A program made the position numbers and the translations under genes. DNA of 64,000 nt from a bacterium. GTDB lineage: Bacteria; Hinthialibacterota; Hinthialibacteria; Hinthialibacterales; Hinthialibacteraceae. The DNA lies in NCBI GenBank assembly GCA_963662285.2, contig CAXXMV010000006.1:224001-288000 (forward strand), read 5' to 3'. This document shows positions 1 to 64,000 of the stretch, in pieces; position 1 is the first letter of the stretch, and the number at the start of each line of letters is the position of its first letter. Below the pieces are notes generated by a model, which made no database searches, was not told the origin of the DNA, and saw only the letters and a list, made by a program, of their open reading frames with translations.

Positions 1-483
1 GGGATCGAGGTGGTCATTTTCCTGTTTGATACGCCCGCGGATAATACCAAGTACAGCCTGCGCACCACATGGTACGCCGAACATAAAGATGAATCGACGC
101 TCAGTTTTTATTCAACGCCTATCGGTGAGAAATTTGTTGGTCCTGGCATCGCCCAATGCCTCTACGGTGGCTGCTTCTTCCTCTTTCCGCCCCGTTCGAT
201 TCCAGAAATTTGGAATGATCCACGTTTCGCTCAATACCGCACCCTGGAAGAACGCCTGATCGCCGGAGCGCTGTTTCATTCCAAAGAGAAGACCGTGGCT
301 ATTGTAAGTCCGCATTCTCCGCTTATGTCATGGAAGCAGATCGCCCGGCGTTTCAAGAAGAAACTGGTCTATATTCCCATGTCGCGCTTCTCGCATCAGA
401 CCATTGACCGTATGCGAATTTTTCATATCCTAAACGGTAAATCAATCCGTTCCTACGCTTCAAAATTTATCCAGGAGATGTAA
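1..483 (+). CDS. conserved hypothetical protein, C-terminal part (5' truncated by window edge)
   Basis: Frame open from base 1 to TAA at 481-483; protein-like composition; 6 bp from next gene. Confidence 0.7.
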   Translation, partial: GIEVVIFLFDTPADNTKYSLRTTWYAEHKDESTLSFYSTPIGEKFVGPGIAQCLYGGCFFLFPPRSIPEIWNDPRFAQYRTLEERLIAGALFHSKEKTVAIVSPHSPLMSWKQIARRFKKKLVYIPMSRFSHQTIDRMRIFHILNGKSIRSYASKFIQEM

Positions 484-489
484 TCCGCT

Positions 490-819
490 ATGCAGGATGA
501 AGCCACCAAACTGCTGCCCGCCAGTTATGAATCCATTGCGCGCTTGCAAGAGGAATTCAACCGATATCAGCAATCTGCTTTCCCGGTGCGGGGCGCAAAC
601 TTCTTCGCCCTCGAACTAAACGGCGAAGCGGGAGAATTAGCCAACCTGGAAAAAAAAGCCTGGAAGGGCAGGGAAATCGCCCATGATGATTTCTCTGACG
701 AAGCGGCTGACGTAATGATCGCCATCCTCAACTACGCCAATTCACGCAAAATTGATTTAGCCGCATCAGTGCAAAAGAAAATGCAAATCATCGATCAACG
801 GCGTCTGGCTGAGGACTAA
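490..819 (+). CDS. MazG-like nucleotide pyrophosphohydrolase domain protein
   Basis: ExGE..N..KK...DE.AD all-alpha NTP-PPase acidic motif (ELNGEAGELANLEKK...DEAADV). Confidence 0.75.
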   Translation: MQDEATKLLPASYESIARLQEEFNRYQQSAFPVRGANFFALELNGEAGELANLEKKAWKGREIAHDDFSDEAADVMIAILNYANSRKIDLAASVQKKMQIIDQRRLAED

Positions 820-844
820 GTTTTTATTTATTCCAGACCAAACT

Positions 845-877
845 GGGCGCCAAGGGCAGTGTATTTTCTGCCCTTGA
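845..877. repeat. REP-like palindrome family A (GGGYGCCAAGGGCAG..CTGCCCTTGA)
   Basis: Near-identical copies at 2025, 2141, 35810, 35994; variants at 43124, 47202. Confidence 0.85.
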
Positions 878-916
878 TTAAGTTCACATCATTGAATCCT
901 CACAAAAATCCATCCT

Positions 917-1870
917 TCATCCGTTGGCTTGTTTGATTGTTTTGCGAAGGTGCGTCAAGGCGGCTTTATATGTATCCGGCCCGACGTATTCCAAAAACAG
1001 CGGCGCATCGGGCGTGCGTTCGGCGGCCAGTTTGACGAACTTGATATAGTCCAGGTCGCCTTGTCCGGCGGGAACGCCGCGGTCAACGTGCAACTTGCGG
1101 TCTTTGGCGTGCAGGCAATCGATGTAAGGCGTGAGCTGATCGAACATCTCTTGCAGATCATTCATCTCCAGCAGGTTGGCCGGGTCTAATAGCGCCCGCA
1201 GCCGGGGTGAGCCGACTTCCTCCAGGAACACTCTCGTCCTTTTGGCGCTGCAGAAGAAATGGCGGTAAAACGGCTCGAATAGAACGATGGCTTTGTACTG
1301 TTCAGCCAATTCGGCCAGTTCTTGCGCTGTGGCCAGCATTTGCTTCCAAATTTCTTCTTGCAGATGATATTCCACCGTAGGCGCCGGTTTCTTGGCGTCA
1401 TGAAAATGTCCCGCTTCGGTGATAAAAGTATTTACCTTCATATAAGCGCCGATTTTCATCATCGCTTCAAAGTAGGCCAAATTCTTTTTGCGTTCAGCGG
1501 GATCGGGGTGAATCAGGTTGGTGTAAACCCCGATGCTATGGATCGAGATTCCAGCATCGCGGTATGTATCAGCGATTTCGCGGCATCGATCAGCCGTCAT
1601 ATCAGAGACGTCATTGCGGAAATTATATTTCCAGTAGTTGCTGTCAGTTTGGGTCAGAAAGAGTTGAATGGTATCAACGTCTTCAGCGGCCAGTTCCTTA
1701 GCCAGCCGGGCGTTGGTGTAGGTGCGGAATTCTGTAGTTGCAATGCCGATAGTCAGGTCGCGCGGCGTCTTGTTAGCCTTGCGGGCGAATGCAGTTGATG
1801 AAGCGGCCAGCGTGGCAGCTACTGCTCCGGTCTTGAAAAGGTCGCGGCGTTTTATGATAGTCTGATTCAT
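917..1870 (-). CDS. Tat-exported sugar phosphate isomerase/epimerase (xylose-isomerase-like TIM barrel)
   Basis: KRRDLFK twin-Arg signal; FEP, LDPAN, HAKD, GQGDLD motifs. Confidence 0.85.
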   Translation of the reverse strand: MNQTIIKRRDLFKTGAVAATLAASSTAFARKANKTPRDLTIGIATTEFRTYTNARLAKELAAEDVDTIQLFLTQTDSNYWKYNFRNDVSDMTADRCREIADTYRDAGISIHSIGVYTNLIHPDPAERKKNLAYFEAMMKIGAYMKVNTFITEAGHFHDAKKPAPTVEYHLQEEIWKQMLATAQELAELAEQYKAIVLFEPFYRHFFCSAKRTRVFLEEVGSPRLRALLDPANLLEMNDLQEMFDQLTPYIDCLHAKDRKLHVDRGVPAGQGDLDYIKFVKLAAERTPDAPLFLEYVGPDTYKAALTHLRKTIKQANG

Positions 1871-1953
1871 GATATCACCTCTGATTTGGGCTGATGTTCT
1901 AGTAGTACGATCAGTTTCTTTATAGTGTGTTTTGTTAATCTATAATTTTTTTT

Positions 1954-2261
1954 TCACCCTAGTCCTCTTCCCGGCTGGCGGATCTTTACCCACAATTTTT
2001 ATGTGGCTACTTAGATATCAATACGGGTGCCAAGGGCAGCGTCCTTTCTGCCCTTGACGACAACTATAGAGAAACTGAATAATTTCTATAAATATTTATC
2101 TTTTTTAATTGAATTATCGAAAGATATTAGGTGACCTGAATCAAGGGCAGAAAATACACTGCCCTTGGCACCCAATATTGTCCTATATTCAGATAATTTA
2201 ATTTCTCATAATCTCCCTTATTGATATTTGTGGGTCAAGATTAGCCCTGGTTGGAGAGGGG
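1954..2261. repeat. composite nested repeat element containing an inverted pair of family-A REPs
   Basis: Homologous, in opposite orientation, to 35797-36110. Confidence 0.75.
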
Positions 2262-2267
2262 ATATAC

Positions 2268-3707
2268 TTACAATGACCATCCATCCCGGTACGTGCGATG
2301 TAAGAACTTATTAGCATCCTTGTCATTGGTGATTTTCATGTTTGGTCCATCCCAATCAATCCTGCGGCCAGCCCGTAATGCGACGTTGCCTAACAGGGGC
2401 GTCTCTGTGAGTATTCCTCCGTGATCTACAAAGTTCGATCCGGGCGCCTCTCCACCCCGGCAGGCATTGACCCATTCATCAAAGTGTCCCGGAGAGCGGG
2501 GCAGCGTCTTGGGCGGCTGCTTGTAGGCTTTCATTTTTGCATCGGTGAATATTTGGCGTCCCATCATTGTGCCCTTATCTCCGACGTATATTATGCCTGA
2601 CGCGCTGCGCCCCGGTTCAAGGTCTTTAGGACGGGCTGGCTTCAAACCGCCGTCATACCAATGCAGCGTAACCGGAGGCATATCGCCGCGCGCCGCGAAT
2701 TCGTAATGCGCCAGAACTCCCAGCGGGTATACATCAGGAAACATCTTGGTAGAACTGGCTTCAACGCTGATGGGATGGGTTAGATTCAAGGCCTTGAACA
2801 CGGTTGATAATGTATGGCAGCCCAGATCGCCCAATTGGCCGTTGGCGAAGTCCATCCAGTTGCGCCAGACCCAGGGATGATATTCGGGGTGATAGGGGCG
2901 CTCCGGCGCAGGTCCAAGCCATAAATCCCAATCCAGCCCGTCGGGAACCGGCGGCGTCTCATCGGGGCGTCTTAGAAACGCAGGCCAATGCCAGAACCGG
3001 GCGGAGATCGAAACATGCACTTCATGCACATTACCAATGGCGCCGTCGGCGATTATCTCTCTGGTCAGGCGGTCTTCTTCGGTGGCTTGTCCCTGGTTGC
3101 CCAGCTGGGTGGCAACTCCAGCGCGTTTGGCTTCCCGGGCGATCATCCGCGCTTCCTGCACCGACCAGGTCAGCGGCTTCTCGCAATAGACATGCTTGCG
3201 TTTTTTCAGCGCCGCCATAGTGACTACTGCATGAGAGTGATCCGGCGTGGCTACCATAACGGCGTCAACGTCTTCCTTCTCCAGCAGTTCGCGGTAATTG
3301 GCGTATGCGCGGCAGGCTTTGTATTGGGCTTGATCTTTTTGTTCAGAATAGAATTCATCAACCATACGTCGCGCCGGTTCGCGTCCTGAAATCTTGGTTT
3401 GTTTACCTTGCTCCCAGTCCCACGAAATATAGCCGTCGCTCTCGCGGTTCACATCGCAGACCGCCGCAACCTGGATTTCATCGAAGCGCAGGAATGTACG
3501 CAGGTTTTGACGTCCCCGTCCTCCCACGCCAATGCAGGCCAAGGTGGTTTTATCATTCGGCGCCACTCCGGTTGTCTGCGCTAGAACATGAGCAGGAACA
3601 ATGGAGAACGCCGGGGCAGCCATAGCCTTGTGCAGAAACGTGCGACGGGAAACTACATGATTGGATTTGCCCGCTTCATTATTGATTGGTAAACCAGTAT
3701 TTTTCAT
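2268..3707 (-). CDS. Tat-exported Gfo/Idh/MocA family oxidoreductase
   Basis: SRRTFL signal; IGVGGRG Rossmann motif; ATPDHSH; CEKP; DLGCH. Confidence 0.9.
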   Translation of the reverse strand: MKNTGLPINNEAGKSNHVVSRRTFLHKAMAAPAFSIVPAHVLAQTTGVAPNDKTTLACIGVGGRGRQNLRTFLRFDEIQVAAVCDVNRESDGYISWDWEQGKQTKISGREPARRMVDEFYSEQKDQAQYKACRAYANYRELLEKEDVDAVMVATPDHSHAVVTMAALKKRKHVYCEKPLTWSVQEARMIAREAKRAGVATQLGNQGQATEEDRLTREIIADGAIGNVHEVHVSISARFWHWPAFLRRPDETPPVPDGLDWDLWLGPAPERPYHPEYHPWVWRNWMDFANGQLGDLGCHTLSTVFKALNLTHPISVEASSTKMFPDVYPLGVLAHYEFAARGDMPPVTLHWYDGGLKPARPKDLEPGRSASGIIYVGDKGTMMGRQIFTDAKMKAYKQPPKTLPRSPGHFDEWVNACRGGEAPGSNFVDHGGILTETPLLGNVALRAGRRIDWDGPNMKITNDKDANKFLHRTYRDGWSL

Positions 3708-3888
3708 CGCCGAACCTCACATGATTTATTGAGTTATTCTACCAAAAATTATTCTATATTTATACCCGAAGATTATTATTCCCTGGATTGTCTTTGAGTC
3801 ATATAATACTTTACTGAAGCCGACTGTATTGCGAAGCCGATATCTTGATGATAATCTACCAGTATAAATATCGACAAGTGCGAAAGGA

Positions 3889-5202
3889 ATGACGATGGAT
3901 ATTCGTTTGGCCTATGGAAAAGATGGATTGAATGTAAGCGTACCGGATGAAAATATCGCCGGAGTAATTCACATGAATCAGATGCCTCCGGTTGAAAATT
4001 TGAAAGAGTCTATTCTGGAATCCCTGCAAAATCCCATCCAGAGCGCTCCACTATCAGAAATCGCCCAGGGGCGCGAGTCGGCGGTAATTGTAATTTCCGA
4101 TATCAGCCGTCCGGTTCCCAACCAGGTGATCCTTCCGGTTATTCTGGATACTATCGAACAGTCTGGCATCCCCCGCGATAAGATTACCATCCTGATCGCA
4201 ACCGGCATTCATCGCCCTAATCTCGGTGATGAACTGATCGAGTTGGTAGGCGAGGATATAGCCAAGAACTACCGTTGCGAGAACCATTACTCCGAAGACC
4301 CAAACGCTACTGAGTACGTCGGCGACATCGGCGACGGCATCCCCATATATATCAATAAACATTACCTGGCCGCTGACTTGAAAATCGCTACCGGTCTGGT
4401 CGAATTGCATTTAATGGCGGGATTCTCCGGAGGCCGTAAAGCCATCCTGCCCGGCATCGCTTCACTGGAAACCATGAAGCATCTGCATGGATACCGCATG
4501 ATCCAGAAAGATACCGTCTGCAACGGTCTGCTCAAGGGCAATCCCTTCCACGAAGGATCGGTTGAAGTGGCGCGTAAAGTCGGGGTTGATTTCATCGTCA
4601 ATGTAACGCTCGACGAAGAGCGGCGCATCACCGGCGTCTTCAGCGGAGACCTCGAAGCAGCCCATGAACAGGCCTGCGAGCTGATCAGAAAGAGCGCGTT
4701 GGTCGAGATCGAAGCCGAAGCCGATATCGTCATCACCAACGGCGGCGGTTACCCGCTGGACAAGACGCTCTATCAATCCATCAAAGGTCTGGTCGGAGCA
4801 TTGGACGCGGTCAAATCAGGCGGCACGGTCATCATCGCCACCCTCAATGAAGAGGGCGCGGGCAGCGAAGATTTCGAAAAACTACTGCGCAGCCTGGATG
4901 ATCCAATGCAGTTTTATGATATCGTCATGGGGCCGGATTACGTCGCCAAAGATCAATGGATGATTCAGGAACTGGTTAACGGATTGCATCATTGCGAGGT
5001 GCTCTATTGCACCGAAAACATCAGCGATGAGGATTTGCGCGCTTACAACCTCAAACCAATCTCTACGGTAGAAGAAGGCATCGAGCAGGCCCTGGCCCGT
5101 CATGGTAAAGACGCCAGCATCCTGGTGTTGCCCGAAGGTCCATACGTGATTCCCAAGTCGCCCAATCCCAAACAGAACCTGTATTCATGGCAAACCGCCT
5201 AA
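3889..5202 (+). CDS. larA: LarA family nickel-pincer-dependent 2-hydroxyacid racemase/epimerase
   Basis: SDISRPVP, ATGIHR, H.MAGFSGGRKAILPG, GGYPLD..YQSIKG motifs; substrate unknown. Confidence 0.85.
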   Translation: MTMDIRLAYGKDGLNVSVPDENIAGVIHMNQMPPVENLKESILESLQNPIQSAPLSEIAQGRESAVIVISDISRPVPNQVILPVILDTIEQSGIPRDKITILIATGIHRPNLGDELIELVGEDIAKNYRCENHYSEDPNATEYVGDIGDGIPIYINKHYLAADLKIATGLVELHLMAGFSGGRKAILPGIASLETMKHLHGYRMIQKDTVCNGLLKGNPFHEGSVEVARKVGVDFIVNVTLDEERRITGVFSGDLEAAHEQACELIRKSALVEIEAEADIVITNGGGYPLDKTLYQSIKGLVGALDAVKSGGTVIIATLNEEGAGSEDFEKLLRSLDDPMQFYDIVMGPDYVAKDQWMIQELVNGLHHCEVLYCTENISDEDLRAYNLKPISTVEEGIEQALARHGKDASILVLPEGPYVIPKSPNPKQNLYSWQTA

Positions 5203-5221
5203 TGCGTCATTAGAAAACATG

Positions 5222-5250
5222 TTGCATTGATTAGAATTTGATATTATACT
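5222..5250 (+). promoter_or_regulatory. putative sigma70 promoter
   Basis: TTGCAT-N17-TATACT upstream of 5301. Confidence 0.5.
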
Positions 5251-5300
5251 GAATATAATCTTAATAGAACTACAGAATCATCAGAAAGGACTTCGAAAAA

Positions 5301-5819
5301 ATGCCGGTCAAACCAAGTGAACAAACCATCTTGAAAACTTACACGCTTGATGAACTGATCGATTTAACAAAACAAAGAGCGCAGATGGAAGTTCGGGAAC
5401 AAATGAATGAAGCTCGAAGTCATCTAGATGCGCTATCTCTGTCCATGGGCGAGAAGACAAAAAGCGCTGTCAGCCTCCCTGTCAAAGCAAAAGGCAAGGT
5501 TGCGAAATCCAAAGCCAAAAAAACCAAATCACGACGCGCGGCGAAAGCAGCTGTTGAAAAAGTCACAGCGGCGCCAGCCGCAAAAGACTCTGACGCCGGC
5601 GCCGCAACGAAAATGTCCCTGGGCAATCACCTGACAGCAGTACTGCGCGCCAAACCGATGGATATCAAAACCATCACAGCTGCTCTGGCTGAAAATGGCT
5701 ATACCAGCGAATCCAAAGACCCACGGCGCATCCTATATCTAGAATTAAAAAAGCAGATATTAAAAGGAACCGTGGCCAAAGTTGGACGCGGCAAATATAA
5801 GAAAACCAAAAAGAAATAA
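5301..5819 (+). CDS. basic nucleoid-associated-like protein (N-terminal helix, K/A-rich linker, C-terminal winged-helix-like domain)
   Basis: RBS GAAAGGA; very Lys/Ala-rich; C-terminal KVGRGKY wing; own promoter and terminator. Confidence 0.65.
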   Translation: MPVKPSEQTILKTYTLDELIDLTKQRAQMEVREQMNEARSHLDALSLSMGEKTKSAVSLPVKAKGKVAKSKAKKTKSRRAAKAAVEKVTAAPAAKDSDAGAATKMSLGNHLTAVLRAKPMDIKTITAALAENGYTSESKDPRRILYLELKKQILKGTVAKVGRGKYKKTKKK

Positions 5820-5855
5820 TTTCTTGTAACGCTTAAACAGATAAACTCGTTAATC

Positions 5856-5901
5856 AGGGTATAGACCGTGTTTGATTACATGGTCTATACCCTTTGTTTT
5901 T
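5856..5901 (+). terminator. intrinsic terminator
   Basis: AGGGTATAGACC..GGTCTATACCCT hairpin followed by T-rich tract. Confidence 0.75.
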
Positions 5902-5924
5902 GTTATGATTTTGCCTTGCAACAC

Positions 5925-5958
5925 GTCGGGTGGTTCACGCTTCACCGACCCACCGAAT
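5925..5958. repeat. degenerate GTAG-type REP family B
   Basis: Similar to GTAGGGTGGGTCGCG..GACCCACCGAAT at 54056. Confidence 0.6.
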
Positions 5959-5991
5959 CAATATTGTAGAACATTACCAAACTCTCTAATG

Positions 5992-6957
5992 CTATTCGTT
6001 CTCAGGAAACCAAGAGCGTATGAACGACGCTTCGGTTCCTGCATAGGATGCTTTGGCGAGGAATTCCACGCCATGTTGGTTCCCCCACGAGTAGAGAATT
6101 ACGGTTTGTCCCCGGAATTCGCAGAAATCGATATCGGAGTTGTTTATATTCTTTGCTTCTGCGATCAATTTTCGTTGTTCAACAGTCAGTTTCGGATTAG
6201 CAATTTTTTTATCATCTTCGCTGTGACGCAGTACGGGATTGAGTGGACTTGGTTCCCAGTGCATCAAGTCCTTGGAACGAACCACGCGCATCTCGTATCC
6301 CTGGTAGGCTTCCAGGTAGAAATCGTAATAGTAGCCTTCGAGGTAACGCAGGCAATGCGGCGCTGTGTAGCGGTCTTTGGAGTATACGCATTCGGGAGGC
6401 GTTACTGTCCATGAGATTAAATCTTTTGAAGTTGCGAAACGGGCGGTGAATCCTGCTCCAGTCTCTTCTTTGGGAGCGCCGATTTCGAACATCAATACAT
6501 AACCGTTTTTATCCCGGCACATTGATGTGTTGAAAATCTCGTATTTTGAAATATCCAGTACGGTTCGCGACTGCCAGTTTATCATATCCGTGGAATAAAA
6601 TAATTCGATCCGGCTGCCGCCCCATTTATCAACCCCGGTAACATAGACCGTTTTACCATCCACAAACGCACTGCCCAAATGATAGCCCTTGGCGAAACCT
6701 TTGGTTGGTTCTTGCGCTTCTACATCGATAAACCGGAAATACGAATCTCCTGTTGTGTTAGGTTTATATTTTGCGCGGACATATTCGAACCAGTAGAGAC
6801 GGTCTTGGAAAACAACAGGCGTACATTCAACCAGATCGAGATCAATGGTTCCATGTTTCACTATCAAAGGTTTTTGCAGTAATCCCGTTTCATCCGCTAA
6901 GCCAAAGGGTATTACCTGAAACATCAGCAGCAATAATAAAGCATATCGCAATATCAT
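5992..6957 (-). CDS. secreted glycoside-hydrolase-like five-bladed beta-propeller protein
   Basis: Signal peptide; repeated S.DL..W blades; NPVL. Confidence 0.65.
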   Translation of the reverse strand: MILRYALLLLLMFQVIPFGLADETGLLQKPLIVKHGTIDLDLVECTPVVFQDRLYWFEYVRAKYKPNTTGDSYFRFIDVEAQEPTKGFAKGYHLGSAFVDGKTVYVTGVDKWGGSRIELFYSTDMINWQSRTVLDISKYEIFNTSMCRDKNGYVLMFEIGAPKEETGAGFTARFATSKDLISWTVTPPECVYSKDRYTAPHCLRYLEGYYYDFYLEAYQGYEMRVVRSKDLMHWEPSPLNPVLRHSEDDKKIANPKLTVEQRKLIAEAKNINNSDIDFCEFRGQTVILYSWGNQHGVEFLAKASYAGTEASFIRSWFPENE

Positions 6958-7037
6958 GGTTTTCTCCTCATAAAAATTGTGATTGGTATTTTAATGTAGA
7001 AACATAATAGAGTATCAAATTAGCGTTATGAAGTCAT

Positions 7038-7121
7038 GTAGGGTGAGTCGCGCTTTATCGACCCACTGCAAGCCACTATAGTCCACCATAATCGGTGGAT
7101 CATAAAACGCGACATCTCTAT
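7038..7121. repeat. REP doublet (REPIN-like), family B
   Basis: Two inverted REPs, GTAG outer-left and CTAT outer-right; same layout as 54056-54137. Confidence 0.75.
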
Positions 7122-7142
7122 GGGGCTAGATAAGACGATGGA

Positions 7143-8933
7143 TTAGAATATATTTCTGAAATAATCATGATTCAAACCCATTAAAGTTACAGCTTCTTTA
7201 ACATGCTTTTGTCGTAAGGAATTTGAATTATTAAGATCGGCAATTGTTCTGCTTACTAATAATAGTTTAACTTCCATCCTTTTTGTCAAATCAAGTCTTT
7301 TATAAATATCATTTAAATAATTCTTTGTTTCATCTGGAATGGCATTGGAATATTTTTTGAATTGTGCTTTGTCTTGAACTTCTGAATTAGTGTTTATATC
7401 ACTAGATTCAAGGAATCTTGCTCTTTGATATTGCCTTGCTTTAGTGATATTGCTTTTTATTGTGACCGTTGCGTAATTCTTGGCTTCTTCAAATGAATCA
7501 TCACATGATGATACAAAGACTTTCAAATCGATTCTGTCCATTAGAGGTTGGCTCAATTTGTTACGGTATTTATATATCTCTCTTCCTGAACATTTGCATT
7601 TTTTATACAGTTTCTTGTCAGGGTGATCTCTACATTGGGAATCTTTCCCAAAAAATGCTTTATTGCATACAGGGCAACAATAGTGACCTAACCAACCACA
7701 CTTACAAGGATTCATGGCTGCCACAAATATAAAACTACAAGGATATTCTAGTGTGCTGTGAACTCGTTGTACTTTGTTAACACGGTCATTTAATATGTTT
7801 CTTAATTTGTCAAGAGTATCTGGTTGAAGTAAGTTTATCTCATCGAATAATAGAATCCCATTATGTGCTAGTGAAACAAGGCCAGGAGCCGGGTATGGAG
7901 TTCCTCCTCCAAATAATGCGGCAGGAGTAGCGTTATGTACTTCTTGATATGGACGATTATTAATTATTTCATTCTCTTTTAAGTCTCCTTTTGCACTATA
8001 TATTTTATTAACTTCAAATATTTCTGATAGACTCATTTCAGGAAGAAGCTTCGTTGCAGCTTTTGCTAACATCGTTTTTCCGTGGCCTGGAGGACCTACT
8101 AGAAGAATATTATGACCACCAGCAAGAGCTACGGTCATTGCGCGTTTTGCAATTGATATTCCTTCAATATCTTTTAAATCAGGAACCTGACGTAAAATCC
8201 CTTTTTTTATAATATTCCTATTTTTTATCCTTGTTTTTCTTACAGATTTTATTCCTAAAATAACATTCCATACTTCCTGTAAATCATATGCCTTATAACT
8301 TTTTACATTTTTCTTAGTACTAGTCACAATGGAAGCATGAACTTCTGCATCTTCCGGTACAATTAAAGTAAATCCTTCTTTAACACATGAAATCATACCA
8401 AACATGCCTACCTCAGGTGAGATTATGCAACCTGAAGTTATTTCTAAAGTGCCAATTAACAAGTATTTATTTTTGTTTTCTGATAGCCTCTTTTTGTATT
8501 GTTCCACTCTATTTTTTTGGTTTATTAAGGCTTCTATATTTTTTATAATGCATGCTTTTTTATCTAAATCTCTTGGATTTTCTCCTAAATTTGTAATCTT
8601 TGTCTCGAATTCTTTGATCTTATCATTAATTTTATCTAAATTTTGTAAGATGCTTGCATGCAATAGTTGAATAGCTATTGGCAAATCTAGTCCAGAGGAA
8701 TTTTTAGGCGTCCCTGCTGGACTTAATGCTAATGTATAACCCTGATTATCTAATATATCAGACCAATCACCGTCTAATGTTTCAATCGCTTTAGATGCTC
8801 TTATAAAACCTTCTTTTACTACTTTACTTGCAAGACCTAGAATGCTAACACTGCTTCTATTCTCATCTTTTGTAGCCGTGAATCGTACTAAGTTTCCTTC
8901 TATACCGTGAATATCTGCACCATATATTTCCAT
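7143..8933 (-). CDS. divergent ComM/YifB (Mg-chelatase-like) AAA+ ATPase
   Basis: LSPAGTPKNSSGLDLPIA, Walker A GPPGHGKT, Walker B LLFDE, AAMNPCKCG, PLMDRIDL, RTIADL; AT-rich. Confidence 0.9.
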   Translation of the reverse strand: MEIYGADIHGIEGNLVRFTATKDENRSSVSILGLASKVVKEGFIRASKAIETLDGDWSDILDNQGYTLALSPAGTPKNSSGLDLPIAIQLLHASILQNLDKINDKIKEFETKITNLGENPRDLDKKACIIKNIEALINQKNRVEQYKKRLSENKNKYLLIGTLEITSGCIISPEVGMFGMISCVKEGFTLIVPEDAEVHASIVTSTKKNVKSYKAYDLQEVWNVILGIKSVRKTRIKNRNIIKKGILRQVPDLKDIEGISIAKRAMTVALAGGHNILLVGPPGHGKTMLAKAATKLLPEMSLSEIFEVNKIYSAKGDLKENEIINNRPYQEVHNATPAALFGGGTPYPAPGLVSLAHNGILLFDEINLLQPDTLDKLRNILNDRVNKVQRVHSTLEYPCSFIFVAAMNPCKCGWLGHYCCPVCNKAFFGKDSQCRDHPDKKLYKKCKCSGREIYKYRNKLSQPLMDRIDLKVFVSSCDDSFEEAKNYATVTIKSNITKARQYQRARFLESSDINTNSEVQDKAQFKKYSNAIPDETKNYLNDIYKRLDLTKRMEVKLLLVSRTIADLNNSNSLRQKHVKEAVTLMGLNHDYFRNIF

Positions 8934-8934
8934 G

Positions 8935-9432
8935 TTATTTCCTCATATGTGGATGTTTTAAAGAATGATGATATTCGCAAAGAGTAATCAAATTATCAAT
9001 AGCATTTGTTCCGCCTTTAGACAAAGGAATAATATGATGTACATGGAGTGTGTCACTGCAATAAGCGTTAAACTCTTGGCATTCAAAATTATCTCTCTCT
9101 AAAACATTATTCCTTATTGAAATCCAATCTTCACCATAATCTTCTTTATTCAGTACATTTTGAGTAGGAATATTAATACTGCTAATACGACTCCCATCGA
9201 AATCTTTTAAGTCATTTAATTGTTTGTCTATGAGTTCGTTTTTTTCAATTAGAGAGTTATAAGTATCTGATTGCTGTACACAAGATTTATAAATAATCTG
9301 CGCATTATGAATTTCATTCTTATTATTTAAAAATCCAAATGAAAATAATCTGAGCCAAAAATCTTTATTTTTTGCCTGTTCTAATTTCTTATGGGCGCTT
9401 TTAATAGACTTTACTAATTGTTGTTTAGCCAT
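8935..9432 (-). CDS. HNH endonuclease with N-terminal helical/coiled-coil extension
   Basis: W..IR..VLERD..EC..C...HVHHIIPLSKGGTN...NLITLC..HH..KH. Confidence 0.92.
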   Translation of the reverse strand: MAKQQLVKSIKSAHKKLEQAKNKDFWLRLFSFGFLNNKNEIHNAQIIYKSCVQQSDTYNSLIEKNELIDKQLNDLKDFDGSRISSINIPTQNVLNKEDYGEDWISIRNNVLERDNFECQEFNAYCSDTLHVHHIIPLSKGGTNAIDNLITLCEYHHSLKHPHMRK

Positions 9433-9439
9433 TTTTTGT

Positions 9440-10534
9440 TCATAGATTAAAACTGTCTTGTATTAGAATTGCTTCTGAAAGAACATTTTTAAGAATTTTG
9501 AGTATTTGAGTTGAATCTATATCAGAGTATTTGATGTTTTTCTTTATTATGAAATGTTTAATACGATGAGTTTTCTCTATACAAATTATACTTGTAAGAT
9601 TTTTTGTTCCATGAAATTCTAGTATTTCAGATGAGATGTTTTCTTGAAAAGGAAGATTAATTTTTATGCATAATAATTCACTTTCAAAATTAAATATTAA
9701 ATTACCAATAATCTGATATTCACTATGATTAAATTTTATCTTGATTTTATCGAAATGCTTTTCTAATTCGAACGTAAGTTGTGAATCGATATTCATGTCA
9801 TGATAAATCTTATCTATTATATTGATTGATGCATTAGATTTAAGTTCGTTTATGGACGCTTCGTCATTGTTCATTGTTTCAAAATTTTTGTTTTGGGTAG
9901 GAGTATTATTTAAATCAATATTTTCATCATCATTGTTATCATCGAAATTAATAAACAAAGAATAAGGATCTTCTTCATCTTCTTCCAATGGTTTATTGGA
10001 TAAACCTTGAAGAAATCCATCATCACTATGATCTAAAACAGGATTATTATCTTCGTTGATATCATTGAAATTTTCATCTGGTAATTCAGGTAGATTAACT
10101 ATTTCAAATTCATTATCCTCATTTTCTATATTGATAGATTTAGTAGTCTCGGGATTTCTTGGATTGTTGATTTTTTTGTAGATTTTATCACATAATTTAT
10201 CATAAGAATCAGAAAAATTTCTATGGATTTTTAGGCGATTATTATGTTCTGTTTCATACGAGGTTACAATATTGGCTCTTTTAAGGCTTGCAATAGCTTT
10301 ATTTAAAAGAGTTGTTAATTCCTGTCTTTTCTTGCCCAGTGGAATAGTATCAACAAATAGGGTTAAATAATGTGAAACATGTTTTGTAATATCCGTGGAT
10401 TTACAACTCTTATGTTTGAAATCTAGAAGTGTTCCGACTATTGCAACTTTAGCAATGTCAATCGAAATATCTTGCATTTCAACGTTATTTAGTGAAAAAT
10501 AATCATCAAGGATTTCAAATGTATCCATTTGCAT
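9440..10534 (-). CDS. hypothetical protein (helical N-domain, acidic D/E/N linker, alpha/beta C-domain)
   Basis: 364-aa ORF with RBS GAGGA in AT-rich DNA; first gene of a tightly coupled operon. Confidence 0.8.
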   Translation of the reverse strand: MQMDTFEILDDYFSLNNVEMQDISIDIAKVAIVGTLLDFKHKSCKSTDITKHVSHYLTLFVDTIPLGKKRQELTTLLNKAIASLKRANIVTSYETEHNNRLKIHRNFSDSYDKLCDKIYKKINNPRNPETTKSINIENEDNEFEIVNLPELPDENFNDINEDNNPVLDHSDDGFLQGLSNKPLEEDEEDPYSLFINFDDNNDDENIDLNNTPTQNKNFETMNNDEASINELKSNASINIIDKIYHDMNIDSQLTFELEKHFDKIKIKFNHSEYQIIGNLIFNFESELLCIKINLPFQENISSEILEFHGTKNLTSIICIEKTHRIKHFIIKKNIKYSDIDSTQILKILKNVLSEAILIQDSFNL

Positions 10535-10642
10535 TAATTCCTCGAACTGCTTATAAATTATTAAATTTTATAAAATACGAAATCACCGAATATTCAGTAT
10601 CGCATATTTTTTTTACATTTTCAATGATATTAATTACTTATT

Positions 10643-10666
10643 TCACATTATAATATTATGATGTGA
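10643..10666. promoter_or_regulatory. operator-like palindrome containing a TATAAT box upstream of the island operon
   Basis: TCACATTATAA-TA-TTATGATGTGA, one mismatch between arms. Confidence 0.45.
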
Positions 10667-10668
10667 CG

Positions 10669-10708
10669 TATGTGGATTGATTAATTGGTCTTTAATCTAA
10701 TCCACATA
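10669..10708. repeat. hairpin/degenerate REP at island right boundary
   Basis: TATGTGGATT..AATCCACATA perfect 10-bp arms plus inner GATTAA/TTAATC. Confidence 0.55.
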
Positions 10709-10781
10709 TCCCCCATAGACGGTTCGTTTATCAAGTAGATATGATATTATTATCCAAACACATTTCACGGGAGAACGAGCG

Positions 10782-11813
10782 ATGCTGGCAGCGGTTTTGA
10801 AGGATTTTAATCAATTGGTGTTGGAAGATGTTCCGGTTCCTCAGCCGGGGCCGGGGCAGGTTTTGGTGAAGATTAAATCGTGCGGCATCTGCGCCACCGA
10901 TTTTAAGGCTATTACGGGAATAAGGCGTAATGTCGAGTTCCCCATAATCACGGGACACGAACCATCCGGTATTGTCGAGAAGACCGGCGCCGGGGTGACT
11001 CATGTTAAACAAGGCGACGCGGTTATCGTGCAGCCCAGCGGCTTCTGCGGTTACTGCCAGCATTGCCGCATGGGAAACACCCACTACTGCGAAGGCTCGT
11101 TCACCACTGGAGGCGACGGTCCCCCCGACACCCGCAATGGCAGTTTCGCCGAGTACACCCTTTGTCAGGTCGAGCAACTTTATCTCAAACCGGACAACCT
11201 CTCTTTTGACGAAGCCTGCCAAACCGAACCGCTCAGCGGCGCCTGGAAAGGCGTGATCAACTTTTCTGAAATGAAAGTGGGCGATGATGTAGTAGTGGTT
11301 GGTTCCGGTGGAATCGGCATGTACTGCCTGATGGTCGCCAAAGCGGCTGGCGCGGGACGTCTGATCGCGGTCGATATCAGCGATTACGCCCTCAATACCG
11401 CCAAAAAACTGGGCGCCACCCATATTGTTAATCCCAAAAACTGCGACGCCAAACAGGCGGTATACGATATTATCCCTGGAGGCCCGGATTTGATCGTCGA
11501 GGCGGCGGGACCAATCGATGCGGTTAAACTGATGGTCAGCCTATTGCGCCGGGGAACCCGGTGGAACGTTTTCGGCATCACCACCCACGAGAAATTTGAA
11601 CTGGACGGCGGCTTAACCCACTTCCTCGAAGCGCGGATGGATTCCAGTTTCGGAACCAACCCGCTAGCCATGCAGAACGCCATCCGTTTGATGGAGCGGG
11701 GATTAGTCAATCCCGAAGACGCCATCTCGCACCGCTTCCCCCTAAGCGAAATTCACGCCGCGATGGAGGTAATGGCATCGCCGGAACGCAATAAAGTAGT
11801 CATCAATCCTTGA
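10782..11813 (+). CDS. Zn-dependent medium-chain alcohol/polyol dehydrogenase
   Basis: CGICATD, GHE, CxxCxxC..C structural Zn, GSGGIG. Confidence 0.92.
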   Translation: MLAAVLKDFNQLVLEDVPVPQPGPGQVLVKIKSCGICATDFKAITGIRRNVEFPIITGHEPSGIVEKTGAGVTHVKQGDAVIVQPSGFCGYCQHCRMGNTHYCEGSFTTGGDGPPDTRNGSFAEYTLCQVEQLYLKPDNLSFDEACQTEPLSGAWKGVINFSEMKVGDDVVVVGSGGIGMYCLMVAKAAGAGRLIAVDISDYALNTAKKLGATHIVNPKNCDAKQAVYDIIPGGPDLIVEAAGPIDAVKLMVSLLRRGTRWNVFGITTHEKFELDGGLTHFLEARMDSSFGTNPLAMQNAIRLMERGLVNPEDAISHRFPLSEIHAAMEVMASPERNKVVINP

Positions 11814-11840
11814 TCTAATATAATGTGAATTATAAGAATT

Positions 11841-11873
11841 GTAGAGTGGGTCGCGCTTGATCGATCCACCGAA
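11841..11873. repeat. GTAG-type REP family B
   Basis: GTAGAGTGGGTCGCGC..GATCCACCGAA. Confidence 0.7.
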
Positions 11874-11984
11874 GACATGCCTTGTTATTTCCCAAAATTC
11901 CTCTCCCCCAATTTGGGAGAGAATACAAGATGTGGTTGTTTGCTGCAACCATAGATTTTCCAATTGACTTTAGGATTATATATC

Positions 11985-12136
11985 ATGGATAATAAACAAG
12001 TTAAATCGGATTACGCTGTCTAAGTCAAAAATGATGGGTATCAGATTTCATTGGAGACGTGGAAGATATTCCGTATTATCCCCGACCGGGATTCTTATTC
12101 CCTAAGAGGATACGGGTAATGGATGAGTCCGGTGAA
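11985..12136 (+). pseudogene. decayed small conserved hypothetical gene
   Basis: MDNKQVKSDYAV*VKNDGYQISLETWKIFRIIPD.. then frameshift to RIRVMDESGE; internal TAA 12021; ends at GGGCGCCC. Confidence 0.55.
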
Positions 12137-12267
12137 GGGCGCCCTGCGTTTTTTCGATCCACAGATAATAATGAATTGATGCGATATATTCATTGACATG
12201 CTTTACAATTCATGAGATAAATATTTGGAATTAATTTTATCTTTATAGAAGACAGGAGAAAAAAAGA

Positions 12268-13284
12268 ATGAAAAAAAAACATTTATGCGTCGTATTATTT
12301 TTGACCGTCGCGTGCACCGTATCGCTGACAGGGTGGTCGGATCCCTTCACTCCGGGCAACCTGGTCCTGGCGGATTGCAAACTGGACCGCTTGATCGAAG
12401 TCAAAATGGGGGATGCGGAATGCGAAGTTGTCCAGGTGGTAACATGGCCGCTGGGTGACATGAAGCGGCGTCGACCCCTGGGCGTTGCTTTCGACTCGGT
12501 TGGCAACTGCTACGTCGGTTGCACCGGCGTTCCCCAATCCGCTACCGAACTGGTCGACTATCCAACGGGACTTGCGGAAATTCTACGCATCACACCGGAT
12601 GGATCTCAACAGTTTTATCGCATGCCCAACACGATTGAGAAAATCTGTTGGACGAAAAGTTTCGGCCCCAACGAAGTGTTTGTGATGAGCAACGCCTTCT
12701 CATCTCATCCCACTTATCATTTCCGCGTTCGCTTTGACGGCGATACGATGCTGGAGCCAACACTTTTCGAAGTCTGCAAGGAAGCCGACGGCGATGGTAC
12801 CGCACTCCTGCTTGCCGACGGTCGGATATTGATCGCGAACGACGCCGAAAGCGTTATCAACATCTATGACGAAAACGGCGGCGAGCCTGTCGGTCAGATT
12901 CCCACCGAAGCAAACTACAATTCATTGGATTATTTGGAAGGAGCTCAATTCCTGGTTTGTTTAACCAATGATCAGCGTAGTGTGCATTTGGTCGATTTCG
13001 ATGGCGCCATTCACGACAGTTGGAATTTTATCGATGACGGGATTCAGCAGGTCTTCAACGTGCTCTTCATCCCCGGCGATCCAGACCACTTCGTCTGCCT
13101 GGATAAAAATCCAACCGCCGACACAATCAACAAAGTTTTCGTATATAATGCCAACGATTTCTTTGAACTACCCAAAGTTCTGCCGCTCGTTGGTTTGGAA
13201 GCATTCGGTTCGACGGACGAATCCTATTTCGATTACGCCTTTGTAAGCGAACCGGTTTCCGTTCCTGAATGGTCGATTTATTAA
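12268..13284 (+). CDS. secreted beta-propeller-like protein with C-terminal SVPEWSIY tail
   Basis: RBS AGGAG, signal peptide, NHL/SMP-30-like strand PLGVAFDSVGNCYV. Confidence 0.7.
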   Translation: MKKKHLCVVLFLTVACTVSLTGWSDPFTPGNLVLADCKLDRLIEVKMGDAECEVVQVVTWPLGDMKRRRPLGVAFDSVGNCYVGCTGVPQSATELVDYPTGLAEILRITPDGSQQFYRMPNTIEKICWTKSFGPNEVFVMSNAFSSHPTYHFRVRFDGDTMLEPTLFEVCKEADGDGTALLLADGRILIANDAESVINIYDENGGEPVGQIPTEANYNSLDYLEGAQFLVCLTNDQRSVHLVDFDGAIHDSWNFIDDGIQQVFNVLFIPGDPDHFVCLDKNPTADTINKVFVYNANDFFELPKVLPLVGLEAFGSTDESYFDYAFVSEPVSVPEWSIY

Positions 13285-13301
13285 TTCTCTTTTAAATTCA
13301 A

Positions 13302-13341
13302 AAAACCGGGGAGTATGGGCGACGCTCATCTCCCCGGTTTT
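13302..13341 (+). terminator. intrinsic terminator
   Basis: AAAACCGGGGAG..CTCCCCGGTTTT. Confidence 0.75.
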
Positions 13342-13391
13342 GTATATAAATTAGGATTATTTTTTGGCAAAACCGGATTTTTCGTAATATA

Positions 13392-13661
13392 ATGGATAAG
13401 AGAATCGCCATTCAAATGGAGAATATAATTGTGAATGCCACCGAAGAGATTATAGCGAAGATGGAAAAACTTCCTCCGGAAGAAATACGTGAGATTATTC
13501 AGCACTTTCAACCTGAAGATAAATTTTCGGACAAAATCACCCGTCAACTTCTTCAAGCAAAAAAAGACTCTGATGAAGGAATCAACATGAGTCCGGTTTA
13601 TAAAACCAAAGAAGAGGTTCAAGCCCATTTTGATCGCTTGGAAAGTAAAATTACTGTTTAA
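13392..13661 (+). CDS. putative type II antitoxin (RelB/DinJ-like)
   Basis: Small ORF upstream of RelE-family toxin; C-terminus GINMSPVYKTKEEV resembles RelB tails. Confidence 0.6.
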   Translation: MDKRIAIQMENIIVNATEEIIAKMEKLPPEEIREIIQHFQPEDKFSDKITRQLLQAKKDSDEGINMSPVYKTKEEVQAHFDRLESKITV

Positions 13662-13744
13662 AGCGATTATCAAAAATATGTTCGTTTATTATCACGTTTG
13701 GTTTTCAAATCGCAAATCAGAACATTATTATGAAAACTACTCCA
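13659..13744. mobile_element. IS630-like MITE between antitoxin and toxin
   Basis: Imperfect TIRs TAAAGCGATTATCA / TGAAAACTACTCCA; homologous to 16761-16878 and 31958-32024. Confidence 0.65.
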
Positions 13745-13745
13745 A

Positions 13746-14009
13746 ATGGATATAACTTTTCACAAGGACTTTGATAAGGCTCTTGAGAAATTCCCTCCGA
13801 AGACAAGAGATAAAGTTAGAAAAGTCCTTGATACTTTTCAAGATGATCCGCATGATCCCCAACTCGACAATCACGCCCTTCATGGCAATTTGCAGGATTT
13901 CCGATCAATTTCTGCAGGAGGAGACTTACGATTGGTTTTTGTGCAAGAAGATAACTACGAGTATGTACATTTCTATTTGGTTGGAACCCATAGTCAATTA
14001 TACGAATAA
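13746..14009 (+). CDS. RelE/YafQ-family mRNA interferase toxin
   Basis: F.K.L.K, NHALHGNLQDFRSIS..GDLRLVF, VGTHSQLY. Confidence 0.9.
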   Translation: MDITFHKDFDKALEKFPPKTRDKVRKVLDTFQDDPHDPQLDNHALHGNLQDFRSISAGGDLRLVFVQEDNYEYVHFYLVGTHSQLYE

Positions 14010-14172
14010 ACAATCGGCAAAAGGAACAAAGAAGATGGTAAAGGAAATGACAAAAGCCTTCTTGGACCTATTGAACAAGGCAGCGGATCAAGCGAACAAG
14101 AAAAATCCTGACGAACCCCCAATACCAAATAAAAGAGTATCACCGGAGATGCCAACCAAAAAACCCAAAAAA

Positions 14173-14199
14173 ATAACCCCTTGATTACCAAGGGGTTAT
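14173..14199 (-). terminator. hairpin downstream of tRNA-Ala (probably bidirectional terminator)
   Basis: ATAACCCCTTG-ATTAC-CAAGGGGTTAT next to an A-tract. Confidence 0.65.
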
Positions 14200-14209
14200 G
14201 GATTTTCTA

Positions 14210-14282
14210 TGGAGCGCATGGGACTCGAACCCACGACTTCTACCTTGCGAAGGTAGCGCTCTCCCAGCTGAGCTAGCGCCCC
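14210..14282 (-). tRNA. tRNA-Ala(CGC)
   Basis: GGGGCGC acceptor with G3-U70, anticodon loop TTCGCAA, T-loop GGTTCGAGTCC. Confidence 0.95.
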
Positions 14283-14362
14283 GGACAGATGAAAATTATA
14301 GCGCATTTGAAAACACGGAAAAGCCCTTAGTTCTTTATCGAAAATAATTGACTGAAATTGAT

Positions 14363-14391
14363 TTGCTTATAATGTTTAAATGTGATATAAT
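14363..14391 (+). promoter_or_regulatory. putative sigma70 promoter
   Basis: TTGCTT-N17-TATAAT. Confidence 0.5.
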
Positions 14392-14436
14392 ATGTCCATA
14401 AGTTGTGAGCGATTTTAATTGGAAGAGAGCGATATC

Positions 14437-14895
14437 ATGGTTGCTGAATTAATGTCTCCCCTACAGTCTGGACAACCACCAGCGCCGAATGCCGCGCCAG
14501 CTCCGGCTGCTGCGCCTATGCAGCGTACCGGACCGGCTGCTCCACCGATTCAGCAGCAAATTCCAAGCGCGCCGCCTCTACCAGGAACTTCAGCCGCTCA
14601 AGGAACCGCAGCTCGCACCCAGAGCAATGGCATAGACCGCGTCGAAATCAGTCAACAAGCAGTAAACGCAATGCCCAAAAACGCCCCTGGAGCTCCGAGC
14701 GTTTCCATTTTTAATTTAGATAATATGGAAAATCCTGCAACTGCGCCTGTACAGCCTAATGTAGGTGGATCGCCCAGTGCCGCGCCGAATAATAATTCCG
14801 GAGTTCCCGGAATGCTATACCCGCCAGCGGGAGGCCCACCGCCTCCCCCTCAAGATTACCAGTCTTCAGGTCAATTTCTCGATTTAACCGCTTAA
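14437..14895 (+). CDS. Pro/Ala-rich disordered protein with DRVEIS and terminal GQFLDLTA motifs
   Basis: ORF with upstream promoter; motifs recall FlgM-like and YjfB-like motility proteins. Confidence 0.55.
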   Translation: MVAELMSPLQSGQPPAPNAAPAPAAAPMQRTGPAAPPIQQQIPSAPPLPGTSAAQGTAARTQSNGIDRVEISQQAVNAMPKNAPGAPSVSIFNLDNMENPATAPVQPNVGGSPSAAPNNNSGVPGMLYPPAGGPPPPPQDYQSSGQFLDLTA

Positions 14896-15035
14896 TATTC
14901 CTATGTTTTTATGACGGTCAGGGCTGTCTTCCAGTCCCTTGGGACGTCTGTGTTCCCAAGTATAATGTATTCTAAGAACATTTCTGAGATTAACTTTAGC
15001 CGCATCGATACTATAATATTGGAATAGCATTAGTT

Positions 15036-15668
15036 ATGAGTACTATTGAATACAAAGGGATCATTCTGGCAAGTCAGTCGCCCCGGCGAAAAACTTTGCT
15101 GGAGATGTTAGGCATATCATTTACAGTGATACCGAGTCATATTACGGAATTGCCGCCCATGGGAGAAACTCCCGGATCATATTCCGCGCGTCTTGCTTTA
15201 GAAAAAGCAATGGAAATTGCGCACGACAATCCGGATGATGTGGTTATCGGCGCTGATACGGTTGTTGCTATTAATGATGTGATAATGGGTAAGCCCGGTT
15301 CGCCCAATGAGGCTTCGGTAATGTTGAGCCGTTTGTCTGGCGAATGGCACGAAGTATGGACGGGATTATGCCTTTATCACAAAAACAGCAACACTCAGCA
15401 TGTAAAAGCCGTTTGCTCTCAAGTGCGGTTCAAAAACCTGTCTACCGAAGAGATTGACGCTTATGTGAAAACCGGCGAACCAATGGATAAAGCCGGCGCC
15501 TACGCCATTCAAGGAAAAGGGCAGTCTCTGGTTAAAGAACTTAAAGGTTCTTTCCATAATGTAATCGGTCTGCCCACTTTGGAATTAGCCAAAATGCTGG
15601 AAGATATCGGCGTGAGCATTGACGATCAGTCGCAAAAGCATATACCGAATAAATGGAATGAGAATTAA
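15036..15668 (+). CDS. maf: Maf/YhdE nucleoside triphosphate pyrophosphatase
   Basis: ILASQSPRR, IGADTVV, GEPMDKAGAYAIQG, NVIGLP. Confidence 0.95.
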   Translation: MSTIEYKGIILASQSPRRKTLLEMLGISFTVIPSHITELPPMGETPGSYSARLALEKAMEIAHDNPDDVVIGADTVVAINDVIMGKPGSPNEASVMLSRLSGEWHEVWTGLCLYHKNSNTQHVKAVCSQVRFKNLSTEEIDAYVKTGEPMDKAGAYAIQGKGQSLVKELKGSFHNVIGLPTLELAKMLEDIGVSIDDQSQKHIPNKWNEN

Positions 15669-15789
15669 GAATAGATTTTTTGTTCATTATATTATTTATT
15701 GGTGATGGCAGGCCATAAACCATCTATAGCAATTGAAGGATGTTGTTAAAAAGATGATGCGGGAATAAAAAGATATAGAGGATAATTCC

Positions 15790-16188
15790 ATGATTGAAAT
15801 GGATTTTTATGAATTGCGTTTAGATGAAACCGGAGCTGATCAGATTATCATACTGAAGGAGAAGAACGGCGAACGTATGATGCCCATTCTGATCGGTTAT
15901 TATGAAGCGCAATCGATCCACCTCGCCTTAAATGATATCCACATCCAACGTCCACTGACGCACGATTTATCGGTTAATATTATTGATGCGCTCAAAGCCA
16001 AGGTTGAACGCGTGGTTGTTAACGATCTACGTGAATCAACCTTCTACGCCCGTATACATTTCTCGACCTCCAACGGTCCAATCGACGTCGATTCACGTCC
16101 CAGTGATGCTATCGCTATTGCGGTGCGCATCAATGCTCCCATTTTCGTAGCAAAGGATTTACTCGAGCAGATCACCAAAGGAAATTAA
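15790..16188 (+). CDS. bifunctional nuclease family protein (DUF151)
   Basis: PILIG..EA, RPLTHDL, FYARI, DSRPSDAIAIA. Confidence 0.92.
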   Translation: MIEMDFYELRLDETGADQIIILKEKNGERMMPILIGYYEAQSIHLALNDIHIQRPLTHDLSVNIIDALKAKVERVVVNDLRESTFYARIHFSTSNGPIDVDSRPSDAIAIAVRINAPIFVAKDLLEQITKGN

Positions 16189-16301
16189 ATTCGAGTGGTT
16201 TTCATTATCGAAGATATTACACCATAATGAAGGCGAATAGTGTTGATAGCCTTTCTAGTGATTTGAACATAAGTGCAATGATAAAAATATGTTATATGAC
16301 T

Positions 16302-16328
16302 TAAGGAAACAGTGCTATTAACCGATAA
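16302..16328 (+). promoter_or_regulatory. putative sigma28 (FliA) promoter
   Basis: TAAG-N15-ACCGATAA versus consensus TAAA-N15-GCCGATAA. Confidence 0.5.
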
Positions 16329-16476
16329 TTAAACTACGTCTTTATATGGCGTTGGAGTGATTATGAAAATCACTCTATATATAATGTTATTTTTATGCGC
16401 GAGCGCACAGGTTCGTTAGAGCATATTAGTTGGGTTAGAGGGCGTTGAAGATACCTTGAAGAAAGAGGTGCTACCA

Positions 16477-16764
16477 ATGCCCCATGATAAAACGAGTACG
16501 GTATGTATTAGATGTGGTAAAACCTCGAAGACCGTGGTTTGCATGAGTTGCTTTTTTAAATATCAACATTCATCTTATGAGGTTGAAGAAGAGGCCAAGG
16601 TTTCTTTTTCTTCGCGTCTTCCAAAGATGGATAAACATGATGGTCCTGAAATGGAAATTATCTGGGATGATGATGTTCTGCAAGAATTGGATTTAACCAA
16701 AAAAAATCCACCTCAAGAGCCGGATCAATCAACTTCCTGGTTTTCCCGTCTACCCCGGTTCTAG
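16477..16764 (+). CDS. small protein with CxxC..CxxC zinc ribbon
   Basis: RBS GAGGT; CIRC..CMSC. Confidence 0.6.
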   Translation: MPHDKTSTVCIRCGKTSKTVVCMSCFFKYQHSSYEVEEEAKVSFSSRLPKMDKHDGPEMEIIWDDDVLQELDLTKKNPPQEPDQSTSWFSRLPRF

Positions 16765-16878
16765 AGCGGTTCTTGAAAAATAGCGTTTGTATACAGGAAA
16801 ACTTTGTCTTCAAAAGAGGCAGAGTTTTTTTTGCTTTTGGGAATCGCCAATCAGAACATTATTATGAAAACTACTATA
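16761..16878. mobile_element. IS630-like MITE
   Basis: Ends TAGAGCGGTTCTTG / GAAAACTACTATA; 33 of 34 nt shared with 13708-13741. Confidence 0.6.
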
Positions 16879-16882
16879 GTAC

Positions 16883-16915
16883 AAAAAAAGAGACCAGTTG
16901 ACGCTGGTCTCTTTT
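16883..16915. terminator. bidirectional terminator
   Basis: AAAAGAGACCAG..CTGGTCTCTTTT between convergent genes. Confidence 0.75.
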
Positions 16916-16942
16916 GATTTCTATGATATTAATAATATTTAC

Positions 16943-18619
16943 TTATGAAGCCAATCCGTCCAAAAAGCCTTTTAAGCGCTGAGCGCGTAAGGGGTGGCGT
17001 AATTTACGGATGGCTTTGGTCTCGATCTGCCGGACGCGTTCGCGCGTAATGCCGAAACGGTTGCCTACTTCTTCCAATTTTCGCGGCTGGCCGTCATCCA
17101 GACCATAGCGCAGGCGAAGCACAGCTTCTTCACGCTCGGTTAGAGTTTCGAGAGCTTGTTCAATCTCGCCTTCAAGCGAATGATGGCTGGCGTTATCGAC
17201 TGGTGAATCGACTGATTGATCTTCAATGAAATCGCCCAGGAAACTATCTTCGCTTTCATTGATGGGCGTTTCCATGGAAACCGCCCGCTGAACGACGCGC
17301 GCCAGTTTCATGTATTTCTTCAAGGGGATATCCACGCGATTGGATATCTCTTCCGGCGTAGGGTCGCGTCCCAGTTCCTGTTGCAGTTCTTCGGATGCTT
17401 TAGTAATGCGGTGCCAGGTTCCCTGCAACCCAACGGGGATGCGAATGTCATGAGCCTGACTGGCGCAAGCGCGGGAAATGGCCTGACGAATCCACCAGGT
17501 GGCGTAGGTGCTGAATTTGAAGCCCAGCAGATGGTCGAATTTCTCCGCAGCGCGCATCAATCCGATATTGCCTTCCTGAACCAAATCCAACAGATGAACT
17601 CCGCGATGCCGGAATCCTTTGGCAACCGAAACTACCAGTCTGAGGTTGGCGCGAACCAAGTCCATCTTGGCGCGTTGCGCTTCTTTTTCGCCTCGGCGGA
17701 TAATTTTTACAGCGCGAAACAGACGAAACGGGTCGTCATTCTCTTCATATACGGTATTTAAAATAGATTTAGCTTTGACTAATTTTTCAATTTCATGCAG
17801 TACTTCTTCTTTCTTTTTATGTGATTTACGGCTCAAAGAAAGCAGCGTCTTATCAGTTATACGAACTCGATTTGCTAAACGGTCAATTTCTTTAGGGGTA
17901 ATGTTAAAAGATTTTTCAACGCGGTTAACGATTTTTAGGGCTTTGTCCGCTTTAATGGCATTTCTTTTAAGGCCGTTAGCTATTTCCTGAATAGTTTCCG
18001 GGGCGAATCCAATCTTGTATAAATCCTCGCCTGATTTTCTGAATAAATCTCTGGATATTGCTACATCATCATTTAATGACTCAATTGCATTGGTAGACTT
18101 CTGGATGACTCGTTCTACTTTTCGCTTGAGGTTTGATATATATCGCGCAACATCTTTTTCTGTATTAAGATCATCGGGAGCATTGTTCATGATCACGTCA
18201 AGCCGGCGCATGCCTTGTTTGACGTCTTCTACTAGTTTGGTTAGATTTACTAAGGAAGGCAGGCTGCGCACGACGCCCAGGCAAATCCTTTTACGTCCAT
18301 CCTGCATTCTTTGAGAAATTTCTTGTTCATTCTCTTTGGTTAAAAGAGGGATGCTGCCAATTTCACGGAGATATAAACGTAAACTGTTATGAACTGCACG
18401 ACGTCGTGAAACGCGATCATCAAACCGACCTGCTTCAGGTTCTGTTAATTGCAAATGTCGGGCTGCCGGGGGATAAAAAAGACTATCCTCCTCTTCTTCC
18501 TCAAGTTCCAATCCAATCCCCAATGATTTGTCTTCGAGGATATCATCGTCCTCAAACAAATTGGGGGTTGCAAGAGTATAACTCATTTTTATATTTACTC
18601 CTTCGCCAGATGGTTTCAT
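16943..18619 (-). CDS. RpoD-like sigma70 factor (divergent paralog)
   Basis: [55 protein letters not shown]. Confidence 0.92.
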
Positions 18620-18785
18620 AAGAGAACCCTTCCCTCGTTTTCACCTGGTAAGTATTAAACGGTTCCATCAACAAAATGTTATGCTGATATCGCTGATATC
18701 TATGTATTCCTAAGTTGTCTTTTTTAGCGCCAAGTTTCACTTGGTTTTTTACGCCATTTTTCTTGTTATGAGATATTTCAATATT

Positions 18786-19238
18786 CTATGAGTTAATGGT
18801 CTTGGTTTCTTCTTCGCAGAACAATGTTTTGCAATGTGGAGAATTGGCTATGTCCTTTATGGTCATACTTCTCAAAACAGCCAACATTTGCTCTTGCGCT
18901 TCCTTAAATAAATTTCGTAAAGTACATTCCTTAGATTGATCGCAGTTCCTGATTTCCCAAGAACAGTTAAATTCAGCTACATCTTGATCCATTGCTATAA
19001 CAACATCAGCGATAGTGATTGTGTGGGGTGGTTTTTTAAAAACAAATCCACCGTGTTTTCCACGTATCGATTTTATTAATCCTGTTTTAACTAGATTTAG
19101 CATAATTCGAGCTAAATAGCTCTCTGAAGCTTGCACTGAATTAGCCAACTTACGGATCATAATCGGCTCATCAGTTGGTTGCTCCGCCATTGTGATTAGA
19201 GCATGTATTGCAAGATCAATGCTTTGGGAAAATTTCAT
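18786..19238 (-). CDS. Rrf2 family transcriptional regulator with three Cys (IscR/NsrR-like)
   Basis: SYLARI..L...GLIKSIRGKHGGF, ITIADV, C-x6-C-x5-C. Confidence 0.92.
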   Translation of the reverse strand: MKFSQSIDLAIHALITMAEQPTDEPIMIRKLANSVQASESYLARIMLNLVKTGLIKSIRGKHGGFVFKKPPHTITIADVVIAMDQDVAEFNCSWEIRNCDQSKECTLRNLFKEAQEQMLAVLRSMTIKDIANSPHCKTLFCEEETKTINS

Positions 19239-19247
19239 AGTCTTTTT

Positions 19248-19297
19248 ATAACCTGACTCTTTTTATCAAGTTATCATGAATCTTAAATCAATGTCAA
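19248..19297 (-). promoter_or_regulatory. Rrf2-type operator overlapping a sigma70 promoter (autoregulation)
   Basis: ATAACCTGA-N9-TCAAGTTAT (19248-19274); minus strand TTGACA-N18-TAACTT. Confidence 0.6.
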
Positions 19298-19740
19298 GAC
19301 CGTTTTCCCATATATATAATCATTAATATCACTTGATGAACTACTGGATACGGATGCGATAACCTAACATATATAATTTAAGGTGATTACATAGTTTTTC
19401 TGGGCTTTTTTTGGCTCACGATATAATATGGAGTCAAATAATATAATTTCGCATAAATGAGGAAAAACCTTAAATTTAAAACCGTCTTTTGAATGTTGTT
19501 TATAAATCATGTTGAATTTATCTAGAAATTACGACAGTAGTATACCTAAAATGTCGGTGAATGTAACCCATAATATCATATTATTCAACTATATTTTAGA
19601 TTATCCATGTATATAATAATTTAGGCGCCCGGATGAGGACTAACATTGGCAATAAACATAGGTTACAATCTTTAACAATCAGTATTGCATCGGTGGGGTT
19701 TCAATTCTGAATCGAACATTCGAGCGATTCGATATATAAT

Positions 19741-20604
19741 ATGAGAAATATTCCCGGATATTTATTTAAGCGATTCTTTTTGCCTGTTATCATGTCCTTG
19801 TCGCTTGTCGTTTTGGATTCTGCGTCCGCCTATTCTGAATCATCGAGTGGAGACCGTCCTACTGCAAAAACTTTCCATTTTCTGCTTTGGCAGGGGCCTG
19901 CATCTTTTAATAAAAGCGCGACCAGTACGATAAATGATAAGTTGCCTCTGGAGAACGCATGGCATGATGGAAGGCTATTGTCGTATACCGGGCGGGAAAT
20001 TCGCATACTCAGCCCTAAAGGTGAGCCTTTGGAGAAATATCTTCGTATTGTTCTTAATTCTCATCCAGAATGCATCGAAGGCGATCCCGGACTAATTGAA
20101 CGCGTCGTCAATCAACAGAATAGAGAATATATACCTATTCTTCAGGTTAATTTTCAATCAGATAAACAACTGCCCGCCTTGCAGGGGGAGATTATATTTC
20201 TGGAGCAAAGTGATTTATGGCGGGGCCGTTTGGGAGTGGTTCATCCTGAATATGACATTGGCGGTCGCAGTCAAATTGAGTATTGGGCTAATAAGACCGG
20301 GCAAAATCCTGATACAGTAACCTTGTATTCTTCCAATGAAGCATTAAGGCACCTGTTTGTTGGTAGTATTGAGGCCGCCGCTATCCCTGAAGGCGTTTTG
20401 GAAACGTTCCTTCACGAACATAATAAAGATGGATTACTTGATAAAATTATTCGCGTTCCAATGCCCTATAAAGGTCATCCATCGGTGATTTTTCTAAGGC
20501 AGGATCTTTATCATGATCCACTTATGCGTACTCTGATCAGTGAAACCTGGCTAAGGGATCATTTTCCGGATAAATTACAACTGATTCCAGCCGTTACAAA
20601 TTGA
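19741..20604 (+). CDS. exported PhnD/SsuA-like substrate-binding-fold protein
   Basis: Signal peptide; SS.EALRHLFVG.IEAAAI segment typical of PBP type 2. Confidence 0.55.
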   Translation: MRNIPGYLFKRFFLPVIMSLSLVVLDSASAYSESSSGDRPTAKTFHFLLWQGPASFNKSATSTINDKLPLENAWHDGRLLSYTGREIRILSPKGEPLEKYLRIVLNSHPECIEGDPGLIERVVNQQNREYIPILQVNFQSDKQLPALQGEIIFLEQSDLWRGRLGVVHPEYDIGGRSQIEYWANKTGQNPDTVTLYSSNEALRHLFVGSIEAAAIPEGVLETFLHEHNKDGLLDKIIRVPMPYKGHPSVIFLRQDLYHDPLMRTLISETWLRDHFPDKLQLIPAVTN

Positions 20605-20640
20605 ACAAATATCTACCCCTTTATCAATAACGATTATAAT

Positions 20641-20688
20641 TATAGGGTTAACAACGCATTGACGCTCGTTATTTTGGTAATCGCTCTA
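20641..20688. mobile_element. IS630-like mini-MITE
   Basis: TATAGGGTTAACAAC-GCATTGACG..TTATTTTG..AATCGCTCTA; second copy 25697-25746. Confidence 0.6.
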
Positions 20689-20722
20689 TCTTAAAATCTT
20701 TGGGATAATTCAAGAAAATATT

Positions 20723-22222
20723 ATGAATTCTGTAAAATTATTATCAGGAAATGCTTATTCGTTGTGGCGTGTTTCTATGGAGCCACTACTGATTCTGGAT
20801 GCCAAGGGAAATATCCAGGATTGCAATATCGTCGCTAAAGACTGCTTGCCGCTCAAAAAAGGCATAAGTTTGCTTGATATAGTACAAGAGAAATCTGATT
20901 TGCAGCATGCTTTACAAAACTCTGGTGATCAAGAAGATCCCAGGGTTATTGATCTCCTGACAATTGTTATTGATAATATGGAAATACGAACCAGGGCGCA
21001 AATAATATCTTTGCAGGATTCTGCGTCTCATAATGCCCCATGCTTCATTGTCAGCCTGAACCAGAACTCTCCTGAATTGGAATCGCTCGAAATAGCAGCA
21101 AAATTAAATGATCAGCGCGTGGAAAACCTGCGTGATAACCTGACTATCGTAACCAAGAAACTGCTCGAAAAAACTCTCCAGCTGGCCGAACAGAAAAATA
21201 AAGTTTCCACTATTATAAATGGCATGGGAGAAGGATTGATTGGATGCGATGATAACGGCGCCATCATCCATATAAATCAAGCGGCGCTTAATTTGTTTGA
21301 TTTGTCAGAACAAGAAATTATTGGCGCTTCCTTTGCCGAATACTTCTCTGAATTGACTAAATATATCGAATATCATCCTGGCAGCTCAATGCTCGTCGAA
21401 CAGAAAATATTCGATGTTCGGTATAATGTCAAAGATTTGCGCATCAGTGTTTCTCCAATTTTTGATGAAGAAGAACAGCGTAATGACGGATTCGTTCTAA
21501 TCGTGCAGGATCGTACGGAACAGGCTGAACTGGATCGTATGCGTTCTGACCTGATTTCTATTGTGTCGCACGAACTTCGTTCACCCCTCACTTCAATAAA
21601 AGGGTACTTGGATTTAATGATTTCCGGCGACCTGGGTGTTTTTCCACTGGAGATGAAGAGCTATATTGATATCATTTCCTCCAATACCAATCGTTTGGCC
21701 ACCTTGATAGATGATATGCTCGATCTGTCACGCATCGAATCAGGTAAATTGAATATGTCATTTGGCAAAGTCGAAATCAAATATCTCTGTGATCTGGTAT
21801 TCCTCACCATGAAACCACAGGCTGAGAAGAAAAAATTAAAATTCTCATTGGATGTGGAAGAAGGGCTGGCCATATCGGGCGACATAGACCGTATGCAGCA
21901 GGCTTTGACCAACTTGGTTTCAAATGCAATTAAATATACTCCCGAAGAAGGTTCTGTCATTATACATGCCATTCGCACCAAGGAATTTATTACAATCTCT
22001 GTTAAAGATAGTGGTTTTGGCATCAGTAATGATAACCAGAATCGTCTTTTCCAGAAATTCTTCCGGATTAAAAACGAAAAAACCAGAAATATCGGCGGTA
22101 CCGGCTTGGGTCTTTGCATTACTAAGTCGATAGTGGAAGCGCATGACGGCAAAATAATCGTTGATTCTGAAGAAGGCCAGGGATCAAATTTTATCCTTGA
22201 AATTCCTGCTTATCACTCTTAA
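20723..22222 (+). CDS. cytoplasmic PAS histidine kinase (PhoR/WalK-like core)
   Basis: SHELRSPLTSI H-box, NLVSNAIKY, DSGFG, GGTGLGL; no TM seen. Confidence 0.92.
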   Translation: MNSVKLLSGNAYSLWRVSMEPLLILDAKGNIQDCNIVAKDCLPLKKGISLLDIVQEKSDLQHALQNSGDQEDPRVIDLLTIVIDNMEIRTRAQIISLQDSASHNAPCFIVSLNQNSPELESLEIAAKLNDQRVENLRDNLTIVTKKLLEKTLQLAEQKNKVSTIINGMGEGLIGCDDNGAIIHINQAALNLFDLSEQEIIGASFAEYFSELTKYIEYHPGSSMLVEQKIFDVRYNVKDLRISVSPIFDEEEQRNDGFVLIVQDRTEQAELDRMRSDLISIVSHELRSPLTSIKGYLDLMISGDLGVFPLEMKSYIDIISSNTNRLATLIDDMLDLSRIESGKLNMSFGKVEIKYLCDLVFLTMKPQAEKKKLKFSLDVEEGLAISGDIDRMQQALTNLVSNAIKYTPEEGSVIIHAIRTKEFITISVKDSGFGISNDNQNRLFQKFFRIKNEKTRNIGGTGLGLCITKSIVEAHDGKIIVDSEEGQGSNFILEIPAYHS

Positions 22223-22554
22223 TTAGAGTAGTTTACATGATTATGTTTATACTTGATGATAGTGAAAACAGGAAAAGATTGGTTTTTCATTGACCACACG
22301 CCATCATAAACCAATATTTATGTAATAACCGTGCGAAACCGGAAAATTTTTCCTTGACCAAAAAAACAGTATAACATATACTGGCCTAAGGAGATATCTA
22401 CGATTATCTCAAGCCATTTCTATTTTGAGCCTTTATAAACTCGGTATTTGGGCAAGTAGGGTGAATTTTAATCTATTGACCTATTGTCGCCTGATTGACA
22501 GGCTTATGGATTAGGAATGATTGGATATCTATTTTGTTTTATAGAGTGAGAAAA

Positions 22555-23013
22555 ATGAACGACGCTTGTCTATTCCGTTTGATGAATGACGCCCTTCAAG
22601 AAGAGCATGATAAATATCTGGAAATGCTTGAACTCTCTAATGAACAAATATCTTTTTTAAGAGAGACGGAACCGGATACTATTAGAATAGCCGACTTGAT
22701 GAATAGAAAAATACAAATTGTGGAAGAGTTGCAGTTATTAGAACAAAAGCACCAACAGGTAAAGGATCAATGGCGTCTTGAATATCAGAATTATTCATCC
22801 GATGAACGGAACGTTATTAAGCAGATACGTGATTCAAGTATAGAGATGATAGAGCGCTTAAATAATTCTGAAGGAATTATTGCCAAGTCGATTAAGCGTC
22901 ACCAAGTGGATATCAATCAACAACTGTCTAAACTTAAGCAAGGCCGGAACGCTAATCAGGCTTATTTTGCGTATGAGAATTTACCGCCGCGCTATATCGA
23001 TAAAAAGAAATAA
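22555..23013 (+). CDS. FlgN/FliT-like flagellar export chaperone
   Basis: All-helical, ends AY..PRYIDKKK; context. Confidence 0.6.
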   Translation: MNDACLFRLMNDALQEEHDKYLEMLELSNEQISFLRETEPDTIRIADLMNRKIQIVEELQLLEQKHQQVKDQWRLEYQNYSSDERNVIKQIRDSSIEMIERLNNSEGIIAKSIKRHQVDINQQLSKLKQGRNANQAYFAYENLPPRYIDKKK

Positions 23014-23047
23014 TGCACAGAATGCGATCTACAATGGGGATGAGGAA

Positions 23048-24277
23048 ATGATCGTGGCTGAACCGGATTCTAAAAACAATCCTGTGGAACTTTACTCAGG
23101 CGGAGAAACCGATCCTCAGGTTCTTCAGCGCCTTATTTCGCATTATACCGAAAGTATCGAGAAACTTAGTTTATCCTTCGAGCAGCTGGAAAAACGTTTT
23201 CAGGTTTTGGATTCCAAAAACATATACAACTCCATCACCGAAGCGCTGATTACTATTGATCCGGATGATAATATTCTGACGTTTAACCGCGCCGCTGAAT
23301 GCATCTTCGAAGTGCAGGAGCAGGATGCCATCAATCAACCGTTTTGCCAGTTTCTGCCAGTCTGCGCCAAGGCATTTACTGATTACCGCGAGTCCTGCGA
23401 ATCTCATAACAAATATGAATTCTCTTTTACTAATCAGCAGGGTGATCCGGTGGTATTACAGAGCCGCTTCTCTGAATTATTTGATCGCGACGGCGCCAGG
23501 ATCGGCGTAACGTGCCTTCTGCTTGATCTTACAGAAGTTAGGCTGCTGGAAGAAAAAGCCCGGCGTTCCGACCGATTGACCGCCCTGGGTGAACTGGCTG
23601 CTGGCGTGGCCCATGAAATGCGCAATCCGCTGACTACTATCCGGGGCTACCTTCAGATCCTTCCAGACAACAAGGATGATGAAGAGTTTATTCAGGAGTT
23701 TTCTGAAAACCTTATTCGTGAAATTGACCGGCTCACCCGTCTGACTGATGATCTTCTCAATATGGCTAAACCAATTTCACCTGAACGGAAAACAGAGCAA
23801 CTTTCCAAACTTATTGAGGAGATTGCCGCTTTTCTCAGTGAGAAATTTACCTTATCGAATATACAATTGAGTATAGAACCGGATCAAGTAGGCACTGCTG
23901 TTTTGATAGATGCTGACCGTATGAAGCAGGTCTTCATCAATCTATTCGTCAATGCCATCGAAGCTAGTAACGAAATTGATGGCAAGATTGATGGGCGTAT
24001 TGCAGTCAGGTTTTTTCAGCGGATGGAGAAATTATCTCCCGATGAAGAACCACGGGCCTACGCCGTTGCTGAAATTGCCGACAATGGGCCGGGTGTACCC
24101 AAGCATATTCAAGAACGTCTCTTTGATCCGTTCTTTACTACTAAAGACAGCGGAACAGGTTTAGGTCTTGCTTTATCTCATCGGATTGTGGAAGAGCATG
24201 GCGGTTTTTTAAGGATTAATGACAGCAGCGAAAAGGGAACGGCTTTCTGGGTAATGCTTCCTTTAACCGACAGTTGA
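23048..24277 (+). CDS. PAS histidine kinase, NtrB/FleS-like
   Basis: AHEMRNPL, NLFVNA, DNGPG, FFTTK, GTGLGL; RBS before ATG 23048. Confidence 0.92.
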   Translation: MIVAEPDSKNNPVELYSGGETDPQVLQRLISHYTESIEKLSLSFEQLEKRFQVLDSKNIYNSITEALITIDPDDNILTFNRAAECIFEVQEQDAINQPFCQFLPVCAKAFTDYRESCESHNKYEFSFTNQQGDPVVLQSRFSELFDRDGARIGVTCLLLDLTEVRLLEEKARRSDRLTALGELAAGVAHEMRNPLTTIRGYLQILPDNKDDEEFIQEFSENLIREIDRLTRLTDDLLNMAKPISPERKTEQLSKLIEEIAAFLSEKFTLSNIQLSIEPDQVGTAVLIDADRMKQVFINLFVNAIEASNEIDGKIDGRIAVRFFQRMEKLSPDEEPRAYAVAEIADNGPGVPKHIQERLFDPFFTTKDSGTGLGLALSHRIVEEHGGFLRINDSSEKGTAFWVMLPLTDS

Positions 24278-24295
24278 TTTATTTGGAAAAGAAAA

Positions 24296-25678
24296 ATGGC
24301 GCAAAAAAAGATTCTGATTGTGGATGATGAACTCGGGATTCGAAACCTGCTCAAGCGGGTTTTGAAAGGGGAAGGCTATGATATCCGTGAAGCGGATAAT
24401 GGAGAAGCGGCCATCGAAATGGCGATGGAAGACCTTCCCGATCTGGTTCTGTGCGATATCAAAATGCCCATCAAAGACGGCATCGCCACTCTGCAGGAAC
24501 TCAAGGATATTTCGCTGAATGTTGAAGTTATCATGTTGACTGCGCATTCAACAGTTGAAAACGCCGTCCAGGCCATGAAACTGGGCGCGGCGGATTATAT
24601 CAAGAAGCCTTTCGATGTTGAAGAACTGAAAGTGGTGATTGAAAAGACTTTAGGCGTGGCTGAACTAAAACGGGAAAATAATGCGCTACGCGAGCAAGTC
24701 GGCTTGAAATACGGTATTGATCATATCATTGGCAATGATCCCAAGATGTTGGATATTTTTGATCTGATTAGAACTGTGGCCCCGACTCCCAGTACGGTGT
24801 TGATCCATGGCGAAAGTGGAACAGGTAAGGAACTCATCGCCGGAGCGATTCACTATCATAGTCCAAGACGTAACAAGCCATTTATCAAAGTGAACTGCGC
24901 CGCCATTTCTGAAGAGTTGCTGGAAAGCGAACTGTTCGGCCACGAAAAAGGCGCTTTCACCGGCGCTATCCGCACCAGTGAAGGCAAGTTCGTTATGGCC
25001 GACGGCGGTTCGATTCTGCTGGATGAAGTCAGTGAAATGAGCCCCAAACTTCAGGCCAAACTGTTGCGCGTTCTGCAGGAGCGTGAAGTGGACAAGGTTG
25101 GCGGGCGTCTGCCGGTTAAAGTCGATGTCCGGGTGATGGCTACAACCAACCGCAATCTTGAAGAGGAAATTAAAAAAGGCTCTTTCCGCCAAGACCTCTA
25201 TTATCGACTTAATGTAGTTACTATAGCTTTTCCCCCATTACGGGAGCGCAAAAGCGATATCTCTGATCTATGCAGTTTCTTTATAGAAAAATTTAACCAG
25301 GAAATGAATCGCCGCATCCAAGGGCTTAACAAAGAGGCTGAACAAACGTTGCTCAGTTTCAATTGGCCGGGGAACGTCCGCCAACTGGAAAATTGCATTG
25401 AACGGGCGGTTGTGCTTTGTCAGGATTCCATGATTGGTATGGAACATCTCCCACTGGAATTGAAACGCGTCTCGACTCAATCAGATTCCGATAAAATAAC
25501 CGGTATTCAAGCCGGGGGTACAGTTGCCGAGATGGAAAAGCAACTAATCATGCAAACTTTGAAACTGACTAATAACAACAGGACGCGGGCAGCTGAACTG
25601 CTGGGCATCAGCATTCGGACGCTTCGTAATAAATTGAATGAATATCGAGAAAAAAGCGTTGAAGAGATTTCTGCGTAA
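24296..25678 (+). CDS. sigma54-dependent response regulator (REC-AAA+-HTH; FleR/FlgR-like)
   Basis: GESGTGKE, GAFTGA, WPGNVRQL, LGISIRTLRNKL. Confidence 0.95.
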   Translation: MAQKKILIVDDELGIRNLLKRVLKGEGYDIREADNGEAAIEMAMEDLPDLVLCDIKMPIKDGIATLQELKDISLNVEVIMLTAHSTVENAVQAMKLGAADYIKKPFDVEELKVVIEKTLGVAELKRENNALREQVGLKYGIDHIIGNDPKMLDIFDLIRTVAPTPSTVLIHGESGTGKELIAGAIHYHSPRRNKPFIKVNCAAISEELLESELFGHEKGAFTGAIRTSEGKFVMADGGSILLDEVSEMSPKLQAKLLRVLQEREVDKVGGRLPVKVDVRVMATTNRNLEEEIKKGSFRQDLYYRLNVVTIAFPPLRERKSDISDLCSFFIEKFNQEMNRRIQGLNKEAEQTLLSFNWPGNVRQLENCIERAVVLCQDSMIGMEHLPLELKRVSTQSDSDKITGIQAGGTVAEMEKQLIMQTLKLTNNNRTRAAELLGISIRTLRNKLNEYREKSVEEISA

Positions 25679-25696
25679 TCTTCCTGGTTAATCTGA

Positions 25697-25746
25697 TATA
25701 GCGGTCAACAACCGCATTGACGAAGGTTATTTTGAGAATCGCTCTA
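25697..25746. mobile_element. IS630-like mini-MITE
   Basis: TATAGCGGTC..AATCGCTCTA; homologous to 20641-20688. Confidence 0.6.
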
Positions 25747-25763
25747 TAGTGGTTTAGAGAATT

Positions 25764-28700
25764 ATGAATCCATCGGCTGATAAAAAACCAATCCTTAATC
25801 TTGCCCTGGAGTTGGGAGTGAGAACTGAAACTCTCCAACAGGCCATGCGGGATATGGGTCTGTCCGCCGATGAATTTGCTTCTTTTGATGCAGACGAAGA
25901 ATCCGTTATTATTGAACAATTAGTATCGACCGGCGTCGTTGCTGAAAATCTTATAAAAGGAAAAGGCCGCAGAAAACTATCCGATGAACCGGTAATTGAC
26001 GACAGTATACTTACCGAAGCCTTGGGGGCCAGCGAATCCGGGTTTTCCGACGCAAATATACCGCGCCAGATACTATTTGAATCCAGTTTTGAAAAGAAAC
26101 CCTTCTTACAGCGTATCTTCAGTAAAAAGAAGGATATTGTAAATTCCCTGGCGGAATCTTCTTTCAGTTCGGAGGACCTTGAAAGTATCTTCAACGCTCC
26201 TTCAGAACGTGGGCAGGATAGAGAACAATCTCCTTTTCAAGAGATTGAAGAAAAAGATTCTAAATCATCGAAAAAAGTAGCTGAAAAACAGCCCGAATCT
26301 ATTGAAGAACTCGAAGAAATCACGGCTGATGAGATTTCCGATGATGATGGATTAAGCCGTGAAAGTTTGCTTGCTGCCGGCATCTCGGCAGAAGATCTGG
26401 ATGAAATCGAAGAGATTGATGAGTCGCTTCTGGGCGACATTGAAGGCGTCGATCTTGATGATGCTGAAGGACTGGATGATATCTCAGCAGATGATCTTGA
26501 AGACCTGGGAGAAATACCTGAAGACGAAAGCTTTGAGATCGACGAAGATATCGAAGCCATTGATAGTGAAGATGGCTTGGATGAAATGGATATCGAACTG
26601 GATGAAGCCGATCTTGAAGGCGTCGAAGATGAAGAAGGTATACCCGATGATGAAGATGAAGATGAATACGTCCCCGGTTATATCGAAAAATTATTCGCCC
26701 GCATCCAACTGACCCAGCAGGAAATGTGGACCATAATGATCGGTTCGCTGGCTATCATGCTGCTTTTGCTGGGCGTGACTGTCTATTGGTGGTTATACAC
26801 CAGCCCGAAAGCCAGGTTGGAATTGTTGGAAGAAGCAAACAAGAGTTACATAAAGGCTACAGATTATAATAATAATTTTAATGAAAAAAAGATGACTTGG
26901 GGTAAACCTCGTGCAACTCTTCAAAATACAATAACGCTATATAAGGATTTTATTAAACGATTCGATAATCATCCCAAGTTAACTGAAGCATATAAGAATA
27001 TGTGTGATTGTTATTACATGACCGCTCTTGGTGATAAAAAAGAAGGTAAATCTGAGTTGAGCGATGATTCTTTTAGACAAATGGCCACTTATTATGAAAA
27101 GTATCTGGCTTTGTTGGAAAGAGAAGCAGATAAAAACGTCGGTGGGGATAATCCTGCTGAATCTTTTCCCAATGTTATTGAGCAGCGTAATGCGCTGCTC
27201 AAAATCGCCAACGCGAAACGTGAACTCAAACAATATGATGCCGCTGTAAAAAGTCTTGAAGACTTCGTTGAGCGTTTCAGAGAAACCAAAGAAGCGCTGC
27301 AGGCTATAGTCGATATTGGCGATGCCTATGAGCAATGGGCTGATACCAAAAATGATATGGAGTTGGAACTGCTTGGTAAAGCAACTACTGCTTATACGCA
27401 GGCGCTTCGTCGAATTCCTGCCGATGACCATGAGTTACGTATGGCGCTCTATGCCAAAATCGGAGATGTTCGTAAAAAACTCTATGACAATAGTCTGAAA
27501 AACAAGAGGGATGATGAAGCCAATCAGTATCTTGATGAAGTTATCGCCAATTATGAAAAGGGAGAAGAAGAAGGTAATAAAATTGATACTAGAGACTTGC
27601 TTCCGACAGAATTCAAAATCCTTAAGCCCAAAATCCAAAAAGTAGCCAAAAAACTTGGCGACCTTTATCTACTTCGTGGGCGCGAAGCAGGCAAGCAATG
27701 GCTAGAGTATGAGAAAACGGCTGAACCTTATCCGGATGCTATAGCTGAAAAACAGCGACTTCTTGATGCCGCCGACCGGGAAAGAATAATCACTGAGAAT
27801 TTCTTAAACAAAGCCAATGCTCTTTATGATCAACTGTTGGTTGATAGTGAATTGCTTTCACCGGAAGAATATGAAGACATTCTTTATAATAAAGCTGATT
27901 GCTTCTATATCGTGAGAGATTACCCAAAAGCCATCAAGGCCGGTGAACTATTATTGAAATCAGAACGTTCTCCCAGTGATGAAGCTAAAACCAAGATATT
28001 ATACCTCCTGGGACATTCGGCATGGGAGGATGCCAAAGTCACTCTAGATTATACCAAAGTTAAAGATTATTATTCGCAAGCTCTTGCGATGAATCCACTT
28101 TATCCTCCCGAACAGAATGGCAAGTATAGTAATCTGGCCGATATCAGGTTGATTAATTCGTATTACCTTTACGGTAATAACAAAAAATACCCGGAAGCGA
28201 TTGAACGCTTTAAAGCAATGATAGAAAGGTTTCCCAAATCCGGTTATACATATCTCTCAGTTTATTTCTATGCTGATACGCTTGAAAAATATGGCGATGA
28301 TTTGAGCGCTAAGGCTCAAAAACTGGAGGATGAAGCAGTTAATTCCAGTATTGCCAATGCATTATTAGGGCAAGCCAGGAAACTGCGTAAAAAAGCTCGC
28401 GATGATGGTTATGAAATGGCTATTACTCAATATGAGAAAGCTATCATCGCACGGGAGTATTCCGAGGAGGTAGATACTCTGAATCAGAGATTTTTGAAGC
28501 AAATTATGTATAACCAAGGGCACAACGCCTTTAAGGCTGGTCAATATACAAAGGCGGAAGAATATTTCAATAAAGCGTTAAAAAAATTTGGTAATGATAA
28601 AACCGCTGAGCATTTTATTCCCCCTGCCATTGAGCGATTGGGGGACATCAACGCGCGTCTAACCAATTATAGTCAAGCTGTGCGATATTATAAAGAATAT

Positions 28701-29507
28701 TTAGATAAAGCTTATGAAAATAATGATATGCGCGTATCCCAAAAATTAGCCGACGCATACCTGAAACAATACTCCTGGGATAAAGCACGGCAAGAATACA
28801 ACAAAATAGTCAGCAATGATCTAACCGTTCCTTCCGAAAGGCAGGTTGAGCGATTGCTGAAAAACTCCGAGAAAGCCAAAAAAGGGCCTGGTTTTGATTC
28901 TTTGAAAAAAATCGCTCAATCCTATTGGTCAGAAGCTCTTTATAATTTTGATGAACGGGACGCCAAAATTGCTGATGCTCTCAAAGCTTATCAAAACCTT
29001 GCCAGCCATTATCCTTTAGACGCCGACAATATGGACCTGCCTGACGATGGAGATTCTCTTCGCATGATTGGCATGATTAATTTTGAGTTGCAGAATTACA
29101 AAGACGCAATCAGGAGTTATGAAGCCTTCCTGAAGAAGGATCCCGAGTTCCCTCGAAAGGGGCAAATATCATATCGTATTGGTCAATCTTATATGAAACA
29201 GGGTAACTTTGATAAAGCAATTGAGGTGTTGACGGAAATTTCCCAGGATTCTTTGGATAATTCAATGCAATACGCTGATATGTTGATTATGCTAGGGCAG
29301 GCCTATCAAAACAAAGCTGATTACATCAAAGAAAATGAAGCCGATGATGTAATGTATCGGCAATACTTAAAACGCGCTCAGCGCATCTATTCCCGTGTTA
29401 CGCTCACTAATCAACCGACCAAAATTCTTGAAGCCAGTACGCTTAGCGCTGCTATTGAATCAATGATTCAAAACCAGCAGGAATTTTCTGTATCCTCGCC
29501 GGGATAA
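25764..29507 (+). CDS. large bitopic protein: IF2-N-like helix, acidic linker, one TM, long TPR ectodomain
   Basis: ILNLALELGV; D/E-rich tract; TM near aa 322-345; many TPR-like repeats. Confidence 0.8.
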   Translation: MNPSADKKPILNLALELGVRTETLQQAMRDMGLSADEFASFDADEESVIIEQLVSTGVVAENLIKGKGRRKLSDEPVIDDSILTEALGASESGFSDANIPRQILFESSFEKKPFLQRIFSKKKDIVNSLAESSFSSEDLESIFNAPSERGQDREQSPFQEIEEKDSKSSKKVAEKQPESIEELEEITADEISDDDGLSRESLLAAGISAEDLDEIEEIDESLLGDIEGVDLDDAEGLDDISADDLEDLGEIPEDESFEIDEDIEAIDSEDGLDEMDIELDEADLEGVEDEEGIPDDEDEDEYVPGYIEKLFARIQLTQQEMWTIMIGSLAIMLLLLGVTVYWWLYTSPKARLELLEEANKSYIKATDYNNNFNEKKMTWGKPRATLQNTITLYKDFIKRFDNHPKLTEAYKNMCDCYYMTALGDKKEGKSELSDDSFRQMATYYEKYLALLEREADKNVGGDNPAESFPNVIEQRNALLKIANAKRELKQYDAAVKSLEDFVERFRETKEALQAIVDIGDAYEQWADTKNDMELELLGKATTAYTQALRRIPADDHELRMALYAKIGDVRKKLYDNSLKNKRDDEANQYLDEVIANYEKGEEEGNKIDTRDLLPTEFKILKPKIQKVAKKLGDLYLLRGREAGKQWLEYEKTAEPYPDAIAEKQRLLDAADRERIITENFLNKANALYDQLLVDSELLSPEEYEDILYNKADCFYIVRDYPKAIKAGELLLKSERSPSDEAKTKILYLLGHSAWEDAKVTLDYTKVKDYYSQALAMNPLYPPEQNGKYSNLADIRLINSYYLYGNNKKYPEAIERFKAMIERFPKSGYTYLSVYFYADTLEKYGDDLSAKAQKLEDEAVNSSIANALLGQARKLRKKARDDGYEMAITQYEKAIIAREYSEEVDTLNQRFLKQIMYNQGHNAFKAGQYTKAEEYFNKALKKFGNDKTAEHFIPPAIERLGDINARLTNYSQAVRYYKEYLDKAYENNDMRVSQKLADAYLKQYSWDKARQEYNKIVSNDLTVPSERQVERLLKNSEKAKKGPGFDSLKKIAQSYWSEALYNFDERDAKIADALKAYQNLASHYPLDADNMDLPDDGDSLRMIGMINFELQNYKDAIRSYEAFLKKDPEFPRKGQISYRIGQSYMKQGNFDKAIEVLTEISQDSLDNSMQYADMLIMLGQAYQNKADYIKENEADDVMYRQYLKRAQRIYSRVTLTNQPTKILEASTLSAAIESMIQNQQEFSVSSPG

Positions 29508-29660
29508 GTCATTCCTTGCCGTTACGGCATTTTTTTCCTGCAATTTCTCCTTCAATGCAATATCATAAAACGTCTTGATAATAATCGCCGATGAAATAGT
29601 GGATTATGCTGAAAAAGGCGGTTTCATTATTATATCGTCAATTGAGAACTCAAAGGTTTT

Positions 29661-29813
29661 TGATAACAACCCCCTCTTGAATTATCCCCCAACTTGGGGG
29701 AGAGGGGTTATGGTGGCATAAATAGTTGTATAGTTATGGTTTAGGTGCACGGAGTACCGTTGATAAACATTCCTCTCCCAAGATTGGGAGAGGTTAGGAG
29801 AGGGTTGTTATCA
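29661..29813. repeat. ~150-bp double-hairpin element with TGATAACAACCC terminal inverted repeats
   Basis: Inverted homologue at 41511-41658; partial copies near 11895 and 35620. Confidence 0.8.
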
Positions 29814-30030
29814 GTAATCTTTGCAGAATAATAACCAACAATATCAAATTTACTTTTCAAGTGAGTTGCTTTATGGGATTATTGTAGTTTATCATATTGA
29901 TTATAAGAGACTTATGGCAGACATTCATAAAGCCGCCGCCTTATCAGGATTATAGGCAATACAATGCCCTTGTGAATAAAAATGTAAAAGTGGTGGATAA
30001 GTCTATTGTCCTGGAGTCGGTGATATTGTT

Positions 30031-30046
30031 TGGTATATAAATTGCT
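30031..30046 (+). promoter_or_regulatory. sigma54 promoter of flgB operon
   Basis: TGGTATATAAATTGCT, exact GG-N10-GC; palindrome GGCA-N6-TGCC at 29955-29968. Confidence 0.75.
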
Positions 30047-30089
30047 TATTAATTGTTGGAAAATTACTATTTTTATTTAAGAATGAACT

Positions 30090-30515
30090 ATGATAATTGG
30101 AAGAATTTTTAATAATACGACTCTCAACGTGCTCAAAAAGGGCATTGAGGGAACTAATCAGCGCCATAAGGCGATATCAAACAATATCGCTAATGTTGAT
30201 ACGCCTAATTATCAGCGGGCTACTGTCGGGTTCGAAGATCAACTTAAACGGGTGCTTCGAGGACAGGGAGTTAAAGGGGTGCGAAATCATCCCGACCATT
30301 TCATTATTGGCGGTCCAGAGGAAATCCCTCTTATACGGCCCCGCGTTGATATTGATGATGGAACCCGTTTTCGTCCGGATCATAATAATGTCAATATAGA
30401 CCAGGAAATGGCTGATTTAGCTGAGAATACCCAGCGTAACCTGGAATTTACCGAGTTGCTTAAACGGCGCTATGCCTCAATGAAACGAGTGATTCAGACC
30501 GCCGGACAAGTATAA
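30090..30515 (+). CDS. flgB: flagellar basal-body rod protein FlgB
   Basis: ISNNIANVDTPNY; NNVNIDQEMADLAEN. Confidence 0.95.
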   Translation: MIIGRIFNNTTLNVLKKGIEGTNQRHKAISNNIANVDTPNYQRATVGFEDQLKRVLRGQGVKGVRNHPDHFIIGGPEEIPLIRPRVDIDDGTRFRPDHNNVNIDQEMADLAENTQRNLEFTELLKRRYASMKRVIQTAGQV

Positions 30516-30550
30516 TCAAGTGATGGTAAGATAGTAGCGGGAGCAACTTA

Positions 30551-30988
30551 ATGAGTTATCAGATTTCCACTTCGGGCATGACAGCCCAACGCATACGCAT
30601 GGATGTAATATCCAATAATATTGCGAATGCCAATACAATGGTGACTGCCGAAGGTTCGCCTTTCCGCCGCCGTCAGGTTCTTTTCGAAGCGCCGGGGCGC
30701 ACTTTTGCTGAATCCATGACAACCGCCCGCCGTCGTTTGAATCGTATGATTGGTTGCGGAGTAAAAGTGCAGAAAATTGTTGAAGACCGTTCGGAAGCAG
30801 CTTATACTAAGATATTCGATCCGGGGCATCCATTCGCCGATGAAAATGGTCTGGTGCTTAGGCCTAACATCAACGTCACTACTGAGATGGTTAACATTAT
30901 CGATGCTTCCAGATCTTACGAAGCCAACTTGACTGCTTTTAACTCTTTTAAGAAGATGGAAGAGCGCGCTCTACAAATTGGAACTTAA
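30551..30988 (+). CDS. flgC: flagellar basal-body rod protein FlgC
   Basis: SGMTAQRIRMDVISNNIANANT; PGHPFAD; ASRSYEAN. Confidence 0.95.
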   Translation: MSYQISTSGMTAQRIRMDVISNNIANANTMVTAEGSPFRRRQVLFEAPGRTFAESMTTARRRLNRMIGCGVKVQKIVEDRSEAAYTKIFDPGHPFADENGLVLRPNINVTTEMVNIIDASRSYEANLTAFNSFKKMEERALQIGT

Positions 30989-31041
30989 AGCGTTGTATAA
31001 ATAATATTGCTTTTATTGAAAACTCATAGGAAATTTGTATT

Positions 31042-31398
31042 ATGACTGACTTCAATTCTATTCCTATACCGCCACGCGGCATTGAATCGATCGATACTGG
31101 GAAACTGGATGGGATACAACCCAAACAAAATCAGCCGCAGAGCGGTGATTTTCAGAATCAGCTGCTGCAAGCGTTAGGGCAAATTAGCGCTGACGCCGAT
31201 CAAGTGGCCAATGCAGCATCTTCTAATTATGAAAATGTAGAGCAGGCCATGGGCATAGCAAAAAATGTCTTCGCCGATACTATGCAAATGCACCAAATGA
31301 TGCAAGAATTGATTCATCCTAATGCTAACGATGACTCCGATGGAGATAAAGAGGCTCCCGGAGACAAAGGCGCTAACGGAGATAAAGGAATCGGTTAA
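31042..31398 (+). CDS. FliE-like paralog (divergent)
   Basis: F...L..AL and V..AM..A...F...MQ pattern alignable to downstream FliE. Confidence 0.5.
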   Translation: MTDFNSIPIPPRGIESIDTGKLDGIQPKQNQPQSGDFQNQLLQALGQISADADQVANAASSNYENVEQAMGIAKNVFADTMQMHQMMQELIHPNANDDSDGDKEAPGDKGANGDKGIG

Positions 31399-31403
31399 AT
31401 GCT

Positions 31404-31727
31404 ATGGTAGATCCGTTGCGGGGAAGTCCCTCAGGGCCAATTGGTCCTGGACCAACCGAACAAGGTCAGCCTGGGCCAAGCGGTTTAAGAGAACCGTCTG
31501 CTCCCGGGCAATCTTTCGTTGATTTGCTCAAAAATTCCATTTGGGAAGTGAATAATCTGCAAGTTTCCGCTGCTGATAAAGTCCAAAAACTTGTAACTGG
31601 CGAGATCAGCAGCGTCCACGAAGTTATGGCCGCCACCGAAGAAGCCGGAATTGCTTTTAACTTACTTATGCAAGTTCGAAACCAGCTTGTTAAGGCCTGG
31701 GATGAACTGCGGCGCACTCCCGTCTAA
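31404..31727 (+). CDS. fliE: flagellar hook-basal body protein FliE
   Basis: SFVDLLK..VN.LQ; VHEVMAA; QVRNQLV.A. Confidence 0.92.
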   Translation: MVDPLRGSPSGPIGPGPTEQGQPGPSGLREPSAPGQSFVDLLKNSIWEVNNLQVSAADKVQKLVTGEISSVHEVMAATEEAGIAFNLLMQVRNQLVKAWDELRRTPV

Positions 31728-31957
31728 TAATAATTCCTGAATTCTTGGATTTTTTGAGATAATCACCAAGATAATCTCATAAGAATCACTGGGAAATGTT
31801 GAAAAAATCAAATACTTCAATAATTTTAAAAAGTTTTTGAAAAAAAAGCTTGATTTTTCTGCCGTGATGCGATTCAATATAGCGGTTCAAGACTTAGATT
31901 AATTCTAGTTTATGAATCATAAGGCGATTAATTATTGACTTTTACAGATTTATTTGC

Positions 31958-32024
31958 TAGAGTAATTTTAATGAAAACGTTCTGATTTGTGATAATAAAC
32001 GAACATGGTTTTAGAATCGCTTTG
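31958..32024. mobile_element. IS630-like MITE (inverted relative of 13659-13744)
   Basis: Shares GTTCTGATTTG and GTGATAATAAACGAACAT..AATCGCTTT. Confidence 0.6.
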
Positions 32025-32266
32025 TATGTAATATGAATTAAACGTATATATTAATATTTTAATTTTATTTAGCCTATTATGGGCTGTTAGGGTTGAGGAA
32101 CAGTGTGACTTGATTGATTTCCTATTGTCTTAGTAGGAAATAACGGGAGAGATATCTCCCGCAATCCGTCTTGCTTCCTGATTTACCTCCTTAATCCCTT
32201 TCATATATTCTTTTTTTTACCGGGAATCCCGTATATTTTTCTATTTCTGGAAGGAGGTAGTTTGAA

Positions 32267-32605
32267 ATGGTTATGACTGTAGCCGCATCATCGGATATTC
32301 CCAGATCGAATCGTTCATATATATATACTATTACGCTTTGGTGCATCCCGATTATTACCTGGGCGCTGATAATTGCCGTCTTTCTGCTTAATTCAAAGCC
32401 CAAAATGGTTAATCTGGTTCAGTTGGATAATCCAGCGCAGTTTTCCCGCATCACCCAAAAACTTGATAAGAATGGCATTAACTATGAAACTCTTAACCAA
32501 AATACCATCCTGGTTGAAAAATCGCAAAAACCACGTGCGGTAATAAATCTAGCCAGTGAAAAATTGCCGGGCGACAATTCTGATAATAATGAAACTGCTG
32601 AATAA
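32267..32605 (+). CDS. mini-FliF (TM1 + RBM1 only)
   Basis: RBS AAGGAGG; collinear similarity to aa ~25-105 of adjacent FliF. Confidence 0.75.
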   Translation: MVMTVAASSDIPRSNRSYIYTITLWCIPIITWALIIAVFLLNSKPKMVNLVQLDNPAQFSRITQKLDKNGINYETLNQNTILVEKSQKPRAVINLASEKLPGDNSDNNETAE

Positions 32606-32639
32606 GTCTTGATTACTTTTTGCTGTTAAGGATAGGGAA

Positions 32640-34244
32640 ATGAATGAATTTTACCAACAACTTCGAGAACAGGTTACCCGTATTTGGGAAAACATCTCTA
32701 TCCAGCAGAAAATCCTGTTTGTTGCGGCGCCGGTTGTTCTTCTTTTAGCTATGGGATTCGCAGTTTATCTGGCTAGCCGTCCTCAAATGGTTACTCTGGT
32801 AAGGATGGATAATCCCGCTAAACTTGCCCGAATTATAGAAAAACTGGATGCTGATGGCATTAAGTATGAAACTCCCAACGAAAATACTATCCTGATTGAT
32901 AAATCTCAAAAACCACTGGCGATTATGAACCTGTCCGGCGAAAGTTTGATAGGAACCGATACAGGCGCCGGGTGGAGCCTGTTCGACAAAACCAGCCTGG
33001 GCATGACCGACCGGCAGTTCGATGTAAAGAGCCAGCGCGCCCTGCAGGATGAATTGGAATATACTATTGTTTCCGGTTCAGATGATATTACTGACGCCCG
33101 CGTCCATTTTGTTAATCCGCCTGTGTCTCTGTTTTCAGAGGACGCCGCAATACCTAAGGCTTCAGTCAAACTGAATGCTTATGGTTCCATATCCAAGAGC
33201 CGTGTTATCGGCGTGCAGAATCTGGTTGCTGCCAGCATCCCGCGTCTTGAGCCTGAGAATGTCAGAGTTTTAGATAAAACCAATAAACTTCTCAGCGAAG
33301 CGTCCAGCGAAGAAACCGGCGTTGGAATGAAAACCAAACAGTTGGAAGTTCAACTTTCGATAGAGAATATTCTACGCGGTAAACTAGAGGATGCATTGTA
33401 CACTTTGGTAGGTGAAAATAATTTTCAAGTCACGGTAAACGCCATCCTCGATTGGACGAAAGAGCGCGTCGAGCAAACCGATATCCAAAGCGACAGTCAG
33501 GCTGTAATCAGTGAAAAGTCTTATGAGGAAGAGAATAGCAGCCCATCCATCTCCGGCCCTCCAGGAGTAGATGCAAATGTTCAGGGACAGGATACCGGCA
33601 TAGGCGCCCAAACCTCAGTCAACAATACCATTGCAGAAACCATCACCAACTATCAATATCCCTGGCTCAAACGTTTCGTTGAGGAGCCTATCGGTGAAGT
33701 AAAAGAAATTTCCGTCGCTATTGCGCTTAATTATGTTGAAGATCCAGACACTGGTGAAAGGGTGACGCGTCCGCCCGAGGAACTGCAGAAGCTGACTCGA
33801 ATGACTCGCACTAGTGTGGGGCTGCCGCCATTAGAAACAGCGGATTCTATTCATAACTTTGTTATCGAAGAGATTGCCTTCGATGAATCCGAAGCGAATG
33901 CATTGGCGAGAGAACAACTTTGGAAGAATATAACATCAATTATTAAAACAATACTGCCGCTGGTGTTGCTCTTCGCGTTGGGATATTTCGTTTATATCTT
34001 CTTCCAGAGTGCATTTGCTCCACCGGAAATAGATATGGAAGAAGAAGAAGAAATACCTATCGAGCCAGTGACCGAGGCCAAGGAACTCACTCTTTCGCAA
34101 CTTGGTCTGGCGGAGTTTGGCGATATCGCCAGTCTGCCTGCTGAAGAACAGCGGCGTTTGAAAATGCAGGAGCATGTTATCAATTACGCAGCTGAGAAGC
34201 CGGAAGAAGTGGCGGCTATTATAAAAGCCTGGTTGAGCGCGTAG
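32640..34244 (+). CDS. fliF: flagellar MS-ring protein FliF
   Basis: Two TMs; RALQDELE, ARVH..P..SLF, ASV, GPPGVDAN, P.EVAAIIKAWL. Confidence 0.93.
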   Translation: MNEFYQQLREQVTRIWENISIQQKILFVAAPVVLLLAMGFAVYLASRPQMVTLVRMDNPAKLARIIEKLDADGIKYETPNENTILIDKSQKPLAIMNLSGESLIGTDTGAGWSLFDKTSLGMTDRQFDVKSQRALQDELEYTIVSGSDDITDARVHFVNPPVSLFSEDAAIPKASVKLNAYGSISKSRVIGVQNLVAASIPRLEPENVRVLDKTNKLLSEASSEETGVGMKTKQLEVQLSIENILRGKLEDALYTLVGENNFQVTVNAILDWTKERVEQTDIQSDSQAVISEKSYEEENSSPSISGPPGVDANVQGQDTGIGAQTSVNNTIAETITNYQYPWLKRFVEEPIGEVKEISVAIALNYVEDPDTGERVTRPPEELQKLTRMTRTSVGLPPLETADSIHNFVIEEIAFDESEANALAREQLWKNITSIIKTILPLVLLFALGYFVYIFFQSAFAPPEIDMEEEEEIPIEPVTEAKELTLSQLGLAEFGDIASLPAEEQRRLKMQEHVINYAAEKPEEVAAIIKAWLSA

Positions 34245-34290
34245 AAGAACTTGATTTGGGCGCTTCTCGTGGGCGCCCGATTACATAGGC

Positions 34291-34514
34291 TTTTGGGAAA
34301 AGATGGGACACGCTTTCGCTTTGTCCCATCCTACGATGCTGCGGTTTAGTAGGTGGCTTTGGTGGGCTACGCTGTCGCTTTTAGCCCACCCTACGGATGT
34401 TTTTGGGGGAAAGATGGGACATGCTTCGCTTTGTCCCATCCTACGGATGCTGCGGTTTAGTAGGTGGCTTTGGTGGGCTACGCTGTCGCTTTTAGCCCAC
34501 CCTACGGATGTTTT
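34291..34514. repeat. tandem BIME-like array: two ~110-bp units, each with a family-D and a family-C GTAG REP
   Basis: GATGGGAC..GTCCCATCCTAC and GGTGGGCTA..TAGCCCACCCTAC repeated twice. Confidence 0.9.
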
Positions 34515-34544
34515 GCTTGCCCTAAGAGGGTATGAGGTTGAGGC

Positions 34545-35567
34545 GTGCGCGATAATCAGAAAAGAGACATCCCTGTTACCGGCCGCAAGAAGGCCGCTCT
34601 GCTGCTTTTGGCTATTGGACCGGATAGCGCGGCGGAGATATATCGTCATCTGTCGGATACGGATATCGAACAGATTACGCTTGAAGTCGCCAATAGTGGA
34701 AACATATCTCAAGAACAGACGGCCAAGGTCATCGAAGAGTTCTATCATACCGCGATGGCCAAACAATACATCAGTCATGGCGGACTCCAGACGGCGCGTG
34801 AAATTCTGGAAAAAGCGCTTGGACCCGGCAAGGCTATGGAGATTATCGAACATCTTCAGGGTATGCTGACCGGCAATCCATTTGATTTTCTCAAGCATGT
34901 TGATCTTAATAATCTGCTCAATTTCCTACAACATGAACACCCGCAGACCATAGCTCTTATTCTATCTCATCTCAACGATGATGCGGCGGCGGGGATTTTA
35001 TCTGCGCTTGATTCTGAGATTCAAAAAGAAGTGGCGTTGCGCATTGCTACCATGGATCAGACCAATCCAGAGATTATCTCTGAAATTGAACGCATCCTGG
35101 AAAAGAAGATGGCAACTATGCTGTCGCAGGAATATACACCGTCCGGCGGCATTGATTCGCTGGCCGAACTGCTAAACCGGGTGGATCGCAGCACCAGCCG
35201 CTCCATCCTGGATTCGTTAGAAAATGAAAACCAGGAATTGGCCAGCGAAATCAAAAAACAGATGTTTACTTTCGACGATTTGACAATGCTCAACGACCGC
35301 ACTCTGCAAAAGGTGTTGCAAGGCGTCAATATGAAGGATCTGGCGGCGGCTTTGAAAGGCGCCACCGATGAAGTTCGAAGCCAGATTCTTGGCAATGTCT
35401 CCTCGCGTATGGCTCAAACGCTGATCGAGGATATGGAACTGATGGGGCCGGTGCGCATTCAGACGGTTGAAGAGTCGCAGCAGAAGATTATAAATCTGAT
35501 CCGCACTATGGAAGAAAACGGCGAGATCGATAGCCTGCATGCTAGTGATGAAGAATATATTGGATAG
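34545..35567 (+). CDS. fliG: flagellar motor switch protein FliG
   Basis: KAALLLL, EHPQTIALIL, MFTFDDL, MGPVR. Confidence 0.95.
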   Translation: MRDNQKRDIPVTGRKKAALLLLAIGPDSAAEIYRHLSDTDIEQITLEVANSGNISQEQTAKVIEEFYHTAMAKQYISHGGLQTAREILEKALGPGKAMEIIEHLQGMLTGNPFDFLKHVDLNNLLNFLQHEHPQTIALILSHLNDDAAAGILSALDSEIQKEVALRIATMDQTNPEIISEIERILEKKMATMLSQEYTPSGGIDSLAELLNRVDRSTSRSILDSLENENQELASEIKKQMFTFDDLTMLNDRTLQKVLQGVNMKDLAAALKGATDEVRSQILGNVSSRMAQTLIEDMELMGPVRIQTVEESQQKIINLIRTMEENGEIDSLHASDEEYIG

Positions 35568-35570
35568 ACA

Positions 35571-36110
35571 GTCCCCTCTCCCGGCGGGAGAGGGATGTTG
35601 AAGATATAAATTGTTGGATATACATTCCTCTCCCAAGATTGGGAGAGGTTAGGAGAGGGTTGATAGTAATACCTGATGGGATACGCTATGCTTCTACTGG
35701 TTGGTGTTAGTAGGTGGCTTTGGTGGGCTACGCTGGCGCTTTTAGCCCACCCTACGGTTTTATACAGCGGTTTTTTGCATGTTTTGTGAAATTTCGCCCT
35801 CACCCTAGCGGGCGCCAAGGGCAGTGTATTTTCTGCCCTTGATTGAGTTTGCCTCTTTTATTTCAATAATTTGTATCAACGTTTTACTCAACAAATTGAA
35901 TTATGATTAACGTGCAATTATTAATTGTTGGATTGAATTCATTATAAAAACGTGAATATCATAGTAATTCTTCTGCTTTTCAATAGTTTTCGATCAAGGG
36001 CAGAAAGGACGCTGCCCTTGGCACCCGTATCGCAGTCTTCATAGCCATGAATCAAAGCAAAACTTTTGGGTAAAGATCAGCCCGGCGGGAGAGGGTTAGG
36101 GTGAGGGGGG
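35571..36110. repeat. cluster of mixed repeats (CCCTCTCCC hairpins, family-C REP, composite with family-A pair)
   Basis: Hairpins at 35571, 35625, 35722, 35810, 35994, 36080. Confidence 0.8.
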
Positions 36111-36183
36111 ATTTGAATCAATTAAGTTGATTGTTACAGATGGGACGCGCTATCGTTTGTCTCATCTACGGGATATAGAAAAT

Positions 36184-36669
36184 ATGAAAATATTCATTGC
36201 TTCTCCATTAGGATTTGCTGAAAGCAGCCGGGCGTTTATGACTGTTCTGGCTGATAAATTGCGCGAATTAGGATTTGAACCAGTAAATCCCTGGGATGCA
36301 TCCGCTGACCTGGAAGAAGAACTGCATCAGGCTGATTTGATTACTGAACGCGACGCAAGACAACAAACGCTCAACCTTATTTCAATGCGTATTGCGGAAC
36401 GCAACGCGTCTCTGCTGAAAAGCTGCGACGCTGTTCTGGCCGTACTGGACGGCTGCGACGTCGATTCAGGAACTGCATCTGAAATTGGCTACGTCTTTGG
36501 CCTGGGAGGCAAGGTTATCAATGGCTACCGGGGTGATTTCCGGCAGTCAGGTGAAAATGATGGCGTACAGGTTAATCTCCAAGTACAATATTGGATAGAA
36601 AGAAGCGGTGGATTAATAGTCTCTTCGCTTGGAGATATTGGAATGCTTAAGTTCGGGAAGAAGGATTAA
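36184..36669 (+). CDS. nucleoside 2-deoxyribosyltransferase family protein
   Basis: IFIASP..F; CDAVLAVLDG.DVDSGTASEIGY; GYRGDFR; NLQV. Confidence 0.88.
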   Translation: MKIFIASPLGFAESSRAFMTVLADKLRELGFEPVNPWDASADLEEELHQADLITERDARQQTLNLISMRIAERNASLLKSCDAVLAVLDGCDVDSGTASEIGYVFGLGGKVINGYRGDFRQSGENDGVQVNLQVQYWIERSGGLIVSSLGDIGMLKFGKKD

Positions 36670-36675
36670 CCTATA

Positions 36676-37401
36676 GTGGCGCGAATTATAAAAGCTCCTA
36701 ATGTCAAACAGGAAAAGCCTTACCGCATCGTTGAAACAGAGAAGGTCTTGCGCCACGCTGATGATGATGCGGCGGATATCATAGCAAAAGCTCATTCTCA
36801 AGAAGAAGAAATTCTCAAATCCGCTGTGGAGCAGGCCGATGGGATTATCGCCGATGCAGAAGGTCAAATAGTTGAAATGCACAGCCAGGCGCAAGCCGAA
36901 GCTGAAGTGATTAAAGAACAGGCCAAACAACAAGGGCATCAGGAAGGTTTGGTTCAGGCGACTAAAGATGCCAAACAGCAGGTTTCGGGCGTGGTTCAGG
37001 AACTAAAGAACATGATTGCCCAAGGACAGAGTATACTTGAAGGCATGATTTTGGATCAGGAAGAAGATATTCGCAAGTTAACGGTGGAAATTGTGGGACG
37101 CGTTATCCAACAAAAGATCGAGACCGATGATGAAGTAGTGGTGCGCGTTGCGCAGGAATGCATCCGGCAGGCTGCTGATAGACAGAAACTACGCATTCTG
37201 GTTCACCCGGATAATCAGCAGAAAATTGAAGAATGGGCCCCGGAATTCTCGCGTATGTTTGATGACATAGAAAAATTATCCATTGAAGCCGATCCACGGG
37301 TTCAGCCGGGCGGCGTTATCATTGAATCGGGCGCCGGTGGAGTTGATGGGCGCATAGATAAGCAAGTCGAAATACTAAATGACGTTGTAACTAACTCATG
37401 A
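36676..37401 (+). CDS. fliH: flagellar assembly protein FliH
   Basis: A...G...G repeats; VHP.; GGVIIES..G.VD. Confidence 0.9.
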   Translation: MARIIKAPNVKQEKPYRIVETEKVLRHADDDAADIIAKAHSQEEEILKSAVEQADGIIADAEGQIVEMHSQAQAEAEVIKEQAKQQGHQEGLVQATKDAKQQVSGVVQELKNMIAQGQSILEGMILDQEEDIRKLTVEIVGRVIQQKIETDDEVVVRVAQECIRQAADRQKLRILVHPDNQQKIEEWAPEFSRMFDDIEKLSIEADPRVQPGGVIIESGAGGVDGRIDKQVEILNDVVTNS

Positions 37402-38852
37402 CGTTATCTCCTCATCACGTTGATTGGGAAGCAATACATTGGTCGTTGCAAGCGACTCATGCCATACGTCAACGTGGATATGTTGATGAACTGGTCGGCG
37501 TCGTCATCATGGCGCGTGGACCGGGCGGCGCCATCGGAGATCTGGTCTATATCCACCCCGCATTTGGCCAGGAACCTATCCCTGCGGAAATTGTGGGTTT
37601 TCGATCTGGACGCGTTATTCTGATGGCATTCGGTGAAATGACGGGCATCCGCCCCGGCTGTGAAGTTATCTCTTCGGGCGGACCACTTAAAGTCAAATGC
37701 GGTGAAGGTCTTTTAGGGCGCATCCTTGACGGTATGGGTTACCCTATCGACGGTAAAGGTCCGGCCAAAACCAATACTCTGCTTTCGATTTACAACCGTC
37801 CTCCAAGCGCGATAAACCGGCAGCGCATCAAGGAGCCGCTATCTACCGGCGTTAAGGTGATTGACTCAATTCTCTCATGGGGCAAAGGTCAACGCATCGG
37901 AGTATTCGCGGGCAGCGGGGTGGGGAAGAGCACCCTGATGGGCATGATCGCCCGTTCCACCGAAGCCGATGTAAACGTTATCGCATTAATCGGAGAACGC
38001 GGGCGCGAAGTGCGCGAGTTTATCGAGAAGGACCTGGGAGAAGAGGGTTTGAAGCGCAGCGTCCTGGTGGTCGCCACGGGCGATAATCCACCTTTGTTGC
38101 GCGTTAAAGGCGCACTATCCGCTATGACTATCGCGGAGTATTTCCGCGATCAGGGCAAGAATGTTTTGTTTATGATGGACTCGGTCACACGTATGGCCAT
38201 GTCGCAACGCGAAGTTGGTTTGGCTTCGGGTGAACCTCCTACCACGCGTGGTTATACGCCTTCGGTTTTTTCCATGCTGCCCTCGTTTCTGGAGCGGGCG
38301 GGAACCACTCCCGGCGAAGGAACCATCACCGGATTGATTACCGTCCTGGTCGAAGGCGATGATATGAATGAACCGATCGCCGATGCAGTGCGCGGCATCC
38401 TGGATGGTCATATCGTATTATCCCGCGACCTGGCGCATCGCAATCACTATCCCTCAGTGGATATTCTGCAAAGCGTCAGCCGCGCTATGGTTGATATCGT
38501 TCCTGAAGATCATTATACTGCGGCGCGACGTATTTCTGAAATTACTTCGGTTTACCGTGACGCAGAAGATTTGATTAATATTGGCGCTTACCAGAGGGGC
38601 AGTAATCCAGAAATTGATTTGGCAATCGATATGATCCCTACTATAAACGCTTTCTTGAAACAGCGAATTAATGAAGCATTTCCCTTTGAAGATTCGTTGG
38701 ATCAATTGATGAAAATCTTCGCTCAATGCGCTCCCCGTAAAGTTGCGCCTCCACCCAGGCCAACTCAACCGCAACAGAAACAGCAAACCCAACAGCAAGG
38801 TCAGCAGCTGAGGCGACCGCAACAACCTAATGGCGCCGGAGCGCAGCGATGA
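37398..38852 (+). CDS. fliI: flagellar export ATPase FliI (Q/P-rich tail)
   Basis: AGSGVGKS, GERGREVREF, DSVTR, GEPP, LDGHIVLSR. Confidence 0.95.
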   Translation: MTLSPHHVDWEAIHWSLQATHAIRQRGYVDELVGVVIMARGPGGAIGDLVYIHPAFGQEPIPAEIVGFRSGRVILMAFGEMTGIRPGCEVISSGGPLKVKCGEGLLGRILDGMGYPIDGKGPAKTNTLLSIYNRPPSAINRQRIKEPLSTGVKVIDSILSWGKGQRIGVFAGSGVGKSTLMGMIARSTEADVNVIALIGERGREVREFIEKDLGEEGLKRSVLVVATGDNPPLLRVKGALSAMTIAEYFRDQGKNVLFMMDSVTRMAMSQREVGLASGEPPTTRGYTPSVFSMLPSFLERAGTTPGEGTITGLITVLVEGDDMNEPIADAVRGILDGHIVLSRDLAHRNHYPSVDILQSVSRAMVDIVPEDHYTAARRISEITSVYRDAEDLINIGAYQRGSNPEIDLAIDMIPTINAFLKQRINEAFPFEDSLDQLMKIFAQCAPRKVAPPPRPTQPQQKQQTQQQGQQLRRPQQPNGAGAQR

Positions 38853-40252
38853 GAAACTTTCGATTCCGTCTGGACCCGGTTATGCGGTTGAAGGAATATA
38901 AAATCCAACAGGTCGAAGATGAAATGTCCCGCATTGAGCAGGAAATTCAGCGTTTACTGCGCGAGAACGAAGCCGGGCGGGTGGCGGTGCAAAACCTGAG
39001 GCGTCATATTATGGAAGAGGTTCAGGATCATAATCTGGTGCAGAGTGAATTGCAACTAGTGCTGTTTACAGAATTTAGCGTAAAAGAAGAACTGCGCCGT
39101 GATGGTGAAATCGCTAAACATAAAGAAGAAAAAGAACTAAAACATCAGGAATTGATTAAACTATATCAGGAGCAGAAGGCTCTTGAACGATTAAAAGAAC
39201 GCCGTAAGACAGAATGGGAAACGGAAATGCGTAAAGAAGAGAGTGCTATTATGGACGAAATCGGTACGCAAAAATATGTTCGCCGCGATAACGAGTTCGG
39301 TGGAGTCATCCTCTATCTGCTGGTTCCGATAGTGTTAGTCGGCGCCATCGCCGCCGCTGGAATCTATACCGGAGTTATCGATCAGGAGATGTTGAACAAA
39401 TTGCCTTTCTTCGGAGCTACTCCGCAAAGCGCAACGGCGACAATTCAAAGCGTGACCGGGCCTTTGGAAGAAGATTATCTGACTCTGGAACAGATGATTG
39501 GCGACCCTGATACGCCGATGCCCGAACTGCTTAAAAATATCGCCGCCATCAAGACTCAGCTAGATAAAAAATCGCAATCCTTAGCTGAACGTGAAAGACT
39601 TCTGGCGGAACAGGAAGCGCGAATTGGAAATATGCAGAACATGTTGGCGGGAGAGACCAAGCGGGCGTCTGATTACCTGATGGCCTACCAGGATTTAAAA
39701 CGTCAGTTGGAGGAAAGCAAAACCAGCGAACTAAGCCAGTATGAAGTTGACCTGGCCAAAACGCTTTCCTCAGCTAAAGGAAAAGAACTGGCGGGGATTT
39801 TATCAGAATTATACGGTAAACCCAATGTACTCGACAACCTGCGTACTCAGGAACGAGCTCTTTTAATAAATGAGCCTATAATTATTAAAGAACTGGCGGA
39901 TTTGAAACAAAAACTTCAAACCGGTCAGGCGACCCCTGCTGAGGTCGCCGCAAAAGAGGATGAGATTGCAGCGAGTAAATTAGAATTGGAAGACCTTCAG
40001 GAACAAATTAAGAAAATCCGCGATAGTCAATTGCTTTTATTGAGGATTCTGCACCGATTCCAACCGCGAGGACAAAAAGACCTTTTTGTTGCGCTGGGTA
40101 AGTCCGATCCGCAGACCGCTGCACAAATTATCGCTGATTTCGCTACTACAGACAGCTTCGAACTGAACAATATCCAGCCTACTCCGACGCCCTTGCCTAC
40201 TGCGGCGGATGATGGAATCGGGAGCGGTACAGGGCCGCTTGGGTCGGGATGA
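38849..40252 (+). CDS. FliJ fused to TM + coiled-coil/MotE(YlxF/FlbB)-like domain
   Basis: MRNFRFRLDPVMRLKE..E.KALERLKE..E....DE FliJ region, then TM near aa 151-175. Confidence 0.75.
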   Translation: MRNFRFRLDPVMRLKEYKIQQVEDEMSRIEQEIQRLLRENEAGRVAVQNLRRHIMEEVQDHNLVQSELQLVLFTEFSVKEELRRDGEIAKHKEEKELKHQELIKLYQEQKALERLKERRKTEWETEMRKEESAIMDEIGTQKYVRRDNEFGGVILYLLVPIVLVGAIAAAGIYTGVIDQEMLNKLPFFGATPQSATATIQSVTGPLEEDYLTLEQMIGDPDTPMPELLKNIAAIKTQLDKKSQSLAERERLLAEQEARIGNMQNMLAGETKRASDYLMAYQDLKRQLEESKTSELSQYEVDLAKTLSSAKGKELAGILSELYGKPNVLDNLRTQERALLINEPIIIKELADLKQKLQTGQATPAEVAAKEDEIAASKLELEDLQEQIKKIRDSQLLLLRILHRFQPRGQKDLFVALGKSDPQTAAQIIADFATTDSFELNNIQPTPTPLPTAADDGIGSGTGPLGSG

Positions 40253-41393
40253 CTTTGTCCCAATCGTAAACTGTTTTAACCAATTCATAGGCGTTGAGGC
40301 GCAGGCGACTTCGTTGGTCGGCGTCAGTGGCCAGCTGGATTACTGCTTCAGCGAAATCCTTGGATAGATCGGCGATTAATAAATGTTGATCATGCAATCC
40401 ATCCAGGCCTTCGCATCCCACTGGAGTGCTGACGATAGCGCGTCCTGAGGCCATGGCTTCCAGAATCTTCAACCTGATGCCCCCGCCGACGGTTAAGGGG
40501 ACGATATAAATTGCGGTCTGCTTCATGTATTGATCAATGCTGGGAACTCGTCCGGTGACATGAATTCCATCTCTACCATCATAATCCAGTATATCCTGCG
40601 GGGGATTGGCGCCGACTATCCAGCATTCAATCTGCGGCAGTGCGGCTCGTATGATCGGCCAACTGCTGTGCAGGAATGCCAGCATTCCCGTAACATTGGG
40701 GTAATATGACATGGTTCCGGTAAAAAGAATTGAGGGTGGTCCTTCCGGTTCATCAAGAAACGGATAACTCTTCAGATCAACTCCGGGACGCTGATGAATG
40801 GCTGGCAGGGCGCTATTGTAATGCAGTAAGACGTCTCTGTCATGGGGTGATATGGTCAGGATTTGGTCGAAGCGACGGCATAGTTTTATCTCATACCTAC
40901 GGGTGCGCCATCCTTCCAAACGGGCAGCGATTTTTACCAGGGGATTGGATGAATACTCGCTGTAACGCTGTAAAATATTACCTTCGATATTCTCCTTATA
41001 ATGCACTTTGAAGCAAGGTTCCGAGCCATTAACGTAAGCGGCGGTGTAGAAATTCTGGGCGTGAATCACATCGAAGCGGCGCCGTTTGAGCAGCCGTTGG
41101 ATGTATTGCGCCATTTCCCGGTTCCAGAATCGATGCGCTTTATAAGGCGAGGTGGAGCACATTGATCTGAGCAGAGGCTTGAACGACCATTTGCCGTTAG
41201 CGGGAAAGGCGGCGACTTCGCGGCAGATTTTTTTTACTTCATTTAGATATTCCAATTCAGAGGGATGATGATATAGGCAAACCAGGCTGACATCACATTC
41301 AGCAGCAAAGCGTTTGAGAGTATTCCAGGTTACAATACGTCCTCCGCTATGGGGAGGATAAGGAATTTGGGGAAGGATAAAAAGAATGTTCAT
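40197..41393 (-). CDS. GT4 glycosyltransferase
   Basis: PYPP.SGG, FTGTMSY.PN, GGIRLKILEAMA; overlaps the end of the FliJ fusion convergently. Confidence 0.9.
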   Translation of the reverse strand: MNILFILPQIPYPPHSGGRIVTWNTLKRFAAECDVSLVCLYHHPSELEYLNEVKKICREVAAFPANGKWSFKPLLRSMCSTSPYKAHRFWNREMAQYIQRLLKRRRFDVIHAQNFYTAAYVNGSEPCFKVHYKENIEGNILQRYSEYSSNPLVKIAARLEGWRTRRYEIKLCRRFDQILTISPHDRDVLLHYNSALPAIHQRPGVDLKSYPFLDEPEGPPSILFTGTMSYYPNVTGMLAFLHSSWPIIRAALPQIECWIVGANPPQDILDYDGRDGIHVTGRVPSIDQYMKQTAIYIVPLTVGGGIRLKILEAMASGRAIVSTPVGCEGLDGLHDQHLLIADLSKDFAEAVIQLATDADQRSRLRLNAYELVKTVYDWDKVIPTQAALYRSRFHHPPQ

Positions 41394-41510
41394 CGGTTGT
41401 TGTTTTATCCTTAAAACGGTGGTTATAGCGGTTAACAAAAATTTTTAATGATTGTGTTACACCCGTAAGGTGAAACGCGTATTCTGTTATTTCATTGCGA
41501 AGGAGGCTTG

Positions 41511-41658
41511 TATCAACCCTCTCCTAACCTCTCCCAATCTTGGGAGAGGAATGTTAAACCAACGTGTTTTGTATGACTAAGTCAAAAAGATATAACTGGT
41601 TATATCTCCAAAATCCCTATCCCCCAAGTTGGGGAGAATTCAAGAGGGGGTTGTTATC
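41511..41658. repeat. ~150-bp double-hairpin element (inverted copy of 29661-29813)
   Basis: Both hairpins and termini conserved, middle diverged. Confidence 0.8.
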
Positions 41659-41725
41659 TAGCGCCTCTGATTATTTTATTAAACTAATAATCATAATCTA
41701 ATTGCCTTTTTTAGGTTTATGCGCA

Positions 41726-43012
41726 TCAAACAATTCTGCTGACTAGAGAGAGGCATGATAACGCTGTCTTGCGAACTGATTCAGTCTTCTCATGTTCGTT
41801 AAATTCAGGATGGATATATGGATTGCGTAAATGCTGCAGCAGAATCAAAAGACTGGATAATTGAGTTACCTCTTCATCAGAAAGACCTTTGATACCTAAG
41901 GGATTTTTGATTTCAATGGCGCCTTTGCGGTTGGAGAAAGAATGATTTCTGCCCCAGGCGAAGACGATGACTCCCAGTGCTTTTAAGCCATCGGGTTTGT
42001 ACTTGCCGCAATGTTTTATAATACGTTCCATGACCTGCCGGGTGATATCCGAGTTAAGTTCCAGGTTGAATTGCTGCACCATACGGATCAAATATTGATT
42101 AAAAAACAAGTCAAGATTCCTGAGTGATGAGTCATACAGTTGATCGGCCAGTTGATTGATGTTGGCTTCACTCAAAAGCCGGTTGATTTTCTTGCCTATC
42201 CGCAGTTTAACTTCATTCTCAACGGCGAATGAATAAGAGAAACTGACGTTTCTGGCGACCGAGAGGGTGGCGGCTGAGCCGGATTGCTGCATGCTCTCGG
42301 CAACGGCGAGCATGGTTTTTGATTCTGCATCAAGTGCGCCGATATCAGGCAGTTCTTGTTTAACTCCGCTTAAAACGGATGTTTCATCCAGGTCGCTCAT
42401 CCAACTTTTTGAAGAGGCGGCGCTTTGATCGAGTTTATCAATTAACTCGTAGACTTTGCTTTTTAATCCAGCGTCCAGATAATCATCCCGCAGCATCATT
42501 TCAAGTTGGTTGCGGATCTTATCCTGTGAAGCATTTTCGGCGCCCAGCAGTTTTTCGACTGTATCGTTCAACTTATCGATCTGATCCAATATGGAATAAA
42601 TCCGGTTGAGCCGCTGGTATAGAGTATCTATCTCGGCGTCGATGCGCGACTTGCTCAGTACGAAGGTTGCCCCGTATTGCCGGGCTAAAGCGCCTTCATC
42701 AAATGTTCCTACTGCAGATATCATGATAACCGGCAAATGTGGATAACGTTTTTTTACATCAAGGATAAATTGCAACCCTTCATCGTGGGTGCGCATATCC
42801 AGGTCGGTGATAATCACTTGTGGATCATCGGTCTGGATTTTTTCCATGCCCTCTATAGAATCTTCCGCTTCGATCACGAAATACTCTTGCAGGGTGAGAT
42901 TTCTGGTCACTGCCGACCGGTATTGAGGGTTATCATCCACCAATAAGATTCGTCTGCCCACGAATAATTCTCCTGTGTATTTGTCGAAGTGTGTTTCTTG
43001 TTGCGCCCTCAT
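41726..43012 (-). CDS. response regulator: REC domain + HEPN-like C-terminal domain
   Basis: ILLVDD, TDLDM, MISA, K; C-terminal YSFAVENEVK..LRNPYIHPE. Confidence 0.7.
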   Translation of the reverse strand: MRAQQETHFDKYTGELFVGRRILLVDDNPQYRSAVTRNLTLQEYFVIEAEDSIEGMEKIQTDDPQVIITDLDMRTHDEGLQFILDVKKRYPHLPVIMISAVGTFDEGALARQYGATFVLSKSRIDAEIDTLYQRLNRIYSILDQIDKLNDTVEKLLGAENASQDKIRNQLEMMLRDDYLDAGLKSKVYELIDKLDQSAASSKSWMSDLDETSVLSGVKQELPDIGALDAESKTMLAVAESMQQSGSAATLSVARNVSFSYSFAVENEVKLRIGKKINRLLSEANINQLADQLYDSSLRNLDLFFNQYLIRMVQQFNLELNSDITRQVMERIIKHCGKYKPDGLKALGVIVFAWGRNHSFSNRKGAIEIKNPLGIKGLSDEEVTQLSSLLILLQHLRNPYIHPEFNEHEKTESVRKTALSCLSLVSRIV

Positions 43013-43062
43013 CCTGGTTGGAGAGGGGACTTTTTTTATATCTATTGCTGCTGCGTTTTGCC

Positions 43063-43230
43063 GGGCGCCCACGAGGGCAATGTCATTAAGTTAAGGAATT
43101 TCATCCTATCAGTGGTGGCTTGATCAAGGGCTGAGCGCAATGCGCTCTTGCCCTTGCCACCCAGCGATATCAATAACTTAAGTGATCCTTATTTACCCCT
43201 CACTCTAGCCCTCTCCCGCGGGAGAGGGGA
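43063..43230. repeat. mixed repeat cluster (GGGCGCCCACGAG, TCATTAAGTT/AACTTAAGTGA ends, family-A variant, CCCTCTCCC hairpin)
   Basis: Motifs recur at 34258, 47202, 35571. Confidence 0.65.
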
Positions 43231-43251
43231 TGAGGTAGTTTGATATAATAA

Positions 43252-44247
43252 TTATAGAGGAAGCGCAACCGGGGCTTTGGTCTCAAGCGATTTGTATGCT
43301 CCCAGAGCGGTTTCCATAGCTTTTAATCCATCATGGCCGGTGATGGGTGATGGTTCATGGTTGGCTATAACATTCAAAAAAGCGCGGAGCATGCCGGTGT
43401 TGAGATCATCAGCCCAGCTAGCCCATTCCGCCTGTACGGCGTCGTTGTTATAGACATTAATGCGTTGCTTGAATGCATCGACGTTGAGCGATCCTTTTTC
43501 GCCGATAATTTCCATGGTTACATCACCCCAGGTGGGGAAAGACTGATTGGGTCGCGACCATGAGGTATCCAATGTGGCGAAGGTTCCACCTTCAAATTCC
43601 AGCGACAAGAGACCGGAATCGTCGATATTGATATCTTCATAGAATAATTGACCTGATTCGGCGTAAACCGAAACCGGGTCTTTATCAAGCATCCAGCGCC
43701 AGGCGTCGACTACGTGAACCGTATGATCCATAACCGCTCCGCCGCCGGCCATATCTTTATTAATGAACCAGCCGCCGGGCATGGTGCCGCGATTGGTTCC
43801 TTTCATGGCCAGAATCTTACCCAATTTCCCCTCGCGGATTATATTGCGAACCCGAAACAGTGGAGCGCTGTAACGGCAGGGGAAGGCGATCATCAATTGA
43901 ACCTTATTATCTTCACAGGTTTTGATCATTGATAGGGCGTTGGCCACTGAAACTGAAATGGGCTTTTCGCACAGGATATGCTTTCCGGCCTGGGCGGCCA
44001 GTTCGGCGTATTGTTGATGTTTGACATTTTCGGTGCAGATCACGACGCCTTGAATATCCTGGTTCAATAATGCATCGCAGGATTCCATGAAAGGCGCCCC
44101 GAACTGTTGCGCCGCTTCTTTGCCGCGTTGTGGATCATCATCAAACACTCCGGCAACTTCGACTTTATCAGAGAACTGTTGTAAACATGCAGCATAGCTA
44201 TATGCATGTAGATGGGCGAATGAAATCATTCCTAATCGGATAACCAT
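43252..44247 (-). CDS. Gfo/Idh/MocA family oxidoreductase
   Basis: HILCEKP; GGGAVMDHTVH. Confidence 0.92.
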   Translation of the reverse strand: MVIRLGMISFAHLHAYSYAACLQQFSDKVEVAGVFDDDPQRGKEAAQQFGAPFMESCDALLNQDIQGVVICTENVKHQQYAELAAQAGKHILCEKPISVSVANALSMIKTCEDNKVQLMIAFPCRYSAPLFRVRNIIREGKLGKILAMKGTNRGTMPGGWFINKDMAGGGAVMDHTVHVVDAWRWMLDKDPVSVYAESGQLFYEDINIDDSGLLSLEFEGGTFATLDTSWSRPNQSFPTWGDVTMEIIGEKGSLNVDAFKQRINVYNNDAVQAEWASWADDLNTGMLRAFLNVIANHEPSPITGHDGLKAMETALGAYKSLETKAPVALPL

Positions 44248-44287
44248 GGTCGTTTCCTTTCTTCACTTGAGTCATATCCCTACTGGA

Positions 44288-45271
44288 TTACTCGATTGTC
44301 ACGGGCTGGCGCGTTTTAACTGATTCAAGCGCGGCGTGAGCTATTTTGAGCGCTGTTAAAGCATCTTCGGGTGGAGCGGGATTCTCTCCTTCACCCCGGA
44401 CAGCGTTGAGAAATCCTTCCATGATTTTGTAATGCGCAGGTTTGATGACCGGGCTTTCAGTGAAGAAATGCCGCGTACCTTTTTCCGGGTCGATTAATGA
44501 AACATACATAGGAATGGATTCTTGATTATCATATTGAATCAATCCTTTATCTCCCGCTACCTCGACATCCAGATGGAACTGTCCATAATGGCACCATGAC
44601 GATTCAATATGTGCGATTGCTCCGCTCTTGAGTTTCAGCGAAGCCAAGGCGTAATCGATAGATTCGGTATTCATGCGTCCCTGAAGGCTGTTGCAGAAAA
44701 CCCTTTCGACCGGGCCAAAGCACCAGGAGAGAAAATCGAATTCATGGATCATGGCGTCAAGGATGACGCCGCCGCTGCTCTCCGGATTTGAATACCAACG
44801 GCGGGGATGCGGCGTTCGTCGTCCCAAGCGGATCATGCCCGGATTGCCGACCGCTCCGTCCGCCACTCTCTGTTTGATCATGGCGTATTCCTGATAGCCG
44901 CGCAGAGCATGCCCGATGGTCAGAACGGTATTTGATTGACTGGCCAGGGCTGTCAAATCTTCTGCTTCCTTGATTTGGCGAGTTATAGGTATTTCCAGAT
45001 AGACGTGCTTCCCCATTGACAACGCGCGGTGCGCCTGCTGGTAATGCAAGGGCGTTGGAGTGGCGATAACCACCACGTCTATTTCACTTGAGTCCGCTAT
45101 TTGATCAGCGTCCATCGCGACGGCGTCATTAGCCCACTGTGTTTTTGTGGTTTGGATCGCTTGTGCATCAATGTCGGCAATCGCCGTCAGCTTTACATCC
45201 GGGATATGAGCGATAGACTCGGCGTGCGCTTTGCCGAGATTTCCCGCGCCTATTAGACCGATTCGCAGCAT
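44288..45271 (-). CDS. Gfo/Idh/MocA family oxidoreductase
   Basis: IGAGNLG; ATPT..H; EIP in place of EKP; SGGVILDAMIHEFD. Confidence 0.9.
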   Translation of the reverse strand: MLRIGLIGAGNLGKAHAESIAHIPDVKLTAIADIDAQAIQTTKTQWANDAVAMDADQIADSSEIDVVVIATPTPLHYQQAHRALSMGKHVYLEIPITRQIKEAEDLTALASQSNTVLTIGHALRGYQEYAMIKQRVADGAVGNPGMIRLGRRTPHPRRWYSNPESSGGVILDAMIHEFDFLSWCFGPVERVFCNSLQGRMNTESIDYALASLKLKSGAIAHIESSWCHYGQFHLDVEVAGDKGLIQYDNQESIPMYVSLIDPEKGTRHFFTESPVIKPAHYKIMEGFLNAVRGEGENPAPPEDALTALKIAHAALESVKTRQPVTIE

Positions 45272-45363
45272 AATAATTCCCTCCTTGTCAAGTCTATCCT
45301 ATCAGTAAATTACGGATGTGTGGATGGATAGATGCGTTTGAAAATAATTTAATAATAATTACA

Positions 45364-47037
45364 TTACATGCGATTGGGCGCCGTGACATTAAGCAGCGCT
45401 AAACCGTTGCGCATTACCTGGCGGACGGCTAAAACCAGATGAAGACGCGTGATGCTGCTGGACTGGTCGTTTTCATCCAATACTCTCTGCACCTGATAAT
45501 AATTATGAAAGGTTTTGGCCAGATCTTCGAGGTAATGGGGTATCAGATTCGATTCCAGTTTCTCTGCTGCGTCCATAACCACTAATGGATAATAGAATAC
45601 TTTCAGCAGCAGCAGCCGTTCCCGTTCACCGCTAAGCAGCGTGGGATCGAAATCAAGTTCAGTTGAACATGTGATGCCGCGTTCTATGCCTTTTTCTTCC
45701 ATGCTGCAAGCGCGGGCATGGACATATTGAAGATAGTAGACCGGATTATCCATCGACTGTTTTTTGGCCAGGTCCCAATCGAAGATCATCTGGCTTCGAT
45801 AATTGCGCTGGGCGAAGAAGTAACGCGTAACGTCGGCGCCTAAATCTTCCACCATCTCCATCAGAGTCATGAACTGACCTTCGCGGGTGGAGAGTTTTAT
45901 CTTTTCTCCGCCGCGTTCAATGCTCACCATCTGGTTGAGCAGGTAATGCAGACTTGATAAATCGTAATCGAACATCGACAAAGCAATCCTGACCCGTTCG
46001 CACTGGCTGTGGTGATCATGCCCCATGACGTTGACCAGTAGATCAAACTGTCGTCCATATTTTTGGCAATGATAGGCGATATCCGGGGTGACGTAGGTTG
46101 GTTCGCCGTCGCTTTTTACCAGCACCCGGTCTTTTTCATCACCGTGTTCAGAGGTTTTGAGCCAGACCGCGTCATCTTTGAGGTAAGTGGCGCCTTTTTG
46201 GGCTAACTGATCCAGGGTTTTCTCGACGGCGCCGGATTCATGCAGAGAGCGTTCGCTGAAGGTGGTATCGAATTTGACCCGCAACTTGCGCAGGTCATCC
46301 ATAATGATGCTCATCAGGACATCGGCGGCGAACTCGGTGAAGGGCTGCCAGGATTCTTCTTGTAATAATGCATCGCCCTGAGCGGTTTTTAATCCAGAAG
46401 CGATATAGCGGATGTAGTCGCCCTTGTAGCCGTTTTCGGGGAATTCTGATTCAATGCCGTAGAGTTGTTTGTAGCGCGCCTGGACGGATCGTCCCAGCAT
46501 CTGCATCTGCACCCCGGCGTCATTATAATAATACTCGCGGGTAACGTCGTAACCGACGGCGGAAAGCAGTTCGGCGGCGGTATCTCCTACAATGGCGCCG
46601 CGTACGTGACCGACATGCAATGGACCGGTTGGATTGGCGCTGACGAATTCCACCAGGGCTTTTTTACCGCAATGTTTATCTGAACGTCCATATTGTTCTG
46701 TGCTGCTCAAGGCGCTTTTCATGGCATCCAGCAGCACTTGATTGGTTAAAGAAATATTGACAAAACCGGGGCCGGCTATGGATGCGCTGGCCACCAGGGG
46801 ACATTCTTCCAGTTTCTTGACAAAAATATCAGCCAGTTCGCGGGGAGGTTTTTTAACGATTTTGGCCAATATCATGGCGGCGTTGGTAGCCAGGTCGCCA
46901 TGCGATGAATCGCGGGTCGGCGTAAACGTTAAAAGTGACGCCTTTTCCTGAGCTTCCGGCGACAATTCCGAAGCGGCGTCCATTAAAATCTTATTCAACT
47001 TGTCAATAACATCAAAATACACTCGATTTTCCTCCAC
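45364..47037 (-). CDS. argS: arginine--tRNA ligase
   Basis: HGDLATN, EFVSANPTGPLHVGH, KLSTREG, YLQYVHAR, terminal APNRM. Confidence 0.96.
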   Translation of the reverse strand: MEENRVYFDVIDKLNKILMDAASELSPEAQEKASLLTFTPTRDSSHGDLATNAAMILAKIVKKPPRELADIFVKKLEECPLVASASIAGPGFVNISLTNQVLLDAMKSALSSTEQYGRSDKHCGKKALVEFVSANPTGPLHVGHVRGAIVGDTAAELLSAVGYDVTREYYYNDAGVQMQMLGRSVQARYKQLYGIESEFPENGYKGDYIRYIASGLKTAQGDALLQEESWQPFTEFAADVLMSIIMDDLRKLRVKFDTTFSERSLHESGAVEKTLDQLAQKGATYLKDDAVWLKTSEHGDEKDRVLVKSDGEPTYVTPDIAYHCQKYGRQFDLLVNVMGHDHHSQCERVRIALSMFDYDLSSLHYLLNQMVSIERGGEKIKLSTREGQFMTLMEMVEDLGADVTRYFFAQRNYRSQMIFDWDLAKKQSMDNPVYYLQYVHARACSMEEKGIERGITCSTELDFDPTLLSGERERLLLLKVFYYPLVVMDAAEKLESNLIPHYLEDLAKTFHNYYQVQRVLDENDQSSSITRLHLVLAVRQVMRNGLALLNVTAPNRM

Positions 47038-47201
47038 GTTGGTGGTTTTCTGTAAATATTGTTTTTAGCAATCATTAATATTATCAGTGGGATTCAATAC
47101 GGCGAAGGGATATGCCGGAACATGTAGATTGGAACCGGGATTAAATTTGCCTTCAAGGTGGATTGTTGCTAAAAATTATTAAATAAATGAGGTAAACTCA
47201 A

Positions 47202-47240
47202 TCAAGGGCTGACCGCAATGCGGTCTTGCCCTTGGCACCC
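47202..47240. repeat. family-A REP variant
   Basis: TCAAGGGCTGACCGCAATGCGGTCTTGCCCTTGGCACCC; compare 43124. Confidence 0.75.
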
Positions 47241-47277
47241 GATACTGTCAAATTCTCAACTTATAAAATATTATAAA

Positions 47278-47311
47278 ACAATGTCTCCATCAGTAACGAT
47301 GGAGACATTGT
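47278..47311 (-). terminator. terminator hairpin after pilin-like gene
   Basis: ACAATGTCTCCATC..GATGGAGACATTGT. Confidence 0.7.
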
Positions 47312-47337
47312 ATGTTTGGATCTCTTTTTGGGGGAAA

Positions 47338-47964
47338 CTACTCAACCATAGCGCCAGGTCCGAAAACAGCCAGGTCGCCCTTGCTGATTAAGCCATTGCT
47401 GGAATCATAACGTAGAGTAAAGTCATCTCCATTATCGCCGCCAGTTGTACCAACAGTACCTACATTCGGGCCGAATGATTTGATCAGCCATACAGTGTTG
47501 CAACCATTGGCTGCCAAAGCTTCAGCCTGACTGCGTTGTGCGAATGGAGCAAAATAGGCGTAGTGATCGGCGCATTGAGCTGTTCGAAGACTGGCGCTGC
47601 CGCCCCAATTATCAGGAGCTCCATATACATAACGATACCAGGTAAACTGCGCGCCTGCTTCACTATTAGCGTTTGCTATCATATATTGAGAAGGAAATAC
47701 ATCTTTGGGAACAGATGAAATGTAACTCAATGGACTGGTCAGTGGATGAAGTTTGAATGGATAGGTGTAGCGGTTATTGTCCAGGTAATACATTTCTTCC
47801 GCTGTGCCAAGCGCCTTCAAGTCAGATTTGCATCTAGCAACCTTTGCCCTGGTTTGGGCATTGAGGAAGTTAGGAACTGCGATAGCAGCCAGGATGCCAA
47901 TAATGGCTACAACGATTAATAATTCAATCAGGGTAAAACCTTTACGATTTTTTAGAAAAGTCAT
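47338..47964 (-). CDS. prepilin-type N-terminal cleavage/methylation protein
   Basis: KG|FTLIELLIVVAIIGILAAIAVPNF; RBS GGAGG. Confidence 0.92.
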   Translation of the reverse strand: MTFLKNRKGFTLIELLIVVAIIGILAAIAVPNFLNAQTRAKVARCKSDLKALGTAEEMYYLDNNRYTYPFKLHPLTSPLSYISSVPKDVFPSQYMIANANSEAGAQFTWYRYVYGAPDNWGGSASLRTAQCADHYAYFAPFAQRSQAEALAANGCNTVWLIKSFGPNVGTVGTTGGDNGDDFTLRYDSSNGLISKGDLAVFGPGAMVE

Positions 47965-48249
47965 TTAATACCTCCCGAAATATTTACATCCTATATTTAA
48001 GATTCATATATGTGTATGGTGTATGCGTGTTGTGAAAATGATTCTATTTTAATCCGCTAATACGATGTATTTATGAATACATATTGTAGTATATCTCAAA
48101 TTTTCCAAAATCCACCCTCTATATATCGCGTCAAATCACCCAAATGCCTGTTTGCGCCCTATCACTCAAATATGACTGATGCAACAATATGTTTTTTCCT
48201 CAATAAATACTTGAAATGTTTGAGTTTCTATAAATCATGGGAGAAATGG

Positions 48250-48918
48250 ATGAGCCGTAAAAAATTATGTCTGATTTTCACTGGCGACTTTCTTCTGGCT
48301 ATTGTGGTGGGAGTAATTCTTTTTCTTCCCGCAGCCTTTTTTGTACGCGAAACGGAATTTGAGTTGTTTACGGCGGCTTTAGCTACTCAGGCTGGTTTTG
48401 TTGCGGTATGTTTGTATAGGTTGTATCGCTTTAGGCGTATTGGCTTCTTGTTGCCCTCTTTTTTTGCGGGATCAACCAGAGAAGCGGTTCGCTGGGGAGT
48501 GATAACCGGGTTGGTTTTGTTCGTGCTGAACATTACTCATGGCATGATTCTGCAAAGCCTATCGGGGATTGATCTGGCGGAATATAATCCCTGGGTTCGG
48601 ATGGAAGAATTCTCTTTTTTCAGCTGTTTGCTGACTTTCACAGCGGGGGGATTACTCGCTCCAGTGGTGGAAGAGTTCTTCCTACGCGGTATTATGTTCG
48701 GCGCCTTTATTGCGGCGGGATGCACTAGAACCGGAGTTATATTTACTACTATATTATTTGTCGGGCTTCACTTGGATCCGCTCAATAGTTTCGCCTACGC
48801 CATGCTTGGTCTGGGCTTTCTCTGGGTGTATTACCGGACGCGCAACCTGCTGGCGCCGATTATTGCGCATGGCATTAATAATGTAGTCGGCTTTATCTTT
48901 ATTCTAATACCGTTTTGA
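48250..48918 (+). CDS. CPBP (CAAX/Abi) intramembrane metalloprotease
   Basis: APVVEEFFLRG, F...H, AHGINN. Confidence 0.9.
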   Translation: MSRKKLCLIFTGDFLLAIVVGVILFLPAAFFVRETEFELFTAALATQAGFVAVCLYRLYRFRRIGFLLPSFFAGSTREAVRWGVITGLVLFVLNITHGMILQSLSGIDLAEYNPWVRMEEFSFFSCLLTFTAGGLLAPVVEEFFLRGIMFGAFIAAGCTRTGVIFTTILFVGLHLDPLNSFAYAMLGLGFLWVYYRTRNLLAPIIAHGINNVVGFIFILIPF

Positions 48919-48927
48919 TGTTAGGAA

Positions 48928-49482
48928 TTATCTCTCTTTTCCATCTATGATGAAATGAGGATTTCCATGATGGTCTAAATTTAGATTGATTTTCTCATTG
49001 TTGTTGTTATCTATAAACAACATTTCTATGGATTCATTATCTCCTAGGTTATCCATCCGAATTATAAATCGATCATTAAATTGCTTCCCATTAAACGCAA
49101 TATAAGAACTGTATTGCATACCATGAAAAGCCATGCGGCTTTCATAACCTCCAAGAACAAGTGATCCTTCTCCACTAACAGTTGTCGTTAATCGAAGACA
49201 GTTTCTTTCATTCTTATCAGCCAGGGTTAAGACAGCATTGTCTTTCTGGTTCACTCCCAGAAAAGCCCGTTTGGCGCCCCAGGCGTCATGAATTTCAATT
49301 TGTTTGGCGATGATTTTTTTAGGATAGAACTGATCCCAGGCCATATAAGCGACCATTAGCAGGAACAACAGAATAAAAGAATAACGCGTGTAGCGAAGTT
49401 TTCTACGATTGTTTTGTTCCATAATCACTAAGTTATCTATTCGATCCAGTAATTGGTTATATTTCTTTTCATCGAGTTCCAT
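48928..49482 (-). CDS. hypothetical single-TM protein with beta-rich ectodomain
   Basis: RBS GAGGA; coiled N-terminus, TM, repeated L.D.....R strands. Confidence 0.7.
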   Translation of the reverse strand: MELDEKKYNQLLDRIDNLVIMEQNNRRKLRYTRYSFILLFLLMVAYMAWDQFYPKKIIAKQIEIHDAWGAKRAFLGVNQKDNAVLTLADKNERNCLRLTTTVSGEGSLVLGGYESRMAFHGMQYSSYIAFNGKQFNDRFIIRMDNLGDNESIEMLFIDNNNNEKINLNLDHHGNPHFIIDGKER

Positions 49483-49748
49483 TGGCGATATCCTCTTAAA
49501 CTGATTTGAATTTTAGCCATATTTTATTATGTTACAGCGGTTTACGAAAGAATATTCGTATTGAAAACGCTGGATTGGTTAAAGTCATATCTTTTAGGAA
49601 CTTTGAACAATCGCATGAACGCATGTAATATTTAGAATCGATCTAGTGATCATAGAGAATCATTAAAATTTGCTGAAATTTTGGGTGTATAAATATATTT
49701 CTAAGTGAATTGCATCTTTCGCCATTTGTACAGGCAGGAGTATTCAAT

Positions 49749-50339
49749 ATGGATTTCGTCCAATGGATCGATCCAGACATATTGCCATGGGTATTACCGG
49801 TTATTATCTTTTTTGCGAGGATATTGGATGTCAGTATCGGAACGATACGTATTGTTTTCATAACGCGGGGAATGAAAATCCTAGCTCCTATCCTGGGTTT
49901 TATGGAAGTGTTGATATGGTTGATCATTGTCAGTCAAGTGATCCGAAATGTTAATAATTTCGCCAATTTAATCGCCTATGCTTCCGGTTATGCAATTGGC
50001 AACTATGTGGGGATGTATCTGGAAAACAAATTGGCATTCGGATTATTAATCGTACGAATCATAACAAGAAAGGATTCGTCTGAACTCATTAAATTTTTGA
50101 AGGAACATCAATTCGGTATTACCAATGTACCGGCTTTCGGAAATGAGGGACAAGTAATAAACGTGATATTTACGATAATTAAGAGGCGGGATTTGTCCTT
50201 TGTTATTGAACATATTCAGCGGTTTAATCCACGCGCTTTTTACTCTATCGAGGATGTCCGGGCAGTTAGCGAGGGGAACTTTCCGATTAACAAAACGTCG
50301 GATTATCTGAATATTTTCCGATCCATGAAGAAAGGATAG
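49749..50339 (+). CDS. DUF2179/UPF0316 membrane protein
   Basis: IFFARILDVSIGTIR, GFMEVLIW, YASGYAIGNYVG. Confidence 0.9.
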   Translation: MDFVQWIDPDILPWVLPVIIFFARILDVSIGTIRIVFITRGMKILAPILGFMEVLIWLIIVSQVIRNVNNFANLIAYASGYAIGNYVGMYLENKLAFGLLIVRIITRKDSSELIKFLKEHQFGITNVPAFGNEGQVINVIFTIIKRRDLSFVIEHIQRFNPRAFYSIEDVRAVSEGNFPINKTSDYLNIFRSMKKG

Positions 50340-50535
50340 TAGGTTGTATTGCTTTTCATCAAGTTTCATCGCCAATATCCCCCTTAAATAGATTTACTTT
50401 CACGCCCTAATAAAATAACGCGTGTTTATGTGGTTTTGTTACACAAGAAATAGATTTTTAGTATTTCATGGTAATACCCAAAATAACATGATAAGATAAG
50501 TAAACTTGCAGAGATGCCGCGAAAGGAGAATTAAC

Positions 50536-51534
50536 ATGACCAAACCAATAAACCGCAGGAATTTCTTACGCAAATCCGTCGTTGCATCTACCGCTCTTGG
50601 ATTAAGCCTTGAAGAAAAAGTGCTGCTGGCGGATGAGAATCGTCAGATTGCCGCCAATACTGAACAATCTGACGCTAAGGATTTCCCGATGGGGAAGATC
50701 GGAAATCTGAAAATATCGCGTATGATCGTCGGCGGAAATTTAACCAGCGGGAATGCGCATAGCCGCGACCTGATGTATGTATCGCCATTGCTGAAAAATT
50801 ATTTTACCGATGATAAGGTCTTTGAAACCTGGGAGATCAGCGAGGAATGCGGCTTGAACACCGCAATCCTGCGACTCGATGATAAAGTTATCCGGTTGAT
50901 AAACCGTTACTGGGACGAGCGGGGCGGTAAACTGCAATGGATTGTTCAGATCAAACCCAAAACAATGAGCCTGGAATACTTTAAAACCGATATACAGCGC
51001 GCCATTGATAACGGCGCGGTGGGCGCCTATCTACAGGGTAATGTGATGGATGCTTTGGTGCAAAAGGGCGAGATTGATTTGATCGGGGAGGCTTTGCAGT
51101 GCATCAAGGATCATAAAGTGATCGCCGGGATTGGAGGCCATTCCATTGAAGTCCCTATGGCCTGTGAAAAAGCCGGTTTTGATCCTGATTTTTATATGAA
51201 GACGCTGCATAGCCCCAAGTATTGGACCTTTAATCCCGCTAACGATAAGTGGGGTAAATTTCATGTAATCAATGGTGAAGCGCATGACAACGTCTGGTGC
51301 ACCCGGCAAGAAGAGACCATCGAATTTATGAAGACCGTCAAAAAACCCTGGGTGGCTTTCAAAGTTATGGCCGCTGGCTCAATCCATCCCAAAGATGCTT
51401 TCAAGTACGCCATAGAAAACGGCGCCGACTTCATCTGCGCGGGGATGTTCGACTTCCAGGTTCGTGAAGATGCCATCATCGCAAGGGAAATACTAAAAAG
51501 CACTGGAAAACGGGAACGGTCATGGCTGGGGTGA
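50536..51534 (+). CDS. Tat-exported aldo/keto-reductase-like TIM-barrel protein
   Basis: NRRNFL; ISRMIVGGN; FKVMAAG. Confidence 0.7.
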   Translation: MTKPINRRNFLRKSVVASTALGLSLEEKVLLADENRQIAANTEQSDAKDFPMGKIGNLKISRMIVGGNLTSGNAHSRDLMYVSPLLKNYFTDDKVFETWEISEECGLNTAILRLDDKVIRLINRYWDERGGKLQWIVQIKPKTMSLEYFKTDIQRAIDNGAVGAYLQGNVMDALVQKGEIDLIGEALQCIKDHKVIAGIGGHSIEVPMACEKAGFDPDFYMKTLHSPKYWTFNPANDKWGKFHVINGEAHDNVWCTRQEETIEFMKTVKKPWVAFKVMAAGSIHPKDAFKYAIENGADFICAGMFDFQVREDAIIAREILKSTGKRERSWLG

Positions 51535-51553
51535 AATAGTAGGTTGAAATTTT

Positions 51554-51582
51554 TTGACATCTTGATGAAATCTCATTACAAT
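51554..51582 (+). promoter_or_regulatory. sigma70 promoter
   Basis: TTGACA-N17-TACAAT. Confidence 0.7.
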
Positions 51583-51618
51583 CAACTAAATCTTAACATT
51601 TATCGCAATGGAAGAAAA

Positions 51619-51894
51619 ATGATGAATAGTATTGGATTGCAAGAGGCTAAATCAAGGTTATCTGAACTTGTTGTCAAAGCAAGCAAGGGAGAGCGTTTTA
51701 CGATTACCAAACGCGGTGTTCCCCTCGCTCAGATTGTTCCTATGCAGACAATTAATTCTCAAGAAGAAAGGGCGAAAGCCGTCCAAGAGATTCGTAGACT
51801 TCGTAAAGATGTAACATTAGGCGATATTACGATTAAAGAATTAATTGAAGAAGGCCGAAAGGTTGAACTTGGTGGGCTACGCTGTTGCTTTTAG
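51619..51894 (+). CDS. Phd/YefM antitoxin, orphan; 3' end reads into a REP
   Basis: IGLQEAKSRLSELV...GERFTITKRGVPLAQIVP; IKELIEEGR. Confidence 0.85.
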   Translation: MMNSIGLQEAKSRLSELVVKASKGERFTITKRGVPLAQIVPMQTINSQEERAKAVQEIRRLRKDVTLGDITIKELIEEGRKVELGGLRCCF

Positions 51895-51904
51895 CCCACC
51901 CTAC
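51871..51904. repeat. family-C GTAG REP
   Basis: GGTGGGCTACGCTGTTGCTTTTAGCCCACCCTAC. Confidence 0.85.
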
Positions 51905-51974
51905 CTGCTGAAAAATCGGCCTTCCAGAGTTGGAAGGCCGATGGTGATCAAACTGAGTTATCAATAGACGATGT

Positions 51975-52679
51975 TTATTTCTTCTCTCCCCAAACTTTGA
52001 AAGTCTTAATGTTTCCGATGTCGTCGAATGAACCAACGCCGACCTGTCCTGAGGTGAAGGTTTTATCCTGGGCGGTCAGGATCGGAGTTAGCAGGTTATC
52101 GAAGAAGACCTGGATTGATCCGGTTTCCACATCGCGGATCAGGCGTATTGTGTGGTAGGTTCCATCTTTCCATTGGGTGCCATTGTTGCGTTTGTCAGCG
52201 ATGGAGACGCGCGGCGCCCCGTTGACGATAAAGATCGAGTTGGCGTGGGGATCGTTATTCTTGGCGGGAGCGATATGGGCGTAATAGAAATGCGAGGCAT
52301 CCTGATAACCGAAGAATAAGCACATATCCCGATGGGGGTATTGATCTTTGGTCGAGCGGATCACTGATTCAATCACGAAACTTTTGACTGATAGTTTTTT
52401 GACTACTGACCGGTTAATCGGCGAACGTACGGGCGCTTTATATTCGCTCTGCTTGAATAATGAATAGACCGGGACTCCTGCGTCTTCAATGACTTTCCAG
52501 GCATTGGCGTCGGTCGGCTGCCAATCATCAGAACCTTTTGAGAAATCGGCGTTATAGATCAGAGGCAGGCCATTCATTAACTGGGGCGTCTCTATATCTG
52601 AGGCTGAGGTCAAACCAACTGTCAGGAATATCGCGGCCAATCCTATAACTATAGATAATGCTAATTTTGTTTGTTTCAT
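51975..52679 (-). CDS. secreted ConA/DUF1080-like beta-sandwich protein
   Basis: Signal peptide; D..F.SG.VGVGSFDD. Confidence 0.6.
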   Translation of the reverse strand: MKQTKLALSIVIGLAAIFLTVGLTSASDIETPQLMNGLPLIYNADFSKGSDDWQPTDANAWKVIEDAGVPVYSLFKQSEYKAPVRSPINRSVVKKLSVKSFVIESVIRSTKDQYPHRDMCLFFGYQDASHFYYAHIAPAKNNDPHANSIFIVNGAPRVSIADKRNNGTQWKDGTYHTIRLIRDVETGSIQVFFDNLLTPILTAQDKTFTSGQVGVGSFDDIGNIKTFKVWGEKK

Positions 52680-52861
52680 TATTGCATTCCTCCTTGGATT
52701 ATTTATTCAACTACAGATTACCACTAACCGAAAACTTAATGTAAGAGATGCGAATGGTTGAGTTGAGGAATTGATGAAATTAAGTTAGATTGATATCACG
52801 CATAATAAGGCTAATATGCGTGATATCATAAATCTTATAAATATCAAAGAGAGGGAGAATA

Positions 52862-54022
52862 ATGTTTAAAACAGCCATTAGATTTTTCTGTGCGGCGGCG
52901 TTGATCTGTCTGGCCGTTGGTAATGTATTCGCTGAAGAGGAACATGGTTTTAACGGCCTTAATATGAGCATGGGTAATTTGTATAAATTATCCGATGCCG
53001 AAACCCGCTCTATCTGTCCTGAAAATTTCACCGGTGAAAAGGGTAAAGGCGGCATGGCGACCGATGGAACGGGCGCCAAGGCATCGCGCGATTTGGGGCA
53101 GGGGTGGAAGGTTTCTCCTTCGGTGGACGTCAAAGCCGAATCAACCTTGAAACTGGCGGAGATCGAAGGCCCCGGCGCTATCCAGCATATCTGGCTGACC
53201 CCGACCGGAACCTGGCGTTATTCTATTTTGCGCATTTATTGGGATGGCGAAGAAACCCCGTCGGTCGAATGCCCGCTGGGCGACTTCTTCGCCTGCGGCT
53301 GGGGAGAGTACGCCCAGATTAATTCGTTGGCCGTCTGCGTCAATCCGGGCAGCGCCTTCAACTGTTATTGGACTATGCCTTTCAGAAAGAAATGCAAAAT
53401 TACGCTGGAAAACATTAATGACAGCGATATGCGGGTTTACTACCAGATCGATTACACCCTGACTGACGTTCCTAAGGACGCTGGTTATTTCCATGCCCAG
53501 TTCCGCCGCGTCAACCCGGTTCCCTACAAAGACGTCTATACCATCCTGGATGGCGTAGAAGGCCAGGGGCATTATGTCGGAACATACATGTGCTGGGGCG
53601 TCAACAACAACGGTTGGTGGGGCGAAGGCGAAATCAAGTTCTTTATGGATGGCGACAAGGAATTTCCCACTATTTGCGGAACCGGCGCCGAAGATTATTT
53701 CTGCGGCTCTTATAATTTCGAGAATAAAGCCGAAGGACGCTATCAGGAATTTTCAACGCCTTATTCCGGTCTGCCGCAGGTTATCAAACCCGATGGACGT
53801 TACAAATCACAGCAACGTTTCGGTTTGTACCGCTGGCATATCGTTGATCCCATCCGCTTTAAGGAAGACCTGAAAGTTACTATTCAAGCCCTGGGGTGGC
53901 GTTCGGGCGGACGATACTTACCATTGCAGGATGATATATCATCGGTGGCTTATTGGTATCAGAAAGAACCGCATGGTGAATTCCCCCAATTGCCGGATAA
54001 GGATTATCTGGAGATTCAGTAA
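52862..54022 (+). CDS. GH172 (DUF2961) glycoside hydrolase
   Basis: PENFTGEKG.G, GPGAIQHIW, WWGEGE.KF, GTG.EDYF, YRWH..DPI.F. Confidence 0.9.
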   Translation: MFKTAIRFFCAAALICLAVGNVFAEEEHGFNGLNMSMGNLYKLSDAETRSICPENFTGEKGKGGMATDGTGAKASRDLGQGWKVSPSVDVKAESTLKLAEIEGPGAIQHIWLTPTGTWRYSILRIYWDGEETPSVECPLGDFFACGWGEYAQINSLAVCVNPGSAFNCYWTMPFRKKCKITLENINDSDMRVYYQIDYTLTDVPKDAGYFHAQFRRVNPVPYKDVYTILDGVEGQGHYVGTYMCWGVNNNGWWGEGEIKFFMDGDKEFPTICGTGAEDYFCGSYNFENKAEGRYQEFSTPYSGLPQVIKPDGRYKSQQRFGLYRWHIVDPIRFKEDLKVTIQALGWRSGGRYLPLQDDISSVAYWYQKEPHGEFPQLPDKDYLEIQ

Positions 54023-54055
54023 TAGCGCAATATGATAAATTGAGAATGTAATTCC

Positions 54056-54179
54056 GTAGGGTGGGTCGCGTTTTATGACCCACCGAATCAATAAACTAAT
54101 TATTATCGGTGGGTCGGAAAAGCGCGACCCACCCTACTTTGATTTCGATGGGACACGCTGGCGCTTGGTCACATCCTAC
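54056..54179. repeat. family-B REP doublet (54056-54137) plus family-D REP (54147-54179)
   Basis: GTAGGGTGGGTCGCG ... CGCGACCCACCCTAC inverted pair between convergent genes. Confidence 0.88.
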
Positions 54180-54181
54180 TT

Positions 54182-55450
54182 TTATTTTTCAATCAAGGCC
54201 TGATAAACCAGGTTCTTTAGTTTTAACTGTATACCGTCATCGCATGGCATACGGTGGGTCATCAGCAGAATGGCGATCCCTGTTTGGGGATCAACCCGCA
54301 TGTAGGTTGACGCCGCGCCATCCCATCCGAAATCTCCTACTGAACCCATGCATTGGCTCTTGGATAAATCGGTTAAAACCGACACACTCAGGCCATAGCC
54401 ATGTCCTTGCAGTTTACCCCACGGCAATGATATTCCATCTTCTAAATGATTGCGCCCCATCATTTGGATGGTTTGGGGAGAAAGCAGCCTTACGCCGTTA
54501 TACTCTCCGCCATTAGAAAGCATCAACAGGAATTTTAAGTAATCCGATGTGGTTGAAAGCAATCCGCCGCCGCCCGATAACATACGGTTTTCGCCTTTTG
54601 TATAACGTGTAATAGAATGGTCTGGAACTAGTTCTTTTGATTGGTTATATCTATAAAGGGTGGTGATTCTGTCCCGGTTTTCTTTGGAGAGAAAAAAACC
54701 GCTGTCTTTCATTCCCAATGGTTTGAATATGCGTTGCTGGAAAAATTCATCCAGCGTCATGCCCGAAACCACCTCTATCAAGCGGCCGATAACATCTATG
54801 GAAAGGCTGTATTGCCAGTCAGCGCCTGGTTGGAAATATAATGGAAGAGTCGCTAGTCCATCGACCATCTCTTCAAGCGTGGGTGATTGATTAGGATTAG
54901 ACTTTTGGGCTTCCTGGTATATCTTGCTAACCGGATCGTTTCCCCAGCCGTAACCCAGGCCGGATGAGTGAGTCAGCAGATGGCGGATGGTAATCTCTTT
55001 TTTGCAGTCTTCCAGTTCAGGCCCATTGTCGGTTTCTTTGACGAATACTTTGGCGTCCTTAAATGCGGGGATGTATTTTGAGATCGGGTCATCCAACAGG
55101 AACTTGCCCTCTTCAAAAAGCATCATGGCCGCCGCTCCGGTGATTGGTTTGGTCATCGAGTAAGCCCGGTAGATGGCGTCATCAGACAGTTTCTTCTTGC
55201 TTTCTATATCCATATAGCCGTATCGTTCAGAAAAGATTACTTTGCCATGACGGGCTACAGTAACGCACATGCCGGGGAATTCCCCGCAGTCAACATAATC
55301 CTGCATAACCGTGGAAATGCGTTGCAGTCTCTCACTAGAGAATCCCTGACCTTCGGGATTAACGGTCGCTGGTTCGCTCGATGCCATAAAAGATGCTGAT
55401 AGCAATAATACGAGAGTGACAATGGTGATGCGCTGGATCATGGTTTTCAA
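54182..55450 (-). CDS. serine hydrolase (beta-lactamase-related)
   Basis: SMTK catalytic motif, LLTHSSG, YS, WDGAA. Confidence 0.92.
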   Translation of the reverse strand: MKTMIQRITIVTLVLLLSASFMASSEPATVNPEGQGFSSERLQRISTVMQDYVDCGEFPGMCVTVARHGKVIFSERYGYMDIESKKKLSDDAIYRAYSMTKPITGAAAMMLFEEGKFLLDDPISKYIPAFKDAKVFVKETDNGPELEDCKKEITIRHLLTHSSGLGYGWGNDPVSKIYQEAQKSNPNQSPTLEEMVDGLATLPLYFQPGADWQYSLSIDVIGRLIEVVSGMTLDEFFQQRIFKPLGMKDSGFFLSKENRDRITTLYRYNQSKELVPDHSITRYTKGENRMLSGGGGLLSTTSDYLKFLLMLSNGGEYNGVRLLSPQTIQMMGRNHLEDGISLPWGKLQGHGYGLSVSVLTDLSKSQCMGSVGDFGWDGAASTYMRVDPQTGIAILLMTHRMPCDDGIQLKLKNLVYQALIEK

Positions 55451-55553
55451 TTTTTTATGTCCTTTTCTTTTTTTTTTGAAAAAGAATTCACTGGGTAATG
55501 ATATACTATAATCGCATAAAATGACAAATACTATTTATTCAGGAGAGTAGATC

Positions 55554-56180
55554 ATGAAGATTCGTTATTTGCTGGTATCAACCTTTCTTTTAGTTTGCTT
55601 GAACGCTGTAGCGCTTTCACCCCCGCAGTATATATTGCATAACAAACTGGTAAATTCCATCGGCGCCAGCCCCTGCGTGAATGTGCAGGAAATACGAGAA
55701 GAAAACGGCGTCTGGCTGATCGACGTGGTGGGCTGTGATGAAGCGGTATGCGCTGGATTGGCTTATGTATTGATTCCTGAATACAATTACGGCGGCATCC
55801 AGGTTCAAGTGCGGGTATTGGATAAGAATGGCGCCCTGGTTGAAGCGCAGGAATCATTGGGTGAAGATCCGATGAGTGAAATAAAAAAAATATTTCAAGA
55901 CGCTTTAAAGGATAATCCCTATTTCTCTAGGGTTATTGATAGCGAACAGGGCTTTTTTATGCCAACCCTGTGGCTGGAATTCAAGGCGGAAGTGATTCAG
56001 TTTTTTGCTGATAATATCGGCGATTTTTATGGCAATGGAAATTACGTGGCGGCGGATGTCTTCAGCGAAATTATGATAAATTCTTTCGTGCAAGAAGAAG
56101 ATATGATGTATTCCATTTTTTATTCAACCAAACTCAAGCAGGCTGGTTCCAGCGTTCAATTATTCAAGTCGTTCCGCTGA
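55554..56180 (+). CDS. secreted hypothetical protein with C-terminal SSVQLFKSFR tail
   Basis: RBS AGGAG; signal peptide; LSPP, VIQFFADNIGDFYGN. Confidence 0.75.
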   Translation: MKIRYLLVSTFLLVCLNAVALSPPQYILHNKLVNSIGASPCVNVQEIREENGVWLIDVVGCDEAVCAGLAYVLIPEYNYGGIQVQVRVLDKNGALVEAQESLGEDPMSEIKKIFQDALKDNPYFSRVIDSEQGFFMPTLWLEFKAEVIQFFADNIGDFYGNGNYVAADVFSEIMINSFVQEEDMMYSIFYSTKLKQAGSSVQLFKSFR

Positions 56181-56218
56181 GTATGATTGACGTCCGGTTC
56201 AAAGAGATTTAATCCCAT

Positions 56219-56244
56219 AGCCCCGTGTGTTCAGCGCGGGGCTG
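56219..56244 (+). terminator. hairpin after 55554 gene
   Basis: AGCCCCG..CGGGGCT. Confidence 0.5.
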
Positions 56245-56373
56245 TTATCAAAAATATTATCTGCAAAGAAATTGTCCAGAGCTTTTATGCTGAAGCAGTT
56301 TATCTGCTACTATATCATAAGCATCATTGCGTATTTATAGGATCGTTATTATTAATTGCAGAGTGAGGATGGT

Positions 56374-57522
56374 ATGGCGTCGAAGGTGGTTTTGTTATGT
56401 CGGGTGGATGGCAACTTCGGAGGAGTTGAACGCAATATCCTGACTTTGGCGCATGGTTTCGATCAAAGCCGGTATACTCCGGTTATTGTGGGCTTGGGTA
56501 AATCAGGCGAATTGCTTCGGCAGGGCAGGGCGGCGGGATTTGAGACGGAATTTATCTCCATGAAGAGCCGCTTGCAGATGGGGCGCGCAGCTGGTCAATT
56601 GGCTGAGATCGCCCGACAACGTAAGGCTGATTTGCTGCATACATTCGGCTTGCGATCCAATATGATAGCCGGTTGGATGCGCCGTTTTCATAATATTGCC
56701 TCAATCCCCTGGATGGTTCGTTTGCCCAATATCAATTCAACTGATTACCAGAATCCACTTAGATCATGGTTTTCGCATGGGCTGAACAATGCCTTGATCC
56801 GCAGAGCCGATGCATTGCAGGTCATATCGCCTCAACTTAAGGATTATATGCAATCATTAAAGAAATGCCCGGCTCATATTTTTACCATTTTTAATGGAGT
56901 TGATCCGGAACGCTTTGATCCAGCGTTGTTTGATCGCAGTGTCCGGGCCGACTATAAGTTAAAAGAGGAAACCATTCTATTAGGCAGCGTCGGGCGGCTC
57001 GATGCAATCAAAGGATATGATATCCTGATCAATGCTTTAGCCGATTTGAAGAGTGAATGTGGTTATATAGAATTGATGCTGGTGGGCGATGGTCCGCAGC
57101 GAACCGCATTGCAGCAATTGATTGATGATAAAAACCTGCAAGATAGAGTATGCATAACAGGATTCAAAGAAGATGTCCGTCCATATCTGGCGGCATTTGA
57201 TATATATGTCTGTTCTTCGTATTCCGAGGGCGTACCTATGGCAATGTTGGAAGCCATGTCGATGGCCCTGCCGGTTGTCAGCACCCGTGTGGGTGGTATT
57301 GAAAGCCTGATCGATGAAGGCGTAACCGGGGTGTTGATTCCAGCGGGAAACCTGGCGGCTTTGAGCGACGCTATAAAGAGTTTTATTTCTGACCGGGATA
57401 AAATGCAGGTTTTCGGCAAGAATGCAAGACAAAGCATCATCCAGAATTTTTCCACACAGAGAATGGTTGAGAGCGTTGAGCAGATGTATGATGAAATGAT
57501 CGGGAAGAAAAGTCATGAATAA
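56374..57522 (+). CDS. GT4 glycosyltransferase
   Basis: GGVE, GRLDAIKG, EGVPMAMLEAM. Confidence 0.92.
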   Translation: MASKVVLLCRVDGNFGGVERNILTLAHGFDQSRYTPVIVGLGKSGELLRQGRAAGFETEFISMKSRLQMGRAAGQLAEIARQRKADLLHTFGLRSNMIAGWMRRFHNIASIPWMVRLPNINSTDYQNPLRSWFSHGLNNALIRRADALQVISPQLKDYMQSLKKCPAHIFTIFNGVDPERFDPALFDRSVRADYKLKEETILLGSVGRLDAIKGYDILINALADLKSECGYIELMLVGDGPQRTALQQLIDDKNLQDRVCITGFKEDVRPYLAAFDIYVCSSYSEGVPMAMLEAMSMALPVVSTRVGGIESLIDEGVTGVLIPAGNLAALSDAIKSFISDRDKMQVFGKNARQSIIQNFSTQRMVESVEQMYDEMIGKKSHE

Positions 57523-58573
57523 TCACAATAATCAGGAAAACAACCAGGATGGTTTTTCCATCATTATCCCGGTCTACAACGGTGAGGAGACGTTGCCCGA
57601 TACGCTGCGCAGCGTAAGCGGTCTGGATTATGAGCGCTATGAACTGATTGTGGTTGATGATGGTTCTACCGATGACAGCGCCGCTATCGCCCGTTCTCAC
57701 GGCGCCAAGGTGGTTTGCCTGGGCGACAACGCCGGACCGGCCAATGCGCGTAATCAGGGCGCCAAGCACGCAGTTTATGATAAACTGCTTTTTACCGATA
57801 GCGATGTCCTGGTTCCCAAGATGTTATTGCAGCAATTGGATGAACAGTTCCGCTTGAGTAAAGCGGATGCGGTTCAGGGAACTTTTTCGGAGGTTTGCCC
57901 CTTCGCCAACTATTTCTCGCAATACAAAAATCTCTATAACCGTTTCGTACTCAATCAATTGCCCGATTGGATCGATACAACTTTTACTTCGATTACCGCC
58001 GTGCGCTGCGAGGCTTTTATGGAATGCGGTGGTTTTGACGCCAATATCCGCACCGCATCGGTGGAAGACCGCACCTTGGGGCGGAATCTAGTGCAGAGTA
58101 ACTACCGCATTCGTCTGGATCGATCATTACAAGTTATCCATAACAAAAAACTGACGTGCCGGGGTTTTATCCGTAATCAGTTCCGACGTTCACGCGATCT
58201 GGCTAAATTATTACTTCGCAGCCGATCTGAAGCTGAAACCGAACTGACTGAAACGATTGACTTATCTACGGTTGATGAATCAGGCCGTTTCGGCACAAAT
58301 TCACTGTCGACTATGGTTCGCATACCTTTTGCTTACTCAATACTGGGATTGCTGGTTTTGGCGCCATTCGCTTCCGTCTTCGGGATTATGGCTGCCATAT
58401 TCTTTTTAGCTTTTATGGCCTTGATCTGGCGCTTTGAAAAAGAACTATTATTGCGCCGGGGAGTTAAATTTGCGTTGTCGGGCATTATGGTTAATTTCAT
58501 GGATGCATTAGTAAGTGGAGTGGGCGTAGGGCTTGGAATGGTTGAATTTATCTGTTTTCGGCGTAAATATTGA
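57515..58573 (+). CDS. GT2 glycosyltransferase with C-terminal TM helices
   Basis: IIIPVYN, VDDGSTD, ARNQG, FTDSD, ED. Confidence 0.92.
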   Translation: MNNHNNQENNQDGFSIIIPVYNGEETLPDTLRSVSGLDYERYELIVVDDGSTDDSAAIARSHGAKVVCLGDNAGPANARNQGAKHAVYDKLLFTDSDVLVPKMLLQQLDEQFRLSKADAVQGTFSEVCPFANYFSQYKNLYNRFVLNQLPDWIDTTFTSITAVRCEAFMECGGFDANIRTASVEDRTLGRNLVQSNYRIRLDRSLQVIHNKKLTCRGFIRNQFRRSRDLAKLLLRSRSEAETELTETIDLSTVDESGRFGTNSLSTMVRIPFAYSILGLLVLAPFASVFGIMAAIFFLAFMALIWRFEKELLLRRGVKFALSGIMVNFMDALVSGVGVGLGMVEFICFRRKY

Positions 58574-58767
58574 AACAATAATTAATTTCAGTCGTAATAT
58601 ATAAGTAAATAAATAAAATCATGGGATTTATCGTCTATCAATGATGTAATGCTTGATTTAAAGATATCCGGCTTGTTTTTTATTGGTGGATCGACCAAAA
58701 TTAATAGTCAAAATATATGATAAATAATAAAAGATTAAGATAAAAATGATAAAAGTGAGGGAAATTC

Positions 58768-59727
58768 ATGGAAAACGTTAACGAATCACAAGCCAATAAT
58801 GAGCCGACCAATGGCGCTGCTCAAGAAGCGCCGAAGGATGTTAAACCCAAAGGACCGCCCAAGCCTGAGGTGATAATTATACGCATGTGGCCCAAGACGC
58901 CAACCTTGTATCCCATGGCTATTTTGGCGCTGATATGCGCACTGGTGGGAGTCTTCGTCGGCAGCGCACCGCATGTGAATGCGCTGCACAAAATTTATCA
59001 ACCTGCTGATCAGGCAGTGCAAGCCGATGTCAGCGGTGATCCAGTAGCAGCTATCGATAAGGTTGAAGCAGGCGTTGATGCCGCAATCAAGACGGTTAAT
59101 GAATTGGCGTCAGGCGTAGTCGATCAAGCTGTAGTATTGGAACAATCAGAAAAACTAGTAGATGGATTGTTTTGGGATCGCTTGTTAGGGGCCTTATTCT
59201 TGCTGGTTTTTGCTTTCTCTTTGTTTACTTTGAGCGTCGATCTGGAAGTTCGTTGGGCGCTAGTTAGTTTTGCTTCGCTGCTGATCGTATGCTTATTGTT
59301 GATACTGATTAATCAGCGCTATGAGTTTATGCCGGGAGTTTTTTCCAGCATCGCCTCGTTATCTCCCATGGCCAACCCCCAGTTTTATATGCTGATTTGC
59401 CTGATCTGGATAATATTAATGGTAATCAGCCTGTTTGTCGTACGTTTTCATTACGTGCGGGTTGAATCAAATGAGATATTGGTAGTGGGCGGATTGCTGG
59501 AGCGTCAGCAGCGCTTTCCAACCATGCGGATGCGGTATACCCGTGATATCCAGGATGTTTTTGAGTATTACTTACCTTTTGTACGTTCCGGACGCCTAAT
59601 CCTTTCCTTCGCAGAACAGAATGAATCAATCGTGATCGACAATGTTCTTAATATCGATAAGGTGACCAAACAACTGGATCAAATTAGCGGAGTAATGAAA
59701 GTAAAAGAGCAAAGTCAAGATAATTAA
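58768..59727 (+). CDS. hypothetical membrane protein with C-terminal PH-like soluble domain
   Basis: About four TM segments; C-terminal beta-rich domain. Confidence 0.65.
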   Translation: MENVNESQANNEPTNGAAQEAPKDVKPKGPPKPEVIIIRMWPKTPTLYPMAILALICALVGVFVGSAPHVNALHKIYQPADQAVQADVSGDPVAAIDKVEAGVDAAIKTVNELASGVVDQAVVLEQSEKLVDGLFWDRLLGALFLLVFAFSLFTLSVDLEVRWALVSFASLLIVCLLLILINQRYEFMPGVFSSIASLSPMANPQFYMLICLIWIILMVISLFVVRFHYVRVESNEILVVGGLLERQQRFPTMRMRYTRDIQDVFEYYLPFVRSGRLILSFAEQNESIVIDNVLNIDKVTKQLDQISGVMKVKEQSQDN

Positions 59728-59826
59728 GAAAAAACATCGTTGTCTGCATCCATCAGGTTTCACAGGCGTCGATGTGGAGATATAATCTCACTCATTGTTT
59801 TGTTAGTTAAATATGAAATTAAAAAT

Positions 59827-59900
59827 GCGCTCATAGCTCAATTGGATAGAGCATCTGCCTTCTAAGCAGAGGGTTGCAGGTTCAAGTCCTGCTGGGCGTA
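59827..59900 (+). tRNA. tRNA-Arg(TCT)
   Basis: GCGCTCA/TGGGCGT acceptor; TCTGC-CTTCTAA-GCAGA anticodon arm; GGTTCAAGTCC. Confidence 0.95.
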
Positions 59901-59950
59901 CTTTGATTTTACTTGAGTTACGATATACTCCTCAACTGTATTTTTTCCTA

Positions 59951-59971
59951 ATCGTGCAATGATCGTGCAAT
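59951..59971. promoter_or_regulatory. putative integrase arm-type binding sites
   Basis: ATCGTGCAAT twice in tandem, 1-bp spacer. Confidence 0.55.
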
Positions 59972-59972
59972 C

Positions 59973-61148
59973 TTACTGGTTCACTACCAATCTTGGACCC
60001 GGTAAAATGGTCGTATCCGTAGGGGCTTTCCAAGATGATATCTCTTTCTCAATGTACTTGATTACATTGTCCCTAAGCAACGGAATCAAACGCTCTTCAT
60101 TATCGCAGAAATAGTGTTTTCTGCGTACCGTGTTTGGAGCGTGTCCAACATAACGGTCAAGAAAGTATGAATCCCATCCTCCATCAATAGCAGATGTCTG
60201 AATCGTATTGCGAAAATCTTTGGGTTTTATTTCTGATTTTGGGTTCCATTCATCCAACACTCTTCTAAGCGCTTTTCCATATTGCTCGTTGTCCGAATAC
60301 ATGGACACTACCCCGTTTTTCCGAATAAGCCATGAAACCACTTTAGGAATGGGGATCTTTCGAATTCGATAATCATTCTTTACAACACCATCAATGATAA
60401 TCGTTCCTTCCTCTCCATTGAATTTATCTATTGTCAATCGTATTGCCTCGAGCATCTGAAGCCCTGCCAAACCTTGAAGAGCGACACCGATGATAAGACT
60501 GACAGGTTTATTGTTACGATCCATCCAGTCCATAAAATCAAGGATTTCATGAATAGGCATGTAAGGATTCCTGTTGCTCTTGTAGGTTTTCTTACTGACA
60601 TCTTTTTGAGATATTCTCAATGCTTGGCAGATATTTATGTAACGATTCGGCCAATTTGCTGCCATCCAAACAGATGTTCGTCGGATTGGTTGAAAATATA
60701 GCCTCACAGTATCATACGCGTATCCTTTATCGATAAGGTATTTTTTGTACTCAAGCATTTGCTCATACCGCAGTTCATGCCAGTAAGTTAACCCTTTATG
60801 ATCAACCCAATTGAGAAAATAACCACAATTAAATTCATCTTTCTTTCGGTTTTTATCCGTCCAAGTACGATCTTTCGCTGCTCGCAGCAAAGCATCGCTG
60901 ATTTGTATATGCTCGACAGTCTCGGATTGCCATGGGATATTAGCCGGTGTGGCTTGTTCCTCCAAGACATCGTTCGCGAGAGTCATGGCCTCATTCAAGT
61001 CTTTGGCATCAAACCGAATCCGGCGATACTTGCCGTTGGAATCTCTGCCGCTGACTTTCCACCGCCCCGGCTTTTCTTGATGGAGTGTGAACTTGTCTGT
61101 TTTGTATTTGTTTGCTTCGTTTTTCAAAGAACTCGGGTTCTTTATCAA
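59973..61148 (-). CDS. tyrosine recombinase/integrase (atypical active-site motifs)
   Basis: RBS GAAAGGAG before TTG 61148; GLQ..EA..L, VKN, KDFR, GH, HY. Confidence 0.8.
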   Translation of the reverse strand: MIKNPSSLKNEANKYKTDKFTLHQEKPGRWKVSGRDSNGKYRRIRFDAKDLNEAMTLANDVLEEQATPANIPWQSETVEHIQISDALLRAAKDRTWTDKNRKKDEFNCGYFLNWVDHKGLTYWHELRYEQMLEYKKYLIDKGYAYDTVRLYFQPIRRTSVWMAANWPNRYINICQALRISQKDVSKKTYKSNRNPYMPIHEILDFMDWMDRNNKPVSLIIGVALQGLAGLQMLEAIRLTIDKFNGEEGTIIIDGVVKNDYRIRKIPIPKVVSWLIRKNGVVSMYSDNEQYGKALRRVLDEWNPKSEIKPKDFRNTIQTSAIDGGWDSYFLDRYVGHAPNTVRRKHYFCDNEERLIPLLRDNVIKYIEKEISSWKAPTDTTILPGPRLVVNQ

Positions 61149-61365
61149 GGTGATTCTCCTTTCTGACCACCTTGCCCGTTCCACGTTGACGAGCAAGATG
61201 TTGACATAATATGGTTAAAGAGTCAATAACGTTCTGTCCCCAATACCCTTTTCCAGGCAGTCCAACCAATCCAAATTCCCGCAACGACTCCAACTTAACG
61301 AAACCGCGAAGGATTTCATTAAGTTCTTTGGAGTCGTATAGCGTATGAGGATCGATCTTTATCAT
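61009..61365 (-). CDS. putative excisionase-like small DNA-binding protein
   Basis: LYDSKEL..IL; position upstream of and overlapping the integrase start. Confidence 0.5.
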   Translation of the reverse strand: MIKIDPHTLYDSKELNEILRGFVKLESLREFGLVGLPGKGYWGQNVIDSLTILCQHLARQRGTGKVVRKENHLDKEPEFFEKRSKQIQNRQVHTPSRKAGAVESQRQRFQRQVSPDSV

Positions 61366-61386
61366 TATTGATTTCTTGAACCGTTG

Positions 61387-63333
61387 TTATTTCGCATCAG
61401 CCCAGTTATCCCCAACGTTTGCTTCTACTAATCCATTGGTTGCGGCATCCGGAAATATCTTCAACATACCGTCAATCATGGCTTTTTGGAGAATCTCTTT
61501 TGTCTGCTCTGAAACCTCTTTGGCCGCCTCTAATACTATTTCATCATGTATTACGTTGACCAATTTTACATCAATACCAGTTTCATTAAGCGAATGCTCT
61601 AATGCTGCCAGCGCAGCCAACATTATTTCAGCAGCACCGCCTTGAATAGGAGTGTTTAAGGCTTCTGTATACCTGTAACCCTTTGTTTCCTTACGAAAAT
61701 CTCTCACTCTCCCGCCTGGAGTAATTACCTTCATGTCTAATTCTGCTCTCTTGGCTGTCTTCTGCTGCCAATTTCGTAGATCGGGGTATGTGGAGAAAAA
61801 GGCTGTTCGTGCTTTCTCCGCCTCGCTTTCAGACATTTCAACACCGTAGTTAGCCCTTGCGTATGCGGCCAATCCTTTGGCTCCCTGACCATATAACAAC
61901 CCAAAGTTTACGGCTTTTGCTAACCGACGCTGTTCGTCAGAAACTTGTTCTATCGATAGTCCTGCGATGGCAGCCGCCGTTTTTCGATGCAAATCGATCT
62001 CCTGTGTATACGCCGCCAACATGTTTTGATCGTTAGAGACCAGAGCAGCGACGCGAAGTTCAATCTGGCTGTAATCGGCAACGACTAACACATGGTTCTG
62101 TGATGCACAAAACAGTGACCGGAATTCTTTGCCTCGTAAGGGGTTTTGAATATTTGGTTTTGAGCAGGACAAGCGTCCACTAACAGTTCCCCCTAATTTA
62201 AAATTAGCGTGAATTAAATTTGTTACTGGATTAATATATGTGGAGTATTTCTCTCCGTATGTTGAGATTTTTTTTGAGTATTCCTTATAGTTACGGAGAG
62301 GTTGAACTAAAGGTTGATTAGAAAATTGTGCTAAGGTCGCTGCATCGGTTTTTAATTGTCCAGAGTTAGTTTTGGGCCATTTCGCTGATGTCTCAACACC
62401 CAAATTTTTCAATAACCATTCAGAAACTTGTTTGGGACTTGCTAAATTAATTTCAGCGCCGACGATCATGCGTAAATCTGTTTCGGCGGTTTTTTGTTCG
62501 GTTGTCCATTGATTAAGAAGAAGGTTATGTGCCGCACTGTCGAATCCAATGCCATTGAGTTCCATTTTGGCGATGGAAGGCAATGCGTTCAGCATAAGCC
62601 GGTATACTTGATCCTTATTCTCATGCTTCAGTTTTGGGTTTTGTATGTGGTAGATTTTAAGCGCTACCACAGCATCCAACGCTGCATAAGCAATTTGTTC
62701 TGGCGTGAGTACTGCGGCTCCCCAGTCGGATGTTTGCAATTCTTTATCAATATCCCAATCTAATAGAGACCTGGCTAAATCCGAAAGTTTCGGTAATGCT
62801 CCAGCCAAGGCGTTGGTTTGAAGCATCGTGCAGTCGATGTTTTGAATATTGATCCCAGCGTGGATCAGATGTTTGATTTCAAATTTGGCATTATGGGCAA
62901 CCAGATTCAAATCCCATATTGGAGATAAAATGCTTATACCGCCTAACGCTTTCACATCGAAAACATATACAACGTCACCACCCCCATACAATTGAACCAA
63001 TCGGATTTCGGAGAGATGGGGTTCTAGTCCTGTTTGGGCGTGTTCTGCGTACTGCGCTAATTTGGAGGTTTCGATGTCGAAACCCATAAAGCCTTTATGT
63101 TCCACCAATTTTAAGACAGAATCATCCGCCGATTGCTTGTCCGTAATATACAGGATTTCAATATTATCATTAACTAAGAGTTTTGAGGCACTTAGTAAAC
63201 TTATAACATCGTGCGGGCTTATCGGAACTACTGTTTTATCAAGACAGTCTGGATTGAAAGAATCGCAAATTCGATCCTCTGAGAGTTCTTTATGCCTTCT
63301 TAATACATTGTTTGCTAGATCTTTTAGCGACAT
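61387..63333 (-). CDS. family-A DNA polymerase with 3'-5' exonuclease, no 5' nuclease
   Basis: FDIET, HNAKFE, YAALD; ADYSQIELR, R..AKAVNFG..YG, IHDE. Confidence 0.95.
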   Translation of the reverse strand: MSLKDLANNVLRRHKELSEDRICDSFNPDCLDKTVVPISPHDVISLLSASKLLVNDNIEILYITDKQSADDSVLKLVEHKGFMGFDIETSKLAQYAEHAQTGLEPHLSEIRLVQLYGGGDVVYVFDVKALGGISILSPIWDLNLVAHNAKFEIKHLIHAGINIQNIDCTMLQTNALAGALPKLSDLARSLLDWDIDKELQTSDWGAAVLTPEQIAYAALDAVVALKIYHIQNPKLKHENKDQVYRLMLNALPSIAKMELNGIGFDSAAHNLLLNQWTTEQKTAETDLRMIVGAEINLASPKQVSEWLLKNLGVETSAKWPKTNSGQLKTDAATLAQFSNQPLVQPLRNYKEYSKKISTYGEKYSTYINPVTNLIHANFKLGGTVSGRLSCSKPNIQNPLRGKEFRSLFCASQNHVLVVADYSQIELRVAALVSNDQNMLAAYTQEIDLHRKTAAAIAGLSIEQVSDEQRRLAKAVNFGLLYGQGAKGLAAYARANYGVEMSESEAEKARTAFFSTYPDLRNWQQKTAKRAELDMKVITPGGRVRDFRKETKGYRYTEALNTPIQGGAAEIMLAALAALEHSLNETGIDVKLVNVIHDEIVLEAAKEVSEQTKEILQKAMIDGMLKIFPDAATNGLVEANVGDNWADAK

Positions 63334-63351
63334 AGCATATTCTCCTTTATA

Positions 63352-63395
63352 GCGTTCACTTGTTCACGGCCCTATAGGTTTGTACAAATGAACGG
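63352..63395. other. putative replication origin/iteron cluster
   Basis: GTTCAC x2, CCTATAGG, TTTGTACAAA, inverted TGAAC. Confidence 0.4.
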
Positions 63396-63409
63396 GATTT
63401 GATGATGTT

Positions 63410-64000
63410 TTATGCTGCGATTTTTCCTTGAGCACGGGCTTCCTGGCACAACTTATTAACTTTACCAAGACTTATACCCAGTTCTTTGGATATCTCTCTC
63501 TGTGATTTGTCTTCTTGTAGTAATTCAATTATTGTTTCCATTTCACTCGGTCCCGCCTCTTTACGTGTCCATAAAATGGCGTTATCAACAACTGACATTT
63601 GGGCTTCAAATGGAACAATGTCATCCCCATGAAGATGCCGTGCTTTATCAAAATGGATTTCAAATCGGCATCCTTCTTCGGCTATATAGTCCGGAGGGTT
63701 ACGGAGGGATATGACTGTATCTAAGACATCTTCACGCTTTGATGTACCACGCTGATTTCCCGCTTTCCCCGCATGATGAACCATTAACATTGCGATTCCC
63801 TTGCGGCGTAAAGACAGAATCCACTCCTGAATAGGAGCCCAACTTTCTGCATCATTCTCAGCCCCTCGTCGGAAGAGAGTGCTCAAGTTATCGAGTATCA
63901 ATAGATTAATGCCCGCCAAGTTGTTTTCTATGACACGCTGACCTTCAGGAGAGGCTAAATCGGGGATACCGCATTCAAACATATCCGATGAGAGAATTTG
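63410..64000 (-). CDS. AAA_25/RepA-like SF4 helicase, C-terminal part with HTH (5' beyond window)
   Basis: LLILDNL, VHHAGK, QRGTS..ED..D, KAR; SQREISKELGIS. Confidence 0.88.
   Translation of the reverse strand, partial: QILSSDMFECGIPDLASPEGQRVIENNLAGINLLILDNLSTLFRRGAENDAESWAPIQEWILSLRRKGIAMLMVHHAGKAGNQRGTSKREDVLDTVISLRNPPDYIAEEGCRFEIHFDKARHLHGDDIVPFEAQMSVVDNAILWTRKEAGPSEMETIIELLQEDKSQREISKELGISLGKVNKLCQEARAQGKIAA

Follow-up and report, generated by a model that had tools for sequence, protein, structure and literature searches.

A three-gene cassette of a reader-like protein, an HNH nuclease, and a long-form ComM-like ATPase as a putative restriction-like defense system

The analyzed window (the whole stretch of 64,000 nucleotides of bacterial DNA) harbors a compact cassette of three genes encoding a reader-like protein (gene A), a small HNH nuclease (gene B), and a ComM/YifB-like AAA+ ring ATPase of a distinct long form (gene C) (Table 1). 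Our preferred reading, held with moderate confidence, is that the trio forms an ATP-driven, restriction-like defense cassette consisting of reader, nuclease, and ring motor, which was acquired horizontally, is self-contained, and probably senses DNA modification. A defensive role is suggested by domains shared with restriction and defense systems and by mobile or defense-type neighbors at related loci. The sequence-only reading had seen here an acquired, ComM-derived motor-nuclease system; a separate comM gene, the conservation of the trio, its composition together with its absence from related genomes, and a PADLOC result with no system-specific match all support that view.

Layout, composition, and borders of the cassette

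The three genes are co-oriented on the minus strand and tightly packed, as described before, with 7 nt between A and B (9433-9439) and 1 nt between B and C (8934) according to the ORF list. The island had also been called far more AT-rich than its flanks, and two scales of comparison agree on this: in 500-nt windows, GC ranges from 0.24 to 0.36 across the trio versus 0.48-0.56 in flanking coding DNA, and the whole island has a GC of 0.303 versus a mean of 0.44 (sd 0.034) for the genome, a value matched or undercut by only 10 of 7262 equally long genome windows, some of which overlap the island itself. The long form of gene C was detected in none of 60 related genomes (E<=1e-100). GC and this distribution fit a foreign origin of the cassette, in line with the horizontal acquisition assumed earlier. 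Within the window, the cassette is surrounded by metabolic genes (LarA-like, glycoside-hydrolase-like, Zn-ADH) and does not lie in a defense island.

REP-like hairpins had been reported at both ends. This holds for the left end, where two short modules recur genome-wide, and fails for the right end, which shows no dispersed repeat. The island is bracketed by an imperfect 34-nt inverted repeat, whose motif, composed of two 9-mers on either side of a short spacer, has only two sites in the 7.29-Mb genome, namely the island ends, in inverted orientation; the local alignment score of the arms (29) was equalled in 2 of 200 shuffles. The promoter-like site upstream of gene A is a consensus match only, because the number of such sites in the region (24) does not exceed the shuffle mean (23.4). 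Together with the overlapping palindrome, it possibly represents the promoter and, presumably, the operator of the cassette.

Table 1. Features of the cassette and its borders (positions in the window)
Feature	Position	Strand	Description	Basis
Gene A	9440..10534	-	364 aa; winged helix, acidic disordered linker, and T3SS-chaperone/YbjN-like domain	ORF list, AlphaFold2, Foldseek, VIA-align
Winged helix of A	10226..10462		residues ~25-103	
Linker of A	9863..10159		residues 126-224; acidic, disordered, with [LI]P[DE][LI]P[DE] motif	
Tail of A	9446..9862		residues 225-363; T3SS-chaperone/YbjN-like	
Gene B	8935..9432	-	165 aa; N-terminal helices (~75 residues) and HNH	ORF list, Pfam
HNH of B	8944..9138		residues ~99-163	
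Gene C	7143..8933	-	596 aa; long-form ComM/YifB-like AAA+ ring ATPase	ORF list, Pfam, TIGR00368, Foldseek
Helical-hairpin insert of C	8478..8639		residues 99-152 (~54 residues)	
Walker A K286 of C	8076..8078			
Zinc-ribbon-like insert of C	7599..7694		residues ~414-445; Cys-rich	
Repeat modules, left end	~7035..7114		two short modules	
Inverted repeat, left arm	~7117..7150	.	overlaps gene C stop codon	
Inverted repeat, right arm	10693..10722	.	just upstream of promoter-like site	
Promoter-like site	10636..10676	-	TCCACA, 18 nt, TATAAT; 10/12 consensus; ~100-140 nt upstream of gene A	
Palindrome	10636..10673		23 nt; overlaps promoter-like site	

The three gene products

The earlier assignment of the gene products (a ComM/YifB-like protein, an HNH protein, and an orphan) is upheld by the profile searches. 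Gene C matches Mg_chelatase (PF01078, 1.3e-63), ChlI (PF13541, 9.7e-10), and Mg_chelatase_C (PF13335, 5.8e-15) and shows the domain order of ComM, i.e. a Lon/ChlI-like N-domain, a Mg-chelatase-type AAA+ module, and a C-terminal domain. Against the YifB model TIGR00368 it scores 302.3 bits, under the cut-off of 362.4, with the match divided into three stretches by inserts. Relative to the canonical ComM of the same genome, the protein carries a helical-hairpin insert, an extra zinc-ribbon-like insert, and a C-terminal tail. In its structural model (pLDDT 88.2), helices span residues 99-115 and 120-152; the closest fold found by Foldseek is ComM (8rxt/8rxd; TMt 0.87, 26-27% identity), and the closest solved sequence is ComM of L. 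pneumophila (8rxd, E 5.4e-82). Eleven residues are invariant in 29 long-form sequences (K286, D364, E365, N408, R467, C410, C420, C423, C434, C446, and C448); of these, K286, D364, E365, N408, R467, C410, C446, and C448 are assigned to Walker A/B, sensor 1, the Arg finger, and Zn-binding Cys pairs. Judged by sequence, the ATPase motifs and the Cys pairs are intact.

A separate canonical comM exists in the same genome (G000; C2:311129-312622, 645.1 bits against the TIGR00368 cut-off), so gene C is not its sole comM; the two proteins are 34% identical. A canonical comM above the cut-off is also present in all five other long-form genomes (6/6 including G000). With this second copy, the absence of the long form from the 60 relatives, and the low GC, gene C does not represent the resident, vertically inherited competence helicase and, by these sequence comparisons, is an extra ComM paralog of a distinct long form. 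As stated previously, Pfam detects no YraN or DprA domain within the trio. The companion statement that ComM is normally encoded beside yraN does not apply to G000, where comM lies at C2:311129 and the UPF0102 match (PF02021, which we take to be the YraN family) at C2:1060262, away from the cassette.

The HNH match of gene B (PF01844) has an E-value of 5.5e-10 and 39.7 bits versus a cut-off of 21.4. Its residues C118, C125, H132, H133, N143, N147, C152, H155, H156, and H160 do not vary among 20 sequences. The hallmarks of HNH enzymes, a beta-beta-alpha-metal core bearing catalytic His/Asn residues and zinc ligands of the Cys/His type, are intact. Profile matches in the PDB include the HNH domains of Cas8f-HNH, IscB, and McrA (6ghc). 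An association of B with C receives weak support from complex prediction. The predicted complex scores 0.43 (best control 0.00); the runs agree on 56% or more of the contacts, and the partner pLDDT is at least 69. Of 80 solved complexes, 58 passed the applied mark, as did 2 of 110 mismatched pairs; scores of 0.60 or less with the mark passed comprise just 7 of the 80 solved complexes and both passing mismatches. The value of 0.43 falls where the tool rates calls more often wrong than right unless the association was likely beforehand.

For gene A, Pfam, NCBIfam, and PADLOC yield no family, and a sequence comparison of its tail with the PDB yields nothing at E<=1. The AlphaFold2 model has a mean pLDDT of 71, with both folded domains mostly at 84-96. 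The N-terminal winged helix resembles 1tbx and 2co5 (Foldseek), with VIA-align rows at Z ~9. The linker has a net charge of -25; among 15 aligned proteins, 14 have a negatively charged linker. The modeled tail displays the class I T3SS chaperone/YbjN-like fold, alpha-beta(3-4)-alpha-beta(2)-alpha: Foldseek retrieves ExsC (3kxy, E 2.3e-4, TMt 0.61-0.65) and, over a range of E 2e-4 to 7e-3 and TMt 0.56-0.66, ExsC, SycH, VecA, CesT, and YbjN, and VIA-align finds DR_1245 (4h5b, Z 13.4, rmsd 2.6, 120 aligned residues), SycN-YscB (Z 12.7), and ExsC (Z 12.4). Membership in the T3SS chaperone family was rejected, since the tail belongs to no Pfam or NCBIfam family and is encoded together with a nuclease and a DNA motor rather than with secretion genes.

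Relatives of A are just 11-24% identical to the protein in the window, and their heads are swapped for, or extended by, domains known as readers of modification-dependent restriction enzymes (Mrr_N, HARE-HTH, or EVE). Of 81 representatives of the family, 6 bear Mrr_N, 1 bears HARE-HTH, and 1 bears DUF4357; the homolog at locus L008 bears EVE (27.4 bits vs cut-off 23). In protein P0203, Mrr_N precedes the A tail (hhalign 97.8%), and the Mrr_N part matches mREase_IV of PADLOC. The head of A in the window is a plain winged helix with no Mrr_N match and no recognizable modified-base reader; it is the heads of the relatives that suggest a dependence on modified DNA. This winged helix also occurs C-terminally in proteins of 800-1736 aa with SF1-helicase and REase_MTES_1575 domains (E ~1e-11 to 1e-13), as found with a profile (A3) that included L102, later tested non-homologous. 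These proteins match PDC-S37, Hhe, and MkoC of PADLOC.

Recurrence and comparison with known systems

The trio is conserved elsewhere: neighborhood comparison of related loci recovers the same three-gene order. Of the 24 related loci whose sequence extends upstream of C, 21 have an HNH gene directly before it; in these, by coordinates, the B/C junction is a 20-nt overlap in 13 loci, a 1-nt overlap in 4, and a spacing of 3-4 nt in 4 (a gap of 1 nt in the window). A co-oriented third gene precedes B in all 18 loci with room for it, and 16 of these third genes form one BLAST-connected family with gene A of the window. No neighboring ORF family that could serve as a fourth gene is common to the loci (67 ORFs, 13 loci). 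Named phyla or records with the cassette are Planctomycetota, Kiritimatiellota, Acidobacteriota, Hydrogenedentes, and Thermodesulfovibrionales. In Ca. Electronema and its kin (L092, L093, L113), the long-form motor stands alone beside housekeeping genes and can thus have a nuclease-free role. Searches of plasmid, phage, and IMG/VR collections did not recover the long form and so give no indication of a mobile-element carrier. A Scalindua-type variant encodes an unrelated protein in place of A and a B protein devoid of the N-terminal helices. IetA/IetS are located directly downstream of the cassette in L008. Other neighbors at related loci, among the matches listed (the first 25 of 59 Pfam and 25 of 28 PADLOC families), are HEPN_AbiV, PIN (2), DrmC-like, rve integrases (3), and a resolvase; these counts are a raw tally without background rate and do not denote enrichment.

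PADLOC 2.0 returned only generic AAA and HNH models for the trio and no system-specific match, which agrees with the former judgment that this is not a recognized named system, and no published description of such a ComM-like, HNH, and reader cassette was found in the literature searched. BrxL of BREX, which serves in defense as an AAA+ ring that encircles DNA and contains a Lon-like domain, would set an example for the immune use of such a motor; it differs in domain order and is not among the PADLOC matches of gene C (E<=0.1), and the cassette has no other BREX genes. The nearest relative of the motor-nuclease pair is ComM/YifB with YraN, which has the domain order of C and combines a ring helicase with a dedicated nuclease; as outlined in 10.1101/2024.02.06.579203, ComM works with and binds YraN. 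Gene C differs in scoring below the TIGR00368 cut-off, in its two inserts and C-terminal tail, and in being extra and sporadic, and YraN is a PD-(D/E)XK nuclease, whereas the cassette nuclease is an HNH enzyme in an operon with a reader protein.

In overall design, the cassette resembles McrBC and other ATP/GTP-dependent Type IV (modification-dependent) systems, which likewise combine an AAA+ ring motor with a nuclease on its own and a variable module for reading DNA, and the EVE and Mrr_N-type heads of A relatives are classic Type IV specificity domains; EVE-HNH and EVE-PD(D/E)XK enzymes are among those described in PMC7641849. In contrast to McrBC, its motor belongs to the ComM/Mg-chelatase clade instead of McrB, a small HNH protein takes the place of McrC, and the reader is encoded as a protein of its own, in which an acidic linker leads to a T3SS-chaperone-like tail, instead of being fused to the N-terminus of the motor. 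McrBC membership was rejected, with no McrB or McrC among PADLOC matches at E<=0.1 and Mg-chelatase/YifB as the best families of C. Mrr-family Type IV enzymes share the Mrr_N winged helix with the head position of the six A-family representatives mentioned above, but the cassette encodes no Mrr catalytic PD-(D/E)XK domain and A in the window no Mrr_N match. Hhe and PDC-S37 likewise join a motor to a nuclease (AAA_11/AAA_12 with REase_MTES_1575) and possess a C-terminal winged helix homologous to the A head, but each consists of one giant polypeptide that unites an SF1 helicase with a Vsr-like nuclease, and they have nothing in common with B or C. The PADLOC matches of gene B are generic HNH models only (ZorE, DpdF, mREase_IV). 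Septu was rejected for lack of PtuA or PtuB matches, and Zorya type II was discarded as well, the ZorE HNH region matching at 1.5e-8 (PADLOC) but NCBIfam ZorE reaching 14.5 bits against a cut-off of 600, with no ZorA/B-like genes present.

Proposed mode of action and alternative explanations

The assembly of the three proteins, their target, cleavage, and a defense phenotype are what we infer from these features. C would assemble into a ComM-type hexameric ring, load on DNA, and translocate with ATP. B, whose translation is presumably tightly coupled to that of C, would ride on the motor and cut DNA, probably docking via its N-terminal helices onto the helical-hairpin arm of C or onto A. A would confer specificity and control, with a winged-helix head that reads the target DNA and with a chaperone-like tail and a conserved linker motif that hold or recruit the B/C machine.

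In natural transformation, ComM serves as the branch-migration helicase and helps foreign DNA to enter the cell. If the preferred reading is true, a transformation motor was redeployed to exclude DNA, adding a new motor class to motor-plus-nuclease defense, and the secretion-chaperone-like tail on the reader of a DNA-targeting system may reveal a new mode of nuclease gating. More tentatively, the cassette could be a three-part restriction machine and the first case of immunity based on a ComM-type ring translocase: a free-standing reader with exchangeable heads would gate a motor-riding HNH nuclease by a secretion-chaperone-like peptide clamp and an acidic, DNA-mimicking linker, and the system would have arisen from a duplicated transformation helicase/nuclease pair turned against incoming DNA. 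The defense idea is directly testable because the cassette is compact (3.4 kb), self-contained, present in several phyla, and endowed with clear catalytic residues that can be mutated.

An unlikely alternative is a selfish DNA-processing cassette that spreads in a homing-like, integrase-free manner, with B making the break, ComM-like branch migration copying the cassette in, and A picking the site. HNH enzymes are common homing nucleases, and the trio is AT-rich and sporadic, lies in unrelated contexts with no common neighbors, and has no integrase of its own. The unique inverted repeat around the window copy would suit such a process, but flanking repeats of this kind were found at none of the 10 other cassette loci tested, and no pair of empty and filled sites was recovered. 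ComM extends recombination at D-loops with its partner nuclease, as outlined in 10.1101/2024.02.06.579203; on phage, plasmid, or viral contigs, however, no copy of the cassette was found. Mrr_N, HARE-HTH, and EVE heads would better suit modified foreign DNA than one homing site, and conflict systems typically have a first gene that diverges fast.

Less probable again is a host recombination or repair module, i.e. a second helicase/nuclease pair acting in parallel to ComM/YraN on D-loops or stalled forks, with A as regulator. The fold of C close to dsDNA-bound ComM, the ComM/YraN precedent (10.1101/2024.02.06.579203, in outline), and the solitary motor among housekeeping genes in the Electronema clade would agree with it, whereas the foreign composition and the blank in related genomes, the canonical comM in every genome checked (alongside the UPF0102 match in G000), the very fast divergence of A, and the restriction-type heads in its family all argue against it.

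Least probable is an abortive-infection or toxin-antitoxin-type module, in which B (with C) would be a self-DNA-degrading toxin checked by A, which would clamp a peptide of B or C with its chaperone-like domain and autoregulate the operon through its winged helix, and infection would free the nuclease and kill the cell: PDB titles of chaperone-effector complexes indicate that T3SS-chaperone/YbjN folds bind extended partner peptides, the palindrome overlaps the promoter-like site, PIN and HEPN toxins are among the neighbor matches listed, and the Scalindua-type variant is compatible with it, but the idea differs from the preferred reading mainly by its target (self versus invader), and the Mrr_N and EVE heads point to direct nucleic-acid sensing. 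The same variant gives a hint that A and the N-terminus of B perhaps belong together, since both are missing there.

Occurrence of the three-gene unit

The trio consists of the co-oriented genes A (an orphan protein and putative reader), B (an HNH protein), and C (a ComM/YifB-like ATPase), spaced by 7 nt (A/B) and 1 nt (B/C). The ORF listing agrees with the sequence-only reading on their positions, shared orientation, and gaps. C belongs to a subfamily with additional inserts, denoted here as the long form. The coordinates of the trio and of related features are compiled in the table below.

Coordinates of the trio, its protein segments, its flanking repeat, and variant loci (window positions unless a locus or residues are given)
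Feature	Location	Strand	Description
Gene A	10534..9440	minus	364 aa, ORF
Gene B	9432..8935	minus	165 aa, ORF
Gene C	8933..7143	minus	596 aa, ORF
A winged helix	residues 25-103		AlphaFold2 model
A acidic disordered linker	residues 126-224		net charge -25
Inverted repeat bracketing the island	7117-7150 and 10693-10722		imperfect, 34 nt
Scalindua-type variant loci	L102:308-3733 and L089:63-2640		first gene 409 aa, HNH protein 115 aa
Solo long-form ComM	L092:6542-8311		without HNH or reader gene
Solo long-form ComM	L093:6551-8317		without HNH or reader gene
Solo long-form ComM	L113:968-2746		without HNH or reader gene; related metagenome contig

A contig scan with the whole of C returned mostly canonical ComM, with a single long-form locus among the 80 kept, and therefore a subfamily-specific 72-aa alignment was used as the probe. 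The 29 related loci collected comprise L008 from the whole-C scan plus 5 and 23 from the specific probe, with L097 duplicating L008; five of them, in which C is cut by a contig end, were left out of the upstream count. The idea of a single system presupposes that the genes stay together, and they are indeed kept together elsewhere: an HNH gene lies directly upstream of C in 21 of the 24 assessable loci. By coordinates, the B/C junction is a 20-nt overlap in 13 loci, a 1-nt overlap in 4, and a gap of 3-4 nt in 4. All 18 loci with room for it show a co-oriented ORF upstream of B, at full length (321-496 aa) in 15, and BLAST links 16 of these 18 ORFs to the A of the window, directly or via intermediates. 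In the other two, the Ca. Scalindua-type loci L089 and L102, the first gene encodes a protein unrelated to A, in which a zinc ribbon is combined with winged helices resembling PCI/TrmB, and B is devoid of its N-terminal helices. This first gene was considered as an A homologue and rejected (hhalign probability 0.2%).

A search for a fourth shared gene among 67 neighbouring ORFs from 13 loci yielded no cross-locus BLAST pair at 1e-5. Since no neighbour family is common to the loci, the three genes are taken to make up the complete unit, inserted into differing contexts. The three B-less loci group in a single clade (support 100) that branches from within the trio-bearing sequences in a quick IQ-TREE phylogeny of C, comprising 30 rows with partial C sequences left out. 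Two of them, L092 and L093, stem from Ca. Electronema, with C residing among housekeeping genes (IF-2B-family, SecDF, Era-like), and genomes of this solo-motor type also retain a canonical comM. The solo long-form ComM of this clade may thus represent a domesticated motor.

The long form is populous (~585-610 residues; identities of 44-59% in the best 120 rows), and among its named sources are Acidobacteriota, Sedimentisphaerales, Planctomycetota, Ca. Electronema, Hydrogenedentes, and Thermodesulfovibrionales. It was found in none of 60 related genomes at E<=1e-100 (19 of the same family, 6 of the same order, 9 of the same class, and 26 further ones). Searches of mobile elements did not recover it either: the 12 listed of 16 plasmid matches are 28-36% identical and represent canonical ComM, the 12 listed of 23 phage matches are 28-37% identical, and none of 15 pattern matches in IMG/VR was confirmed.

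Architecture of the proteins and a proposed mechanism

C displays the domain order of ComM/YifB, i.e. a ChlI/Lon-like N-domain, a Mg-chelatase AAA+ domain, and Mg_chelatase_C. The closest solved protein is ComM of L. pneumophila, both in sequence (8rxd, E 5.4e-82) and in fold (8rxt/8rxd, TMt 0.87); MCM proteins are far more distant matches. C scores 302 bits on TIGR00368 (cut-off 362) in a match broken into three stretches. The suspicion that C is not the only comM of its genome proved right, as a separate canonical gene is present elsewhere, at C2:311129-312622 (645 bits on TIGR00368), whose product is 34% identical to C. A canonical comM above the cut-off was also detected in 5/5 other long-form genomes checked. 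In fold and domains C is related to ComM, but it is not the resident copy. Relative to canonical ComM, the long form shows three additions: a ~54-residue insert in the N-domain, for which the model shows a helical hairpin (two helices, at 99-115 and 120-152; C model pLDDT 88.2, pTM 0.84), a ~26-residue Cys-rich insert following the MNPCKCGW motif with C420, C423, and C434 invariant, and a short tail at the C-terminus. The ATPase residues of C are invariant in 29 sequences.

B comprises ~75 N-terminal helical residues followed by the HNH domain, which resembles the HNH domains of Cas8f-HNH, IscB, and McrA in PDB profile matches. All of its catalytic and zinc-ligand columns are invariant in 20 sequences.

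A matches no Pfam, NCBIfam, or PADLOC family. Word-index protein searches failed, returning A itself only or, with a profile, itself and one fragment, and homologues were hence gathered by an exhaustive profile search, which collected 323 representatives at E<=1e-3, of which 160 reach 1e-10 and 38 reach 1e-30. The ESM Atlas gave no usable match for A, and its profile retrieved no PDB sequence at E<=1. The AlphaFold2 model, built from 15 sequences, reaches a mean pLDDT of 71, with folded parts mostly at 84-96; the alignment (A3) underlying the model and the profile search contained a Scalindua-type sequence that is not homologous to A. The model comprises a winged-helix head, a disordered linker that is negatively charged in 14/15 homologues and harbors a conserved [LI]P[DE][LI]P[DE] motif, and a C-terminal domain of the secretion-chaperone/YbjN fold (Foldseek: ExsC, E 2.3e-4, TMt 0.61-0.65; also SycH, CesT, and YbjN). 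A Foldseek-independent aligner likewise matched the tail to DR_1245 (Z 13.4, rmsd 2.6, 120 aligned), SycN-YscB (Z 12.7), and ExsC (Z 12.4), and the head to winged-helix proteins (Z ~9).

In the proposed mechanism, C would act as a ring motor, B as a blade on C, and A as reader and gate. A precedent is the reported partnership of ComM with the nuclease YraN, to which it binds (10.1101/2024.02.06.579203). Complex prediction hints at a physical association of B and C: the pair scores 0.43 (best control 0.00), with at least 56% of contacts shared between runs and a partner pLDDT of at least 69. This mark is reached by 58/80 solved complexes and 2/110 mismatched pairs, and scores of at most 0.60 that still pass it come from only 7 of the 80 solved complexes and from both passing mismatches. 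Since the Scalindua-type variant loses the B helices and the A family together, the comparison suggests that the tail of A might hold the N-terminus of B.

Links to defence systems

The heads of the A family are exchangeable in part with domains of restriction proteins. Among 81 tail-bearing representatives, Mrr_N occurs in 6 and a NusA_N-like head in 3, while single representatives bear HARE-HTH, DUF4357, a topoisomerase zinc ribbon, or other domains; the A homologue of L008, a locus from a Sedimentisphaerales MAG, starts with an EVE domain. In one profile-search protein (P0203), Mrr_N is placed exactly at the winged-helix position, before the A-homologous tail (97.8%), and this Mrr_N part matches a PADLOC model for Type IV restriction. 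The winged helix of A also recurs at the C-termini of 800-1736-residue proteins combining an SF1 helicase with REase_MTES_1575; in PADLOC, these proteins are matched by PDC-S37, Hhe, and MkoC.

Some further variants were observed. An A-family member at L101:3871-5034 has a weak N-terminal CarD/TRCF-RID (Tudor-like) match (21 bits, cut-off 23), possibly another head variant. Among the large SF1-helicase + REase_MTES_1575 proteins, five of 812-1736 aa (P0215, P0225, P0231, P0233, and P0243; PDC-S37/Hhe-like in PADLOC) have this A-type winged helix at their end without any annotation, and one of them also has a GreA/GreB C-terminal domain.

Directly downstream of the trio in L008 (8032-11511), an AAA ATPase (327 aa) and an S8 subtilase (824 aa) match IetA (2.8e-72) and IetS (7.9e-29) of PADLOC, a known defence pair. 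Neighbours in other loci include HEPN_AbiV, two PIN proteins, a DrmC-like protein, three rve integrases, a transposase, and a resolvase, a tally that is given without a background rate and denotes association.

The cassette is proposed to resemble motor-nuclease restriction, of the McrBC type or another, in its mode of action; judged by their defining proteins, it is not a member of McrBC, Septu, Zorya, or BREX. PADLOC assigned no named system to the trio. No description of a ComM/YifB-plus-HNH system was found in the literature searched; supplementary candidate lists (PADLOC/PDC, modularity-network papers) could hold the cassette. The trio is put forward as a candidate defence cassette, conserved, uncharacterised, and testable, whose motor and putative gate are both unusual.

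Composition and flanks of the island

The reported AT-richness of the island is evident, with a GC content of 0.303 versus 0.48-0.56 in the flanking genes and 0.44 as the mean of the genome (sd 0.034, windows of island length); so low a value is reached in just 10 of 7262 such windows, some of which overlap the island itself. Its neighbours in the window are metabolic (a glycoside-hydrolase-like gene, a Zn-alcohol-dehydrogenase, and a LarA-like gene). The REP-like hairpins described on both sides hold for the left flank only. There, the intergenic stretch ~7035-7114 contains two short modules (~30 and ~22 nt) with parts that are mutually complementary and with many copies in the genome, in both orientations and often side by side, and thus looks like a REP/MITE-like dispersed element; the right flank shows no such modules. 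A terminator scan of 6900-10850 detected no transcription terminators.

The two-part motif of the inverted repeat bracketing the island occurs at only these two places in the 7.29 Mb genome, and its alignment score is matched by 2/200 shuffles. Terminal inverted repeats as a feature of the cassette were rejected: none of 10 other loci tested has a similar one, and the repeat is therefore regarded as local and not as part of the system. It could be derived from hairpin arms split by an insertion, from an old terminal repeat, or from protein-binding sites. In the search for an empty site, genome G002 supplied the closest orthologue (72-73% identity) of the gene on the left flank; neither a syntenic ADH nor any other gene of the window lies within 17 kb of it, so that insertion boundaries are not definable. 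One contig of sequencing run X1, possibly the source sample and hence not independent, is identical over 3000-13175; run X3 yielded scattered short pieces only.

Elsewhere in the window, a YafQ/ParE-like toxin gene (87 aa, PF15738 2.5e-8) follows an 89-aa ORF without family (13392-14009), probably forming a toxin-antitoxin pair, and is adjoined by a tRNA-Ala(cgc) gene on the minus strand (14210-14282). A 172-aa Lys/Ala-rich ORF (5301-5819) without a Pfam family looks histone-H1-like or nucleoid-protein-like by composition. A further AT-rich stretch (GC 0.30-0.36) extends over 19000-19750.
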